Assembly (NCBI GenBank): GCA_020536535.1
Contig: JAHLWZ010000714.1
Span: 1 to 64,000, forward strand
DNA length: 64,000 nt
Reading direction: 5' to 3'
Source of the DNA: Pelomyxa schiedti
Lineage: Eukaryota; Protista; Evosea
Shown: positions 1-64,000 of the stretch, one piece after another
Numbering within the stretch: position 1 is the first letter of the stretch
How the letters are laid out: each line of letters begins with the position of its first letter
Program-made: the position numbers and the translations under genes
Notes under the pieces: generated by a model
Databases searched by the model: none
Told to the model about the DNA's origin: nothing
The model's input: the letters and a program-made list of their open reading frames with translations, nothing else

Positions 1-2
1 AC

Positions 3-125
3 ACGGATCCCCAAGGTGAGGACTCCATGGCCACCATTATTGGGGTTGTGGGTGGTGTTGCTGCCTGTGGTGTTGTGGGACTTGTTGGGTGTACAACATA
101 CCGTAAGTTCCTCAAGGCACCCTAA
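3..125 (+). CDS. 3' fragment of a single-pass membrane protein (runs off window start; possibly truncated)
   Basis: Frame 3 reads TDPQGEDSMATIIGVVGGVAACGVVGLVGCTTYRKFLKAP*, a TM helix with a basic tail. A GTAAGT donor lies at 103, and the TAA falls inside the CACCCTAA motif at 118-125. Confidence 0.5.
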   Translation, partial: TDPQGEDSMATIIGVVGGVAACGVVGLVGCTTYRKFLKAP

Positions 126-429
126 AGGGTCAAGCAATCTTTTTCCGTTGTTCAAAAAGAGAAGTGGTGGCGAGAACACTCTGGTAACGATTAGCGAGGG
201 AACTTGGCGGAATCACTCCGCAACATTTCATTTTCCTTCTAACCGAGGCACCTATTTAGTGTGTACCTGGGCCGGAATTCCTGTCGAGAGTGAGAGGGTC
301 TCCATCACTTTTTTTTCTTGGGAAAATAGGTGGCCTCCAAGTTGAACTGAACTTGGTCAACTGGGTCTAATTAGTTGCCACAACCAAGGAAGCAACAAAA
401 AAGCAAAAAAAAAAACAACAAAAAGAAAC

Positions 430-689
430 ATGGGGTCTTGCCCCCTGTTTGTAGCCTTGCTGGTCACGTGTGCCCTTGCTTCTGAGGTGACTGACTGCAC
501 GTACGACGAGTACGGCTCCTGGTCCGTCGGCAACAACAACAGGCAAATGACGCTCTACCTCCATGACAGCATGGTAACGTCGTAGAGTACGGGCTGGGCA
601 CGTTGGACTTCCCAGAGGGGTTTGACAACACAGTGTGTCAGTATGACACAAACAACCACAACGGCTGGGTGGTAACATCCTCTGGCACG
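430..689 (+). pseudogene. Frameshifted, 3'-truncated secreted-protein gene fragment
   Basis: ATG430 gives the signal peptide MGSCPLFVALLVTCALA-SEVTDCTYDEYGSWSVGNNNRQMTLYLHDS. It continues after a 1-nt shift near 570 as HGNVVEYGLGTLDFPEGFDNTVCQYDTNNHNGWVVTSSG up to CACCCTAA at 690. Confidence 0.4.
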
Positions 690-1140
690 CACCCTAAAGT
701 CAAAGTGTTCCCACCCTCCAGTAAATGGGTCCACTTTGGGAGAAAAGCCCCACAGTGGTTACGCTTTGAGCAATTTGGAGAGCCACAGATCGGGATCACC
801 CTGTTCCAAATCGGAAGCTCGTCGGGGTGGGTCCATTCTGGAAAGTTTAAGAAGTTTTTTTGGTTTTTTGAAGTCAAACACGACGCCAGAGGACAACCGA
901 ATTCATGGCGTGTCCCAGAGAAAAGAGTGCGCTCACCGTACTTAGTCACCACTGCACATCGCAATGGTGGCTGAGCCACCTTGGGTTTTTCTCAACTTGA
1001 GGACTCCTCACTGACTTGGCGTGTCTGGAGGCTTCTTCGGAGAATCGCAAGGAGAAATGAACCGTCTTCCAATCCACAGTTGCCTTGGCGATAAACAAAA
1101 AAAAAACAAAACCAAGCACCGTAGTGCGTAGCCGGCCGTG

Positions 1141-1240
1141 CATCGGTGTCGCTACACTCCCCCCACATCGGTGTCGCTACACTCCCCCCGCATCGGTGTC
1201 GCTACGCTCCCCCCGCATCGGTGTCGCTACGCTCTCTGCA
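1141..1240. repeat. 25-bp tandem repeat x4
   Basis: CATCGGTGTCGCTAC(A/G)CTCCCCCC(A/G) at 1141, 1166, 1191 and 1216 (last copy degenerate). Confidence 0.95.
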
Positions 1241-1380
1241 TGTTCCACACTGTCGAGACTCCCCTCTGTATTTCCTTTTTTCTCTTCCCTTTTTCTTTTC
1301 TTTCTTTTTTACTCGCAGTAGCTTGGTTGAAATTGGACCAGCGGTCACCCTTTATGGTTGATCGCAGTGTGGTGCGCTTC

Positions 1381-1487
1381 CCTTTTCCCCCTTTTTAACC
1401 TTTTCCCCCTTTTTAACCTTTTCCCCCTTTTTAACCTTTTCCCCCTTTTTAACCTTTTCTCCCTTTTTAACCTTTTCCCCCTTTTTC
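1381..1487. repeat. 18-bp pyrimidine-rich tandem repeat x6
   Basis: CCTTTTCCCCCTTTTTAA repeated from 1381. Confidence 0.95.
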
Positions 1488-1664
1488 CGTTAACTACTGA
1501 ACAGCTTGGTTGAATTGGATCGGCAGTCCCCCAAGCTCCCGGTTAAATCTTGACATCCTTGCACATCAGGGCTACTTTCCTTTTTGGCAGCTCTCCTCTT
1601 GGGTGTGCCCTCAACTTACTCCTCTCTTTCCGACTAACCTGACAAGCCAGTGCGGAACAGCTAA

Positions 1665-2118
1665 AGGATTCCAGTTGCCGATTCTGGTATCCCCTTCTCC
1701 CTTTTTTTTCCCCAGCTAACCAATGCATAGATTTTGTAACAAGCTGCTGTTAAGTTCATGACTTCAGCGAGTTTGCCGGTTTGTCCCATTTATTGGCTTT
1801 CTGTTTCTAACATCCACACAGGTTCACATGACAACAGGCGACCATTATTTGATATATTCGCTTTTGTCCCTTGCAAAGAGCAAGAGAGTCTGCCTGGATC
1901 CCGGTTGTCGACTCCGGTATGTCCTTCTCCCTTTTTTTTCCCCCAGCTAACCAAGGCACAGATTGACAAGCTGCTGTTATGTTCAAGACTTCCGCTAGTT
2001 GGCAGCAAACTTGGTTTGTCCTTTTTATTGGCTTTCTGCTTCTAACATCCACACAGGTTCGCATGACAATTATTTGATGTAAACACCTTTTCCAAAGAGC
2101 AAGAGAGTCTGCCTGCAG
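1665..2118. repeat. Diverged ~230-bp tandem duplication
   Basis: CCTTCTCCCTTTTTTTTCCCCAGCTAACCAA..ACAAGCTGCTGTTA at ~1693 and ~1923. TATTGGCTTTCTG..CTAACATCCACACAGGTTC..CAAAGAGCAAGAGAGTCTGCCTG at ~1791-1897 and ~2026-2115. Confidence 0.85.
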
Positions 2119-2205
2119 GTTTGTTCTTTGCGCATATCTTCTTTTATTTTAATTATTTTGTAGAGTACAACCGTGACAGCCTCTCTGTTACTGGACCACC
2201 AGCTA

Positions 2206-2315
2206 GCAACCACGCAACCAGGCAACAACACAACCACCAACCACACAACCACCAACCACACAACCAGGCAACCACGCAACCACGCAACCAGGCAACCACG
2301 CAACCAGGCAACCAC
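2206..2315. repeat. CAACCAC/CAACCAGG low-complexity repeat
   Basis: Iterated CAACCACG/CAACCACA/CAACCAGG units. Confidence 0.8.
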
Positions 2316-2528
2316 ACAGGTGTAAGGGGAAAAAAAAAATAAATTATGTATTCCAATTTGTAGGCAACCTGGGAAAATCCCCAATTTGTACCCGATTTGA
2401 GAATGCTCGAAGCGGTGCCACTTTGAAATCCCTCCACTTTGTCCAAAGTGTGCACTAGTTAAGCAATTTGGAGGCTCACTTTGGTTCCGATTTGACGCTT
2501 AAATTGGGAAATTTTTGGAGTTAGGGTG

Positions 2529-4378
2529 AAGGAGGCAACAGAAGCGCAGGCTCGCTTTTGGCAACAGCAGAGCCTCAGCACCGAGTATCGGAAGAGGCAC
2601 AGGTACCACAAGGTGGGTGAGGAGGCGTTCACGGCCTTGCAGAGGAACGGGGAGGTGCCTGAGGGCATCCCCCGTGACAGGGTGTGGGTGGCATGGTGCA
2701 GGTCGCATGAGCTGAACAAGAGGTATTCCTTCAAAGCCATTTGCAAACGACTCGGCCGGGACCCAGTCACAGGAAAAATGGCTGTGGTGTGTAGAGTGGT
2801 GGAAGTGGGGTGTTGTGGTTTCCTCCTGATTGCAGAGCAGTCTTCTCTCATCTCATCTCCTCTCTCGCGTACTCCCCCTTGTCTGTTTGTAACTTCATTG
2901 ACAGAAGAGAAACGCCCAAGTACCAACAGAAGAAGAAGATGGTGATGGTGAAGAGCAAGAATGTTACAGTAGTGACCAGGAGGAGGAGGACGATGATTAC
3001 AACCTTGCGCCAGAGGAAGATTCCTCCAGCCGTCCGCACCAAGACCCGTCCTTGAAGTGGGAACTGAGCAGCAGAATACCAGTCATTCTCGAGGGTGACC
3101 TCATTCCACCACCAAAGGTACTTCTTTGCTTGTTACTTTCTCCATTCCGCATCCATCCATCATCAGCCCCCAATCTTGTCTGATGCTGAGAACTGGGGAT
3201 TGGCTCTCGATTTGTCACAGATCAAGGACACGGTTCGTTTCGTTCACACCCGCACTTCAATTCCCTTTCTCTCTCTCCCTTCCCCCACTTGCATCACTCT
3301 CACAGGAGGATGATTCTGAGGGAGAAGGCAACACTTCCACAGAGGAGACCCGGCAGCAAAAGCCTGATGCAAAACCACACCACGATGTCGTACGCTTCCT
3401 CTCAGCCTGGAAAACGGTGTGTGTGTGCCCTGTATGTCTCTTTCTGGGTATCCTCATCATTTTCAACAGATTTTGATGCTGTTGTCTCCTGTTGCATTTG
3501 AGAGAATGAGGGGTGTGTGCAAGGGACTCCTGGACCTTGTGAAGTGTCTTGAGAGAACTTTCTGGTGCAAGCTGCGATATAATTTCTGCAACCCTCGAGA
3601 CCGCCAACACTACATGAGAGAGAAAGCAAATGCACCTGCTGTGCGGGCTATAGAGATGGCAATCAACTGTTCCCCATTCTGCCTTGAGACAGTGCACGAA
3701 CTCGAGGTGTATGGAGGATTCATTGCCAAGCGATTTGATATACACTGCACCACCGGCCAAAAACCCACACCCGCGACACTTTGACCAGCCATCATCAGCA
3801 CAGTGGAAGGGGTCATGAGAGCCAACACCCGCCCAGACACCCAACTCGTCGTCCACCACTGCCCCCAGGAAATGGTTGGCACCATCATCCACGCCGTGAT
3901 GTCGATCCGGGAGCCCAGCAACATCAGCCTGCTCACCATCATCGGGGACAACCAAATCACATTTCCCCCTGGCTTCCGCCATCTCCCGCCCGACTCAAAG
4001 AGGTGCCTGCCAAGAGTAGAGCTCGAAGTAGACCACGACAGGTCATGTTGCCCTAATTGCGACTCCCCCACAGTCATCAACAACAACAACAACAACAGCA
4101 CACCAGCCGTGCCACCGTCGCAGGTCCACGACAAGCCCAAGACCCAGCCCGCCCCCACTGGCACTTGCGCTCTGCCCTCCCGCACCAATGCCCTCGCCGT
4201 CGCCCCTGCTCCTGCCCCAGCACTTGTCGTCAGCAACAGCAACAACGGCACCAAGAGTGTCACAGTCACGGGGAAGAGATGGGCGCCGGGTACTCCCCCT
4301 CTTGTGCTCTTGCCCCCACCAACCACGTTCACAAACGGTGCCCCTGTCGAAAACAATCGCCGCCGTAGACTGTGGTGA
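2529..4378 (+). pseudogene. 5'-truncated duplicate of the F-box-like gene at 51206-53296, with a premature stop
   Basis: Matches 51451 onward (offset 48922), introns included. It begins mid-exon right after TTAGGGTG, and has TGA at 3782-3784 where the other copy has TGG. Confidence 0.85.
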
Positions 4379-4656
4379 TGCTCCCGTGCACAACACGAAA
4401 AAAAAAAATAATAAAAAAGTTTCAGTAGTCTGTTCTTCGTCTTTGATTTCTTTGTTTCCTTATGAGAACTGAGCCCCTGCGTATGTACGTAGGCGTATTT
4501 CGGTTGCTGTTGGAGTGGTGTGGCAAGCAATGACATTCTGTTTTTGATAATTGCTCCCCGCATTGAATTGGAAAAGGTGATAGAGGTTTTGACAGTACTC
4601 CCCTGACACCACAGTTGTTATGGCATTGCACGGAGGAGATCACTTTTTCACCATAA

Positions 4657-7258
4657 ATGACATGCAGAGTGGGCTGTTATCAGTATAACACTGACGAGTG
4701 TTTGGGCTGTGGGTCATTCGCATCTGTGTATGAATCCCACTTGACTGTGTCGGAGCTGTGGTTTCATGGTTTACTTCAGGTACAAGGGATATGGAAACGG
4801 CGTGCCTGTAGCCATCAAAGGTCTTGTCATTTAAAATTGCACATACCGCTCTGTTCACCTTATGTAACAATAAGTTGTGGACTTCAATCGTTTTCGAAAC
4901 TGTTCAGACAAAACTTTGCTTCATCACTTGCAGTCTGAAGTTCAAGTCATGATGTCTGTGCATCACAGGAACATTGTTACTCTGCACGAAACCATATTGG
5001 TATGCCGCCATACAAACATGCCGCGACTTAGCATCTACTCTACTGGTATATAATTAGTCACCTGAGTGCAACACCTTGTATCTTGTTCTTGAGTACTGCA
5101 ATAATGGTGATATGGAAACCTACATAAAGAAAAGAGGTCCGTTATGTGAGAACGAGGCTAGATTCTTCATGGAACAACTTGGTGCAATAGTCGAATTACT
5201 TAGGTCTTTATCAATAAACCATACCCATATAGCATGTGGTCTCTTGGAGCTTCACAATAAAAACATAATGCACAGGAAATTACCCATGTCATTAATTTTC
5301 CTTCTTATTGGAACCAACAGGGATCTGAAGGTTATTCTGAGTCCCTCGATACTTTAACTGTTATAACCAAGCCCCACAATCTATTGCTCCATTTGGAAGA
5401 TAAAGTGCTGGTATTGAAAGTTGCGGTATGATTATGTGGTGCAGGTTTTTTGTTCTAACCTCTACAAAGGACTTTGGATTTGCACGCTTTATAGAGAGTC
5501 CACAGAGTCTCGTTTGGACATGCTGTGGGTCTCCTCTTTATATGGCTCCCGAGGTAATCCTAGACTTTCCACCATTTTCCTGTTCTACCAGAAGTAGGTG
5601 TTGAATTTAGGTATCTCTTGAAATGCTGTACCCCTTTTAACCCGAAACGAGAATCTTACACTGAAAAAGCGGATTTGTGGAGTGTTGGGGTTATTCTGTT
5701 TGAGGTATACATATACTCACTTGTGGGTCTTTTCATAACTAAGATACAAAATTAGATGTTGGCAGGCTACGCCCCTTTTTACGCCAAGTATTCTGAAACG
5801 GAAACTTTTTCCACTGAAAAACAAGTAGGAATCAAATAGACCTTTATCGGAGGATTCTCTCCAGTGACTTTGTTGAGCTGCCGGCCTCTGTTATTGTTCA
5901 GGGACAATGCAAAGACTTACTTTCTCGCCTTCTTCAAGTTGATAGCAAAGCCAGGATTTCTTGGGGAGAGTTCTTCCATCATAGTTGGTTGAACAGCACC
6001 GAACTGCTGCCTTGGAATCCCCCAAGTAACAACTTAGTTGCGGGCCCCGGTACTACTGCACCACCTAGAATAGCTGCACTCAAGGAACTGTGCTTGATCA
6101 ATCCAACAGTGATTTTTCCTTATGTATGTGCATTTCAACCATAAAACCACTTTAGGGATACCCGTTAGCCCGGACCCCGGGATCCAAGTCTTTTATGGGG
6201 ATCAGTCCGTCCATTGTATGGAACTCCACATTTACATTTAATGTGTTTTATTTTCTTATAGCCAGTCAGTAGTAGCCCATTCCTATCCTATACTCTAAGT
6301 GATAAACCAAAAATCGACATGGAAAATTTCACCCTTTCACCCTTTATCATTAAGATCTAATTCTTGTGCAGGAGTCAGATTCTCTGCTGTGTGACTATGT
6401 AATTGTCGAGCCCAATGACAATAAATGTCAGGTTGGTTACTGAAAGATACTCTCCAACCTCTTTAATAATATAGTTCCCAAGGAACAATTTCTTTCTAAA
6501 TATCTGGAGAGGAAGATTATTCACGCCCGTGCCATCTTTTCTTCATCGAAGGCTTGTAACTCCCGCGCGGAACAATTTGCAATGTGCTTTGTTTAGCTTC
6601 CTACAATGTCACTCCTGACACTGTCCAAGGATTGTCACAGCAATAGTGCTGTTGAATAAAACGATTCAATACACCAAGAAGCATCTGAGGTTTATTCCCA
6701 TCCAGTCTTCACTTCGTTTTGGTATGTGTCCATGTCAATTGCTTTGGCCCATTTTTTTTTCCCCAGCTATCGAGCACTCAGTCAAGCTAATTTCGGTCTA
6801 CATTCGCCAAGCAGATTCCGTTCTCTCCTCCATTGACTGCCCACTGTCAGCTTGTGTACCACCAATCAGTGAGATTTTGTACCAGCGCGCATTGAAAATT
6901 GTACATTCTTCCCTCTTCTGTAATTCTCTTACAGTTCAAGATTCAACTCGGGTGTATCAATGAACAACTTGGACAGTTCAAAAACTGCCTCCGTGCTTAT
7001 GAAAAGGTACCCTCTTTCTACTAAGCAAATCCAATCTGTATGACAGGGGAGTGCTCTCCTTGAACTTTTGCAAGAGATAGCGGCCGCTTCCAACTACACC
7101 AATGACATCAAAATTCTTGCCCAATGTGCGTTCCCTTACTCTCTCCTTCCGCTCCCTAAAAACCTGCAGTCCTTGATCACTTGAGGCTCCGGATTGCTGC
7201 AGTCGCCAGTGCTTCTTCGTTTCCTTTTCCAGAGTGCACCAAACATGCTTTACCGTAA
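4657..7258 (+). CDS. ATG1: Atg1/ULK-family Ser/Thr kinase (multi-exon)
   Basis: Spliced motifs GCGSFASVYKG, VAIK, LVLEYCNNGD, HRDLKPHNLL, KVADFGFAR, CGSPLYMAPE, KADLWSVGVILFE, RISWGEFFHHSWL. The C-terminal helical region with ISEILYQRALKI resembles the Atg1 tandem-MIT tail. Confidence 0.85.
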
Positions 7259-7408
7259 CGGCAAAAACTTCCTTCGTCAAAAAAGTTCCACTGGTGGGGA
7301 TCGTACTGCCCGGAAATTGCCAAAAATTCGCCTCGAACTGAAGTTTCTTCTTCGTCGTCTCTTTTTTTGATAGACAGCACCACACGTTCCTTCGTTCGTC
7401 ACACGATC

Positions 7409-10400
7409 ATGAGCCGGTACGTAACCCCCACCATCCCATAACCCCAACTCACGAGGCCCACGCCGCCGACAAAACAAAAAGACAAGGACCAACGGTCGCC
7501 TACGTGCGCAGCGGGAGCAGCGGCAGCCCCGAGCCGCCCCTGTCGCCGCCCGCCACGCCGCACTGCGCCCCCGCGCCCCTACGCGGCCACCACCCCTCGT
7601 CCTCCTTCACCTACGGCTGCTCGCTGGCCGCGCCCTCCCGCCCCGCCCCGCCCCCTCCCCGCTCCGCCTACACCCCGCCGATCCCGCCCCCCTCCAACTT
7701 CTACGCCCTGTCCGCCGCAGCCGCAGCCGCTTCCCTCTCGATAATCCCGCCGCCGTCCCGGGCCAGCGGGGGCCACGGGGGGGACGAGGCGGTGTACGAC
7801 GAGGACTACATCCCGCCGCCGCCGACCCCGCCGCCGCCTCTGGACATTCCCCCTCCGCCGCCTTCTCCTTGCGACCTGACTTTGACACCTTCTCCCTCGC
7901 CCTCGCCCTCGCCGTTCTCGCCGCTGTCTTCCCCTGTTTACGCCTCCCCTCTCTTGTTCACGTCTATCTCGCCCAGTAGTAGTGATTTGAGCACGGCCGC
8001 GGTGGGCTACCCACAATCCAAAACCATTCCAGAGGGCACCCCGCCTATAGTAATGAAATTCCCTGCCCCCTCATCTCCTGGAACTCAACCCGCATCGAGA
8101 AGAACATCTTTGCCTTCTCTTTCTGAAGTTCCCTTACAACCTTCGACTCCTATCCGGCTTCTAGCCAAATCTGGAATTCTGCAACGAAGCACTAGTGCAG
8201 CGTTGATAAGAAGAAATTCCCAAGGATCAATAATGTCTTCGGCAAAAAATAACAAGACTGCTGCCAAGTGCCAAGAACGAAGTAAGTGCACTCTAGCCCT
8301 CAGATTCTCATCGTAGTTAATCAATTTCAGCGTTTTTTTCCAGGACATTGGTAGACAGAACACAATGGCAATCTAATGTACTAAAACGAAATCCTCCTTT
8401 GGTGGATTTGCGTGATCGTATATATCCACTGAACAGAGCCATACTCTTCTGCCAGATGTACCTACTCTCGGGAAAACTTGTTTCCCACTAATCCCTTACA
8501 AAGATACCATCCTGGAAAGAGAGACATCAAACATAATCTCAACAAAACAGATATTATCATGCTTATCTTGCAGCACTTGCACGTAAAAGGCCTGAAACAG
8601 ACACGTAAGACTCTGGAGGTGGAAAGTAGAGTGAAAAGTATGAATTAGTGCCCCTTCCATTAACTCACATGGGACAGTGCCAAAAATTGATCTTCCTGAT
8701 AGCAGGCTTCTCACTTATCTCCATCAAGCAGTAAAGGAAACGGAATGTGTATTTGACCTCACCTTAGGTAGCTGGGGTTTAGTAGCATTCCTGACAGTAT
8801 GCAGGGGATAAAGTTCGTGACGAGAAACCACTGGAAGAGCACTTGGCCTCATTAGGCCTAACCGAAGAAGGCACATTCAGTGCTCTGAGTGCCTCTAACC
8901 CATAAAAAGATGACTCTTTGGCAGCCGATGTAAACATATGGAGTGAGCCTCCAGGAAATATTGTAGTTGAAAATGGGAAAAATGAAGCAACTGAAGATAT
9001 TCAAATAGTGAAGGCAGCTTCACTTAACCGCCTTGTAGAGTGGGCAACTGATCAGAAACTCGGTATCACAATTCCCCTAAACTTGCAATACTTTTTACAT
9101 ACTCTTTCAGACTTGGAATTTACCAAGACCTTTTTAATGACGTATCACAGCTTTACAACCTCAGAAAAATTACTGGAAAAACTTTCTCAGCGGTATTAAT
9201 TAATACATATACTAACGTTAGCTTAATCTTTTAAAAAAGATTTGATGTGCCACCGACCTATAAAGGTGGCGGGGAAGCATTTACTAATGCAGCCAGCATC
9301 ATCCGCTTGAGAGTGTGTAACGTAATGAAACGGTGGATAGAGGATTACAGCTACGATTTTGATGATAAGCTTATCGCTCAAGTAAAGCACTTCTCTGCCC
9401 ATATTGCCCAGTCATCATTACCTCTCGCCAGTGCTATCAATAAATCGCTGGACAAAATGAGATTTGTATGGGAGAGGCTTCTGATTCCTTCTCTCCTCAT
9501 TTCATTTCTTTCCCGTAGGACAATCTCCAACCAAGAAGAAAAAGTGCCTTCTCCGCCTCTCCACCTGATCCCATAATTCCGCGCAATATTTTCAGCAAAG
9601 ATCTATCACTGTTCGATATCGATGATGAAGAATTGGCACGTCAACTCACCATTATAGAGTTTGACCTGTATGAAAAAATCAAGGTAAATATAACCCCATG
9701 TGCATTTTTGGTTTTTTTTTAATACTGCAAGGCACCCGAACTTATGAATCAATCATGGAGTAAACCGAAACTAAAGCACAGAGCTCCAAACGTTCTTGCT
9801 GTAATTAGACGCTTCAACCAAGTCTCCAGTTGGGTAGGCCAAGAAATCGTTAAGCCCTTGTATATACGTGAGAGAGTCAAGGCAGCTACCAAGTTTATCA
9901 AAATTGCAGAGGCAGGAAATTGCCTTTACTTGAAAAACGTGCTGAAACTGTAGTACAGATTGCAATGCAGCTGCACAACTTTAATTTGGTTATGGCGATT
10001 CTTGCTGGATTTGGTTCTTGCGCTGTGCACCGCTTGCATCACTCCATGGAAGAGATTCCAGCAAACTCACAGCGTGTACGTCGACTTCACATCTTTGCTG
10101 GTTTAATAGGAAAAGGCAAAACTGGAGATGGAAAAGCACATGTCCTCAAATGGTAATTTTAAGACCTATAGGTCTTTGCTTTCATCATCAGAACTTCCTT
10201 GCTTGCCTTACCTGTATACCCTCCTACAAACACACATGTTTCTTTTTAATGAAGTGAAGAGGTGTTCACCTTACTGACTTGACTTTTGTGGATGAGAATC
10301 CAGACACAGTGAATGGACTGGTAAATTTCGCTAAAAGGAATCTCATATTCACATACGTGTGTCTCTTTCCCACCCATTTGACATTTATTGAAAAAACACA

Positions 10401-10564
10401 AGATATCCCTCCTCCAGAGATTCCAACAAACCAGATACAACCTTCATCCTGTTCATCAGATAATTTCATATCTCACAGAAGCCAAGATAATGAATGACCA
10501 GGAACTATTCACCACATCACAAAACCGCGAGCCCAAAGGCTGCTTGCGTACAGACATTCCCTGA
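7409..10564 (+). CDS. RasGEF with Pro-rich N-terminus, LisH motif, REM and CDC25 domains
   Basis: LisH-like IIMLILQHLHVKGLKQTRKTLEVES. REM VKAASLNRLVEW..FLMTYHSFTT..RLRVCNVMKRWIE. CDC25 ELARQLTIIEF, APNVLAVIRRFN, LHNFN, LPYLGVHLTDLTFVDENPD, REPK. Confidence 0.92.
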
Positions 10565-10718
10565 AACGGTGTGATAACCTCTGCCGTTTTGTTGTATTCC
10601 ATAAAATATAAAAAAAAAACTCCCCGATTCAGTAAGCAGTTCCTCTATGCCTTTCCCCCAAGATTTCCTTAATACACTAAACCAACACTACAACAGGAGA
10701 TAATAACTCCCAAACAAC

Positions 10719-10725
10719 AAAAAAA
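10719..10725 (-). terminator. Pol III-type T7 terminator after SRP RNA
   Basis: Seven T on the minus strand immediately after the closing helix ...CATCAACCC. Confidence 0.6.
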
Positions 10726-10980
10726 GGGTTGATGCTGCAAGTGCAGCACCTCGGGATTCCCACTCAGCCCCGTTTTCCTGTGACCGCCCTCAGCGCCCGC
10801 TTTTGAATGTTCCGTTTCCGGCCTCTTCCGATGCGCAGCGTCATTACACGAACCACGGTGCTAAGGCTGCCCCTGGCAACGTTGTTCACTGAAGGCTTCC
10901 TAGGGCGCGGCTGTAAACGCAGCAAATCCCTCAATGCCACCTCCACATCACCAACCCGAAGAAACACCAGCCAAACGCCC
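10726..10980 (-). ncRNA. Signal recognition particle RNA (7SL-like), ~255 nt
   Basis: Minus strand has the helix-8-like GAAGAGGCCG-GAAA-CGGAACAUUC-AAAA (10828-10801). Long rod pairings GGGUUGGUG/CAUCAACCC, GUGGCAUU/GGUGCUGC, GGGAUUU/GAAUCCC, CCUUCAGUG/CGCUGAGGG and CGCU/AGCG. Ends in a U-run. Confidence 0.8.
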
Positions 10981-11051
10981 GAGATTAAAGCAAAAAAAAA
11001 TCCGCTGCAGTACTTATGGGAAGCGGGTTTTTTTGAATGAGTTGCCGGCTT

Positions 11052-11600
11052 TTGTTGTTTGTTGTTGGAAGGGGAGCTTCGTTGTTGAGCTTGCTTTTGG
11101 TTACTCTTTATGGTGGTGCTCTTGTTGTTGGTTGAACTGAGAACTCACTCGAATCTGCAGTAAGAGAGATATCAGGAACGAATAATAGAGTAGGATCCAA
11201 TCCAAGAAGAAATCTCTTAAACTATCTGTAAATAAAAGTCAAAACCTAGGAGGATCAAGTAATGTAAATAAATACCTGTGTGTACTGCGCTGCTGGCTGC
11301 CATTGAATTCTCCAGGATCCCCCCAGAATGCGTGATTGGGAAAACGGAATTGAAGGAGAAAGAGTGATTTTGTGGATTGTGATGTTGTGGCTGTTGGGCA
11401 GTTACCCCGCGGCATCAGCCTGTTGCATTTGGTTGTGCGTGAGTGAGATAGTGTGGACTGTTGGGCAGTTACCCCGCGGCATCAGCCCACACTTGGTGTG
11501 CCATGTTGTTGTTTGTTGTTGGAAGGGGAGCTTCGTTGTTGAGCTTGCTTTTGGTTACTCTTTATGGTGGTGCTCTTGTTGTTGGTTGAACTGAGAACTC
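11052..11600. repeat. Two identical 95-bp direct repeats (11052-11146, 11506-11600) with an internal ~30-bp repeat pair
   Basis: TTGTTGTTTGTTGTTGGAAGGGGAGCTTC...GTTGAACTGAGAACTC twice (offset 454). CTGTTGGGCAGTTACCCCGCGGCATCAGCC at ~11391 and ~11458. Confidence 0.9.
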
Positions 11601-11987
11601 GTTGGCATTTCTTCTTTGGTTGCCTGCAGCAGTGACTGAATGTCTCTGTGGCCTCCCCACTAACCTCTCAGTCAATAGATACTCATTGTCTCACCCATAG
11701 ACTAGACATACAACCTCAGTGCCCACGTAGACGTTTGTTGTTGACACTGTTGCTTTTCCCTTGTCCGCACCACTGTAGGTTTTATCTTTTCTTTTTTTTT
11801 TTTGGCTCTAGGGCGCCTTTAATTTTTTTTTGTGGGATTTCCCCAGAGCGCGAAATTTTTGGAAAAAAAAAGTGGCCAGGTTGTCTGTCTGAGAAAGGGT
11901 ATTTCTTCACCGGAAGTGCTGGGTTTTTTTTGTGGGGCTGGTATGACACGGGCGAACTATTGGAAATTGGGATTGTGTTTTATGCTT

Positions 11988-13524
11988 TTACTCTATTCCA
12001 TCACAGCGGAATGTGGGGGTTTCGTGTTTGGCAACCCCGATTCCTCTTAACTGTTCCAATGCAAATGCCAGAGTCTCAATCATGTAGTGGATTTTATAGG
12101 GGTCTCTTAGCCAGGTCAGTTGGTGTAGAGCAACTTCATTGACTCCGGTTGGGAGAACATGGGATTTCCACATTTTGGTTGTTGCCGAGCCCCAAGGGTG
12201 ATATGCTGAGTCCCGGTCAGTTACTTCCATGACCTCACATCCAAATAAGAGGGAGGTGTAATGAGTAATGTTGACTAGTGCATTCCTGAACTCAGTGTTG
12301 CCAAGGAATTCAAGGCATTTTGGCTTATCACTTGCTGTGACCCAGAGAGGCTTATCAAATGCGGGATCCTCTACTTTAATTTTCTGTTGGAAATATAAGG
12401 ACTTTACTTTTCAACACTTTCAAAAGAATACCTTTCGAGCAGAGAAAAGCCCTGAGAATACATGAGTGGATTCTTCTATGTGACATTGGAAAGGGGATGC
12501 CACAACAAATGGAGCACGGACTCTGGTCACAGGGTACCACTTCGGGCCTTTATATATGGCATAACTATCCAGAGTAATGGTTCCTAATTGAGATGAGGAT
12601 GGAAATTAGTACATGCATTTGTTACCAAGTTCACCAGCATCGAAGTACACTGGCTTGGGGTTGATGAATATCACACCACTCATCTGTCCAATGAATGTTC
12701 TCAATTTGCCCATAACTTGAAGGGGTTGAGTGGAATCTTGTAGTAAGTTGAGATGATACCATCTTCGTTGAGTGGGACAATTACTGTCGAACGCGGTGGG
12801 GTAATAGGGATAATCTCTTCTGGTTTGTCCGGCATCACTGCAGGCATTCAGTTCGTAAGGGAACAATAGGGGTAAAAAGGAACCTTGTCCAGGTTCCGCG
12901 GAAGCCACTTGTGCTGCAGTAGCTTCTGCCGGTTCAGAGTGAGTGGGATTGTCGGTGGAAGACCATGTTATCTTCTTCCTTGCTGGGGCTTCAGAGGTTG
13001 AACTGGTGGTTGTGGACGATGATGTTGCAGTAGTTGCAGTGGTAGCAGAGGCTGTAGGAGGTGCTGCTGCAGATGTCGCAGGTTTTGGCAAGTTGGCAGG
13101 ATTCACATATATTGTTGACACTTGACCAAATATATCAAGATCACTCTTCCCATCAGCATCCTTTGACAACTATCTCACAGTCTAAGTAAGATTGCCAGCT
13201 AGGCCAAGGGGGGGAAAAAAAAATATCACATAATAAAAAAATAATAAAAATAGTTCATACTAAATACTAAAAATAATAAAAACGGAAATAAATGCAACAG
13301 GCACCAACCAACATCCATTCGTCTTCGTCCAACTCGGCCTTGAATTCTATGAAGGGCAAGCCCAGCCTGTCCTCAATGCTCTTTACGTTTACGCGGCCGT
13401 TCAAAGCGGCGACGGTGAATGTCGTACCGCCACACACCACACTCACTTTAGGGATCTTCAAACGTGGTTTTTCTGCTGCCGCTGACGACGAGGGTGCCGC
13501 TGTTGACGACGACGAGTCCTGCAT
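11988..13524 (-). CDS. Hypothetical protein with a C-terminal domain resembling a bacterial uncharacterised (DUF3137-like) family
   Basis: Spliced reading includes TITLDSY..TRVRAPFV..KIKVEDPAFDKPLWVTASDKPKCLEFLGNTEFRNAL..LPTGVNEV..LRDPYKI..ALEQLRGIGVA. The family assignment is from recalled pattern only. Confidence 0.65.
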
Positions 13525-13722
13525 CTCTGCCTTGGTTTTTTTTTTATGATTTTGTTGTTTTGTGTTCGCTTCTTCACTTTTTTTTCTTTTTCAGTTTTGT
13601 CAGGGTTTCTCGCTGTTTCGAGAAGGGAATTGTTGTTTTTGTTGTTTGTTTTTTTTTTCGAACCCGCGATGTTTGTTTAGTGTTGGTGTTTGTACGATGA
13701 GTGGCATTGAACGAGGTGCTAT

Positions 13723-15547
13723 TCAGAAGGAAATGTCTTTGGTGGAATAGCAGTATGTGTAGATAGCAACCATTTCTTCCTTGGAAAGTAATAGGGGATT
13801 GTTGGCTAAAGTTGGTGTTTGTGAGATGGAAATTGGTCATTGCTTGGGAAGGTACCGGGAGAACCACTAGCTATTGCCTGGTCTACCATTAGTGGTATCA
13901 GGTTTTGCCACTTGGATAGGGGTATTCCATATTCCTGGAGCTGCTGTTACCGTTTTATAGATTGAAGTCTGGGACCAACCTGAGGAGACGGTACTCTCAT
14001 TTGCTGGTTTAGGGAACATAAGAAACTAACGAGCATTTGGCCAGCTCTCACATCATCGGTGATGTCTGGTGTTGCGGCTCCACTAAGTCTTGCAGCCTCA
14101 GCGTAGCGTGCAGGGTTACCACTGAGAGACCTTGCAGTGCATATTGGCATTAACATTGCAATTGAGAGGCCGTGAGTGATGTGAAAGTGGGCACCAAGGG
14201 GGCGTGCCATGCCTGCAACAAGTAAGTTCAGAAATTGTGCGGGAAGATGTAATACCGTGTATCAGAGCCACCGAGCTGTTAGAAAACGCTATTCCTCCTT
14301 CAGTAGCACCAAGCATCATTTGTTTTCTAGCTTCTATGTTGGTGGGCTCTCGGAAGGCCCTTATAATCCATTTTGCCGTTCTTGCCATCCCTTGCCGTGC
14401 AAACAAGTCACTATGTGGATTTGCTTTCCGGGAAACGAACGCTTCAAGTGAGTGACAATAACTATCGAGACCTTAATTTTTAAGAACGGTTATCAATCAA
14501 ATAACAGAAAAACCTGTTGTAGCTGTCATGGCTGGAGAAAGAGACACTGTTAAAACAGGGTCGACAATTGCAGCCTGAGGAATGAGCGCGTCACCAGCAA
14601 GTAACATTTTTTCGTCAGTTTGTGTGTCTGTAATGACTGCATATTTTGTAGCCTTAAATGAAAATAAATAAAAGTGAAACTCTTCTTTCGGCGTGGAAGA
14701 GCTTACTTCTGCCCCAGTGCCTGCTGTAGTTGGAATACAAATGACAGGAGCACCGGGGATATTATTCTGATAGGGAACCTTAAAAAGGTCAGATAAACGT
14801 GAATAAGGAAACCCTCAAGTACTTTTAGTGTCGAGATTGGAACATTTGGTGTGTTGCAGTACACAGCAGCCACCTTGGCTGTATCCAGTGAACTGCCACC
14901 CCCAAAGGCGACAAAACATTCACACCCAGAAGCCTTGAATGCCTCTGAGCAAGCCACTATAGACTCTGTTGTTGGATCAGGAACAACTTTATCAAATACA
15001 ACAAAAGGTATCTGTTTAGAAAAATAAATATAAAAAAAAACAAAAAAAACAAAAGAAAGCAAAGTAAATCCCTACTTTTGAAAAATATTCAATTCATAAA
15101 AATAACCAATAAAAAAAATTCGAAAAGTACATTGGCACTATCCAGGATATTCTTCAAGTTCGTGAACAGCTTAGTCTTCACCAAGCCCCCGTCACAAACC
15201 ACGAAAGGCCTCAACGGCCTCGTCATCCCAGTATTCGTCGAATTGGATTCATTTCCACATGCGCGGCCACCCTGTTGCGCCGACGACGCCGTGGTTGTAC
15301 TCGCTGTCGACGAAGCCAACGTATTTGCCACAGACGAGAGGCACGACGGCAGCCTGTGCAACATGCCACACCCGAACATAATCCGACGAATATAGGTGCT
15401 AGTGAATGACATGTCATTAGCAGCAGCACTCGTGGTTGTTGGTGTTGTCGATGGTGACGACGACGCCGGGGTTGCAGTGCAGTGCGCCACGAGGCCTCCT
15501 GTAAGGTGATTGGTCAACATGGACACCCTATTGTGTGCTGTTTGCAT
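13723..15547 (-). CDS. Iron-containing alcohol dehydrogenase with N-terminal PTS2
   Basis: GGGSSLDTAK, IPTTAGTGAE, AIVDPVLT, GLDSYCHSLEA, AFSNSSVALIHGMARPLGAHFHITHG, ASGSPANNP. Confidence 0.92.
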
Positions 15548-15829
15548 CGTTGGCAGTGCCTGTTCTAGGATCAAAAATCCCTTGTTAACAAACCGACGTT
15601 GTCGTTAGGTTGTTGGTTCTTTTTTGTTTTGCTGGAAGGAAATCATTGTGGGTGGCATTTGGGAGGGAGTATCTCATTTGAGGGTGGGAGCTGCTTGGGT
15701 GGCACCTCAGCCTGAGGGGAGAGCAGTTGCCTTTTCAATAGAAAATTAGATTTGGGCCTCAGAGATCTGTTATTGTTGAATTACCCTGTGTTCTCTGAAC
15801 AGAAAGAAAACAACCAACCCGCGACGGCA

Positions 15830-18800
15830 ATGTCGGGAGGAGAGGACACCGTAGAAGCGACAAATGCCGCACCGGCATCTCCGACAAACTCTACTGCAAT
15901 GCCACCTTCTTCTGATGCAACATCTTCCACCACAACGTCGACGTCCACGTGTACTACGTCGGCAAACAACGCCGCGGCACCTCTTTCAACTTCGACTGCT
16001 ACTGCGACCACGACTACTGCTGGCGCTTCTGTGTGGTCAGAACATCCTACGGTACCTTTTTGAAACAAACTGCTTTATTTTCCATCTAAATGTAATCATG
16101 GCACTGATCTGTACAGATCGACGGGAAAACATATTATCATAACAAGATAACCGGCATATCCGTGTGGGAAAAGCCGGATGAACTGAAGATACCTGAAGAG
16201 GTGTTTTCTTTCTTCTAAGTGTAATATCTCTTTGTCACATGCCATTTACCGGGATTTTTCCTGTAAAAATGTAAAGATAGCCCTTGCCGCGTGTGTGTGG
16301 AAGGAATACCCCGCGCCAAATGGTAGGAAATATTATTTCAACAGTGTATCTCAAGAATCAGTCTGGGAGATACCCCCTGAATACAAAGGTACTCATATTC
16401 CTCTTAATTTTTCAATAAAACTCGGGCTAGTTTTGGCGGATAAACTTCAGAAAGCTTTAGAAGCAAAACAAAAAGCACAACAGTATGCAAACTGTTTATG
16501 TAAGTAATATGCTTTTTGTAATCCCTTTGCTTCAGGGCCGCTTCAGAGCAAGTCAAAGTGAAGCTTGTTACAAGTTGTTTTCCCTTTTTAAAAACATAAG
16601 CAACTTACAGGGGATTTCAAAACCCCACAGGCAGCATAAATGTTTATGTTCCTTCTGATTTGAAAAAGCCTGAACAACCTACAGTAGCCTACACAACAAA
16701 AGAAGAGGCCGTGCAGGCTTTTAAGGACCTTCTTGAACACGCTGTAACATTCTCTTCTCTTAGTTCGTAATCTCGCTTTTACTCTTTTTGACCTTCTCTT
16801 CAGCAAGTGGTATCTCTGCCATGGGAGAGTGCAATAAAAATACTTGCAAGAGATGATAGATACGGTGCTATAAAGCCACTGGATGAAAAGAAACAAATAT
16901 TCACGGATTGGGTGGCCCAAAAGAAAAAGCAAGAAAAAGTATCTTAACAACTTTCCTGAAACAATCCTCACTTGGTTCACAGGAAGAAGCACGAAGACAA
17001 AGACAAAAGATAAGAGATGACTTCACCAAGCTTATTGAGGACCAGGTTACAGCAAAAAAAATTGATGCCAAAACCAGTTGGAGGTTTGTTGTACTTTGTG
17101 GAAATAAACCACTCTCTTGGAAGAGTACATGTTTTAACTCCTGCCCAGAACAGTAGTGCCGCTGATCGACAAAGATCCAAGGTTCCGTGCTGTTGAGAGT
17201 GAACACGATAGGCAAGACCTGTGGGAGAGCTTTGTGTATCAGTTACAAAAACGGGAAAAGGTGCCTCCATAATTCTGTCGTCTTGGAATTAAATAAGTAA
17301 AGTATATAGAATGACTCCAGAGGCAGTCATGAATTAATAATATGCTCCAAATTTTAGTCACACAGGGTTTAACTTCATCAATCATTTCCCACCAACTAAC
17401 CATCTTCTAACCTGTTGGCTCTTAAACAAAGGAAGAATTGCGTGCTAAGCGACGCAACGCGCTCCATTTGTTCAAAGAGCGGTTGCAACAGGACAAGAAT
17501 ATCACCACCAAATCACAGTGGCGAAAAGCCAAGGGAGACTATTTGGACTTACCAGAGCTAGAGCATCTTAACAAGGATGATGCAATGGACGCCTTCCAGT
17601 CATTCATACGTGATTTAGAAAGGTGTGTCCTTCGTTCTTGGCGTCACAATTCAGTCTCTTCATCAGAAAAGAGGAGGAAGAAAGAAGACTAAAAAAAGAT
17701 GAAGAAAAACGAGTTGCCCGCCAACACAGAGAATCCTTCAAGGTTTTCCAGACCCTTCTGTAGGCTGGTTAACAAATCATTCAAAGGCCCTTTTGAAAGA
17801 GAAGTGGGAGCAAGGAGTTCTTAATTCCCACTCCAAGTGGAAAGATTTCAAAAAGATCGTGGCAGAAGAGGAGAGGTTTGTGGCAATGAACCAAGTAAAG
17901 CACACGGGGTACTTTATTTCCCAGGCTTATTATCTCTGAGTTTTTCTAAGGTCGACTGCTGAGGAGCTTTTTTTGGATTTCAAAGGTGAAATAGCCGATA
18001 GACTTAATGACGATAAAAACAAAGTTAAGGAAATACTGGAGGTGTGCTTTTCTTTTAGTGGGTATAATTCCGTGACGAACTCTCCAGGAGAAAAAAATTG
18101 TACTTACCAGTAAGACAACGTGGGAAGAATTTGAACCAGTTGTACATCAGAGTGAGAAAGCTCATCTTCTATTTGAACCTCATCTCAAACTTTTGTTCGA
18201 GGAGGCATGTTCCCATGTTTATATTGCCATTTGTTGACTTGATCTTGTAGCTGGTGGAAAAACAACTCTCAAAGGAGCGAAACCTTGAGAGAGAAAGAAA
18301 AAAAGCAGCTAAACATTTCCTTTCTCTTCTTTCTAAGAAGAGAAAGTACATTACTCCAACCACTCCTTGGTCTGAGGCTTCTGTGAAGCTATCTCCGCAT
18401 ACAGCATACAAAGCAATCTCAGAAAACGAGAGAGTATTGTTGTACAATCAGTTTCTTGAATCTATACAAGAGCCTACCACAGAGTCAACTAGCGCAACAA
18501 CGACTGCATCCACCGCATCCTCTACTCCGGCTGTGACAAATCCTACGACTGAGCCGTCACCGAAAATCGATGAGGATAAGTTGTACATCTTTTTCCTGCG
18601 CAAGTAGGTTTTTCTTATCATTTTTCCAGGGTTGAACGCAAACGGGCACACGACAATGAAGTCCTGGACGATCCCTCGATAAAGTACTTCAACAACTTTT
18701 TCTTTTTTTTTCCCCTGACTTGCATCAAGGAAACGACCTCGTCAAGATGCCTCCTCTTCCACCGAAGTTGCATCACGTGATACAACTGTCATGGTATAGC

Positions 18801-18987
18801 CTTGATGCTCGTTCTACTAACACTTAACGTACTAGGGAGAACCTCAAAAAGTTGTTGATACACAAACCCAAAAACAAGGTAACTCACACAGTTCGGTTTT
18901 TTTTATTAACCACACCCCACAGACCCAATTCCTTCTACCACACCAACTCCAGCAGCACCAGAACAAGCCCATACCACCTCCTCGTGA
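15830..18987 (+). CDS. PRP40: Pre-mRNA processing factor 40 (2 WW + FF repeats)
   Basis: [26 protein letters not shown] and WKEYPAPNGRKYYFNSVSQESVWEIP, followed by FF repeats (TKEEAVQAFKDLL, DPRFRAV, ITTKSQWRK). The 3' end is approximate. Confidence 0.9.
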
Positions 18988-20100
18988 TGGCAGAATTCTT
19001 GTCCTTTGTTTTGTTTTTTTGCATGTTGTTCAATTTTTCCACAAGGGAATCCTTTGGATTATTGGCTCTTATTTTTCTTTTTCTGTGGGTGGATGGAGAT
19101 GTCCCCTGTTATTTCATTCTATTTTTCAACTACAAACAGACTGTCCACACAGGATGTCCCAGCAACAACCAAGCAACACGCTCCAAGCCTACACCCACCC
19201 TGTCTCCGCCTCCATTTGCCTTTTTGGCATCATCTTGGTGGTAGTTTATGGCGTTTCAGGAGCCGAACCCACTGAGTGAACTTGTATGCCATGCACCCAC
19301 TCCCACTGCTGAGACTCCAAATGCGCCTGCCCTTGCTCCAAAAATGCTCCCACACTTGCACCAACTTTTTTTTTAAATAATAATATTTATCTTTTTTTTT
19401 TTTTTGACAAGCCAAGCCAAAATTTTCGTTTTCGGAATTTTTTGAAAGCGCAAACAAGTGATGACCCCATGGAGGTAGTGCACAACGGAGAATACAAATT
19501 CAGTTCCCCACTGATGGTGCAGAGGGGTTGTTCCATCTGCGATTGTGTGAAACAGAGACGTGAAAGAAAATCTAGAAGTGCGCAAGTGGATTGTGAAGAA
19601 GACCTTGGTACCGTCCAATTTTGCTGGCTCTCAACTCCTTTGAGCACTCAAGGAGCTTAATGGCAATCTTCTTAATGCTGTTACATAACGTACTCTACTG
19701 CCAGTAAAGCAGGCCTGGTACCGAGGTAAAATTAGCCTTGCCATGTTCCTCTTCAGGAGCATAAGAGCACACCTTTGAAATTTCGGTAAATATTTTAGTA
19801 GTCCACAGCCCTTCCTGGAATTTGTCTGAGTTAGTGACTTAGAAAAAGAAAAAGGACCTGCTGGCTGAGTATGCTGTGAAGAACTCTTGACCACATTTAC
19901 GGTGAGGAGGGTGAACCAGGTTTTTCAAGGAGGGAAAAACAACCTTGTTAAAACATCTGTTACCAAGTCCTCACTCCCGAGTGAGGGAAAGAAACCTCGC
20001 TGCCCGAAAATTTTCCCCATAGTGGGGAAAAAATGGGTATTTTATCTTTTGAGGTTTATTTCCACAACTTTGTGGTACATATTTACAACGAGGAAGTAAA

Positions 20101-23069
20101 CTATGTGGCATGACCTTGGTCGTCACTCAGCTGTCCAGTATCAAAGCTAACATTGCTAATGCTAGCACTCCCACTGCCGCTTCTGCTTCTGCTTTTGCTT
20201 TTACTTTTACTTTTACTTCTGCTTCCACTTCCACTTCCACTTCCACTTCCACTCTTACTTCCACTCCCACTCCCACTCCTGCTTCTGCTTCCACTGCCAC
20301 TTCCACTCCTACTCCTACTTCGGCTTCGGCTTACAGTAACACTTCCACTTGGCTTGGGGCTTGGTGTTTGAGGTGTGGTAGCATTTACTGGGGTTGCACT
20401 GCTACCTGATATGCTTATTGACATACTTCCTGTTTGAAGGCTGCCGCCCGTGCCTGTGCCTGTTCCGGTTCCACCGGTTTGTGATGAAGTTATTGCAGTA
20501 CCATCGTTCCTGCATCCTGCATCAGTTCCAACAGGTGGCATTTGATTTGCACATTCTGGAGCTGCGGATTGGCAAGGGTGGTCGGTGGGGTTGCCGTTTT
20601 TAGCTGTGTTTTCTTCTGGTGAGGTTTTACTGGCTGTTTTTCTACTCCCACTTGCACTCCCACTTACACTCCCACTCCGGCTCTTGCTCTTGCTTTCACT
20701 CCCACTGTGGGAATTGTTGCTAGATTTGCCTGCCTTGCTGCTTCTATCACTCCTTGGTGCGGGTTCCGTTGCGTTGCTTTTAGGAGCATGTCCACTGCCA
20801 CTACTTTTGGGTGTATGTGTACTTTTACTGCTCTTAGGTGTATGCTCGCTTCTATTGCTGTTGGGTGTGTGCTCACTTCTATTGCTCTTTGGTGTGTGCT
20901 CTCCACTAGTGGCGCCACTTGCGGGTTCGGCAGAGTTTTCGAATTCCTCTTGGTTATCATTACCTAGAACTTCCACAAGGAGTCTCTCAGTCCGCGGTGA
21001 GAGTGGGGGGGTGTCAACCAATATCCTAAATTTGTAAGGCTTGGAGTTTGTAGGATTTTAGAGAATGCTCACGGGACATCAGCACGGTATTCGTAGGAAT
21101 CTGGAAGATTGGCTACCCCTGATGGTACCCATTTCTTTGGTATTTTACTCTTTGCCTCGATAATCCTCATTCTTCAACGTATTTCAGTTTAAAGTGATGA
21201 TAAAATTTACATACCGATCTTCATTCTTTGCTCTGCGAATTGTTGTGAGATTAGTATCTACCCGAAAGTGATTTGAACGTCGAGGAGGAGGGACTTTTGC
21301 GTCAGCAGGGGCGGCAGGAGGGTCCGGTTTTTTCGGGGGTGCCTTGAATTTCACAAATGATGTTGTAGGTACCCAGGGGCGCTTTTTATCCCTCTTAGGA
21401 ATACCGTCATGAGTCCTTTGGGTTCAGTAAAACACACAAAAACTGAGAAAAAGAAGTTGCAAGGACCAAACCTGGTGGCTTCCATTTCTTGCAGACGGAC
21501 AGTCTGACTTTTGGTACTTCTGGTGCAGGCTTGTGGCTGTGTGCGGGGGTGTTCCAACGCATCAAGGAATGATTGGTGCTTTTTAGTGTAAACTTTCATT
21601 TGTTCCTTGGATGTAACTAAACGTTCTTTTGCTCGACCCTCAGCAAGTTTTTGTGCCTGGAAGTTTTGTCAACACACTAACAATATCATTTCCCGGGAAA
21701 GCCTTTTCATCTATTTTTTCGTTCCAGACTTGCTTTCTCAGGAATTTCGTAGGTGCCCAGTAGTACTTGAGAGATTCTTTCTTTGCTGCCTCTGCCTCAG
21801 CTTTCCTTCGAGAATAAGGCTATTTCTATGGAAATGCAAATTACTGTTTTGCAACATCTGCCTTTTTCGAGAGAGAAAGCTTGGTTTCCCGGGCCAACTT
21901 CTCAGGCTTGAGGAGTAAGGTTAGAGTGATCTAGAGAAAAAAAGAAGGCTCACATCAACTTTTCCAACAATCTTTTTTGGTGGTGGTACTTCCTCCTTTG
22001 GTTCCACTTTTGGTTCCTCCTTTGGCTTTGGCTTACCTGGCGTAGCTCCTCTCCGGGAAGGTAAAGGTGTGCGCTTGACTGGAGTAGAATTTTTCTTTGC
22101 TGATGCACTTGCTGTGGTACGGAATGCGACTGAAGGGGCATGATCCGTTCTCAAGGGCGAAGGAGTGCTATTCCTTGGTGTGTTTGTAGCAGAAGAAGAG
22201 TTTCCAGACTTTGTTACCCCCGAAGCAGAAGGAGTCCCTGGTCTGCTCCCACTCCCACTCCCATTCTCGTTCTCGTCTCCATTTCCACTCTCACTGCCTT
22301 CCTCGGCAGATTTGCCCTCCTCGTGGCTCCCACTCACCGAGCTCGGAGCAGACTTCTTCCCAAGTTGTTTTGCAGACCCCACGTCCTTTGCAGAGGCGGC
22401 AGACGCAGCAGATTTCCCACTTTGGCTTTGTGGTCTCCCCCCAGTTGCGCTGCTGCCTCCCCTCGCGCTCCCGCTCCCGCTCCCTCCTCCCCCTCCTCCT
22501 CCTCCTGCGCTTTTCTGCTTTGCAGCCGCGGGGTCGCCGCCCCCAGCCGCGCTCCTGCCGCTGCTGCTGCCCCCGCCGCCTCCCCTGCTCGCGGTCCTGC
22601 TGCTCCGGCTGCTGCCGCTCCCGCTGCCGCCGTTGGCACCGCTTGTGGTGGTAGCGGCACTCGCAGTAGTTGTAGTCGTAGTAGTAGCAGCAACAGCAGC
22701 TGTTGTAGTTGGTGCAGAGGGCGGTGCCGCCGCTGCGGCGGCGCCGTTGTCGACTTGCGGGGTTGCGGACGTGGCCGCCCTTTTGCCCTCGCTGCCGCTG
22801 CGGCTTCCGCTGCCGCTTCGGCTGTGACTGCGGCTCCGGCTCCGACTGCGGCTGGCGCTTGATCGCCCCGAGCCGCTGCCGCTGCCGCTCTTGCTACCTT
22901 TGGCGCTCCCGCTGCGCGTGCCCGAGGAGCTCCCGCTGCCGGAGCCGCGGCGCCCCGGAGAGGACGGGGCGTATCCGCTGCCCATCGCCGCGTTTGTCGC
23001 CGTTACGGAGGACATTGTGCTGCTTCCCAATATTATAGGCACCTCTGGGGCGCACTCACCGCTAGACAT
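20101..23069 (-). CDS. Ser/Gly/Arg-rich low-complexity protein of unknown function
   Basis: Long first (382 codons) and last (306 codons) ORFs with SR/SG dipeptide runs and 9-aa EHTPKSNRS-type repeats, joined by small Lys-rich exons. Confidence 0.7.
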
Positions 23070-23288
23070 TAAATTCGATTTGGTTTTTTTTTTTTTGTCT
23101 TTCTCTGATTTGGTCCAAACGCAGAGCCCGAGTGTTTAGCAGAAATATTATTGTGCCTCCGTGAAGCTTTGTGAGAAGGTGCTGTGAACAACAGGTAAGG
23201 GTGGTGGCCAGAGTCCATTTTGTGTTGTGGGAAACTTTTCTTTTCTCAAAGAGAAAGTATTGTATACATTAACTGCGAGTAAAGGAAA

Positions 23289-25589
23289 CTAGGGAAGAGC
23301 TTTCGCTTTCCAATTCACTCTCCTCCCTTGGTTCTTTTGCTGCAGTCCAGTTAGGTTATTATTAATTTCCTGGTTTTGGTGTAACGTACGAGGCCGAGGT
23401 GCATAGCCAAAAATCAAAAGTCCCACATACGAGTTGTAAAGGGTATAAAAGAGTACAAGACCAACAGCTGGGTAGCTGAGATTAGCAGTTTGAAAGAAGA
23501 TAGCAGGATAACCTGTGCTTCCTAAGGCTACAAACGTTCCAGTAAATATACTGGCTATGGAGAAACATAGTACAACAAATGTGGGAAGAACCAAGTAAAG
23601 ATATCTGTTTAATTCAGATTTACTTCGTTTCGGTGGAAAAAGAAAACCTTTTAAGGAGAAGCATATTGTGACGCAGGTCTTTAATGGAAATGATTGATAC
23701 AACTCCCAGCCATAGAACAATTCCGAAAAAAAGTATGATTGTTATCACAAAGAGGACCTGAAGATACATAACAGATAGTCAAAACAGTATATCATCTACC
23801 ATTACACCAGCAATATCAAAGGAAATTCCATAAACGGGATCATTTTCAGCAGCTACTCTAGAATGAAAAGCTTAGTGGGCTAATGTGGAGTTGGTGCTAC
23901 ATTTGCCAAATGTACATTCCCAGTCCAGATGCCAGGAAACACAGAACGAGTCCAATCTACTTCCCAAGTAAGGTTGGCCATCGCAAATATGTTATAAAAC
24001 ACCTTTATTGCTGGCCCAAGGCCGAAATCAAGGCTCACCTCTGATTTCTAAAATTGCGTGAAAGAGGAAGGTGACTATTATAGGTTAACTTGCTTTACTC
24101 TATCGCAGCAAAAAAGCCAGAAGAGGCACAGAAGAGATAAAAATGACTAGATAACTCGTGAGTGAAAGCTATGAATTAGAACACAGAAAGTGTACTATTT
24201 TCACAAAGGCGTTCCAAAAAGTAAAAACATTTTTGGTGGGAAACCACTTGAGGGTATAAAAAGGATCTGAGTGATGTGAATTCATTCAAGGACAAATGTT
24301 AATGTACTGTTGTAGAATATCAGGCCAAATTGAAGAATAACAATGAATCTTGCCATGTTTATTTATTAGAAGACTGAAACCTTCATTTACTTTATTCTAT
24401 ATTTGAAATAAGTTGCTACTTCTGTTCTAATGTCCATAGTCTCAGAGGAACAGACCGAATGACAAAAATAAGAACAGTAAAAACAATGCAGGAGCCAGCA
24501 ATGAAAAATATGGTGATAGATATCTCAAAGTCACTGAAAGTTGTAGTCCCTGTTTTAAACTAAAAAAATCCACAATCGTCTGAGTATCTATGGGGAAGAA
24601 ACCTCAAACTTCACATCTCCAAGGAAGGAAGCTTCTGACTTATCCGCATCAGGGAGCTGGACACTCACAGCCCAAGAAGGGTGTTCAATTGGAGACTAAG
24701 AACAGGTTGTGTAAGAGTCAAATAGAGTTGAAGCAAATAAAAAAACCTTGAATATAAGAAGGATGGGTAGGCATTCCCCATCTATACTGCCCTAATGGTG
24801 AAAAGTCACTTCAGGGAACTCGCTTTCTTTAGAGAAGGCAAGATAATGCTACAAACTGATTCATATTTGACTGTACATTCGTGAACATCGTTCTGCACTT
24901 CAGTAGACCAACTGGTACCATCTCGAGAATACGACATGTTCAAAGACACTTGAATGTTAACAGTCCGGTCCCTCCCTAGAAAAAAGATGTGCAATTTCGA
25001 TAGAGGTGAGAAAATTACCATCACTGTAGAATTTGTTATAAGCCGTCAGGCTAAGACTCCAAAATCTGTTTAGAGTCTCCAACTGAGTAAAGTTCTGATT
25101 CCACACTGTGTTTGGCTGTGATTTTACGTTAAAGCATTGAAGGAGAAAGTTTTGGGTCACCTCCGTTAAGTCAACTCCAACACAATCATTAGACCATACG
25201 TGTGAACCATCAGGACACCCGTAGGCATACCACACTGTACTCTCAAAAGGCGTAGGGCCTAGCCAATAGTTAAATAACCAAACTGCAACCAAACCAACGA
25301 GAGCAACATAGAACCAAACCAATAAAAAAAAAAAAAACGAAGATAACAAGAAACGGCTAGAAATACCAAGTAAGCCAAGTAGCATTGCCGCAGTGAGGCC
25401 GCACGCCCAACACAAAGCGGCAGCGAGCAGAGTGCGAACTTTGTATTTGTCCAATCTCAACCGCACCGAGAAATCTTCCCCAACGTCAAGATCTGGATCT
25501 CCTCCTTCCGTGGACACCACACTGTCGTCATTCGCGGTCTGTCGCTGTTGGTTGTGCCAGCCCGGCTTCCAGCTCCATGATTGTCCCAT
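23289..25589 (-). CDS. TMEM181: TMEM181/Wntless-like multi-pass membrane protein
   Basis: RLRLDK..LLGLLGP, FSDFEI..LRLWTLEQK..VSVLL, SFLSLLCLFWLF, ENDPVY, LFYTLYNSYVGLLIFGYAP follow the TMEM181 motif order. Confidence 0.7.
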
Positions 25590-25911
25590 TCCGCGATTTT
25601 CTTTTTCGAACGATTTCTGCACGTAAGATTCTTAGATGCTCTCCCGATCGCCAGATAAAATTGAAAAATATTCTTCTTGTTGTTTTGTTCCCACAATGAG
25701 AGGGTGCTAGGGTACGAGGGTCAACGAAACAGCACCTTGTTGCGTGTGTTTGGCCTGGAACCCACAGTATAAATGGGTTGATGCTTGTGTGGGCTGTTGT
25801 AAGTCATTCTTGCTAGCAGTCGTAGGATTGGTTGGTGAGTCCCGTTTTTTTTTTTTTGCTGTTGGTGTTGCCGGTGTTGCTTTGTGGTGGTATTGGAGAC
25901 TGCATTGAGCG

Positions 25912-25978
25912 CCTTGGTATCAACAACTCCCAAATTGCACTTGTGCGTTTCACTGGAAGCCGTATCACATCATCAAGG
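25912..25978 (-). promoter_or_regulatory. SECIS element (type II) in the 3'UTR
   Basis: CCUUG-augau-GUGAU-ACGGCUUCCAG-ug-AAA-c-GCAC-aa-GUGC-aau-UUGGGAGUUGU-UGAU-ac-CAAGG: helix I, UGAN/NGAN quartet, 11-bp helix II, apical AAA and mini-stem. Confidence 0.85.
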
Positions 25979-26093
25979 TGCTACTGTGTGCATTCTACAA
26001 CAGGGCACTGTGCAGGAAAGATATTTACAGGTTCCTTGTGTATTGTTACTTGGTGGGAAGGAAAGTGTTCCTTGTAGTACCTGCACTACTGGT

Positions 26094-26841
26094 CTAAGAT
26101 CAGGTTCCTGTTCTCTTAATCCTCGCAGGGCGGTACCTGCTAAATTGTCAAACTCGGACTGTTTCTCTAAGAGGTGCTTACCTCCCGGTATCAGAAAATC
26201 CTGACAGATGCCCAGTCGTCCCACAAGATTCATTGTTATGGGTGTCTTGCGAACTAGGGTGAGTACTTTGGCTGCCATTGTTATTCCCACTCTGCCCATC
26301 AGTACTATCCCAAGGAGTATTGTGCCAGGCTGGCGCCGTATCACGGAGAGACGCCTCCAGTTTTGCTAGTTTCTTCTCCCTTTCACGAGCAGCGGATTCT
26401 TCTGCCGCTTCTATGGATTTGGTTGCAAATTGTTCCTGCTGTCGTGACCTTATTTCTTCAACTTCTTCCCGCGGTGGTAAAGGAGGCTCGTCTGTGCTAG
26501 CGGTCGTCTGCCTGGGTTTGTTCAAAGCCTCCATAATATCGACTCTGTTCCTCTGTCTTCATTCTCATTACTATTACCATTGGAAAAGGTGACAACACAG
26601 TAATGGCGAAAACTTGACAAAAGAAAAAAAAAAAAAAAAAAAACAAGTACGTTCTACGTTGCCACCATGCCGTCCTCGAAAGCACGTAAGCGAGCATGGC
26701 ACCCCCGAGAAACAAACCCCAAAACACTATGGGCTTTTTTACGTGCAACATCACGAACACCCCAAGTGCTTGTCGCACCGGATCTAGTCCCACCTGTACG
26801 TCATCACCCACTCCCGGCTCCCCGCCTCCCCTGCCACTCAT
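26094..26841 (-). CDS. SELENOS: Selenoprotein S-like protein (Sec penultimate)
   Basis: 3 exons encoding an N-terminal TM (PIVFWGLFLGGAMLAYVL), a coiled coil (EEIRSRQQEQF..EREKKLAKLE) and a disordered tail. After the 45-nt intron (26181-26137) it reads RYRPARIKRTGT-UGA(26102-26100)-S-UAG. SECIS lies downstream. Confidence 0.8.
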
Positions 26842-27054
26842 CCTCGGTTTTTTTTTTGTTTGTGTTGTGGAGGTTTCCCAGTGTCATCACAAACCTTGTC
26901 AGAGTCTGACAGGGGTCCTGGGATTCCCCAGAAAATGCGCCACCCCAATTTGTTGGCACCTTCACCGCGGGTCCAGGTGAGATCCAGATGATGTCTCCCT
27001 TGTTGATCGTTTTTTTGCGAAACGGCAATTGACTTTTAAAAACCATCGGGGGCG

Positions 27055-29879
27055 ATGAGCGTCGTGACCATTAAATTAACCGGTTTTTTTTTTACCCCTC
27101 TCATCATTGCACTTGTGTTTGTGCTCACGTTGGAAAAAACAAGTTTTGGAAGCACGGGACTTGCCTCCAAGATCAGCTGGTACAATTGCAATTGATTGTA
27201 TTTTTATGTTAAATTAAAATTTTGGTGCATGCACCAAAGGGAGAAACAACCTTATTGCTTATTTTAGAGTAGATAAGTAATGATAAATGCTAAACTAGAG
27301 TTAATCAGGGGCACCTTCCCCACTGAGTCCCTATTGCATTATTGAAGCTGGATCAACAAGAAGCAAAAGTAAAGTAAAGAGCAAAACTCAGACTCCCGTT
27401 TGGAATGAAACATTGTGAGTAAAAGTTCCCTTTTCTCCTTCTTTATGTTGAATGTGGGTGAGATATTGATGTCTTTCATCTAGTTTGTTAAATCAGTTTA
27501 CCCAACGGAACACAGTGATTACTGTGTATGACGATGCCTGTCGTATGCCCATACAAGCTTAGAATGCTTACTAACTAAGAAAAACCAAAGAAAACAAGAC
27601 AGATTACGTTGGAAAGCATTTTGTAGACCTTAGTGTGAGTTAACAGTGTCCTTAGTTTGTCTCTCACCAGTGACATTAATAGACAATAAAAGTTGCCACT
27701 GACAGCTGGTTTAGACTACAACCCAAAACAGAGGGAACCAACGTGGTACGATACAGACACGTCCACTTTTTCCCCCACAATTCCTTTAGGGAGAAATTCA
27801 CCTTCGCTTTGACATATCAGTGAAGGATGCAAAAATTCCACAAGCAGTGGTATTTCTCGCCCAAAACACGTGCACCTTTCTCACTTCCACTTTTCTCAGT
27901 TGAATGAAATGAAAGAAAGGCTTGCTAAGTGCCAGGCTTCAGGGAGCAAACAGTTGGATTTAAGCAGCTGTTACCTTCCAATGCTTCCAAAACTGCTGTC
28001 TCAAAGTTTCTCTTTCCTCGTTAAGTTGGATCTGTCTTTCAATTCTCTGAGGTGGAATACCTTTTTAAATAAGTTTTAGCCTTATTTTTACTATTTAGTA
28101 CCGTGCCGGACTTCTCTGCTTTTACCGCGCTTCAAGAACTTGAACTACGAGGAAATCAACTCCGTGAACTTAATGATACAATAGGAACTTGCCCATCCCT
28201 AAGGATTTTGAGTGCCAGTGGTAACGGAATGGAAATCGTTAATGTATCATTAGTTCAAAGGTAAACGATTTAACCTCTGCTGCACAGGGTGCCATTGGGA
28301 AGCTAGTTAATCTCGAAAAGCTTGAACTTGCCAATAACCAAGTAATTTCTCTTTTAATTAAGTGAATTGGGTTATAATTGGGTTTTCCAGATTATTGCTC
28401 TGCCACCAGAAATTGGACGTCTCCGCCTTCTTACAGAGCTACTTTTGACAGGGAACCCACTTGTTGTTGTTCCCCCTTCAATAGGTGGCCTTGCAAATCT
28501 GGAGGTTTGTCCTCATGAATAACTTGGCTCACTTTTCAAGCAAGTATATAGGTAATTGATTTGAGTTGCTGTAATTTGGAAAGATTGCCTGAAGAATTCA
28601 CCTTAATGTCCAAGTACGAATTTCATGAATGACTGGCTTTGATTAAAAAATAACTCAATTATAGACTCTTGGATTGCAACCTTGGTGCTAATAAGGTACT
28701 GACAATTCCTTCGTGTGTTATTATTGAATATATCAGTTGCACCAACTACCAGCTGGAATGGGACGATTGACTCACTTAGCCAAACTGAACCTCATGGATA
28801 ACCAACTGACAGATTTACCTCTATCTATTGGGTAAAACCTCAAAATGCAAATAATTACTAACACAGACAGGTACTGCAAGGGGCTTGGTGAAATTGGCTC
28901 TGGAATTCAGGTTGCCAGAAACCCCCTTCAGGATCCCGTCATGGTTGAGAGAGCAATTATAGGAGCAGATCACCTTCTTGAATATCTTGAGAGGAAACTT
29001 GCAAGTACAGTGTGATATTCTCTCCCTTGTGTATCCTAAATTGCGACGTACAGTGGCAAACTATCCGTCACTCGATCCTCTACCTTTGAACGTAGACTTC
29101 GGGGAAGGCCCTCCTGTCAGCACAGCTTCGTCTGTTGCCACTCCAACAACAACAACAACAACAACAACCCCAACAGCACAATCCCCAGCACCACAATCTA
29201 CCGCTGCTGTGACAGCGAGCCCATATGCTGATATAGTTGTGGATACACAGCTCATCCAAAAGGTTATCTCTCAAAGCATTCCAAACACTCATCTCAAACC
29301 CGAACCAGGTGAATGCTTTAAAGAAATGGGCAGTCCAAATAAGCAGTAATGATCTCATTCGGAGACTGGCTGTACTTAGGTTCTAGATGCGATTAATTAT
29401 TCCTGAACTGACATTCTGGCAGAAACGAGACCAGGGCAGCTTCGGATTTATCTGAACTTGTTCCGATAGGAAATCGCATCAAGTATCTTAATAAAGTAAG
29501 AACTTCCCAGATCAGAGTTAGGCACCAGTCTCACTGAAAGCAGGAGCTGGCCAAAATTAAACAAAGTGTGCCATTTGTGGATGTGAAGCCCCCAATGCTC
29601 TTCTACAACGAGGAAAATTTAGTGGAAAACCTGAGGTAACTTTTTATTACAGCATCTAGCTCGTTTATTTTTTTGTTTCACTAATCATAGGATTCTCACC
29701 ATGGAAGCATTGAATCAAATTGATAACGCACTCCGGGCCATTACAGCCTCAGTCCCCGATTTCCAGCCCCCACAGGATGTACAAAAGCTCTTTGGAATTG
29801 TCCAAGTACGTTCCCCTTCTCACATCTACAACTAATACCACTACAGATACTGAATGACTTGAAAAAAGTATTGATGTAA
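27055..29879 (+). CDS. C2-domain plus leucine-rich-repeat protein
   Basis: C2: VLEARDL, SPYCII, PVWNETL, ITVYDD, DDYVGK, WFRLQ, GEIHL. LRRs: LDLSSCYL, LDLSFNSL, LELRGNQL, LELANNQI, LNLMDNQL. Confidence 0.85.
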
Positions 29880-30972
29880 AAAAAAGCTTTATAGTACAAC
29901 AGGAAAAACAGGAACATGTTCAAGTTTGTTTGAGCTTAAAAAAAAGAATTGTTCCACGTTGTTTGTTGTACAAGGTTCTATTGACTAAGGCAGTTTTAGT
30001 GTGCAAAAGGGTCTGTGTGGGATTGTAAGAATGGTGGTTGCATTGGGATAAGGGCTCCTCGGGACTGGGGTTCCGCGGCGATTCTGAGGCGATATTCTAT
30101 TTTGGCGTCAGAGTTGTTAAATTGACTTCTTTTCAACTTACCTGGCTGTTGATAGACAATCTTATACAGTAGACAGTCATAATCTCCTTAGTGATCTCAC
30201 TACATTGTGAACTTGATATCTATCGTCTCTAGAAACCGATTATTATAGGCTTTGGAACAATGAGAATGTCGGTCGGATTCGGAAGTCGAATTGAAAGTGA
30301 CCAGTTAAACTCGCTAGTAAAAACTGTGCACATGTTAGAGACTGCTCAAGAGGGACCAGGCTGTGTTCGTATCCAATTCTTCTACCCCGGTCCTCTCTGT
30401 GTTTAGTTGGTATAAATTAGAACCCAGTTGGCTTCATTACATTTTCTCCAAAATCACAGTGTATCATCTTCATTTTTGAACCAGTGGTGTAACATTTTTA
30501 CATTTTGAACCTATTGAATTAAATGCAGACAAGTGGACTTACTTGGTCTTGTTGCTGCTTATAATCCCTACCACCGGGATAAAGAGTGTTTACTGCTGAA
30601 TTGTTGTTCAAACAAGTCCAGAGAGCATATTGGATTATTTCTATAGTTCACCGATGAGGCAGATCAAAATCAAGATGGAGCTGAGTGAAACTCGGGTGGG
30701 AGCCAATTGTGTCAGTCCAGATAAATCCCTATGAGTGCCAAAGCGGAGCTTCGGTGACCGAGCCCCATGCAAAAGGGTAAAAGATGAGGGAGAGATGTAT
30801 CGCCGCGCACGCCCCACGGCCCATCCGCTGTGCACAGGATCGATACTGCACACAACATGGGGGGCGTGCGAGGCGACCACCCACACGTTGGCCGGATTAA
30901 CTACACCGAGCACGGCGGCTAGGCTGGCGCCGCCACACACCCCCAAACGCCCAGCCACTGTCCACAGGATCG

Positions 30973-31983
30973 ATGCTGCACACAAAATGGCGGGTGTGTC
31001 GGGCGAGTGGAACGGGCGCCACTGCGGAGACCAAAACACCCCCAGTGAATTGGGAACTCAATGTTCCTTTGTCCGAACTTGTGGTTCCCCTGGATCGCAT
31101 CGTCTACACTAGAACGAGTGCTTCGAGTCTGAGGCCCAGTACAAACTTTCGAGGAAGAGAACAACTTGGATGTCCATCATCAACGAATGTGTGTTGTGCA
31201 CCCCCTCGTCGCTGCTTCCATCTGCTCACTTTTGGCTAAAAAGACATCGTTTTGGCTGGTGCGTGGGATGCTACCCTCCACAACCTCAAAAAATGGGGTA
31301 TAACCCACATTCTCAATGTAAAAGGTATGTCGACCACTTTGTATTTTTTTCTTTGACACCTGTTTCTTTAGGGGGTTCTTACTGGCACACGCCTGGCCTC
31401 ACAGAAGCCATTATCCCTATTTCCGATTTTGGAACTGACACACTCACACCTATACTAGACAAGTGCTTTTCGTTCATTAGTGCACTCCCTCCTCTCCACT
31501 TCTCACATGTAACTAATTCACACACAAATAATTACATTACTGACACCACAAAATCCACGGCTCCAAACTAACCAACAACACAACCAAACACAAAGACGAA
31601 GCTCGAAACTCACACGGCCGAGTTCTCGTCCACTGCTCTCTTGGTGTGAATCGCAGCCCCACTGTTGTCATCGCGTATCTGATGTGCCACTGTGGGATGA
31701 CCCTCCAGCAGGCATACACCCACGTCTTGGGCAAAAGAAACGCCATATCACCCCACGAGCTATACTTCATTCAGCTGCAGCAGCTAGATGAGAGGCTGTA
31801 TGGCCGGGTGAGCTTCACTGAGAAGGACAGAAACGGCTCTTTGCAGGAGTACATGAGGTCACTTCGCGTCCAGCAAACGGCTCAGAACTCAACAGCGTCG
31901 GTGTGTACTACCTGCCACTATTTGTTTCTTCTCCTCTGACTTTTGCTAATTTCTTAAAGGCACCAAGTGACAATTCCTCTTGA
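30973..31983 (+). CDS. Atypical dual-specificity protein phosphatase (start approximate)
   Basis: LKKWGITHILNV, IPISD, GRVLVHCSLGVNRSPTVVIAYLM (CX5R), KRNAISP..QL. Confidence 0.88.
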
Positions 31984-32104
31984 TTTTCGCTCGCTGGGTA
32001 TACCAACCAAAGGAAGAAGAAAAGAGATTTAATGTGACAACACCAAAAGTTTTTTTTTTGGGGGGTGGTGAGTTACTTTACCACCAATTTATAAATCCAT
32101 TCTT

Positions 32105-34256
32105 TTACAATGCACAAACCTTTTTCGGAGTTAGGGTAATTTTGTACAATAGGGAATAGGGTACCAGGCTTGATGCAACCATGTTGACACTCTGACCAGT
32201 CTCCTTTGTCTTGGTGGTCTCCTTCACAGTCGTGCCCTCAGGTTTTTTGGTATCTCCTGAGCCATCCTCAGGTTCACATTCATATGCACAGTTGAAGTCA
32301 TAATCGTATTCATAATCATAGTCATCCCCGAAAAGCTCCATTCTCTGCTTTGCTTCCCTCCAAGCAGCAGCAGCCTCCAATACAGCTGCACGTGCACGTT
32401 GAAGGTCTTCAACAGTCTGAACATCATCAAAGAAATGGAGGGTTCGGCGCCATTTTCTCACTTGTCCATCCCAGCTTCTCTGTGGTACAAATGGTGGGTT
32501 AAATGTGAAATTGAGACCTCCCGTTTCTCAACCTTGGAGCATTTCTGGAATTTGTTTGGAATAACTGGGTCACCACGCTGTGTTCTTGTTGCAAGTCTGG
32601 TGTAGTTTTGGTATCCCACAGTTTCAATACCATAGTCAATTTGTTTCTGTCTAGCAGCCAGCCTGGCTTCATCCGTTTCTATTGAAGGTGAGAGGGGTTC
32701 CGAGAAAATTTGAAAGGATACCAACGCCAGGTGATATCACTGGGTTTCCAAACAAAAACACTCCAGATCGCACAGGTGTGTTACTGCCAAGAATTGGGTG
32801 CTCCTTTGTTGGAGGAGTCATAAAGAGCACGGGGAGTGCAGTAGGTTGTGAAGGGGACTTAGGGGTCGGCGGTACAAAAGGTATTATTGGAGATAGTGGT
32901 GCCATTGGAATTGGTGAGCATAACGGCCCACCACTAAACGATGTGTGGTTGACCGGAGTCCGGAACCCTGGGGTCAAAACGGGAAGTATTGGCAGGGATT
33001 TCGAGAGAAGAGGAACGTTATTCGCTGCTTCAATCTAATGAAGATGTTTAGCAAACCAAATGTCTGGCAAAATAACATACCATAGCAGAGATTTCTTGCA
33101 GCACTTGTCGATTGAGGCCTGGTGGAGCAAACTGGTGGTTCTAAGAAAGTATGTCAGTTCTATGAAAAAGAATTTATCAATTTTTACACACAGCTCTCAG
33201 GGAAAGCAAAAATGATCTCTCGTACACAAGACGTGCTTTGTCATTCTCAGAATCTCTCTCATGAACACTTGCAGGACAAAGCACTGTCTTGATGGGAGTG
33301 AACTCAGGAGTCGAGGGATTGAAAGGCTTTGCTGTTGGTCCGTCTGCTTGCTTAGCAGTACAATCAGAGACAAGGTTAGTCTCTTGTGCAGAGTCACCCA
33401 CAGAGGATTCCTCCAACTTCTTCATTTTAGATTGGAAGCTCTCTGACTGAATGGTCGGCGAAAAACTTCTTCCGCTCCAGGAAGAATTCCACGATTCTGT
33501 CCCAACTGGGGTTGTAGACATCGAAGTATTAGGTCTCGCTTTGAGAGGTGTCGAGACAGGTGTCGGCAATAGTGAGATCTTGGGCACGCCACAGTTGATA
33601 GAATCCGATCTCGTAGCGGCGACGCCGGGCAAAGCCGGATCCGCGTTCTCGTCAATTGCAGTCGGCTTTGGGGTCACAGAGGAGAGGAGACAAGCGCCTT
33701 TTGCGCTGCCATTGTTGAGATATGTCATCGTAGTAGTAGTCGTAGTCGTAGTAGTAATCGTCTTCGTAGGCGTGGCATCAGTGTTGCAAGATTTTCTTGT
33801 GATTGAGATCACAGTCGGTGAGGAGGAGGAAGAGGGCGAAGGAGAGGGCAAGCTAATATTAGCTCCCTGAGCAGTTGCATGTCCGGGGAATTGAGATGCC
33901 AGTGCCACAGGCGCCGACGTCGGGGTGTTGCTATTATTAGTACGGCCTTTATTATTTGTTGCTGAGGCGGTGGCATTTGACACCATTTGCGTGCCTGAGA
34001 TCTTGGATGAAGACGATGCCAGAGACGGCTTGCGGATCTGCACAGTGTCATTTACGAAGGCGGAAGGAGTGCCTGTTGCCGTTGCTACTGCCGCTACCGC
34101 TGCTGTTGTTCCTGTTGCACTATTAATAATACTGGCTGGCAGTGCTGGTATTGTCACGACTGGCTTTGTCGTCGCCGACTTGAGCGGCAGATCCGCGGCC
34201 CCTTTCCTCTTGTTGACGTTGCTGGAGAGAACGCCCAGTGCTACGCGAGAAGTCAT
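32105..34256 (-). CDS. SLBP: Histone mRNA stem-loop binding protein with extended N-terminus
   Basis: ETDEARLAARQKQIDYG..GYQNY..DPVIPNKFQKCSK|RSWDGQVRKWRRTLHFFD is the SLBP RNA-binding domain. Confidence 0.88.
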
Positions 34257-35219
34257 TTCCGCGAGTCAGAGACGTACGTTTCGTTGCCTGCTGCGTGTGT
34301 TGGGTGTGTCGGTTTATGTGCCGCACTCGAGTGCTTGTTGGTTTGCTGGTGTTGGTACCAACCAAGCCTTGTGTGGGGGTGCGCGCGTGGTTTGCGTTTG
34401 TTGTTGGTGTTGCTCCTGCTAATTAGAAAAAGAAAAAAAAAAGGAAGCAGATTCGGCCATTATAAAGCTCGTCGGGGCTTTCTATTTTTTGGACTTTTGA
34501 CTGTTGTGAATTCTACCTCACCAAAAAGTGCCGGAAATACATGCGGACCGAGATACGGCCCCTGGTTCCCTCAGTCTGGTCACGTTTTTCCCTATGACAC
34601 AAAAGTGAAGATGCCCACTCTCCGTAGGGATTTCGCCTTCCACTTTTCTGTGATGAGAGACTGAGCCCCTAAGTAACTGTTGCACGGTTCATTGTCCTGG
34701 TTGGGGGAACCCGATTTTCAAAAATAATTCTTGGGAAGAAAAAGCCTCCTTACAAGTGCCTGAGGGGGACGTCGAGAATCTGTGGGATGAATCAACAATA
34801 TGTTTGCTCGTTCCGACAACGCTGTCTGGTGACTGAACCTCAACAGCAAATTTTTTCCAGCCTGTCTAAAAGAGGGAAACCTGCAACTCACCTGCTCCTA
34901 CTGGCTTTTTCCTTCTTTCATCACTGTTGGGATGGAAAGGAAGATGTTGGGGTCCTCCTCCTCCTTGACCCTGTCAATAGTTTTGTTATTCGGCTCACAG
35001 CCTTCTCATCCTGTATTCGGATTCCTTCTTTGGCAAAGGTGGATCTAACTTGAGCGAGGAAAACTGCTAAATCTGAAACCCTTATCTGTGCATCTTTGTT
35101 ACAATGCTCAGGAAGGCGGTACAAAGGCTAGAACACCTCAAAAACAAAAAACAAACCAAAAAATAAAGTAAACAACAAACCAACCTTAATTTATTGTGGC
35201 AGGCAGACGAGCGAACGAA

Positions 35220-38200
35220 ATGTCACGGCGTCTTATAATATTTTTCACCTACCTGCTCACAGTTTGCGGGTCCATTGCACCATTCACTGAGGATTGTACT
35301 TCCAGCTTCACGGCGGCCAAATGGAGGTTTCTCTCATGCACTGTGGAATTTTAGTTCCTTTCGTTTTCCTTGTTTTATTGTGGTTTGTTGCCAGTCAAGG
35401 CTTTCTGTGTTGGTATCTCACCAAATACACAGTGGGTGGTCACATTTGTACATTGGAGGCTACGAGAGCAGATGCGGGGACTCGCCCTCAGGATCGGCAT
35501 GTTATTTCCAAGGAGGAGGCGGCGACCGCTACATATCTTCCCAAGTAGTTGATGTCTCCACCTATGACGTCATGAGAATCAGATTCAATCTCCGCGTTGG
35601 AGACAGCAGCGTGAGATTCGCGTGGACTTGCAGCGGGCCCGATTGGACCAGCAATTACCCACAGCTCGAAGCCCAGCGTGATTCCTCAGGCTGGAGTGTC
35701 ATCGACAGCTACCCCAGAATGGGAAGCTGGGGAAGCTATGACTATTCTGTAAATGTGGGAACCACCTCAGGAATGGAGTTCAGATGGTACCAGCACGGCG
35801 GATCGGACTTAACAATCGACTATGCCCTATGGGGAGTCGATTCAATATGGGTTCAGGGAGTAAATTGTGTGCTGCCCCTTCTTGTCATCATATTTCGTTT
35901 TCTTTTTAGTTTTAGTGTTAAATTTTCGCGTTTACTGACTGAGATGTGTAAAAAGGGCCCGTTGTATCCAGTGTGACAAGACCTCCAACGACTGGGGGCA
36001 GTGTCACTATCACTGGAAACTATTACTTTAGTGGTTGTACAGCAACTGTTGGTGGGGCTGCTTGTACCAGTCCCGCGTATTTATCTGCAACGTCTATGAC
36101 TTGCGATGCACCAGTACGTTTTTTTTTTTTTTTTTTTTTTTGGGCAGTTATAACTTGGTTTCCTAATTTCCGTACGTAGGGTGGAACAGGTTCAGGACAT
36201 GAAATTAAAGTTACTTGTGATATCTATAGCAGTCTTGCCAATACCCTTTTCTCGTATGCTGGTAATGATACGTCTGTTTTTTTGCCTTGAAGATGACATT
36301 CTGTTGCAGATCCAACTATCTCTTCAGTTCCATCTATTGGCACTTCTGGGGGAACGACACAACTCCAGGTTATTGCCCTCTGGGTTTACCCTTATATCTG
36401 AATACCATTTGCTCCACATGCACAGGGAACAAACTTTGGGGGTGGTCCTCCCTCGCCCTACGAAATTACTGCTACCTTTGGTGGTGCAGCAGCAACTGTT
36501 ACCTGGGTTTCCCAGACAACTTTGACACTCACTATCCCCCCTGGCAGTGGCTATGCTTCAGTGCAAGTTACTGTTGATGGACTGACGAGCAATGTGTATA
36601 CATATGCTTACTCGGGTTCGTTAATTCGACTTATGTTATTTCACTTACTGGTTTGAATAGCTCCCTCCATTTCCTCAATCACCAATCCTTCAACAACTGG
36701 TGGACAAATTACAATCACTGGCGATAATTTTGGTCCTTCTGGAACCCTTGTATCTGTTCTTGTTGATGGAAAAGAATGCACCAATCCTTCAGTTGTTGCT
36801 CATACCCAAATGACTTGCACCGTTGAGCCTGGAGTGGGGACGGGACTCTCTGTCGTGGCAAATGTTCCTGCTTCCAGTGGACAGCAAGTTAGTGTGGCTA
36901 CGTTTTCCTATGAGGCTCCTCAAATATTCTCTTTTTCATCCCCAAGTACTGGCACCTTATCAACTCCGATAGAGGTTTGCAATATGGGAATACCTGACAC
37001 TTTATTCACTGGTTTTTTCACAGGGAGATAATTTTGGCCCAGGGGGTGCTTATCAACTCTATATCCTTTTTGATGGAATTCAACAAAACTGTGTTTGGGA
37101 ATCTCAGACATCTATGTGGTGCCCAGTACCAACTGCAACCAATATGGGTTAGTAGAGTTTTGTATTGAGTGCTTTGTGACTTTCTAAAGGTTCTCATTCT
37201 GTTGTACCTGTCATTGCAGGGAATACTGGAAGTTCTTTTGATTTTACTTATGATGGTTTGAAAAAAATTTCTTTGGTTGGTTCTCATTTTGGCTAGCACC
37301 TCAAATTACCTCGGTTTCTTCTATTTCTACAGTTGGCGGCCATATTACAATTACTGGACTGAACTTTGGTCCAACTGGAACACCTGTATCAGTAACAATT
37401 CAGGGACAGACGTGCTCTTCCCCAGTTGTAGTTTCGCATACCAGCTTAACTTGCGATTTTGGAACCGGCACAGGGGCTGACTTACCTGTCGTGGTGACAG
37501 TGGGAAGCAAGTCTGGTTCTGGATTGTTCTCATACCAACGTAAAGCCGTTTTTGTTTCTCTCAAAATCTAAGTTACTCTAGCACCTCGAATTTCTGCCAT
37601 AGAATCTCCGTCTACTGACGGTGCGGGCACTGTGACAATTACGGTAAGTTTGATATCCCCTTCGGGAGATCACTCATGCCTCAAAGGGCGAGAACTTTGG
37701 TCCTGGTGGAGCTTATCAAATTAATGTTATCTATGACACTGAGAGTACAGTTATTGCTGCAACTTGGCTCTCTGATTCTACTATTGCTGTACAGTTCCCT
37801 CCTGGGACTGGCTACCACTCCATATCTGTCTCTGTAAATGGTGTGGAAAGTGTGACCCCTTTTACGATGTCCTACCAAGGTACCCTCTTCAAAGGAAAGC
37901 TTCATTAATAACCCTCTAAAAAGCTCCTGTCATTTCATCTTCATCTAACGTTGAAACTACTGGGGGTTCTGTTACCATTTTTGGCAACAACTTTGGACCT
38001 CTTTTATCCACTGTCTCGGTCACTTTCAATGGAGTAGCTTGTTCTGAAGCATACGTGGTCCAAGCTCATGTACAGGTTTCTTGCAAGGCCAGTGCTGGCG
38101 TGGGAACAGGAATTCCAATTTTAATGACAGTGGATGGAGGGGTACAAGGCTCTGGCTTTGGCTCGTACAAAGGTACAAGGTTACGGCATATTCGTTTTCT

Positions 38201-41121
38201 CTGATAAATTGTAGCACCCACTGTTTCCGGGGCTTCAAGTCCAACTGAAGGTGGTTCTTCAGGACTCATTATGGTATTGGAGATGCCTGTTCTGTTTTAT
38301 TGTAAACCCCACACAGGGAACGGGATTTGGTCCTGGAGGGTCCTATGCTGTTTCAGTTACTTTAGACGGGTCGTCATGCAGTTCCCCTCTTGTGCTTTCG
38401 CAAACAGTTATCAGTTGCAGCTTCCCTGCTGCTGTTCTTCAGAATGATATAAGTACTGGCACTTCCCTTATCCAACTCTTGTGCCAACGTTTCCCTTCCA
38501 GCTCGTAATCATACTGTCTATGTCTCTATTGCTGGACAAGTTTCCAATTCTGCTCTTTGGTCTTATTCTGGTGAGGCTGAGCTTTTCGTAAGAATTTTTA
38601 TAACTGGCAACTAGGACCAAGTATTTTTTCCTGTACAAAGCCGCCTACAACAGGTGGAACTATTGTAATCAGTGGTTCAAGCTTTGGTCCCACAGGAACA
38701 GTTTCTTGTGTCACTGTTGGCGGACTAACATGCTCCAACCCTTACACTGTTGCTCATACCTCAATTTCTTGTGATGTCTCGCCGGGAGAGGGAATAAATC
38801 AAGTGATTGAAGTGCAATCACCGTGCCCTGATGGGAAATATGCTTCAGCAGCAGTTTTCAGCTACCAAGGTACTTCTTCGTAGTCCTTCTGGATTCTTTT
38901 GACTGAGGTGCGTAGGACCTTCTATTTCCAGTGTCAGCAGTCCTCCAACATCTGGAGGAGCTATTGTACTGACAGGAGAAAACTTTGGCGCGCTGTTTAC
39001 AGCTGTCCAGGTCTCAGTCGATGGCGTTGCATGCCCAATAACTGGATTCACGGCTCACACATGTATGGCAAACCAAAATAACGTTTTCGACTAAGTGAAC
39101 CTCCATCCAGCGATAACCTGCACGGCACCAAGTGGGACAGGTCTGCCTACGTTGACCCTTGTTGTAGCTGGAAATACACCTGCTCTTACTCCTATGAGCT
39201 ATCTTCACCCCTCTATTGAATCCACAACAACAGTGGGGACGGATGGGGGTACCACCGTGATCACTGGCTCCAATTTTGGTTCAGGGACTCCGATACCCCA
39301 AGTTACAATAAATGGACAATCTTGCCAAAATGTGGTTATCCTTTCCTCCCATACGAGATTACAATGTCTTGCTCCTGAAGGCTTTGGCTCCTCCTCTGTG
39401 ATGACAGTAGCAGTTAATGGACTAGTAAGTGATAATACTGCCTTCCCCTATGCAGGTAAATTTACGACCCTGTTCTCTGCCTTTCCATTCTGATTACCTT
39501 GATAGTTCCAACAATTTCCAGTATTACATCCACGCCGACAACTGGTGGTTTTACGCTTATTACTGGCACAAATTTTGCGGCCTCGATCAGTGCCGTTTCT
39601 GTTCAAATTGGCGGAAGGCCATGCACAAATCTTCACTACACTGAGGAACACACGCAGCTCAACTGTTCCGTCAGTGAAGGAGTTGGCCAACAGTTAACTG
39701 TGTCACTCAGTGTTGGTGACCAATCTTGTGGCTTTTCCAGTGGGTTCACTTATGAAGGTATTGAGGCTTTTGTAGCTTTCTTTGTTCTAAAACCAGTAAC
39801 CTTAGCACCTGCTTTGGTTTCTGCTTCATCGGCTAAGACTGAGGGTGGTCTTGTTACATTGCTTGGCAAAAACTTTGGCCCCTTGGGCACAACCGCCACT
39901 GTTACAGTGGCTGGTGTAAAGTATGAAACTGGCTTGGTTTCAGTGGCTCATACTCAAATTTCCTTTACTATCAATCCTGGGACAGGCTCGTCCAAAGTTA
40001 CTCAGGTCACAGTTGCCAATCAGGACTCTGTGGCTATGATGATATACAGCTATTCCAGTGCGATTGCTTTTCCACTTGTTGTAGAAATTTCTTACGATGA
40101 GCTCCCTAGGTCCGATAGTGTACTATGCTACAGCCACAGATTTTGCAGGAGGATTTACCCGTATTGAAGGAGACAACTTTGGCACTGATACATCAAAAAT
40201 AGCTGTGACTGTTGGAGGAAAGCAATGCACTGGTCTTACATTAGTAGCAGACCATGTGGCACTTAACTGCTCCATCGTAGCTGGGACTGGCAAAAATCTC
40301 AGTGTTGTTGTCGAGGTGGATGGGCTAATGGGCTCGGCACCTGTATTTAGCTACGTGGACTTTATTCCTCCAAACTGCACCATTTCAGGGGATCGTGGAT
40401 CCCAGGGAAAAGACTTCGATGTCAGCATCGATTGCTCAGAGGCTGTATTCGGGCTGGAGCTAAGTGATATTATCACAGTTGGATGCGGTGCAGAGTGGAT
40501 TTCTGGACAAGGCTCAGCCTACGTTGTTAGCATGCAAAGGAACAATTCTTCCCCGAACTGCACTATTAAACTTCCACCGGGAGCAGTACAGGATGCAGGA
40601 GGCAACCCCAATCCCGCCTCGAATCTTTACAGAGTTGTATTCTCAAGTATGCTTCCTTCCTGAGTTTGCCTTGATTCTCAACTCTAATACTTCTCCTTCA
40701 GCCAATAATAATTCGAAGCTAACAAGAAGGCTCATTGGAGTGATCGGAGGATGCATCCTTGGTGCCGGAGCTGTTACAGGTGCTGCTGTTTGTGCGGGGC
40801 TATATTTCCGGTATGTCCCAAATGCAAATAAACTAAAATGAACTTACTCCTTGATAGGAAGAAGAAAAAGGAGCCTGTTCCACCCCTTAACATTCCAATG
40901 GAAGTCCAACAAGAATCTTCTTTCGTGCCTGTGGTTTGTGCATTTCAGCAATTATGACTTTCCCCTAACAAACATTTCAGGAGGAAACCTCAATGTATGC
41001 CTCAAATTCAGGAGGATCTGACCCGGTGGAGACTGATGAATATACCCAATCAATAACTGTATCTGTTGGTTCTGGCATTGACGCAGCTCCTCCTTACAGT
41101 TCAACTAATGAAGGAGTCTAA
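35220..41121 (+). CDS. Type I surface protein: reelin-repeat-like domain, many IPT/TIG repeats, bacterial Ig-like domain, TM
   Basis: Signal peptide, then repeated P.I.S....T.GG..TI.G.NFG...V.V.G..C units, TM LIGVIGGCILGAGAVTGAAVCAGLYF-RKKK, and a stop at 41119-41121. Confidence 0.9.
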
Positions 41122-41260
41122 AGTGATTTTGGTGCAAACATAGAAGCAGTTTTGGCACAGTAAATCTGTAAATTATTCTATGTTGTTGAAATAAAAGAAG
41201 TGCCATGGTAATGGCAGAAACGAAAAGAATCAACTTCCAAAAAAAAAACACTCTTTTAAA

Positions 41261-43633
41261 CTACAAGGAGTTAGGTACACGCTTTCCCACTGTCACGTCT
41301 CCCATTTCAACAGGCCCAATTTGGAATGCTATTGCTGTTGTGTGGTCCTGTTTTGTCCACAGAGGTTAGATAGTGGAAGGCAAATCATACAACATACCAT
41401 TTTGCCAGGGTATTTTTTGTAATCAGTGGGTTGTTTGAGTCCTGGATTTGCTTCCATGTATTCCCGTGCGGGTGTAGTTGTTGCAATTGCATGTTCTACA
41501 GCCACATTTACCATTTCTGAGGGTGATACAGAGTGCTGGCTATACAGATCCTGTATTGGTTTGAGTGATGCTACACAAAAATTTGTGGGAAGTTACATTT
41601 ATAAAATGGGATAAAAATTTAGTTTTGGCCACTTCCAGATCAGGTCGTGGAATATCAGGCCAGTCATTTGCAGGAATACCCAAGTCTTTGGGTGTATTTC
41701 CAAGTTGAACTGGGTCGAAATTGTCATATATGCCTAAGAACAACTGGTTGATATTGATAGTTCGTTTTTTGGAGAGGGCAAGAAAAAGGTACCATCTGTA
41801 ACAAGCATAACGACATCCCCAGGCTTACACAAGTGGTAATAAAGCTGCAAGTTGCGTAAATCAGGACTCCCTTGGCCAATGTATGGACCCAACCGGCCTC
41901 CTGGGTCACGCAAGTCAACACACCTGAGGAAAGAAGTTACTCAGTTGCAGAAAGAAGTATTCACTTAGTATCCTTAACCTGTTTCCACTGGTGATGTCAG
42001 ATACTTCTTTCGTTTCCAAATTCCAGTGAAATGCTTTGCAATCACCCACACTAACAATCACTGCTGCCCAGTCTGGGGGTGTGTCAGACAACTGATTTCT
42101 ATAAGAGAGTTCTAAAACGGGAGAAATCAAACTTCGATGATAAAACAGCAGAGTAAAGTTGTTGTTCCAGCATCCCAGATATTCTGTGATTGTTCACTAA
42201 TCTTTTCATTCGCCTCACATGTTGCACGAAGGAGTTTTCTTCCAATTTCCTTCATATTTTATCAATGGAGATGGGCAATTTAATTGGAGAACCTGTAAAT
42301 CGTTGACACGTTCTGTTCTATCGGGAATATACTGCATGACACCGTCAATGGCATTTCTTGCTGCTTTAAATGCACGCTCCCCCCAATTGCACCCATCTGC
42401 TATTGCTATGAGTGCTCTATTTTCGTATAAAATCGCACAAAAACTATCTTTTGGTGCATGGCATAGAGTAAGTTTAGAGAAAGTGCCCATTGAGACGGCC
42501 TACCCGCATTAGGTTCACCATCACGAATTTGTACACCAGGGCGTGTTGTAACAAGTGGATATGTTGATACACTGCGGGCACATAGCATAGGTAAATTCAC
42601 ATATTCTGACCGATACTCTACCCGACTGCATAGGCACATATTATCGAGAGAGTATGTTAGTTTGTTATTTTACCTCCAATTACCACAAAAGAAGATTTCC
42701 CACAATATGGTATTAGAAAACTACACTGCCACGCCATAAAACCAACCTTGGTCCTTTGACAGCCTCGACCCTAGCACGAGGCAGCCCCATATAGAACTTG
42801 GCAGCCACGTGCATAATAACACCCCGGTCGTCCCTGACCGTGGAGCTTGTCTCGGCAGCCGCGGCGGTAGCCATCTCGGCCCAGGGGCCCCACGCCCCCA
42901 CCGCCCCCGTCCACGCCCCGTCGTGGCCGTGCGGGCACGAGAAGGACACGGAGGTGCACCGCGAGGACGTGGACATCGACGAGCCCGGCGAGTCTGAGCG
43001 AGGGCAGGCGGCGGTGGCCGAGGCCGAGGACGGGGGCGCAGCCGCAGCGAGGGTGACGTGGACGTGCGAGGGGGGCGGCGGGTACGACACGCAGAAGCAG
43101 CCGCACACGGGGCACCGAGGGGCCGCGGCCGTCGTGGCCGTGGACGAGGAAGACCACGAGAGCCTCCGCTGGAGCTGCTGCTGCTGCTGCTGCTGCTCCA
43201 CGGGGGCCAGCGGCGGCGTCGTGGTGCGGGCCGAGGACGAGGGCGGGGAGCGAGGCGACGGCGGGCCGTTGTAGTCCGCGGGCGGCGAGGGCGACGCCGC
43301 CGACGAGGTCGATGTGGTGCAGGTCGTGGTCGTGGTGGCGAGCGAGATGTAGGGGCTCGACGTCGTGAGCCCGCTGCAGTTTGCGTCCGCGATGCTGTTG
43401 TGGGCGTACGCGGCTGCCTGGTGCGCCGTGCTTGGCACCGAGGACATGGACATTGCCGGCCTGTGGCCGTGCGGCCTGGCCGCCGTGGTGTTGGTCCTCT
43501 GGTACTGGTACTGCCTCTGGTTTTGCTGCAGTTGCTGCTGTATTTGTTGTGGCACTGTTGGGGTTGCTGACGGGGATATCGAGGGTGTTGGTACTACTAC
43601 CTGGGGTGGCGGTGGTGCTGCTGTACCACTCAT
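41261..43633 (-). CDS. PP2C-like (PPM-type) domain protein with low-complexity N-terminus
   Basis: IADGCNWG, DAGTTTL, SVGDCKAF, DPGGRLGPY, LVTDG..DNFDP, GKMDHTT. Confidence 0.85.
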
Positions 43634-43965
43634 TTTTTTTCCCTCTTTGATGGTGGGTGATGGGTGTCGTTGGTGTGTTGTAGTGAAATTGGTCTTGTTT
43701 TTTGTTTTTTTTTTTTTTTTTCGTTTTCTCTTTCAGGGTTTTTTCTTCACGTTGTGCCGCCGGCCTCGGGTGCCGAAAAAAGGTGTTTTTGGCCGAAAAT
43801 TACCAATTTAATACGTTAGGCGAAGGGGACGTGCTTTGAATTGTGGTGAAGTTCTCCTTTGTTTGTCTTAGTGTGCCTTTCTGTGTGTTGTTGGGTTTTG
43901 GAATTTCTTGTCTGTTGGCAACTGGGGAGGTGCTTGGGGTTGCAAGTTTTGGATACAAGCCACTT

Positions 43966-46547
43966 TTACAATGTTCTGGTCTCTTGGGTGAGGTCTGCTA
44001 GGGGAACTAATTGCTCTTTTCCTTCCCTAGTATCACGGTGATAAACATGTTTTGGAAGTCCGCGGTGTCTGCCTGAACAAAGCATTAGTATCACCACTAG
44101 AACCCTTGTGGGGGAATCAGAACTCACCCATCATCATTACTGTCATGAGAATGAATTTGGAACATATTCCTAGAACCCCGGAGTATGAGTACGGAACCCC
44201 AGGATAGCCAACAGATAGCCCTACTGTGCCATAGGCAGAGGTAACTTCAAAGATAATTTTAAATATGCTGGCAATCTCCGGGTCAGTGCTTGAACATTCA
44301 AAAGCGGCAATGATGAAGATCGCCAGGTACAACCACCTTTAGAATGTTATCCAAAATAAGCAGGGAAATTTTAAAAGTACAAGAACGGATGAAAGGCAAC
44401 ATCAGTAAGGTATCTGCAAAGGGTCTTCAATTTAGAGTAGGGTGCTGTAGACTGTCGGGCTTCGTTTTTTATTTCTTCCTCACGGTACTTGCGAACATCT
44501 TTGGAAAGTAAATCATTCGATAAAGTGATTAGACAGCACATGCTATAGGGTATGCACTGATAAACATTGACTTAATATATCTTTTTTGTGGTGTTAAAAG
44601 GCAGAAAAAGTTGTAAAGTACCTACATCCACAATAGAGGATCCTGCAAGGCGTCCATATCTGTAATTTTTTGTTGGATTGGAAAAGTAATCAAAAGGACA
44701 TACTAAGAAGTGAAAAGCCTGCTGTTCTCGAACACACTGTATTTCCGAATTTCAGAATACAAAATGACAAGGCGGTACATGCCACTGAGAAAAAATCCAT
44801 CCAACCACCGGCATGAATATTGAGAGTTCCACTGAAACCCAATAAAAGCCACTGTATCAGTGACATTAAGAACACCAAATACAATCATCAAGATTTTGGT
44901 ATGAATGCCAGGGAATATATGCAAAGAACAACGAGTGGGTTCTGTAAGAACATCTGACAAAATTAGGTAATTAAAGGGGTTTTAAGAGGCAACATCTTAG
45001 TGGCTGTTCATATTTGGGGAGTTTCCTTTCGTATGTAAAATTTCTCGTTAACCAGACAGCAAAACGAATTCCGAGTGGGAGCATTGTATTTCCAGCACAA
45101 ATAAGAAAACTGAGAGTCAGCAATATTGTGTAGTCCGTTTGAAATGGTGCCATTCCATCTTGAAAGATGGCAAATCCAGCCTATTAGAACACTTAGTATT
45201 TATTGGATATCGACAAGAATACATTATTGAATGCAGAAAAGCAGTGAAACGCACTCCACCACCAGCAATTTACGTTTCTCTGTTGCATCAACTCATATTT
45301 TGAAGAAAACCGAAGATAAAATCCCATTATGAGGAAGCATATAGTTTGCAGTCCCCATTGATATCCAATCTGCCAAGTTGTGAGGCAAATAAACACTTGA
45401 GCCCTCTTACAATTACAAAAATCAATCGCTTCAGAGCTTGCCGCTCCATATTGTAATCATGCAAAAAAAGATTTGTTTCAGATTTTCTAGATCTTGGCAC
45501 ATTGATAAGAGTTTCACTTTCGTCACTCTCATCATCGCAAGCCGTTACAGCAATTTCGCTTGCACGCCTTCATTACTGATTTAGAGATTGTCAAAAATAT
45601 GGGGTGAATAAAGAAAAAAACTGGGAAGGAAAAAGGGTAAGAACCAACTGTGTGTGTTTTTGCCAGATTGATCTCACTCGAAAATAACGTAACACAGTGA
45701 CAGTAAGGCAGGTGCACGTACATACACCGCATATTTGCGTTAAACAAACTAATATGGCCTGCAGTTAAGTGCCTCAGTTTCCAGACTCAAGTGTGAAGGT
45801 GTGTTAAAGAGAAGAAGAGCACCAGGGAGGGTATTGTCCAGGCAGAAATATCCACAGATGTCAACCCTGTACAAGTAACAGCTGACATAGTTTGATAAAT
45901 AGCATCAATTACAGAGAGATCTATTGGAATTAAGGGTGGTGTGGGTATAAAATGAGACAAGTACCGTCATGTCCCATTGTTTTCTCTAAAATAAATATAG
46001 CAGTTGCGCCAATGATGGCACAGGACAGGATAAACGTTACATGCAAAGGTAAGAAGTTTGTCACCCACGAGAGGAACCTTTTTCCCAACTTCCCACAACA
46101 ATTTCGGAGCTTCGCCTTGCACCCCCGATTTTTCTTCCTCACCATCATTAGAATGTCCTCTCCATCTTCCTCATCATACTTCCTACTGCATCTTCGGCTA
46201 TCTGCCACCCTACTACCCACTTCTTTTTTCCTCTTCTTGGGTTTCTTCCCGTCAGAGTGACTATCTCCCCCAATCTCGTCTCCCTCAGTATCACTCTTGA
46301 ACAATTCATCCTCAAACTCGCTGCTCTTCCAGCCTGGTTGAAATGGGGCACTTGGTGAAAATGCAGGAACTGACATTGGGGGTACTGAAGTGCCCGAACT
46401 ACTAAATAGCCTCGATGTCACAGGTGACTGTGGTGGAAACATCTTGTTTGTGATGCTGCTTTTCTTCTTTGGTTCCTTATTTGCACCAACAGAGTCTCCT
46501 TCAACAGGGACTGGTGCAAAATCCTCATCCAAACTGTTTGAAGTCAT
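43966..46547 (-). CDS. TRK: Trk/HKT-family potassium transporter
   Basis: Four P-loops SAVTCTGL, SAFNNAGF, SRTAGFS, SAYGTVGLSVG, plus GNTMLP and GRHRGLP. Confidence 0.9.
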
Positions 46548-46738
46548 AAAAAAAACGTGAAAAACAAAGAAATGACAAAACAAATTTGATTAAAAAAACA
46601 CCTCTGGATGTCGTTACGCATTTTTTTCCCCCTTCTCGTGCCCCCAAACAAACGAAAAGGGAGAAAAAAAGATCAGATATTTCGAAACCTCAAAAAAATG
46701 AAGAGCTTCGGGTTATTGTGATTAGATGAAAATGACAA

Positions 46739-48444
46739 TCAGAGTGCTTTGTTGATGATGCCGACAAGGGTCTCAGCTGGAAGAACAATGGTATTGCCTT
46801 TCATACTACTGGAATTAGAGGCCTTGGGTATCAGTGCCGGAATGGCTGAAGCTTGTAGACCCAATTGTGAGAGTGTTGGTACCTGAGAGAGGGATTTTTC
46901 ATGTGAGCGCATGGTGGGGTTAGAAAAAGATATAATAGGTGGATTGGGTAGTGAGTAGCTTACTGCAAGGTTGCGGCACAAGTCCTTGAGCCATTGGATG
47001 GAGTCTCTGATGGAAGCGGATGGATTCCCCGTTAGCATGACTGCCAATTCAGTGTACCTGAAGTGTGTGAGAAGTGATGAATTACGCATCACTTACAAAC
47101 CTGGATATGTAGGTGGTGGCAATTTTATCTGTGGGTGGAAGAGCTGCGAGAGCATCGATGTTGGCTTCTATGACATGTGGCAACAACGAGCCGCACAGAG
47201 CCCCGTGCGGTGCGTGTTCCAGCATCCCACCAAGAGGTCCCGCAAAGCCATGAACAGCACCCAGTTTTGCGTTCGCGAGTGCCATTCCTCCCATTACACT
47301 TGTCACACACATATCCTCTCTGGCAGCGAGATTTGTTGGGTTCTGGTATGCAATTAAAAGTGATCGAGCAGCTCGCTTGATTCCTGGTAAAAGATGGTTG
47401 ACTCCCCAAATCATAATTTTAAATCATACCTTCTCGGCACAAGGCATCTACAATTGGATTTGGTTTGTTGCAAACAAATGGTTCGATAACTTGTGTCAAC
47501 GCATCCATTCCTTTGAAGAGGTCAAAGGGATTGCGGAGGTGACTGTTCTACCAGTAGAGGCTGTCACGAAAGGGGGAAGCGAAACCGTCAGTTCTGGGTC
47601 GATAATGGCAACTTGTGGGAGCAAGAAATTGTGCCTTAAGCTGACCTGTGAGTGGAAAATAAGTTAGTAATTTAAAATGAGGCACAATTTCGTCTCCACT
47701 TTCCGTGGAACAGGATTAAACCTTGACAGAGTGGGCTGGACTGCACAAGACAGCATTTTTTGTTACCTGGTAACCAGCGTTAGCTCATTTACTTAGCACT
47801 ATAAGGCCTTTGTCTTCAAAAACTCACTTCAGCACCAGTGCCAGCTGTTGTTGGAATTGCAATGCAAGGAAGAGCAGGCTTTGTGAGGGGTTTCCCAAGG
47901 CCAATAACTTCAAGGTAATTCATTATGTCACCACCTGTAATTCAACTCAGAGGTGTGGTTGCCTATTGAACACTACCATTTGTAACAAGGGCAGAAACAG
48001 CCTTGGCAGTATCCATTACACTTCCACCACCAAAACCAATGACAAGTTGTGCATCCAGAGTTCTGGCCATCTTAAAATTATAAGATTGATCAACTACTAT
48101 CAGACGATATACCTGCACACCTTGTGCCACAACGTCAACAGTGGGTTCTGCTTGCACAATAAACTCCTCAATAGTCATGGACTGTGCCTTGAGCCGTTCA
48201 ATCAACAATCCAGCTGAACAAACCAAAATCAATAAAAAAAAGAATAAGATATAATGGAAATGCACGAGGGGAGGTCGAATTCACAAGTGGCAAATAAAAA
48301 GTAAGGGGTTTCGGTACCAGCAGGTGTCCCACAATGCACAACAAGAGCTCGGTCGCCAAAGGACTTGGCGGTTGTTGGCACAGTGCGTACTACTCCACAC
48401 CCGAACACAACACGCCCACACCCGAACTCAAACCCCTCAATCAT
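46739..48444 (-). CDS. Iron-containing alcohol dehydrogenase (second, distinct subfamily)
   Basis: AEPTVD, GGGSVMDTAKA, YLEVIG.GK, IPTTAGTGAEVTKNAV, MDALTQVIEP, ALANAKLGAVHGFAGPLGG..APHG, SSSMKGN. Confidence 0.92.
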
Positions 48445-49223
48445 CAAGAGCTAGTAATCACAACTATTCTGATTGTTGTACCAACGGGGCCTACAGCATG
48501 GCAATTATCAAAAAGCAACCGTCCATTGCTCTCCCAGTCCCTCCGCCCTGTGTCTCCGATGAACAAGAATTTCTCTTCTTTTTTCAGTGTACAGTGCTAT
48601 CGACAGGGGCCTTTTGTGGGGGCAGGGGCGAGGGTGAGGGCGTGGGTAGAACCCTGTGGTGGTGTGTTTTTTGTTGACTGTGGGGGAGTCGGTCATGGTG
48701 CAGCATGATCTGTCGTGGTCAACCTCAAGCTCGATTCTTGGCCAGGGGGGAATGTGATTTGGTTGTCCTCCTGACTATGGAAGCCCCACCTTTTGGTTTC
48801 ATCGGTTTTTTTCCATTTGGGTGACCATTATGCATGGAATTGAACAACACCAGTTCTTGGTAATATGTGTCTTTTTCCACAAGAATATATGTATAAATAA
48901 TGTATTCAATCCTCATTGAAATAAAACCATGCTTTTCTTTCCCAGATACTCCCATCCCCTTTCCTCCCTAAGTAGCAAGAGAAAAGAAGAGATAGTGGTG
49001 TTTGTTTGTCTAAGGTGCACCAACACATTCCTCCACCAATGCACCACAGTCACTGCCACACCCACACTCAGTGATCCCCACTCAGCAACACCCAGACCTT
49101 CGCCGAAAATTCGACAGTCAAAACACCAGAATGGCGCAATAAAATAATCAACGCACCGGAACGCTGTCATTTTCGGCATCATCGCTCAGGATCGGTGTTT
49201 TTTTTTATTCAGCCAAATAAAAC

Positions 49224-50060
49224 ATGGCATTGTCGATTGGTGTGCGGTGTTGCGCCCATTTGCTGTCTGTGGCAGTGCACCCGCTCGCCGCGTTCGAGTC
49301 CCTCATGTCCGACCCATCTCGCACGCGGTCCTCCGCCCTCGCCGTAGTCTCCAACGCCTGCGCCTACGCCGTCACCCTGGCCCTCATGGCCATCGCCCAC
49401 ACCCTCGCGGCCCCCGCCGCCCCCTCCTCCCCCTTCCCCCCGCCCGACCCGGGCATCGACGTCGACGTCGACTTTGCCGACGCGGCCTCGCTGCTCGCCC
49501 CGGCCGCGGCGGCCCCGCGCTCCAGCGCCTACTGGCGCAGCGCCTGCGCCGTCGTGCCCGTGTTCGCCGCGGCGTGGATCGTCGCCAGCGTCGCCGCGCG
49601 CACCGGCGCCCTGCTGTTCCTCCCGCGCGACGGCGCGGCGATCCTCAGGCGGGCCTCCCCCGCCGCCGGCGGCTCCGTGCTGCCCGTGGGCGACGCCATG
49701 GCCTGCGTGGGCTACGCCCTGGTCGTGCCCACCGCCCTCGTGCTCATGGCGCCGGACTTTGTGGCTTCGCTGGCGTGTGCCCTTGGGCTTGCGTCTGTGG
49801 ACGACTGGGACTTCCGCCAGATGGCGGCGTCGCCCTCGGCCGGGGACGCGGACGGGCTCGATGTGGAGCCCGACGTGCCGGTGCTGTCGCTGCCTGTGGT
49901 GCTCGTGATCGTGCACACTGTGTGGTGTGTGGCGCTGCTTGGTTGTGCGATCAGTGCATTCAGTAGGAAGATGGTGAGGGCATTCCCTCAGGGGGCCATG
50001 ATTGGGCTCGTGACGTTGGTCTTGTTTGAGGCCACTTTGTACCCCTTCATCACCCTGTAG
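49224..50060 (+). CDS. Multi-pass membrane protein, possibly Yip1-like (3' exons unresolved, may extend to ~50600)
   Basis: GC-rich 278-codon ORF with about five hydrophobic segments and N-terminal VAVHPLAAFESL. Confidence 0.55.
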   Translation: MALSIGVRCCAHLLSVAVHPLAAFESLMSDPSRTRSSALAVVSNACAYAVTLALMAIAHTLAAPAAPSSPFPPPDPGIDVDVDFADAASLLAPAAAAPRSSAYWRSACAVVPVFAAAWIVASVAARTGALLFLPRDGAAILRRASPAAGGSVLPVGDAMACVGYALVVPTALVLMAPDFVASLACALGLASVDDWDFRQMAASPSAGDADGLDVEPDVPVLSLPVVLVIVHTVWCVALLGCAISAFSRKMVRAFPQGAMIGLVTLVLFEATLYPFITL

Positions 50061-50680
50061 CTACAAAAAATGCTTTTTTTTTCCCGCGCATGTGGTTTAT
50101 GGAAACATAGAGCAAGGGGATGCAGGGTACGGCTCTTGTTCTTGAACAAACGAGTTTCTGTGACCCTGATACTATGCTTGAAATAACAACATATTTGGTT
50201 GGGTATTATGAAGGTCAGGAGGACTGAGGAGACAGTGTAACATTTGTTGTAGATGATGGCGTGAGCAGCCACCATGTTTACAATCAAGTTTTTTTCTAAG
50301 TCGATTTTTTATAAAAGTCCCAATATTAAAAATAGTGAAAATTTCTTTCTTTTGTTTGGTTATCGTGGCAATTGCTGGCGTGGATGTTGGGTAGGAAGGT
50401 GGTTCAAGCCAGAGTGAGCAGCAGGAAGATGGCAATAAGCCGGACTCGGCTGCACAAAACCACGTGAGTAAAAGAAAGAACACAAAAACAAACCTGAATG
50501 AGGTTAAGGATTGCTCTGGGAAAGTGAGAAGAAACGGGAAAGTCAGCAACACGAAGCCTCAACATAGTAACTGTCAGAAACACGTTAGTAATGAAAAATG
50601 AAACAGGGAACTACCTGCTGGGTCGATGCTACGGCATGGAATTGCAATTGGCGGAAAGAAAAAAAAAAAAAAGGAAAAGT

Positions 50681-50826
50681 GGGGCGCGGGAGCGACACGG
50701 CCAACCCAGGCCTTTTGGTCATAGCGGAAGACAGGACCAAGCCAAAGGGAGCCTAGTTCCCGTAGGTCTCCCTTGTGCGAGCTCGGTCCCAGCAGCCAGG
50801 CAGTTAACCAAATGTCGCTAGGCCCG
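50681..50826 (-). ncRNA. Candidate structured RNA, unclassified
   Basis: AGCGACA/UGUCGCU and UGGUUAAC/GUUGGCCG closing stems, two internal hairpins, and a following U-run. Confidence 0.3.
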
Positions 50827-51205
50827 ACACTGGTACAAAAAAAAGGAAAAAAACGATAAAAATCGGTTTGTTCGCTGCATCGTCTTGTGGCGCACCTGTG
50901 GTGTTGTGAAAGTAAACATAATTATCACCCCCAGAAAAAAAAAAAGAAGGAAAAAAGCCGCAGTGTGCTGCAACGAAGACAGCTTGTGTTGTTCCCCCAA
51001 CCACATCCTTCGCATTGTCGCAAAACCTCTTCGTAGTTCCGCATCGTAGTCTTCGTTGTGTTTTGTTTATTTTTTTTTATTTTGTAACCGGTCCTTTCCC
51101 CTGCTTATAAGTTGAGGGATTGCAACTGCTTTTGTCATTTTGAAGAATGTGGATACAAACACCGAAGCTCCGAAGGAGGACTGCGGTTCGCAAAAGGACA
51201 AGGAA

Positions 51206-53296
51206 ATGGGTTCAAAGAATGGTATTATGTATGGTGACAAAAAATTCTTCTTCTTCGGCCAACACAACACAAAACAACGACGATGCGAGGCACAGAGGAG
51301 GAGGGAGCTTTGACAGCCGACGTGACCTCGTGGCAATGCTGCCCAATCGACAACGAGCCGTTCTTCTGCAGGGTGACTGGAACCGGGTCCTGGAACGAGC
51401 TCTTGCACAGTAACCACGTTGCCACGCTCATCGTTAAGAAGAGGTGCCCAAAGGAGGCAACAGAAGCGCAGGCTCGCTTTTGGCAACAGCAGAGCCTCAG
51501 CACCGAGTATCGGAAGAGGCACAGGTACCACAAGGTGGGTGAGGAGGCATTCACGGCCTTGCAGAGGAACGGGGAGGTGCCTGAGGGCATCCCCCGTGAC
51601 AGAGTGTGGGTGGCATGGTGCAGGTCGCATGAGCTGAACAAGAGGTATTCCTTCAAAGCCATTTGCAAACGACTCGGCCGGGACCCAGTCACAGGAAAAA
51701 TGGCTGTGGTGTGTAGAGTGGTGGAAGTGGGGTGTTGTGGTTTCCTCCTGATTGCAGAGCAGTCTTCTCTCATCTCATCTCCTCTCTCGCGTACTCCCCC
51801 TTGTCTGTTTGTAACTTCATTGACAGAAGAGAAACGCCCAAGTACCAACAGAAGAAGAAGATGGTGATGGTGAAGAGCAAGAATGTTACAGTAGTGACCA
51901 GGAGGAGGAGGACGATGATTACAACCTTGCGCCAGAGGAAGATTCCTCCAGCCGTCCGCACCAAGACCCGTCCTTGAAGTGGGAACTGAGCAGCAGAATA
52001 CCAGTCATTCTCGAGGGTGACCTCATTCCACCACCAAAGGTACTTCTTTGCTTGTTACTTTCTCCATTCCGCATCCATCCATCATCAGCCCCCAATCTTG
52101 TCTGATGCTGAGAACTGGGGATTGGCTCTCGATTTGTCACAGATCAAGGACACGGTTCGTTTCGTTCACACCCGCACTTCAATTCCCTTTCTCTCTCTCC
52201 CTTCCCCCACTTGCATCACTCTCACAGGAGGATGATTCTGAGGGAGAAGGCAACACTTCCACAGAGGAGACCCGGCAGCAAAATCCTGATGCAAAACCAC
52301 ACCACGATGTCGTACGCTTCCTCTCAGCCTGGAAAACGGTGTGTGTGTGCCCCGTGTGTCTCTTTCTGGATATCTCATAATTTTCAACAGATTTTGATGC
52401 TGTTGTCTCCTGTTGTGTTTGAGAGAATGAGGGGTGTGTGCAAGGGCCTCCTGGGGCTTGTGAAGTCTCTTGAGAGAATGTACTGGAGTTGGTTGCAATA
52501 TGATTTCTGCAACTCCAGAGAACGCCAACGCTATGTGAGGGAGCAAAAGTATCCACCTGCCATGCGGGCCATAGAAATGGCAATCAACTGTTCCCCAATC
52601 TGCCTTGAGACAGTGCACGAACTCGAGGTATATGGAGGATTCATTGCCAAGCGGTTTGATATACATTGCACCACCGGCCAAAAACCCACACCCGCGACAC
52701 TTTGGCCAGCCATCATCAGCACAGTGGAAGGGGTCATGAGAGCCAACACCCGCCCAGACACCCAACTCGTCGTGCACCACTGCCCCCAGGAAATGGTTGG
52801 CACCATCATCCACGCCGTGATGTCGATCCGGGAGCCCAGCAACATCAGCCTGCTCACCATCACCGGGGATGGCGAAATCACATTCCCCCCTGGGTTCCGC
52901 CATCTCCCGCCCGACTCCAAGAGGTGCCTGCCAAGAATAGAGCTCGAAGTAGACCACGACAGGTCATGTTGCCCTAATTGCGACTCCCCCACAGTCCACA
53001 ACAACAGCACACCAGCCGTGCCACCGTCGCAGGTCCACGACAAGCCCAAGACCCAGCCCGCCCCCGCTCGCACTTGCGCTCTGCCCTCCCGCACCAGTGC
53101 CCGCGCCCTCGCCGTCGCCCCTGCTCCTGCCCCAGCACTCGCCGTCAGCAACAGCAACAACGGCACCAAGAGTGTCACAGTCACGGGGAAGAGATGGGCG
53201 CCGGGTACTCCCCCTCTTGTGCTCTTGCCCCCACCAACCACACCCACAAACGCTGTCCCTGTTGAAAACAATCGCCGACGTAGACTGGGGTGGTGA
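51206..53296 (+). CDS. F-box-like protein (start approximate)
   Basis: Spliced VVRFLSAWKT|ILMLLSPVVFERMRGVCKGLLGLVK fits the F-box pattern (IL..L......R.VCK....LV). An acidic N-terminal region precedes it and the last exon is intact. Confidence 0.6.
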
Positions 53297-53505
53297 TGAC
53301 TCCGCTCACAAATCCTTGTAAAAAAAAAAAAAGTAGAAAAGACTGGCGGCCGTTGACTTCCTTTCTCAACCAATAACAGTATTACAAAGAGAAAGGTAGG
53401 GCAACAAAAACAGGAAGACTTTAAAATTCACAGTGGTGATAGTTGTGGGACTGTTATCTCTATCTGTTGTAGAGACTATACAAAATGGTACACATGGGCG
53501 GTGTC

Positions 53506-56500
53506 CTACCAAAACGGGCACCTGTTGGTTTTTGTTACGTGATATCGAATTGCAGAAGGTGGTGAAGGAAACGCACCATCCAACATAACACTGGCAGAGA
53601 TTCTCGTGAGATGTGGCTTGTTTAATAAGTTTGTCCACCTAGCAAATGTTGTGAGTGGTTGTATTTCTGGTGTAGTTGCGTGGGTACCTGGTCATGTACA
53701 TTCAACACATCACTTGAAAAATCTCTTCCAGTTAATTTCCGATTTACTCGTTTTAAAACGGAAATGGCTCGATCATTTAGCACTTCTGATCTATGGTCGT
53801 ACTCGTTTACTGCAACTGGTATAGAACAACGGTGAGTGGAGATAGACAGAGACCTACACACCAGATTCTTTGTGGGACAGATAAACACGACGGCCTGGTG
53901 TGTCGCTTTGAGCTCCATCTAGAATGTTGGTTTCAAGAGGGGCAGAAAGGAATAATCTTACCGGCAAGGGTTGGTGGTCCCCATTCATCTGGAGGTTGTG
54001 CATTCATTTTATCTATCATCTATTTAGGACGAACTACATTTTATTGGGGATTTACTTGGCGATTTTGAAGTAAGAAGTCGCCAGTTGATAAGTGGGTCGT
54101 ACACAAAAGCCTCAAGTACAGCCATTAAGCTCTCCTTGTTTGCCCGTAGAACATTCATCACTTTCTCACAGGTGAAACGGAAGTTGCCCTCAATGCCACT
54201 CACTTCCATGGCGTTAATAAGCATGCGTGTAAGGCGGAAAGGAATTCGTTCAGGAAACTTGTCTCTGTGCATTGCTACCTCAAAGCAATCTCCAAAATCG
54301 ATATGAATCACTTGGCACGTGTTGCGTTCAAGCATAAGGTTGCTTGGGTGTCGATCTCCAAGGCCCAGTATGTATCCAACCATTGACATTACAGCCATGG
54401 ACCGTGTGTAAGTTGTTCGCCTCTCAAGCCACACCTAAACGAATTGAGAAATGAGTTATGCTTCTCGTGCTCTCGTTTCAACCTCAGAGTTGGCACTCTT
54501 TAGCCATAACACACGTTCCAAATCAAGTCCCTCTTGAATGGTAAGAGGGTATTCAAAAACTTCTACTTTTTGTATCACGGTGAGGTTGTCGTAAGTTGGT
54601 GCTATTTGAAGCATTAAACGATGTTCAACGTTCAACCAGATTTCGTGCGTGTCACTAGGAAGGGGTGAGAAAGGCACACTCAGGCAGAGAACTACCGATA
54701 TTCCCGAATAAGCTGGTGAAGGGTGTCTGAGTGCTGCACCCAGCCAATGAGGCCCGAGTTGTGGGACAATGGAACAACTGCAAAAGTACGAATGGAAAGA
54801 TGAGATTTGGAAGTTTCACTGTTGCTGGAGAGAAGGTTATTGACAAGACTGAAGAGTTGCATGACACGTTCATCTTGACGAAGGTCCTCATGGCCTGTTT
54901 TACCTATAAATCTGGCCAACAGTAAGGGAGTATTTATAAACCTTTTAGCAGAAATTTATATTCGACATCATTGGAGCCAATAATTGTGAGTTTACGAGGT
55001 CGTTGTTTTGATGTAATCACGGACAGAACAGGTGCAACTTGCTTGATTTCGATGACAGGTTCCCCGGGTCTATAGGTACCTGGTACAGCAAGTTTGAGGT
55101 CCTTTGCCTGTTCCAGTTTGTCAGACACATATTGAAGTTCCAGAGTGGTCATTTGATGAAGCTGTTTTCCAATGCGGCGGAAAACCTTAGTTTGTTGTAA
55201 TTTCCAGAGGATATATGCGCATATTTAACGGCACTTACATGGTAATAGAGGTCCCATGCCTGATGAATATCAGAGGCCGAATTGGTGCGTTGATACTTCT
55301 GTACAAAGTTTACGGAAACTCAAATTGAAAATGAAGATGCCTTGCACCACTCCAAGGCCTCTTGAAGATCATGACCATATTGATTTTTAAAGGAGCGTTC
55401 TCGCTGAGTTTCTGGTCCCTAGGAAGAGGAAGTTTCTACACAACAGGGGAGGGAGAATATTCAACTTACCCGTTCAAGCATCTGGTGCAGAGGAGCAAGA
55501 GCTGCTAGCATTCCCCCCAAATTGTGTTCCACGTAGAATGCCCGGGAAGCTTCCTCCAAGCCATCATGCCACATCTCGTGCCATAATATTGCAACCCTTT
55601 CAAAGTTACTCAAACTACATGGAGGGATAGCCCTGCCTAATAAGCTCTTGAGAGACAATTAGAGCTTGATCAATAAGAATAGCTGACTGTTTTCTCATTT
55701 TCCCAATGATGTTGTTTGCAGCCTCTAACCGCGCAGCATTTTGTGACTAGATAGATTGGAGCTTCAGTTTTCATTAGTACTTGGTCTATTGTGAACCTTG
55801 GAGGCAACAGTGAGTGGAAACACGACAGCCTGTGGATGTTGCTTCCCAACGCCCGTAAGTAGTTCATGGGTGAGATGACGAATGGAGGGTATGTTGGAGT
55901 GAATGCGAGCAATGATCTATTAAAAACATTACAAAAGAAAACTGGACATTGAATAGGTAAGGAACCTGCGGAATCACTTGAATCCATGTGTTGATATTTA
56001 CAGTACTAAAGCCTTCAATTAAAGCATTTTCAACTTCTTTATTTTGACCATGTTTAAACAGCAACGATAAAAGTCTTTCCAAGATTTTGAGAGGGAAAAA
56101 AAAGTGAGGGTTTAGTTAACCGTAAAGCATCTTGGATAGTTTGAGTTGGGCCAAGTGAAATTGACTTAAAGAAGCCTTGTATTGCTGTAACAATAAAGCT
56201 GACAATACGGTCTGTAGGGACACTTTGCCTCTCATAGTGGGAAATTACCTGAAGTACCATTAGAGCAAGAATATGTGAGTAATGTACTTCAAAGTTTGTT
56301 AAAGCCCATGCATGCCAGGCTTTGTACCAATTGCTATTGCACTCAATGGCATTTTTTAGAGAAGAAAGAATTTCACTCACGGCGTCCTTAGCAAGGAGAT
56401 GAGAAATGAGAATATGGTTTGTGAGATACATCAGTAAGGGGAAATCGATTTTTTAAGTGGACATCTGTTGTTGCATATCTGTTTCTTTGATGTATTTCAT

Positions 56501-59500
56501 TGGCATCTTCCTGTATTTGCGAGAGGTATAATTGCCACTCACCAAGTTTTAGATAGGCATGCCCTATAATTTCCATTTTACTGCTGGGTTATGAGTCTAA
56601 TAGAAACATTACCTTTTGTGTGTAGGTCACTGGAATTCTCTATGCACTGGGAGAAAGCTTGAAGCAACTCAAAGGCCCTTACACTGTTTTGAGTTGTAAC
56701 AGTACTTGAACCCCACAATGTTTTGATAAAAGCGAACGCTACCTAGGTGGGAGTTGTAAATGGACCAAATGGATTAATTCAAGAACCTTTGGATACTGCA
56801 TTGGAAGTTTGGAACAATCTGGTTGTAGTTCATATCCAATGAGGTTGTTTAAAGTTTTGATAGCAAGTCTCTGTTGCCCACTTTTACGACACAGACCAAC
56901 AAACTTCAGCCAAATGTCCATGTTTTCCTTTGTTATGAGTTTCTTTCCCGTGGACCAAAGGACTGTAAGAAGTACCTGTGGGGAAACGACGAGACTATGA
57001 ATGCTGAGAAGCTGTTGCCAAGTATCTAAGTCATACTTGCACCCTTTTAATCTTCTCTCCCAAGTGCTTCTTATCATGTTTTTCCGTTCAGCCGAGTTTG
57101 TTTTCTTGTACTCAATGACCTCCTATTTTAAGAAATGAGTGCTAAATGCCAATCTCACATTTGGAACAAATACTTCAAGTTCAGATAACTGTTGCACCAG
57201 CACTACAGTGCTATAGGCCCGGTCATAGCTCTCCCTTGAGAAAAAGGTGAGTCATTTATCTTCTAAACGTTCTCAGACTTACCCGAGAAGGGCAGTCAAC
57301 TTGGTGTCCAATAAAGTGCGTGTTCTGGTTATGTAATCTTGGGCAATATCAAAGTGATTGTTATGGATTTCAAGAATAGCACAGTAAAAGCTTCCGCTGA
57401 CAGAATCTGTGCCCATGGTCTCTACGTACTCATTCATTTTCTAACTCGGGTGAACGATTTACATGAAACCACAAGAGCAACACACGTTCCAGAAAGCCAA
57501 ATTGAGTGATGAAGCAGCTGCCAGAGGAGCCATCTCCTTCTTGATATCTGGGGTCGCAGTGTTCCAGTGTGCTTGAGAGAGTTCAGCCAGTTGGTCCCAT
57601 TCACCAATTGCATGCAGGCAACGCATTTGACCAAGAAGAGTGTTAAAGTTTGTAGGACCTTCCCTGGATTTGGCTTCATAGACAGCCAAAGCCTCTATTA
57701 AGGGGGAGAAAGGAGCAATTGAATTAACGCCAACATGGTAGCACCCATACGTTCCCACTTTCCCAGCTTTTCGTATAAACTCTCTTGCAATTCAACTGTT
57801 TGGTGTTGCTTTGCATAGGCAACTATTCCTTCTGCCGCTTCCGGCTGTTGCAGTTGATGGTTTATACTTATCAGTTCTTCGATAATACCTGGGGAGTTTG
57901 GCTTTTGTTGAAACTCCATTTCCTAGGGTATGGGGATAAGCAATAGTAGACCTTTATTATATTGCACCTTGTAGTGTAAAGCTTTTGCATAAGCATGGCA
58001 ACGCTGGGCAATGGAACCCAATTTCTCTATTGGTAAGGCTTTTTCTTCATGCTCCATGTCTTAAAAGGGTGAGGAAATGTGACTATCTGGTAAGAAGTGT
58101 TACATTCAGTGAGATTCAACAAAGTCTGTAAAATTTCATGTGGCATGCTCTCGATGTTCAAAACGCTTTCCAGATTCGTGACAAGTTGAACTTGAAGAGA
58201 TTCGTGAAGTTCATTCCATACTGACAGGAAGACTGCATTGAAGAGTTCTTTTACCAGTGGGGGATAATCCAAAGCCTGGCCAGGAAAATCATTATTTTGT
58301 TTCCGTGTAGAGGTCGTGGTACCAAAGCAAGACAAGCATTTAAGGAAGGGTCAGGCGATTCTGCTATTAAGGCACCACTGAACTTCCGCATCCACTCAAG
58401 CCAGTCATCCTTGGACACACGTTGGGCAGAGGACTCCCACGCTGTGAGAAATGAGTGGACACAGAAAATAAAAGAAAAGACCTTGTTGTATGACACGCAC
58501 AGTAGTTGCCTTTTTTTTACCCTTCAATGATAACTCATCTTTCACGGGGTCTTTTTCAGAGTCTTTGCTACTGCTAATCCTTAATTGCAATGATATATGG
58601 TAACGGGTCAACCTCTCTACACTTTCTTTCTCATCTATAAGAGGCTGCCCCGCCAGAAGGGCCCCAACCAATGCCTCATATTCGGGGTAGACAATTCTGT
58701 ATTTAACAAGATTCTTTCGTACCTGAGAAAGTTAAAAAAAACCAGTTTTAAAATGGGTTGGCTACCATTGGAATGAAAATGGAGTAGTCACTACCAAGTC
58801 TCCGAATGAGAGTGCATAATGTCTAGTTGAATTACAAAAAAACATAGGGTAGAAAATGGGGAACCTTCATGATTTCTTCACGTAAAGGGGAGGGTGGGTT
58901 TTTCTCCAATAGGCGGTTCAAAGGGTGGATAATTTTTAAAACGTGATCGGAAAAGTTTAATTTTGTGCACAGCCTAGCTAAAGTGTAAATGAATATTGTC
59001 AGAGTAGTGTCATACATTTTAAGAGTTTCAATGGCAGATTTTACAATTGGGGCATCATTTTGCTCAAACAACCCAACCTTCATGAAGTAAGGACATTAAA
59101 AAAACCGGACTTAAAATGTACAATAGCAGGAATAATGAGGTGCAAATACTCCTCAATATTAGTCCCGAAGGTTTCCAAAGCCTTCAGAATCTTTGTGACA
59201 TTAACTGGCTTGATTCGACTTGGTTGTAGTTCTTGTAGAATAAGAGGAATCAATCTAGGAAGAGAAGCCTAGTTTTGGGTTAAAAAGAAGAGAAAAAGTA
59301 AAAAAGCTAGTTGCCTTGAATTCTTCATTCAAAGCACAGGAAATTTGCTCTGCTAGTGCCAGGATAGGTGTTAGCAGTACAGGGTCCCAGAATTCCAGCA
59401 TAAGCTGGTCACGAATTTACAAGGGTGCAAATGAATGACAGGAACCAACATTAAAAAGATTTTCCGCATAATCTCGTATGTGTTGCTTGACAATTGCAAC

Positions 59501-62500
59501 AAGATCAGCCAATGCTTTAAAAATCTGTTCTCGAAAACCTTCGCAGAGTTATTATAAACAAAAACAAAGAGAGGCTCCACCAGCTTCACATTTGTGCATA
59601 ACATGTATCAACTCAGGAACAACAATGGGAAGAAATTTTCTACATCCCATTCCTAAGTTATGAAGACTTAACATAAGATCGGTCAAAACGACTTCACGGT
59701 TCTAAGTGAGTCAAGGTATACAAACAGTGTGAAAGTGTAAAAGTACAAAAGGATACAACAGAGAGGTTAGGGTCACGCATAATTTTCATTAGGGCAGTGA
59801 TAACAACAGTAGGGTTGTATTCTTCACTACTAGAGGAAACTGTTGGAAGAGCAAGTTCACTACTTGCTGTCGATCCTGTGGAATGTGAGAAAAGATAATA
59901 CATGATAGGAATACTACCTGGGGTAGTACTAGCAGAGGAAAGATTGGCTTGAACGACCATCTAAAACGTCATGACTAAGCAGAAAAGAAGGGAAAAAAAA
60001 AAAAAAAAAGGGAGACTTGGGAGGTGGAAGAAAGACTGAAAGAAAAGAAATTTACCTTGTGTCTATAGGGGTCCACAGCTCCCAAAATGCCAAGAACTTT
60101 CAGAAGTTCGGATCTAATTGTTGAACTTCTCTCTGAAGATATTCCCTGCATTATAATCTCTAGTAGGTCCTTGTAATCAAGGAACGGGTCTATGACATAT
60201 CCTGTGTGTCTGACGAGCTCACCTAGTGTGTGCAGAGCAACCTCTCGTTTTGCAACTCGCTTAGCTATATCGGATAAACTTCACAAGGGTCATAAAACAC
60301 ATGGGATTACTTGTAGCACTCTGGTCTTTCAGAATGGTAATGATGAGAGGAACTAATTCTTTTACATGAGGAACCATTGACTCTGCACCCACAACAGCAA
60401 GATCACCCAAAGTTCCTAGTACACTTTGTTCCACTCTAGTACTAGAGTCTAAACAATCAAATAAGAACCCACTACTCCAGCTGTAGTTAAACACACCAGG
60501 CCCCAATTTCGGTAACAATGCTTTTAAGATAGAGTCTACATAAGGCCTGATTAACTTCTCTGATGATACAATGAGACGGCCTAGGAGAATTGCACTCTCT
60601 TCCTTGCTCTTGTTATCACCAGAGTACTCTTTTTTTAAAAAATGGATTTGACTTGAGATGAGAATTAATTGGAAAGTGAGATACCAAGTTCAGTCAACAG
60701 TTGCAATAAAGTTTTACGTAGAGAAGGCATGACATAGGCTGGATTGCGTAAAGTTAGACGACCAATGATCACAATTGCCAGCTCTCTGATCTGAGGAAGA
60801 AAATTAGCCTAGATTTGAAATATTTTAGTCAACTTCAAAACACTCGTCATTCAAAGCTGTGAAAAGAGATCTCAAGTTTTCTGCTTGGGATAGGTGCTGG
60901 TCAAATCTGGGTTCAAGTTTTTCAAAAACTGTCTTTCTGATTTCTGGTTCTGTTTGATGAAAACATAATTAGAATCACGTTTCTGGAAGAAGAAAAATGA
61001 CCTGAATCAGTAATACCGACCATCAATAACTTTTGTAGAACCTCAGAAATTACCTCCCCAGAGTGACCTCGAACTGGCAGTGGATCACCACCACCCAACA
61101 TGACATTCGAACATGTAATGGCAGCTTCTTGGCGTATGACCCTAAAATTGTATGAATCGAAAGCAGTACAAACAACCAATTTACGGAGAATCGGAATCAA
61201 GAAAATGAACCCAATCACGTAAGTGCCGGACATCAAGAGCCCCAAAACCAAAGGATCCCAGGGTATGCAAAGCAAGGATAAGCTGTGGGTCAGGTTCAAC
61301 AGTCTAGTAATAGAATAAGTGATAAACAGATGTGGGTTGGTAGTCACCCCACGAGATCCAGGGACTCCTGTATGGGAGATAGAATTTTTCAATACCTAGG
61401 TTGCTTGTGGGAAAATGAAGGAAAAAACGCAATACCTACAGAGTTAATCAAGGCAAAAAGGTTTTTGTCAATTTCTTTTTCCAGTAATGGCATAAATGCA
61501 TAGTTTCTATGATTAGAACTTGTGTACTGTTTTAGTTCATGCAGGGAATCAACTAATGAGCTGCTTAAACCTAATTGAACAGCAGCTTCTGAAATAGGAG
61601 GTAATTAAAAAATGAAAATGAAAAAGGAAGAACTTACTAATAATTTGAATGAGATGCGGCTCAATTTTGTCAGGCTGTATTGTCCCTGATTCGTATCCAG
61701 TTTTAAACTGTTTGGTCAGTTTTGCCATGCAAGTTAGAGCAGCAAGGCAAGGCTTTTTTGGCTGCAGAGCTGTGCTTATTTCCTGAAGTATTGTCTGTGC
61801 ACAGAAGAGTATATGTGAACCAACAATCTTTTCATAGATTTGAGTATGTGGCTGAAAGAGAGATAGCTATAATATAACTTGAGATAGGGAGCCCAAGGAC
61901 TCAAAAGCAAGAGATTTGTCATGCTGTCCTGGTTTGGTTGCACCCAGCAAGAAGGTAACCCATCCTGATAAAGAAGATTCCACGAATTCCTTTGTGTAAG
62001 GCTCTTGAGCTAAATCCGGAATACTTGAAATGACTGAAGTTTGTTGTGGTTTGTTTTAATAAGAATTCAAGAGAAAATGAAGAGTGACAAGACACACCAG
62101 ATCGTCTAACAAGTCTGTCCTTGTCCCTTGAGTTTTTCTCTTTTGCTAACCTCTGGAATACCCTGTGGACCTGGTCATATCGGGTCTTGATGTCAGGCTT
62201 TATTTTGACATCAAGTTTATGATCCATCCAGTCCGCAGCATGTCTAAGCAAAGAGACTATGCCATTATCAAAATACCAATAAGGTGAAGGTAATATGATA
62301 TACCGTAAGTCAGAAGGGCTCCATGAATGGTTTCAGGTGTAGGTGAGGCACTTCCAGTTATTTGCTCAGCAGCACTGTAGATTGTATTATACCAGCCTTG
62401 CTTTTGAGTATTATCACGATTTTTTGCGCATATATCAAGGCAGGCATTCAGTGCCTCATGAGACTCGAGCCGTACGCCTATCTGGTTTGTTGTAAGTTAA

Positions 62501-63436
62501 TGGATTCAGCACGGGGTAACCACATTTTGGTGATGGAGTGCTGATGTAATGTCCTTCATGAAGGCGGGTAAATGTGAAGAAAATAGGACAGGAACGTTTA
62601 TTGCCAATTCTTTCAGAACCATCACCGCACATAACCTTCTTTCTGTCTATTTGAGGATTTTCCAAGTTAGGAAGCAAAATGCCAACAGATAAAAGCTACT
62701 TGTGGTGAGGGTAGCAACTGTATGGCAGCATCAAGTTGAGTTTCCACACACTCAGCAGATGAATTGCCACCAATTCTGGCCAAGTGACCTGTGTGTGTTA
62801 GGAAATAAAAAGAAGAAAGGGGCAAATCACCAAGGGCACGAGATGAGGTGAAAATAACAGTGGAGTCATTTACTGTTAGTGCCTTCTGTAATAAAGTGCA
62901 AAAATGGGCAATGTTTTCCTCGAATTCAGGATCAATTAACTGATCTTAAGTGAGTCAGTGACTGAGAATTTAGGTTTGCAGCATTACCTATTGCATACAC
63001 AACATTGATTTTTTCAATAAGCATAGCAGAGGGTTCCAAGAGGCAACCCAGTAAGGAGTTAAGAGTTCCTATGAACCTTTGGACATTGAGTGCATTGCAA
63101 GCAAAAAAGAAAGAAAGAAGAACAAGAACTGATGCCTACTTGGTGAGACCTTCACCAAACAGGTCACGAAGGCACGAGAATACAAAGGCCCGTAGGTTTC
63201 TCACTGTTCGTTCGCGTGTCTCGTCATTTCTAGCCCACAATAGTAACACCAGTGAGACCACAATTTTTAAAATAAATGAATAAGAAAAAAAAAAAAAATA
63301 AAATAAAATAAAAGAAAAGAAAATAAAATGTGCAGCGCTGTGTACTACACCACCTTGATAATCTAAGGTCACCAATATGCTTGCACAGTGGATCGTACCA
63401 CGGCTCTGTTGGCGTCGCCGGTGTCTGTTGCGACAT
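53506..63436 (-). CDS. TOR: Target of rapamycin kinase (HEAT-FAT-FRB-kinase-FATC)
   Basis: [109 protein letters not shown]. Confidence 0.98.
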
Positions 63437-64000
63437 TCTAGATCTTGCAGCAGATGCGTCGGTTTAATACTCAAAGACTGTGCGTTGGTGTCTCCCGAAA
63501 AAACCACCAAACAGACTCGTGTCCTCTGGGCGACAGACCGCCTCAGCAAATATTTTAGGTTTTTGTGGCTTTTACGGCAATTTGGGGTTTGATAGGTTCG
63601 GGCACTGAGAATTCGGCGAGAAATTCGATCACCAAACGCAACAATGTGACGTTCCTTGGTGTTGTGTGCTTGTTGTTGCATCAGACGAAATACTGGTCCA
63701 GCCACTGTGAATAACGAGAGGCCAGCCTGCGTTGCATTTCGAAGTGGCAAACGGTTTTGTCATTAAGGACTGTGGTGACGAAGTCCCTTTCACTTTTGGG
63801 AGTGAAGCTAAATCACAGTTAGGGCAATGGGGAAACGTGAATGGGTACCATTGTGTATCTGTCTTGCTTGTTGTCTGGTCCGCATCGGTGAGCTGAAGCC
63901 CGTTAGTATCGGGAGGAAACCCCAAGGGGTGCTTACTGTATTATCAGTGGAGTGGTTCAGGGTTTGGTGGGACCAAACGGTTTCGTAGCAACTCCTGCAT

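Follow-up and report, generated by a model that had tools for sequence, protein, structure and literature searches.

We have identified in the genome of the anaerobic amoeba Pelomyxa schiedti a single-copy, expressed gene for a small single-pass membrane protein in which, very probably, an in-frame UGA is recoded via a GUGA-type type II SECIS. Decoding of this UGA (26102-26100) as selenocysteine (Sec), taken by itself, is likely. Four largely independent lines of evidence converge on the Sec reading: the UGA-Ser-UAG ending of the coding sequence, a rare SECIS candidate at a workable distance, built like the SECIS of SPS2, a bona fide selenoprotein gene in this genome, a Sec machinery that is complete enough, and a likeness to Selenoprotein S (SelS) that emerges from a query blind to the UGA. 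Recoding of UGA through SECIS is a textbook mechanism. What is new here is a candidate case in a group of amoebae without an earlier report, and a Sec end that public annotation misses. For Pelomyxa or Archamoebae, full-text literature searches returned no selenoprotein paper, and Sec use in anaerobic protists has been documented for a few metamonads (PMC6397501, PMC10703272).

Gene structure, transcription and splicing

Positions are those of the window, the whole 64,000-nt stretch of DNA analysed (positions 1 to 64,000 of contig JAHLWZ010000714.1). The SelS-like gene lies on the minus strand (26841..26094) and is spliced, with three coding exons. Exon 1 (26651..26841) opens with an ATG at 26841 and encodes the hydrophobic transmembrane (TM) segment PIVFWGLFLGGAMLAYVLS with a basic stretch after it. 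Intron 1 (26557..26650, minus strand; GT..AG, 94 nt) is a splice that fits the reading frame and is also used in the NCBI model Pelo_9089, a 'hypothetical protein' of P. schiedti in which the residues across the exon 1/exon 2 junction (...WWQRRT/QRNRVD...) are identical. The NCBI model starts at another in-frame ATG, at 26751, downstream of the one at 26841; counted from the annotated start, the protein has ~172 aa, and from the ATG at 26841 it has ~202 aa. The reading frame and the NCBI model are the basis for exon 1 and intron 1, the available RNA contig beginning downstream of them. A run of ~25 T in intron 1 (window 26611-26655) interrupts the Logan DNA contigs in two runs and is fragile in assembly.

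Exon 2 (26182..26556, minus strand) encodes a long, charged, coiled-coil-like helix and then a disordered tail rich in Ser, Gly, Asn and Thr, which carries the only Cys of the protein. It is followed by intron 2 (26137..26181, minus strand; GT..AG, 45 nt) and by exon 3 (26081..26136, minus strand), which finishes an Arg codon and then reads YRPARIKRTGT, TGA, TCT (Ser) and TAG, with 13 nt of 3'UTR. On the minus strand, the coding end runs from ...acc ggg ag through the intron to g tac cgc cct, and closes with aga aca gga acc TGA tct TAG, so that the spliced gene ends ...GRYRPARIKRTGT-UGA-UCU-UAG. The in-frame TGA (26100..26102, minus strand) is the proposed codon for a penultimate Sec, and the TAG (26094..26096, minus strand) is the proposed true stop as read from the sequence. 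After the UGA there is one codon only.

Pelo_9089 contains the same two coding introns and ends ...RTGT at the TGA. A first-pass annotation of this DNA, made from its letters, had predicted that gene finders would stop at the UGA, and the public model is truncated exactly there. The same annotation had read the spliced ending as UGA-S-UAG, and the same residues were read at 26102-26094. In Pelo_9089 numbering, Sec would be residue 171 of 172. The only Cys, C145, lies in the tail at a distance of 26 residues before the Sec position, where the first-pass annotation had given ~25.

Evidence for transcription was obtained from one 481-nt RNA contig, assembled from a single-cell RNA-seq run of the same study, which spans part of the locus. 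It aligns in three blocks, 26528-26179, 26133-26080 and 26033-25976, skipping 45 nt between the first two and 46 nt between the second and third. The first joint corresponds to intron 2 and the second to an intron in the 3'UTR (26035..26080, minus strand; GT..AG, 46 nt) that begins 13 nt past the TAG; both read CT..AC on the plus strand. The gene is transcribed, and it is spliced at intron 2 and at the 3'UTR intron. The removal of 26181-26137, on which the first-pass model of the ending had relied, is borne out by the joint in the RNA contig. At the TGA, the letters of three DNA runs agree with one another and with those of the RNA run, which excludes a sequencing error there.

The RNA contig extends at least 72 spliced nt beyond the TAG without poly(A). 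Its end at 25976 is made of Nextera adapter letters and falls at the foot of the SECIS candidate, the hairpin itself lying beyond the contig; there is no sign of polyadenylation before 25978. Removal of the 3'UTR intron changes the spacing of the elements. The distance from the UGA to the GUGA core is 131 nt in the genome and ~85 nt once this intron is removed, and the distance from the UGA to the base of the stem becomes ~70 nt in the mRNA, where the spacing criterion for a SECIS is at least ~50 nt from the UGA and a position within the mature mRNA. The first-pass figure of ~115 nt for the SECIS is therefore right as a genomic spacing and has to be replaced by ~70 nt for the mRNA, the additional 46-nt intron (26080-26035) having been overlooked. 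The 3'UTR intron also lies ~50 nt upstream of the SECIS stem. In mammals, a 50-nt exon-junction rule applies to premature stops. The intron is too near to both the UGA and the TAG for either to be marked as premature under this mammalian rule.

Protein architecture and relationship to Selenoprotein S

The structure of Pelo_9089 was predicted using AlphaFold2 without an alignment. The model contains a helix at residues 7-45, comprising the TM segment and its basic extension, and a second helix at residues 63-107 (pLDDT 82-91), with no structure at 108-170. The same order of parts, from an N-terminal TM helix through a basic stretch and a long charged helix to a disordered tail, is found in SelS/VIMP: besides its single TM helix, SelS has helix at residues 51-122, a C-terminal half that is disordered and Sec188 close to the end (PMC5725882). 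The two are also alike in size (~170-200 aa in Pelomyxa, 189 aa in SelS). Human SelS is a TM protein whose penultimate Sec188 is paired with Cys174 (PMC3628699), and the Pelomyxa protein would share with it a penultimate Sec whose UGA codon stands close to the mRNA end (PMC3628699), the lone Cys in the Pelomyxa tail being a possible selenenylsulfide partner.

Exons were queried unjoined, and for the whole protein Pelo_9089 was taken, which ends at the UGA, so that the feature search drew on neither the UGA nor the SECIS. In this ESM feature search, the top three clusters were all Selenoprotein S, from arthropods and chordates, with scores of 0.89, 0.88 and 0.87 and with 185, 178 and 178 shared features; with this tool, at least 170 shared features are typical of members of the same family and uncommon by chance, and a score below 0.9 is to be read as a lead only. 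An aromatic-Arg-Pro motif ~11-12 residues before Sec is presumably also common to both proteins.

The p97-binding VIM consensus of SelS is RX5AAX2R. By eye, the Pelomyxa helix ...IEAAEESAARER... (...SAARER) contains only the AAxxR half of the consensus.

It is possible, though not the reading we favor, that the gene encodes a true selenoprotein which is no relative of SelS, a lineage-specific orphan that converged on an anchor, a helix and a floppy tail with a C-terminal Sec. The searches for homologues speak for such an orphan. The Pfam Selenoprotein_S profile, PF06936, had no match at E<=10 in the exons or in Pelo_9089, where the only Pfam match was a sub-threshold one to DUF4381 over the TM helix. 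In a six-frame search of the genome, the sole PF06936 match was a low-complexity Lys/Glu stretch on contig C3600, which was rejected, and there was none at the locus. Using phmmer against 1.84 billion representatives, only the protein itself was recovered, and exon 2, as the query of a word-indexed search, returned only Pelo_9089 among 5.8 billion proteins. Likewise, no homologue beyond the protein itself was present among JGI metagenome loci, and no paralogue was found in the P. schiedti genome. The collections searched contained no homologue that could show conservation of the UGA, a Cys at that site, or covariation in the hairpin. The tail alone had no match in the ESM atlas, and a structure search of the same atlas was uninformative, yielding generic helical matches (TM <0.45); matches from a PDB sequence search were chance coiled-coil matches and were set aside.

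Two differences from SelS point in the same direction. The spacing between Cys and Sec is 26 in the Pelomyxa protein vs 14 in human SelS (PMC3628699), and the Pelomyxa protein ends U-S whereas SelS ends U-G. The Pelomyxa gene also differs from SelS in that its SECIS candidate is GUGA-type and an intron of the 3'UTR stands between the stop and the SECIS. The general layout with a C-terminal Sec is not peculiar to SelS: SelK (PF10961) likewise crosses the ER membrane once, has a cytosolic tail that is disordered, and carries Sec near the C-terminus. SelK is about half the size and is without the long helix. Matches to PF10961 in the genome were spurious, Gly/Arg-rich and in the wrong frame, with none at the locus. 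Against an orphan stand the three SelS clusters that head the list in the ESM feature search, their numbers of shared features lying within the same-family range, and the aromatic-Arg-Pro motif. That the gene represents a new lineage-specific selenoprotein family, in which the SelS/SelK design was reached independently in an anaerobic amoeba and the C-terminal Sec on a floppy, membrane-anchored tail serves for something other than oxidative ER quality control, we consider rather unlikely.

Within the selenoprotein reading that we prefer, the chances that the gene is a true, very divergent SelS orthologue and that it is an analogue are about even. The first-pass description of the gene as SelS-like agrees with its architecture and with the ESM feature search and finds no match in the Pfam SelS HMM. 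We regard 'SelS-like' as a fair label, and the gene as a possible member of the SelS family.

The SECIS candidate, the SPS2 gene and the Sec machinery

The criteria used for a SECIS were a helix I, an internal loop, an RUGA/GA quartet, a helix II of 9-12 bp, unpaired AA, and an apical loop or mini-helix. At 25983-25909 on the minus strand, all elements of a type II SECIS (helix I, internal loop, quartet, helix II, unpaired AA and mini-helix) were found, and the assignment is supported by the fold, by two scanners, and by a layout shared with the SPS2 SECIS of the same genome. Helix I consists of CCUUG/CAAGG (25978-25974 / 25916-25912), with two further pairs after an A.C mismatch, and leads into an asymmetric internal loop (5' AUGAUG, 3' AC). 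The quartet is formed by a 5' UGAU, preceded by a G (GUGA, 25968-25965), and a 3' UGAU (25922-25919). Helix II comprises 11 bp (25963-25953 / 25933-25923) with zero mismatches and four G.U pairs. Above it, a UGAAAC bulge carries the unpaired As (AAA, 25950-25948), and a mini-helix of 3 bp (25946-25944 / 25939-25937) is capped by a 4-nt loop. The predicted fold of the hairpin has an energy of -22.4 kcal/mol (z = -2.07).

The hairpin had originally been described as a fully pairable, 'canonical' type II SECIS with a GUGA core; the type II fold and the GUGA stand, and 'canonical' should read GUGA-type. In some green algae and in a sponge, SECIS cores are as a rule GUGA_AA (PMC3473315), and the candidate resembles such elements in its non-Watson-Crick quartet of 5' GUGA and 3' UGAU, its helix II (9-11 bp), its unpaired AAA and its type II mini-helix. 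The type of SECIS core tends to follow the species and not the gene family (PMC3473315), which fits the occurrence of two GUGA SECIS in one genome.

The rarity of the structure was estimated with a rule-based scanner of our own, which called for RUGA, a 3' GA, a minimum of 9 bp in helix II with no more than 1 mismatch, AA at 9-13 nt from the core and a minimum of 5 bp in helix I. This scanner returned 2 matches in 128 kb (the window on both strands), namely the candidate and a hairpin at 34924, as compared with 0.27 matches per 128 kb in dinucleotide shuffles, where a helix II of at least 11 bp occurred in 0/100 shuffles. The same scanner gave zero matches in ~80 kb of other loci of the same genome. 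By chance, the full SECIS geometry is expected ~0.001 times within the 470-nt stretch downstream. The candidate ranked at the top of the window with the rule-based scanner and also with a second, energy-based one, where it was the sole unbranched (single-rod) match. The parameters of both scanners were fixed with the candidate already seen, and these rarity numbers are indicative and not formal P-values.

The other match of the rule-based scanner, at window 34866-34924 (minus strand), is a GUGA...GA hairpin in which a run of purines is paired with one of pyrimidines. The TGA that goes with it terminates an ORF of 67 aa, no selenoprotein context was seen, and the match is probably due to chance. 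A 59-nt hairpin at window 35964-36022 (minus strand), with Watson-Crick GUGAC/GUCAC arms, scored 17.3 bits (E 0.013) with a covariance model built from the single candidate; it is without the apical part and was rejected as not SECIS-like. The covariance model itself was dropped, as it retrieved only the candidate in the genome and window and could not align the SPS2 SECIS.

The SPS2 gene served as a positive control. The selD profile matches two genes in the genome, on contigs C4 and C853. The gene on contig C4 (piece L012 ~2651-2440, minus strand) reads ...FKLTDYTRLKG-TGA-G, then an intron, then GCKIPQSEL, with the UGA at 2609-2607 and the intron splitting the gene directly after UGA-G. This UGA occupies the catalytic Sec/Cys site of selenophosphate synthetases, where the motif of SPS2 is G-U-G-C-K. 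The SECIS of the gene (~1052-970, minus strand), ~90 nt downstream of its last open frame, has a 5' GUGA and a 3' UGAU; helix II measures 9 bp and contains a single bulged G, the bulge reads UAUAAA, and the mini-helix is of 3 bp. It shares with our candidate the GUGA/UGAU cores, the AAA bulge, the 3-bp mini-helix and a spacing of 47 nt from the 5' core to the 3' GA; the helix sequences, in contrast, are unrelated. SPS2 on contig C4 is a bona fide selenoprotein gene, and its SECIS follows the design seen in the candidate. The selD gene on contig C853 encodes a fusion of a NifS-like cysteine desulfurase with SPS and has Cys at the catalytic site (...GMGCACKL). No SECIS was found in its 250-nt 3' region (L009 1386-1137). 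A NifS-SPS fusion is also known from Spironucleus (PMC6397501).

Rfam SECIS models gave nothing at the SelS-like locus (E<=10), in the window or in the whole 52-Mb genome. They miss the SPS2 SECIS too, so their silence at the candidate weighs little.

The check for Sec machinery proposed in the first-pass annotation turned up tRNA-Sec, SepSecS, two copies of the eEFSec fourth domain and the SPS2 gene with its in-frame UGA. The tRNA-Sec scored 67.9 bits against a cut-off of 47 bits, and ARAGORN likewise called it tRNA-SeC, with anticodon TCA. SepSecS is located on contig C80, where its exons span profile positions 28-388. The eEFSec-specific fourth domain scored above its cut-off twice on contig C87, both times adjoining GTPase-domain matches, and the two eEFSec-like genes (24077-26201 and 32079-34206, ~8 kb apart), each with a GTPase domain and eEFSec_4th, suggest that the Sec elongation factor has been duplicated in tandem. 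The bacterial selB model was rejected as evidence for eEFSec, being non-specific; its best loci were an eRF3/HBS1-like GTPase and EF-1alpha. With the KTI12/PSTK family profile, a single KTI12-family gene was found in the genome and no separate PSTK was seen. Rdx, GPx, Sep15/SelM and DSBA had no match in a six-frame Pfam search of the genome, a search that is weak on short exons.

That the TGA is a real stop, with a protein ending ...RTGT and a downstream hairpin that is unrelated or a chance 3'UTR structure, is very unlikely: the NCBI annotation ends at the TGA, Rfam is without a SECIS match, the searches gave no homologue to show conservation, the RNA contig ends at the foot of the hairpin, and a second stop two codons on has a prior probability of ~5% by itself, but the full SECIS geometry is hardly to be expected by chance so close downstream, the hairpin repeats the design of the SPS2 SECIS, the Sec-blind query most resembles a family defined by a penultimate Sec, and the genome contains Sec machinery.

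Proposed function, implications and other features of the window

Under the Sec reading, the UGA would be recoded by the 3'UTR SECIS, which would lie inside the mature mRNA, to give a protein ending ...YRPARIKRTGT-Sec-Ser. The protein is hypothesized to sit in the ER membrane in an N-out/C-in orientation, as SelS does. The Sec of the tail and the only Cys, 26 residues upstream, could form a selenenylsulfide, and the protein may act as a reductase or peroxidase. Cdc48/p97 is a possible partner, in ER quality control.

If this reading is true, a free-living anaerobic amoeba retains the whole Sec system and uses Sec in a SelS-like membrane protein, and the public proteome entry for that protein is truncated. 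The first-pass annotation had thought the terminus worth attention should the host be an anaerobic amoeba, which P. schiedti is. As a second GUGA-type SECIS from this genome, the candidate provides training material for selenoprotein finders on Amoebozoa. A very divergent SelS-like sequence would also bear on which features of SelS are essential, among them the Cys-Sec spacing, the terminal residue and the p97 motif.

Elsewhere in the window, an identical stretch of ~55 nt occurs at ~3218 and at ~52140 (both minus strand), 49 kb apart, and was recognized with the energy-based scanner as a repeated element. The window also contains an SRP RNA gene (10755-10994, minus strand), matched at full length by the Rfam Protozoa_SRP model with 72.2 bits against a cut-off of 65 bits.
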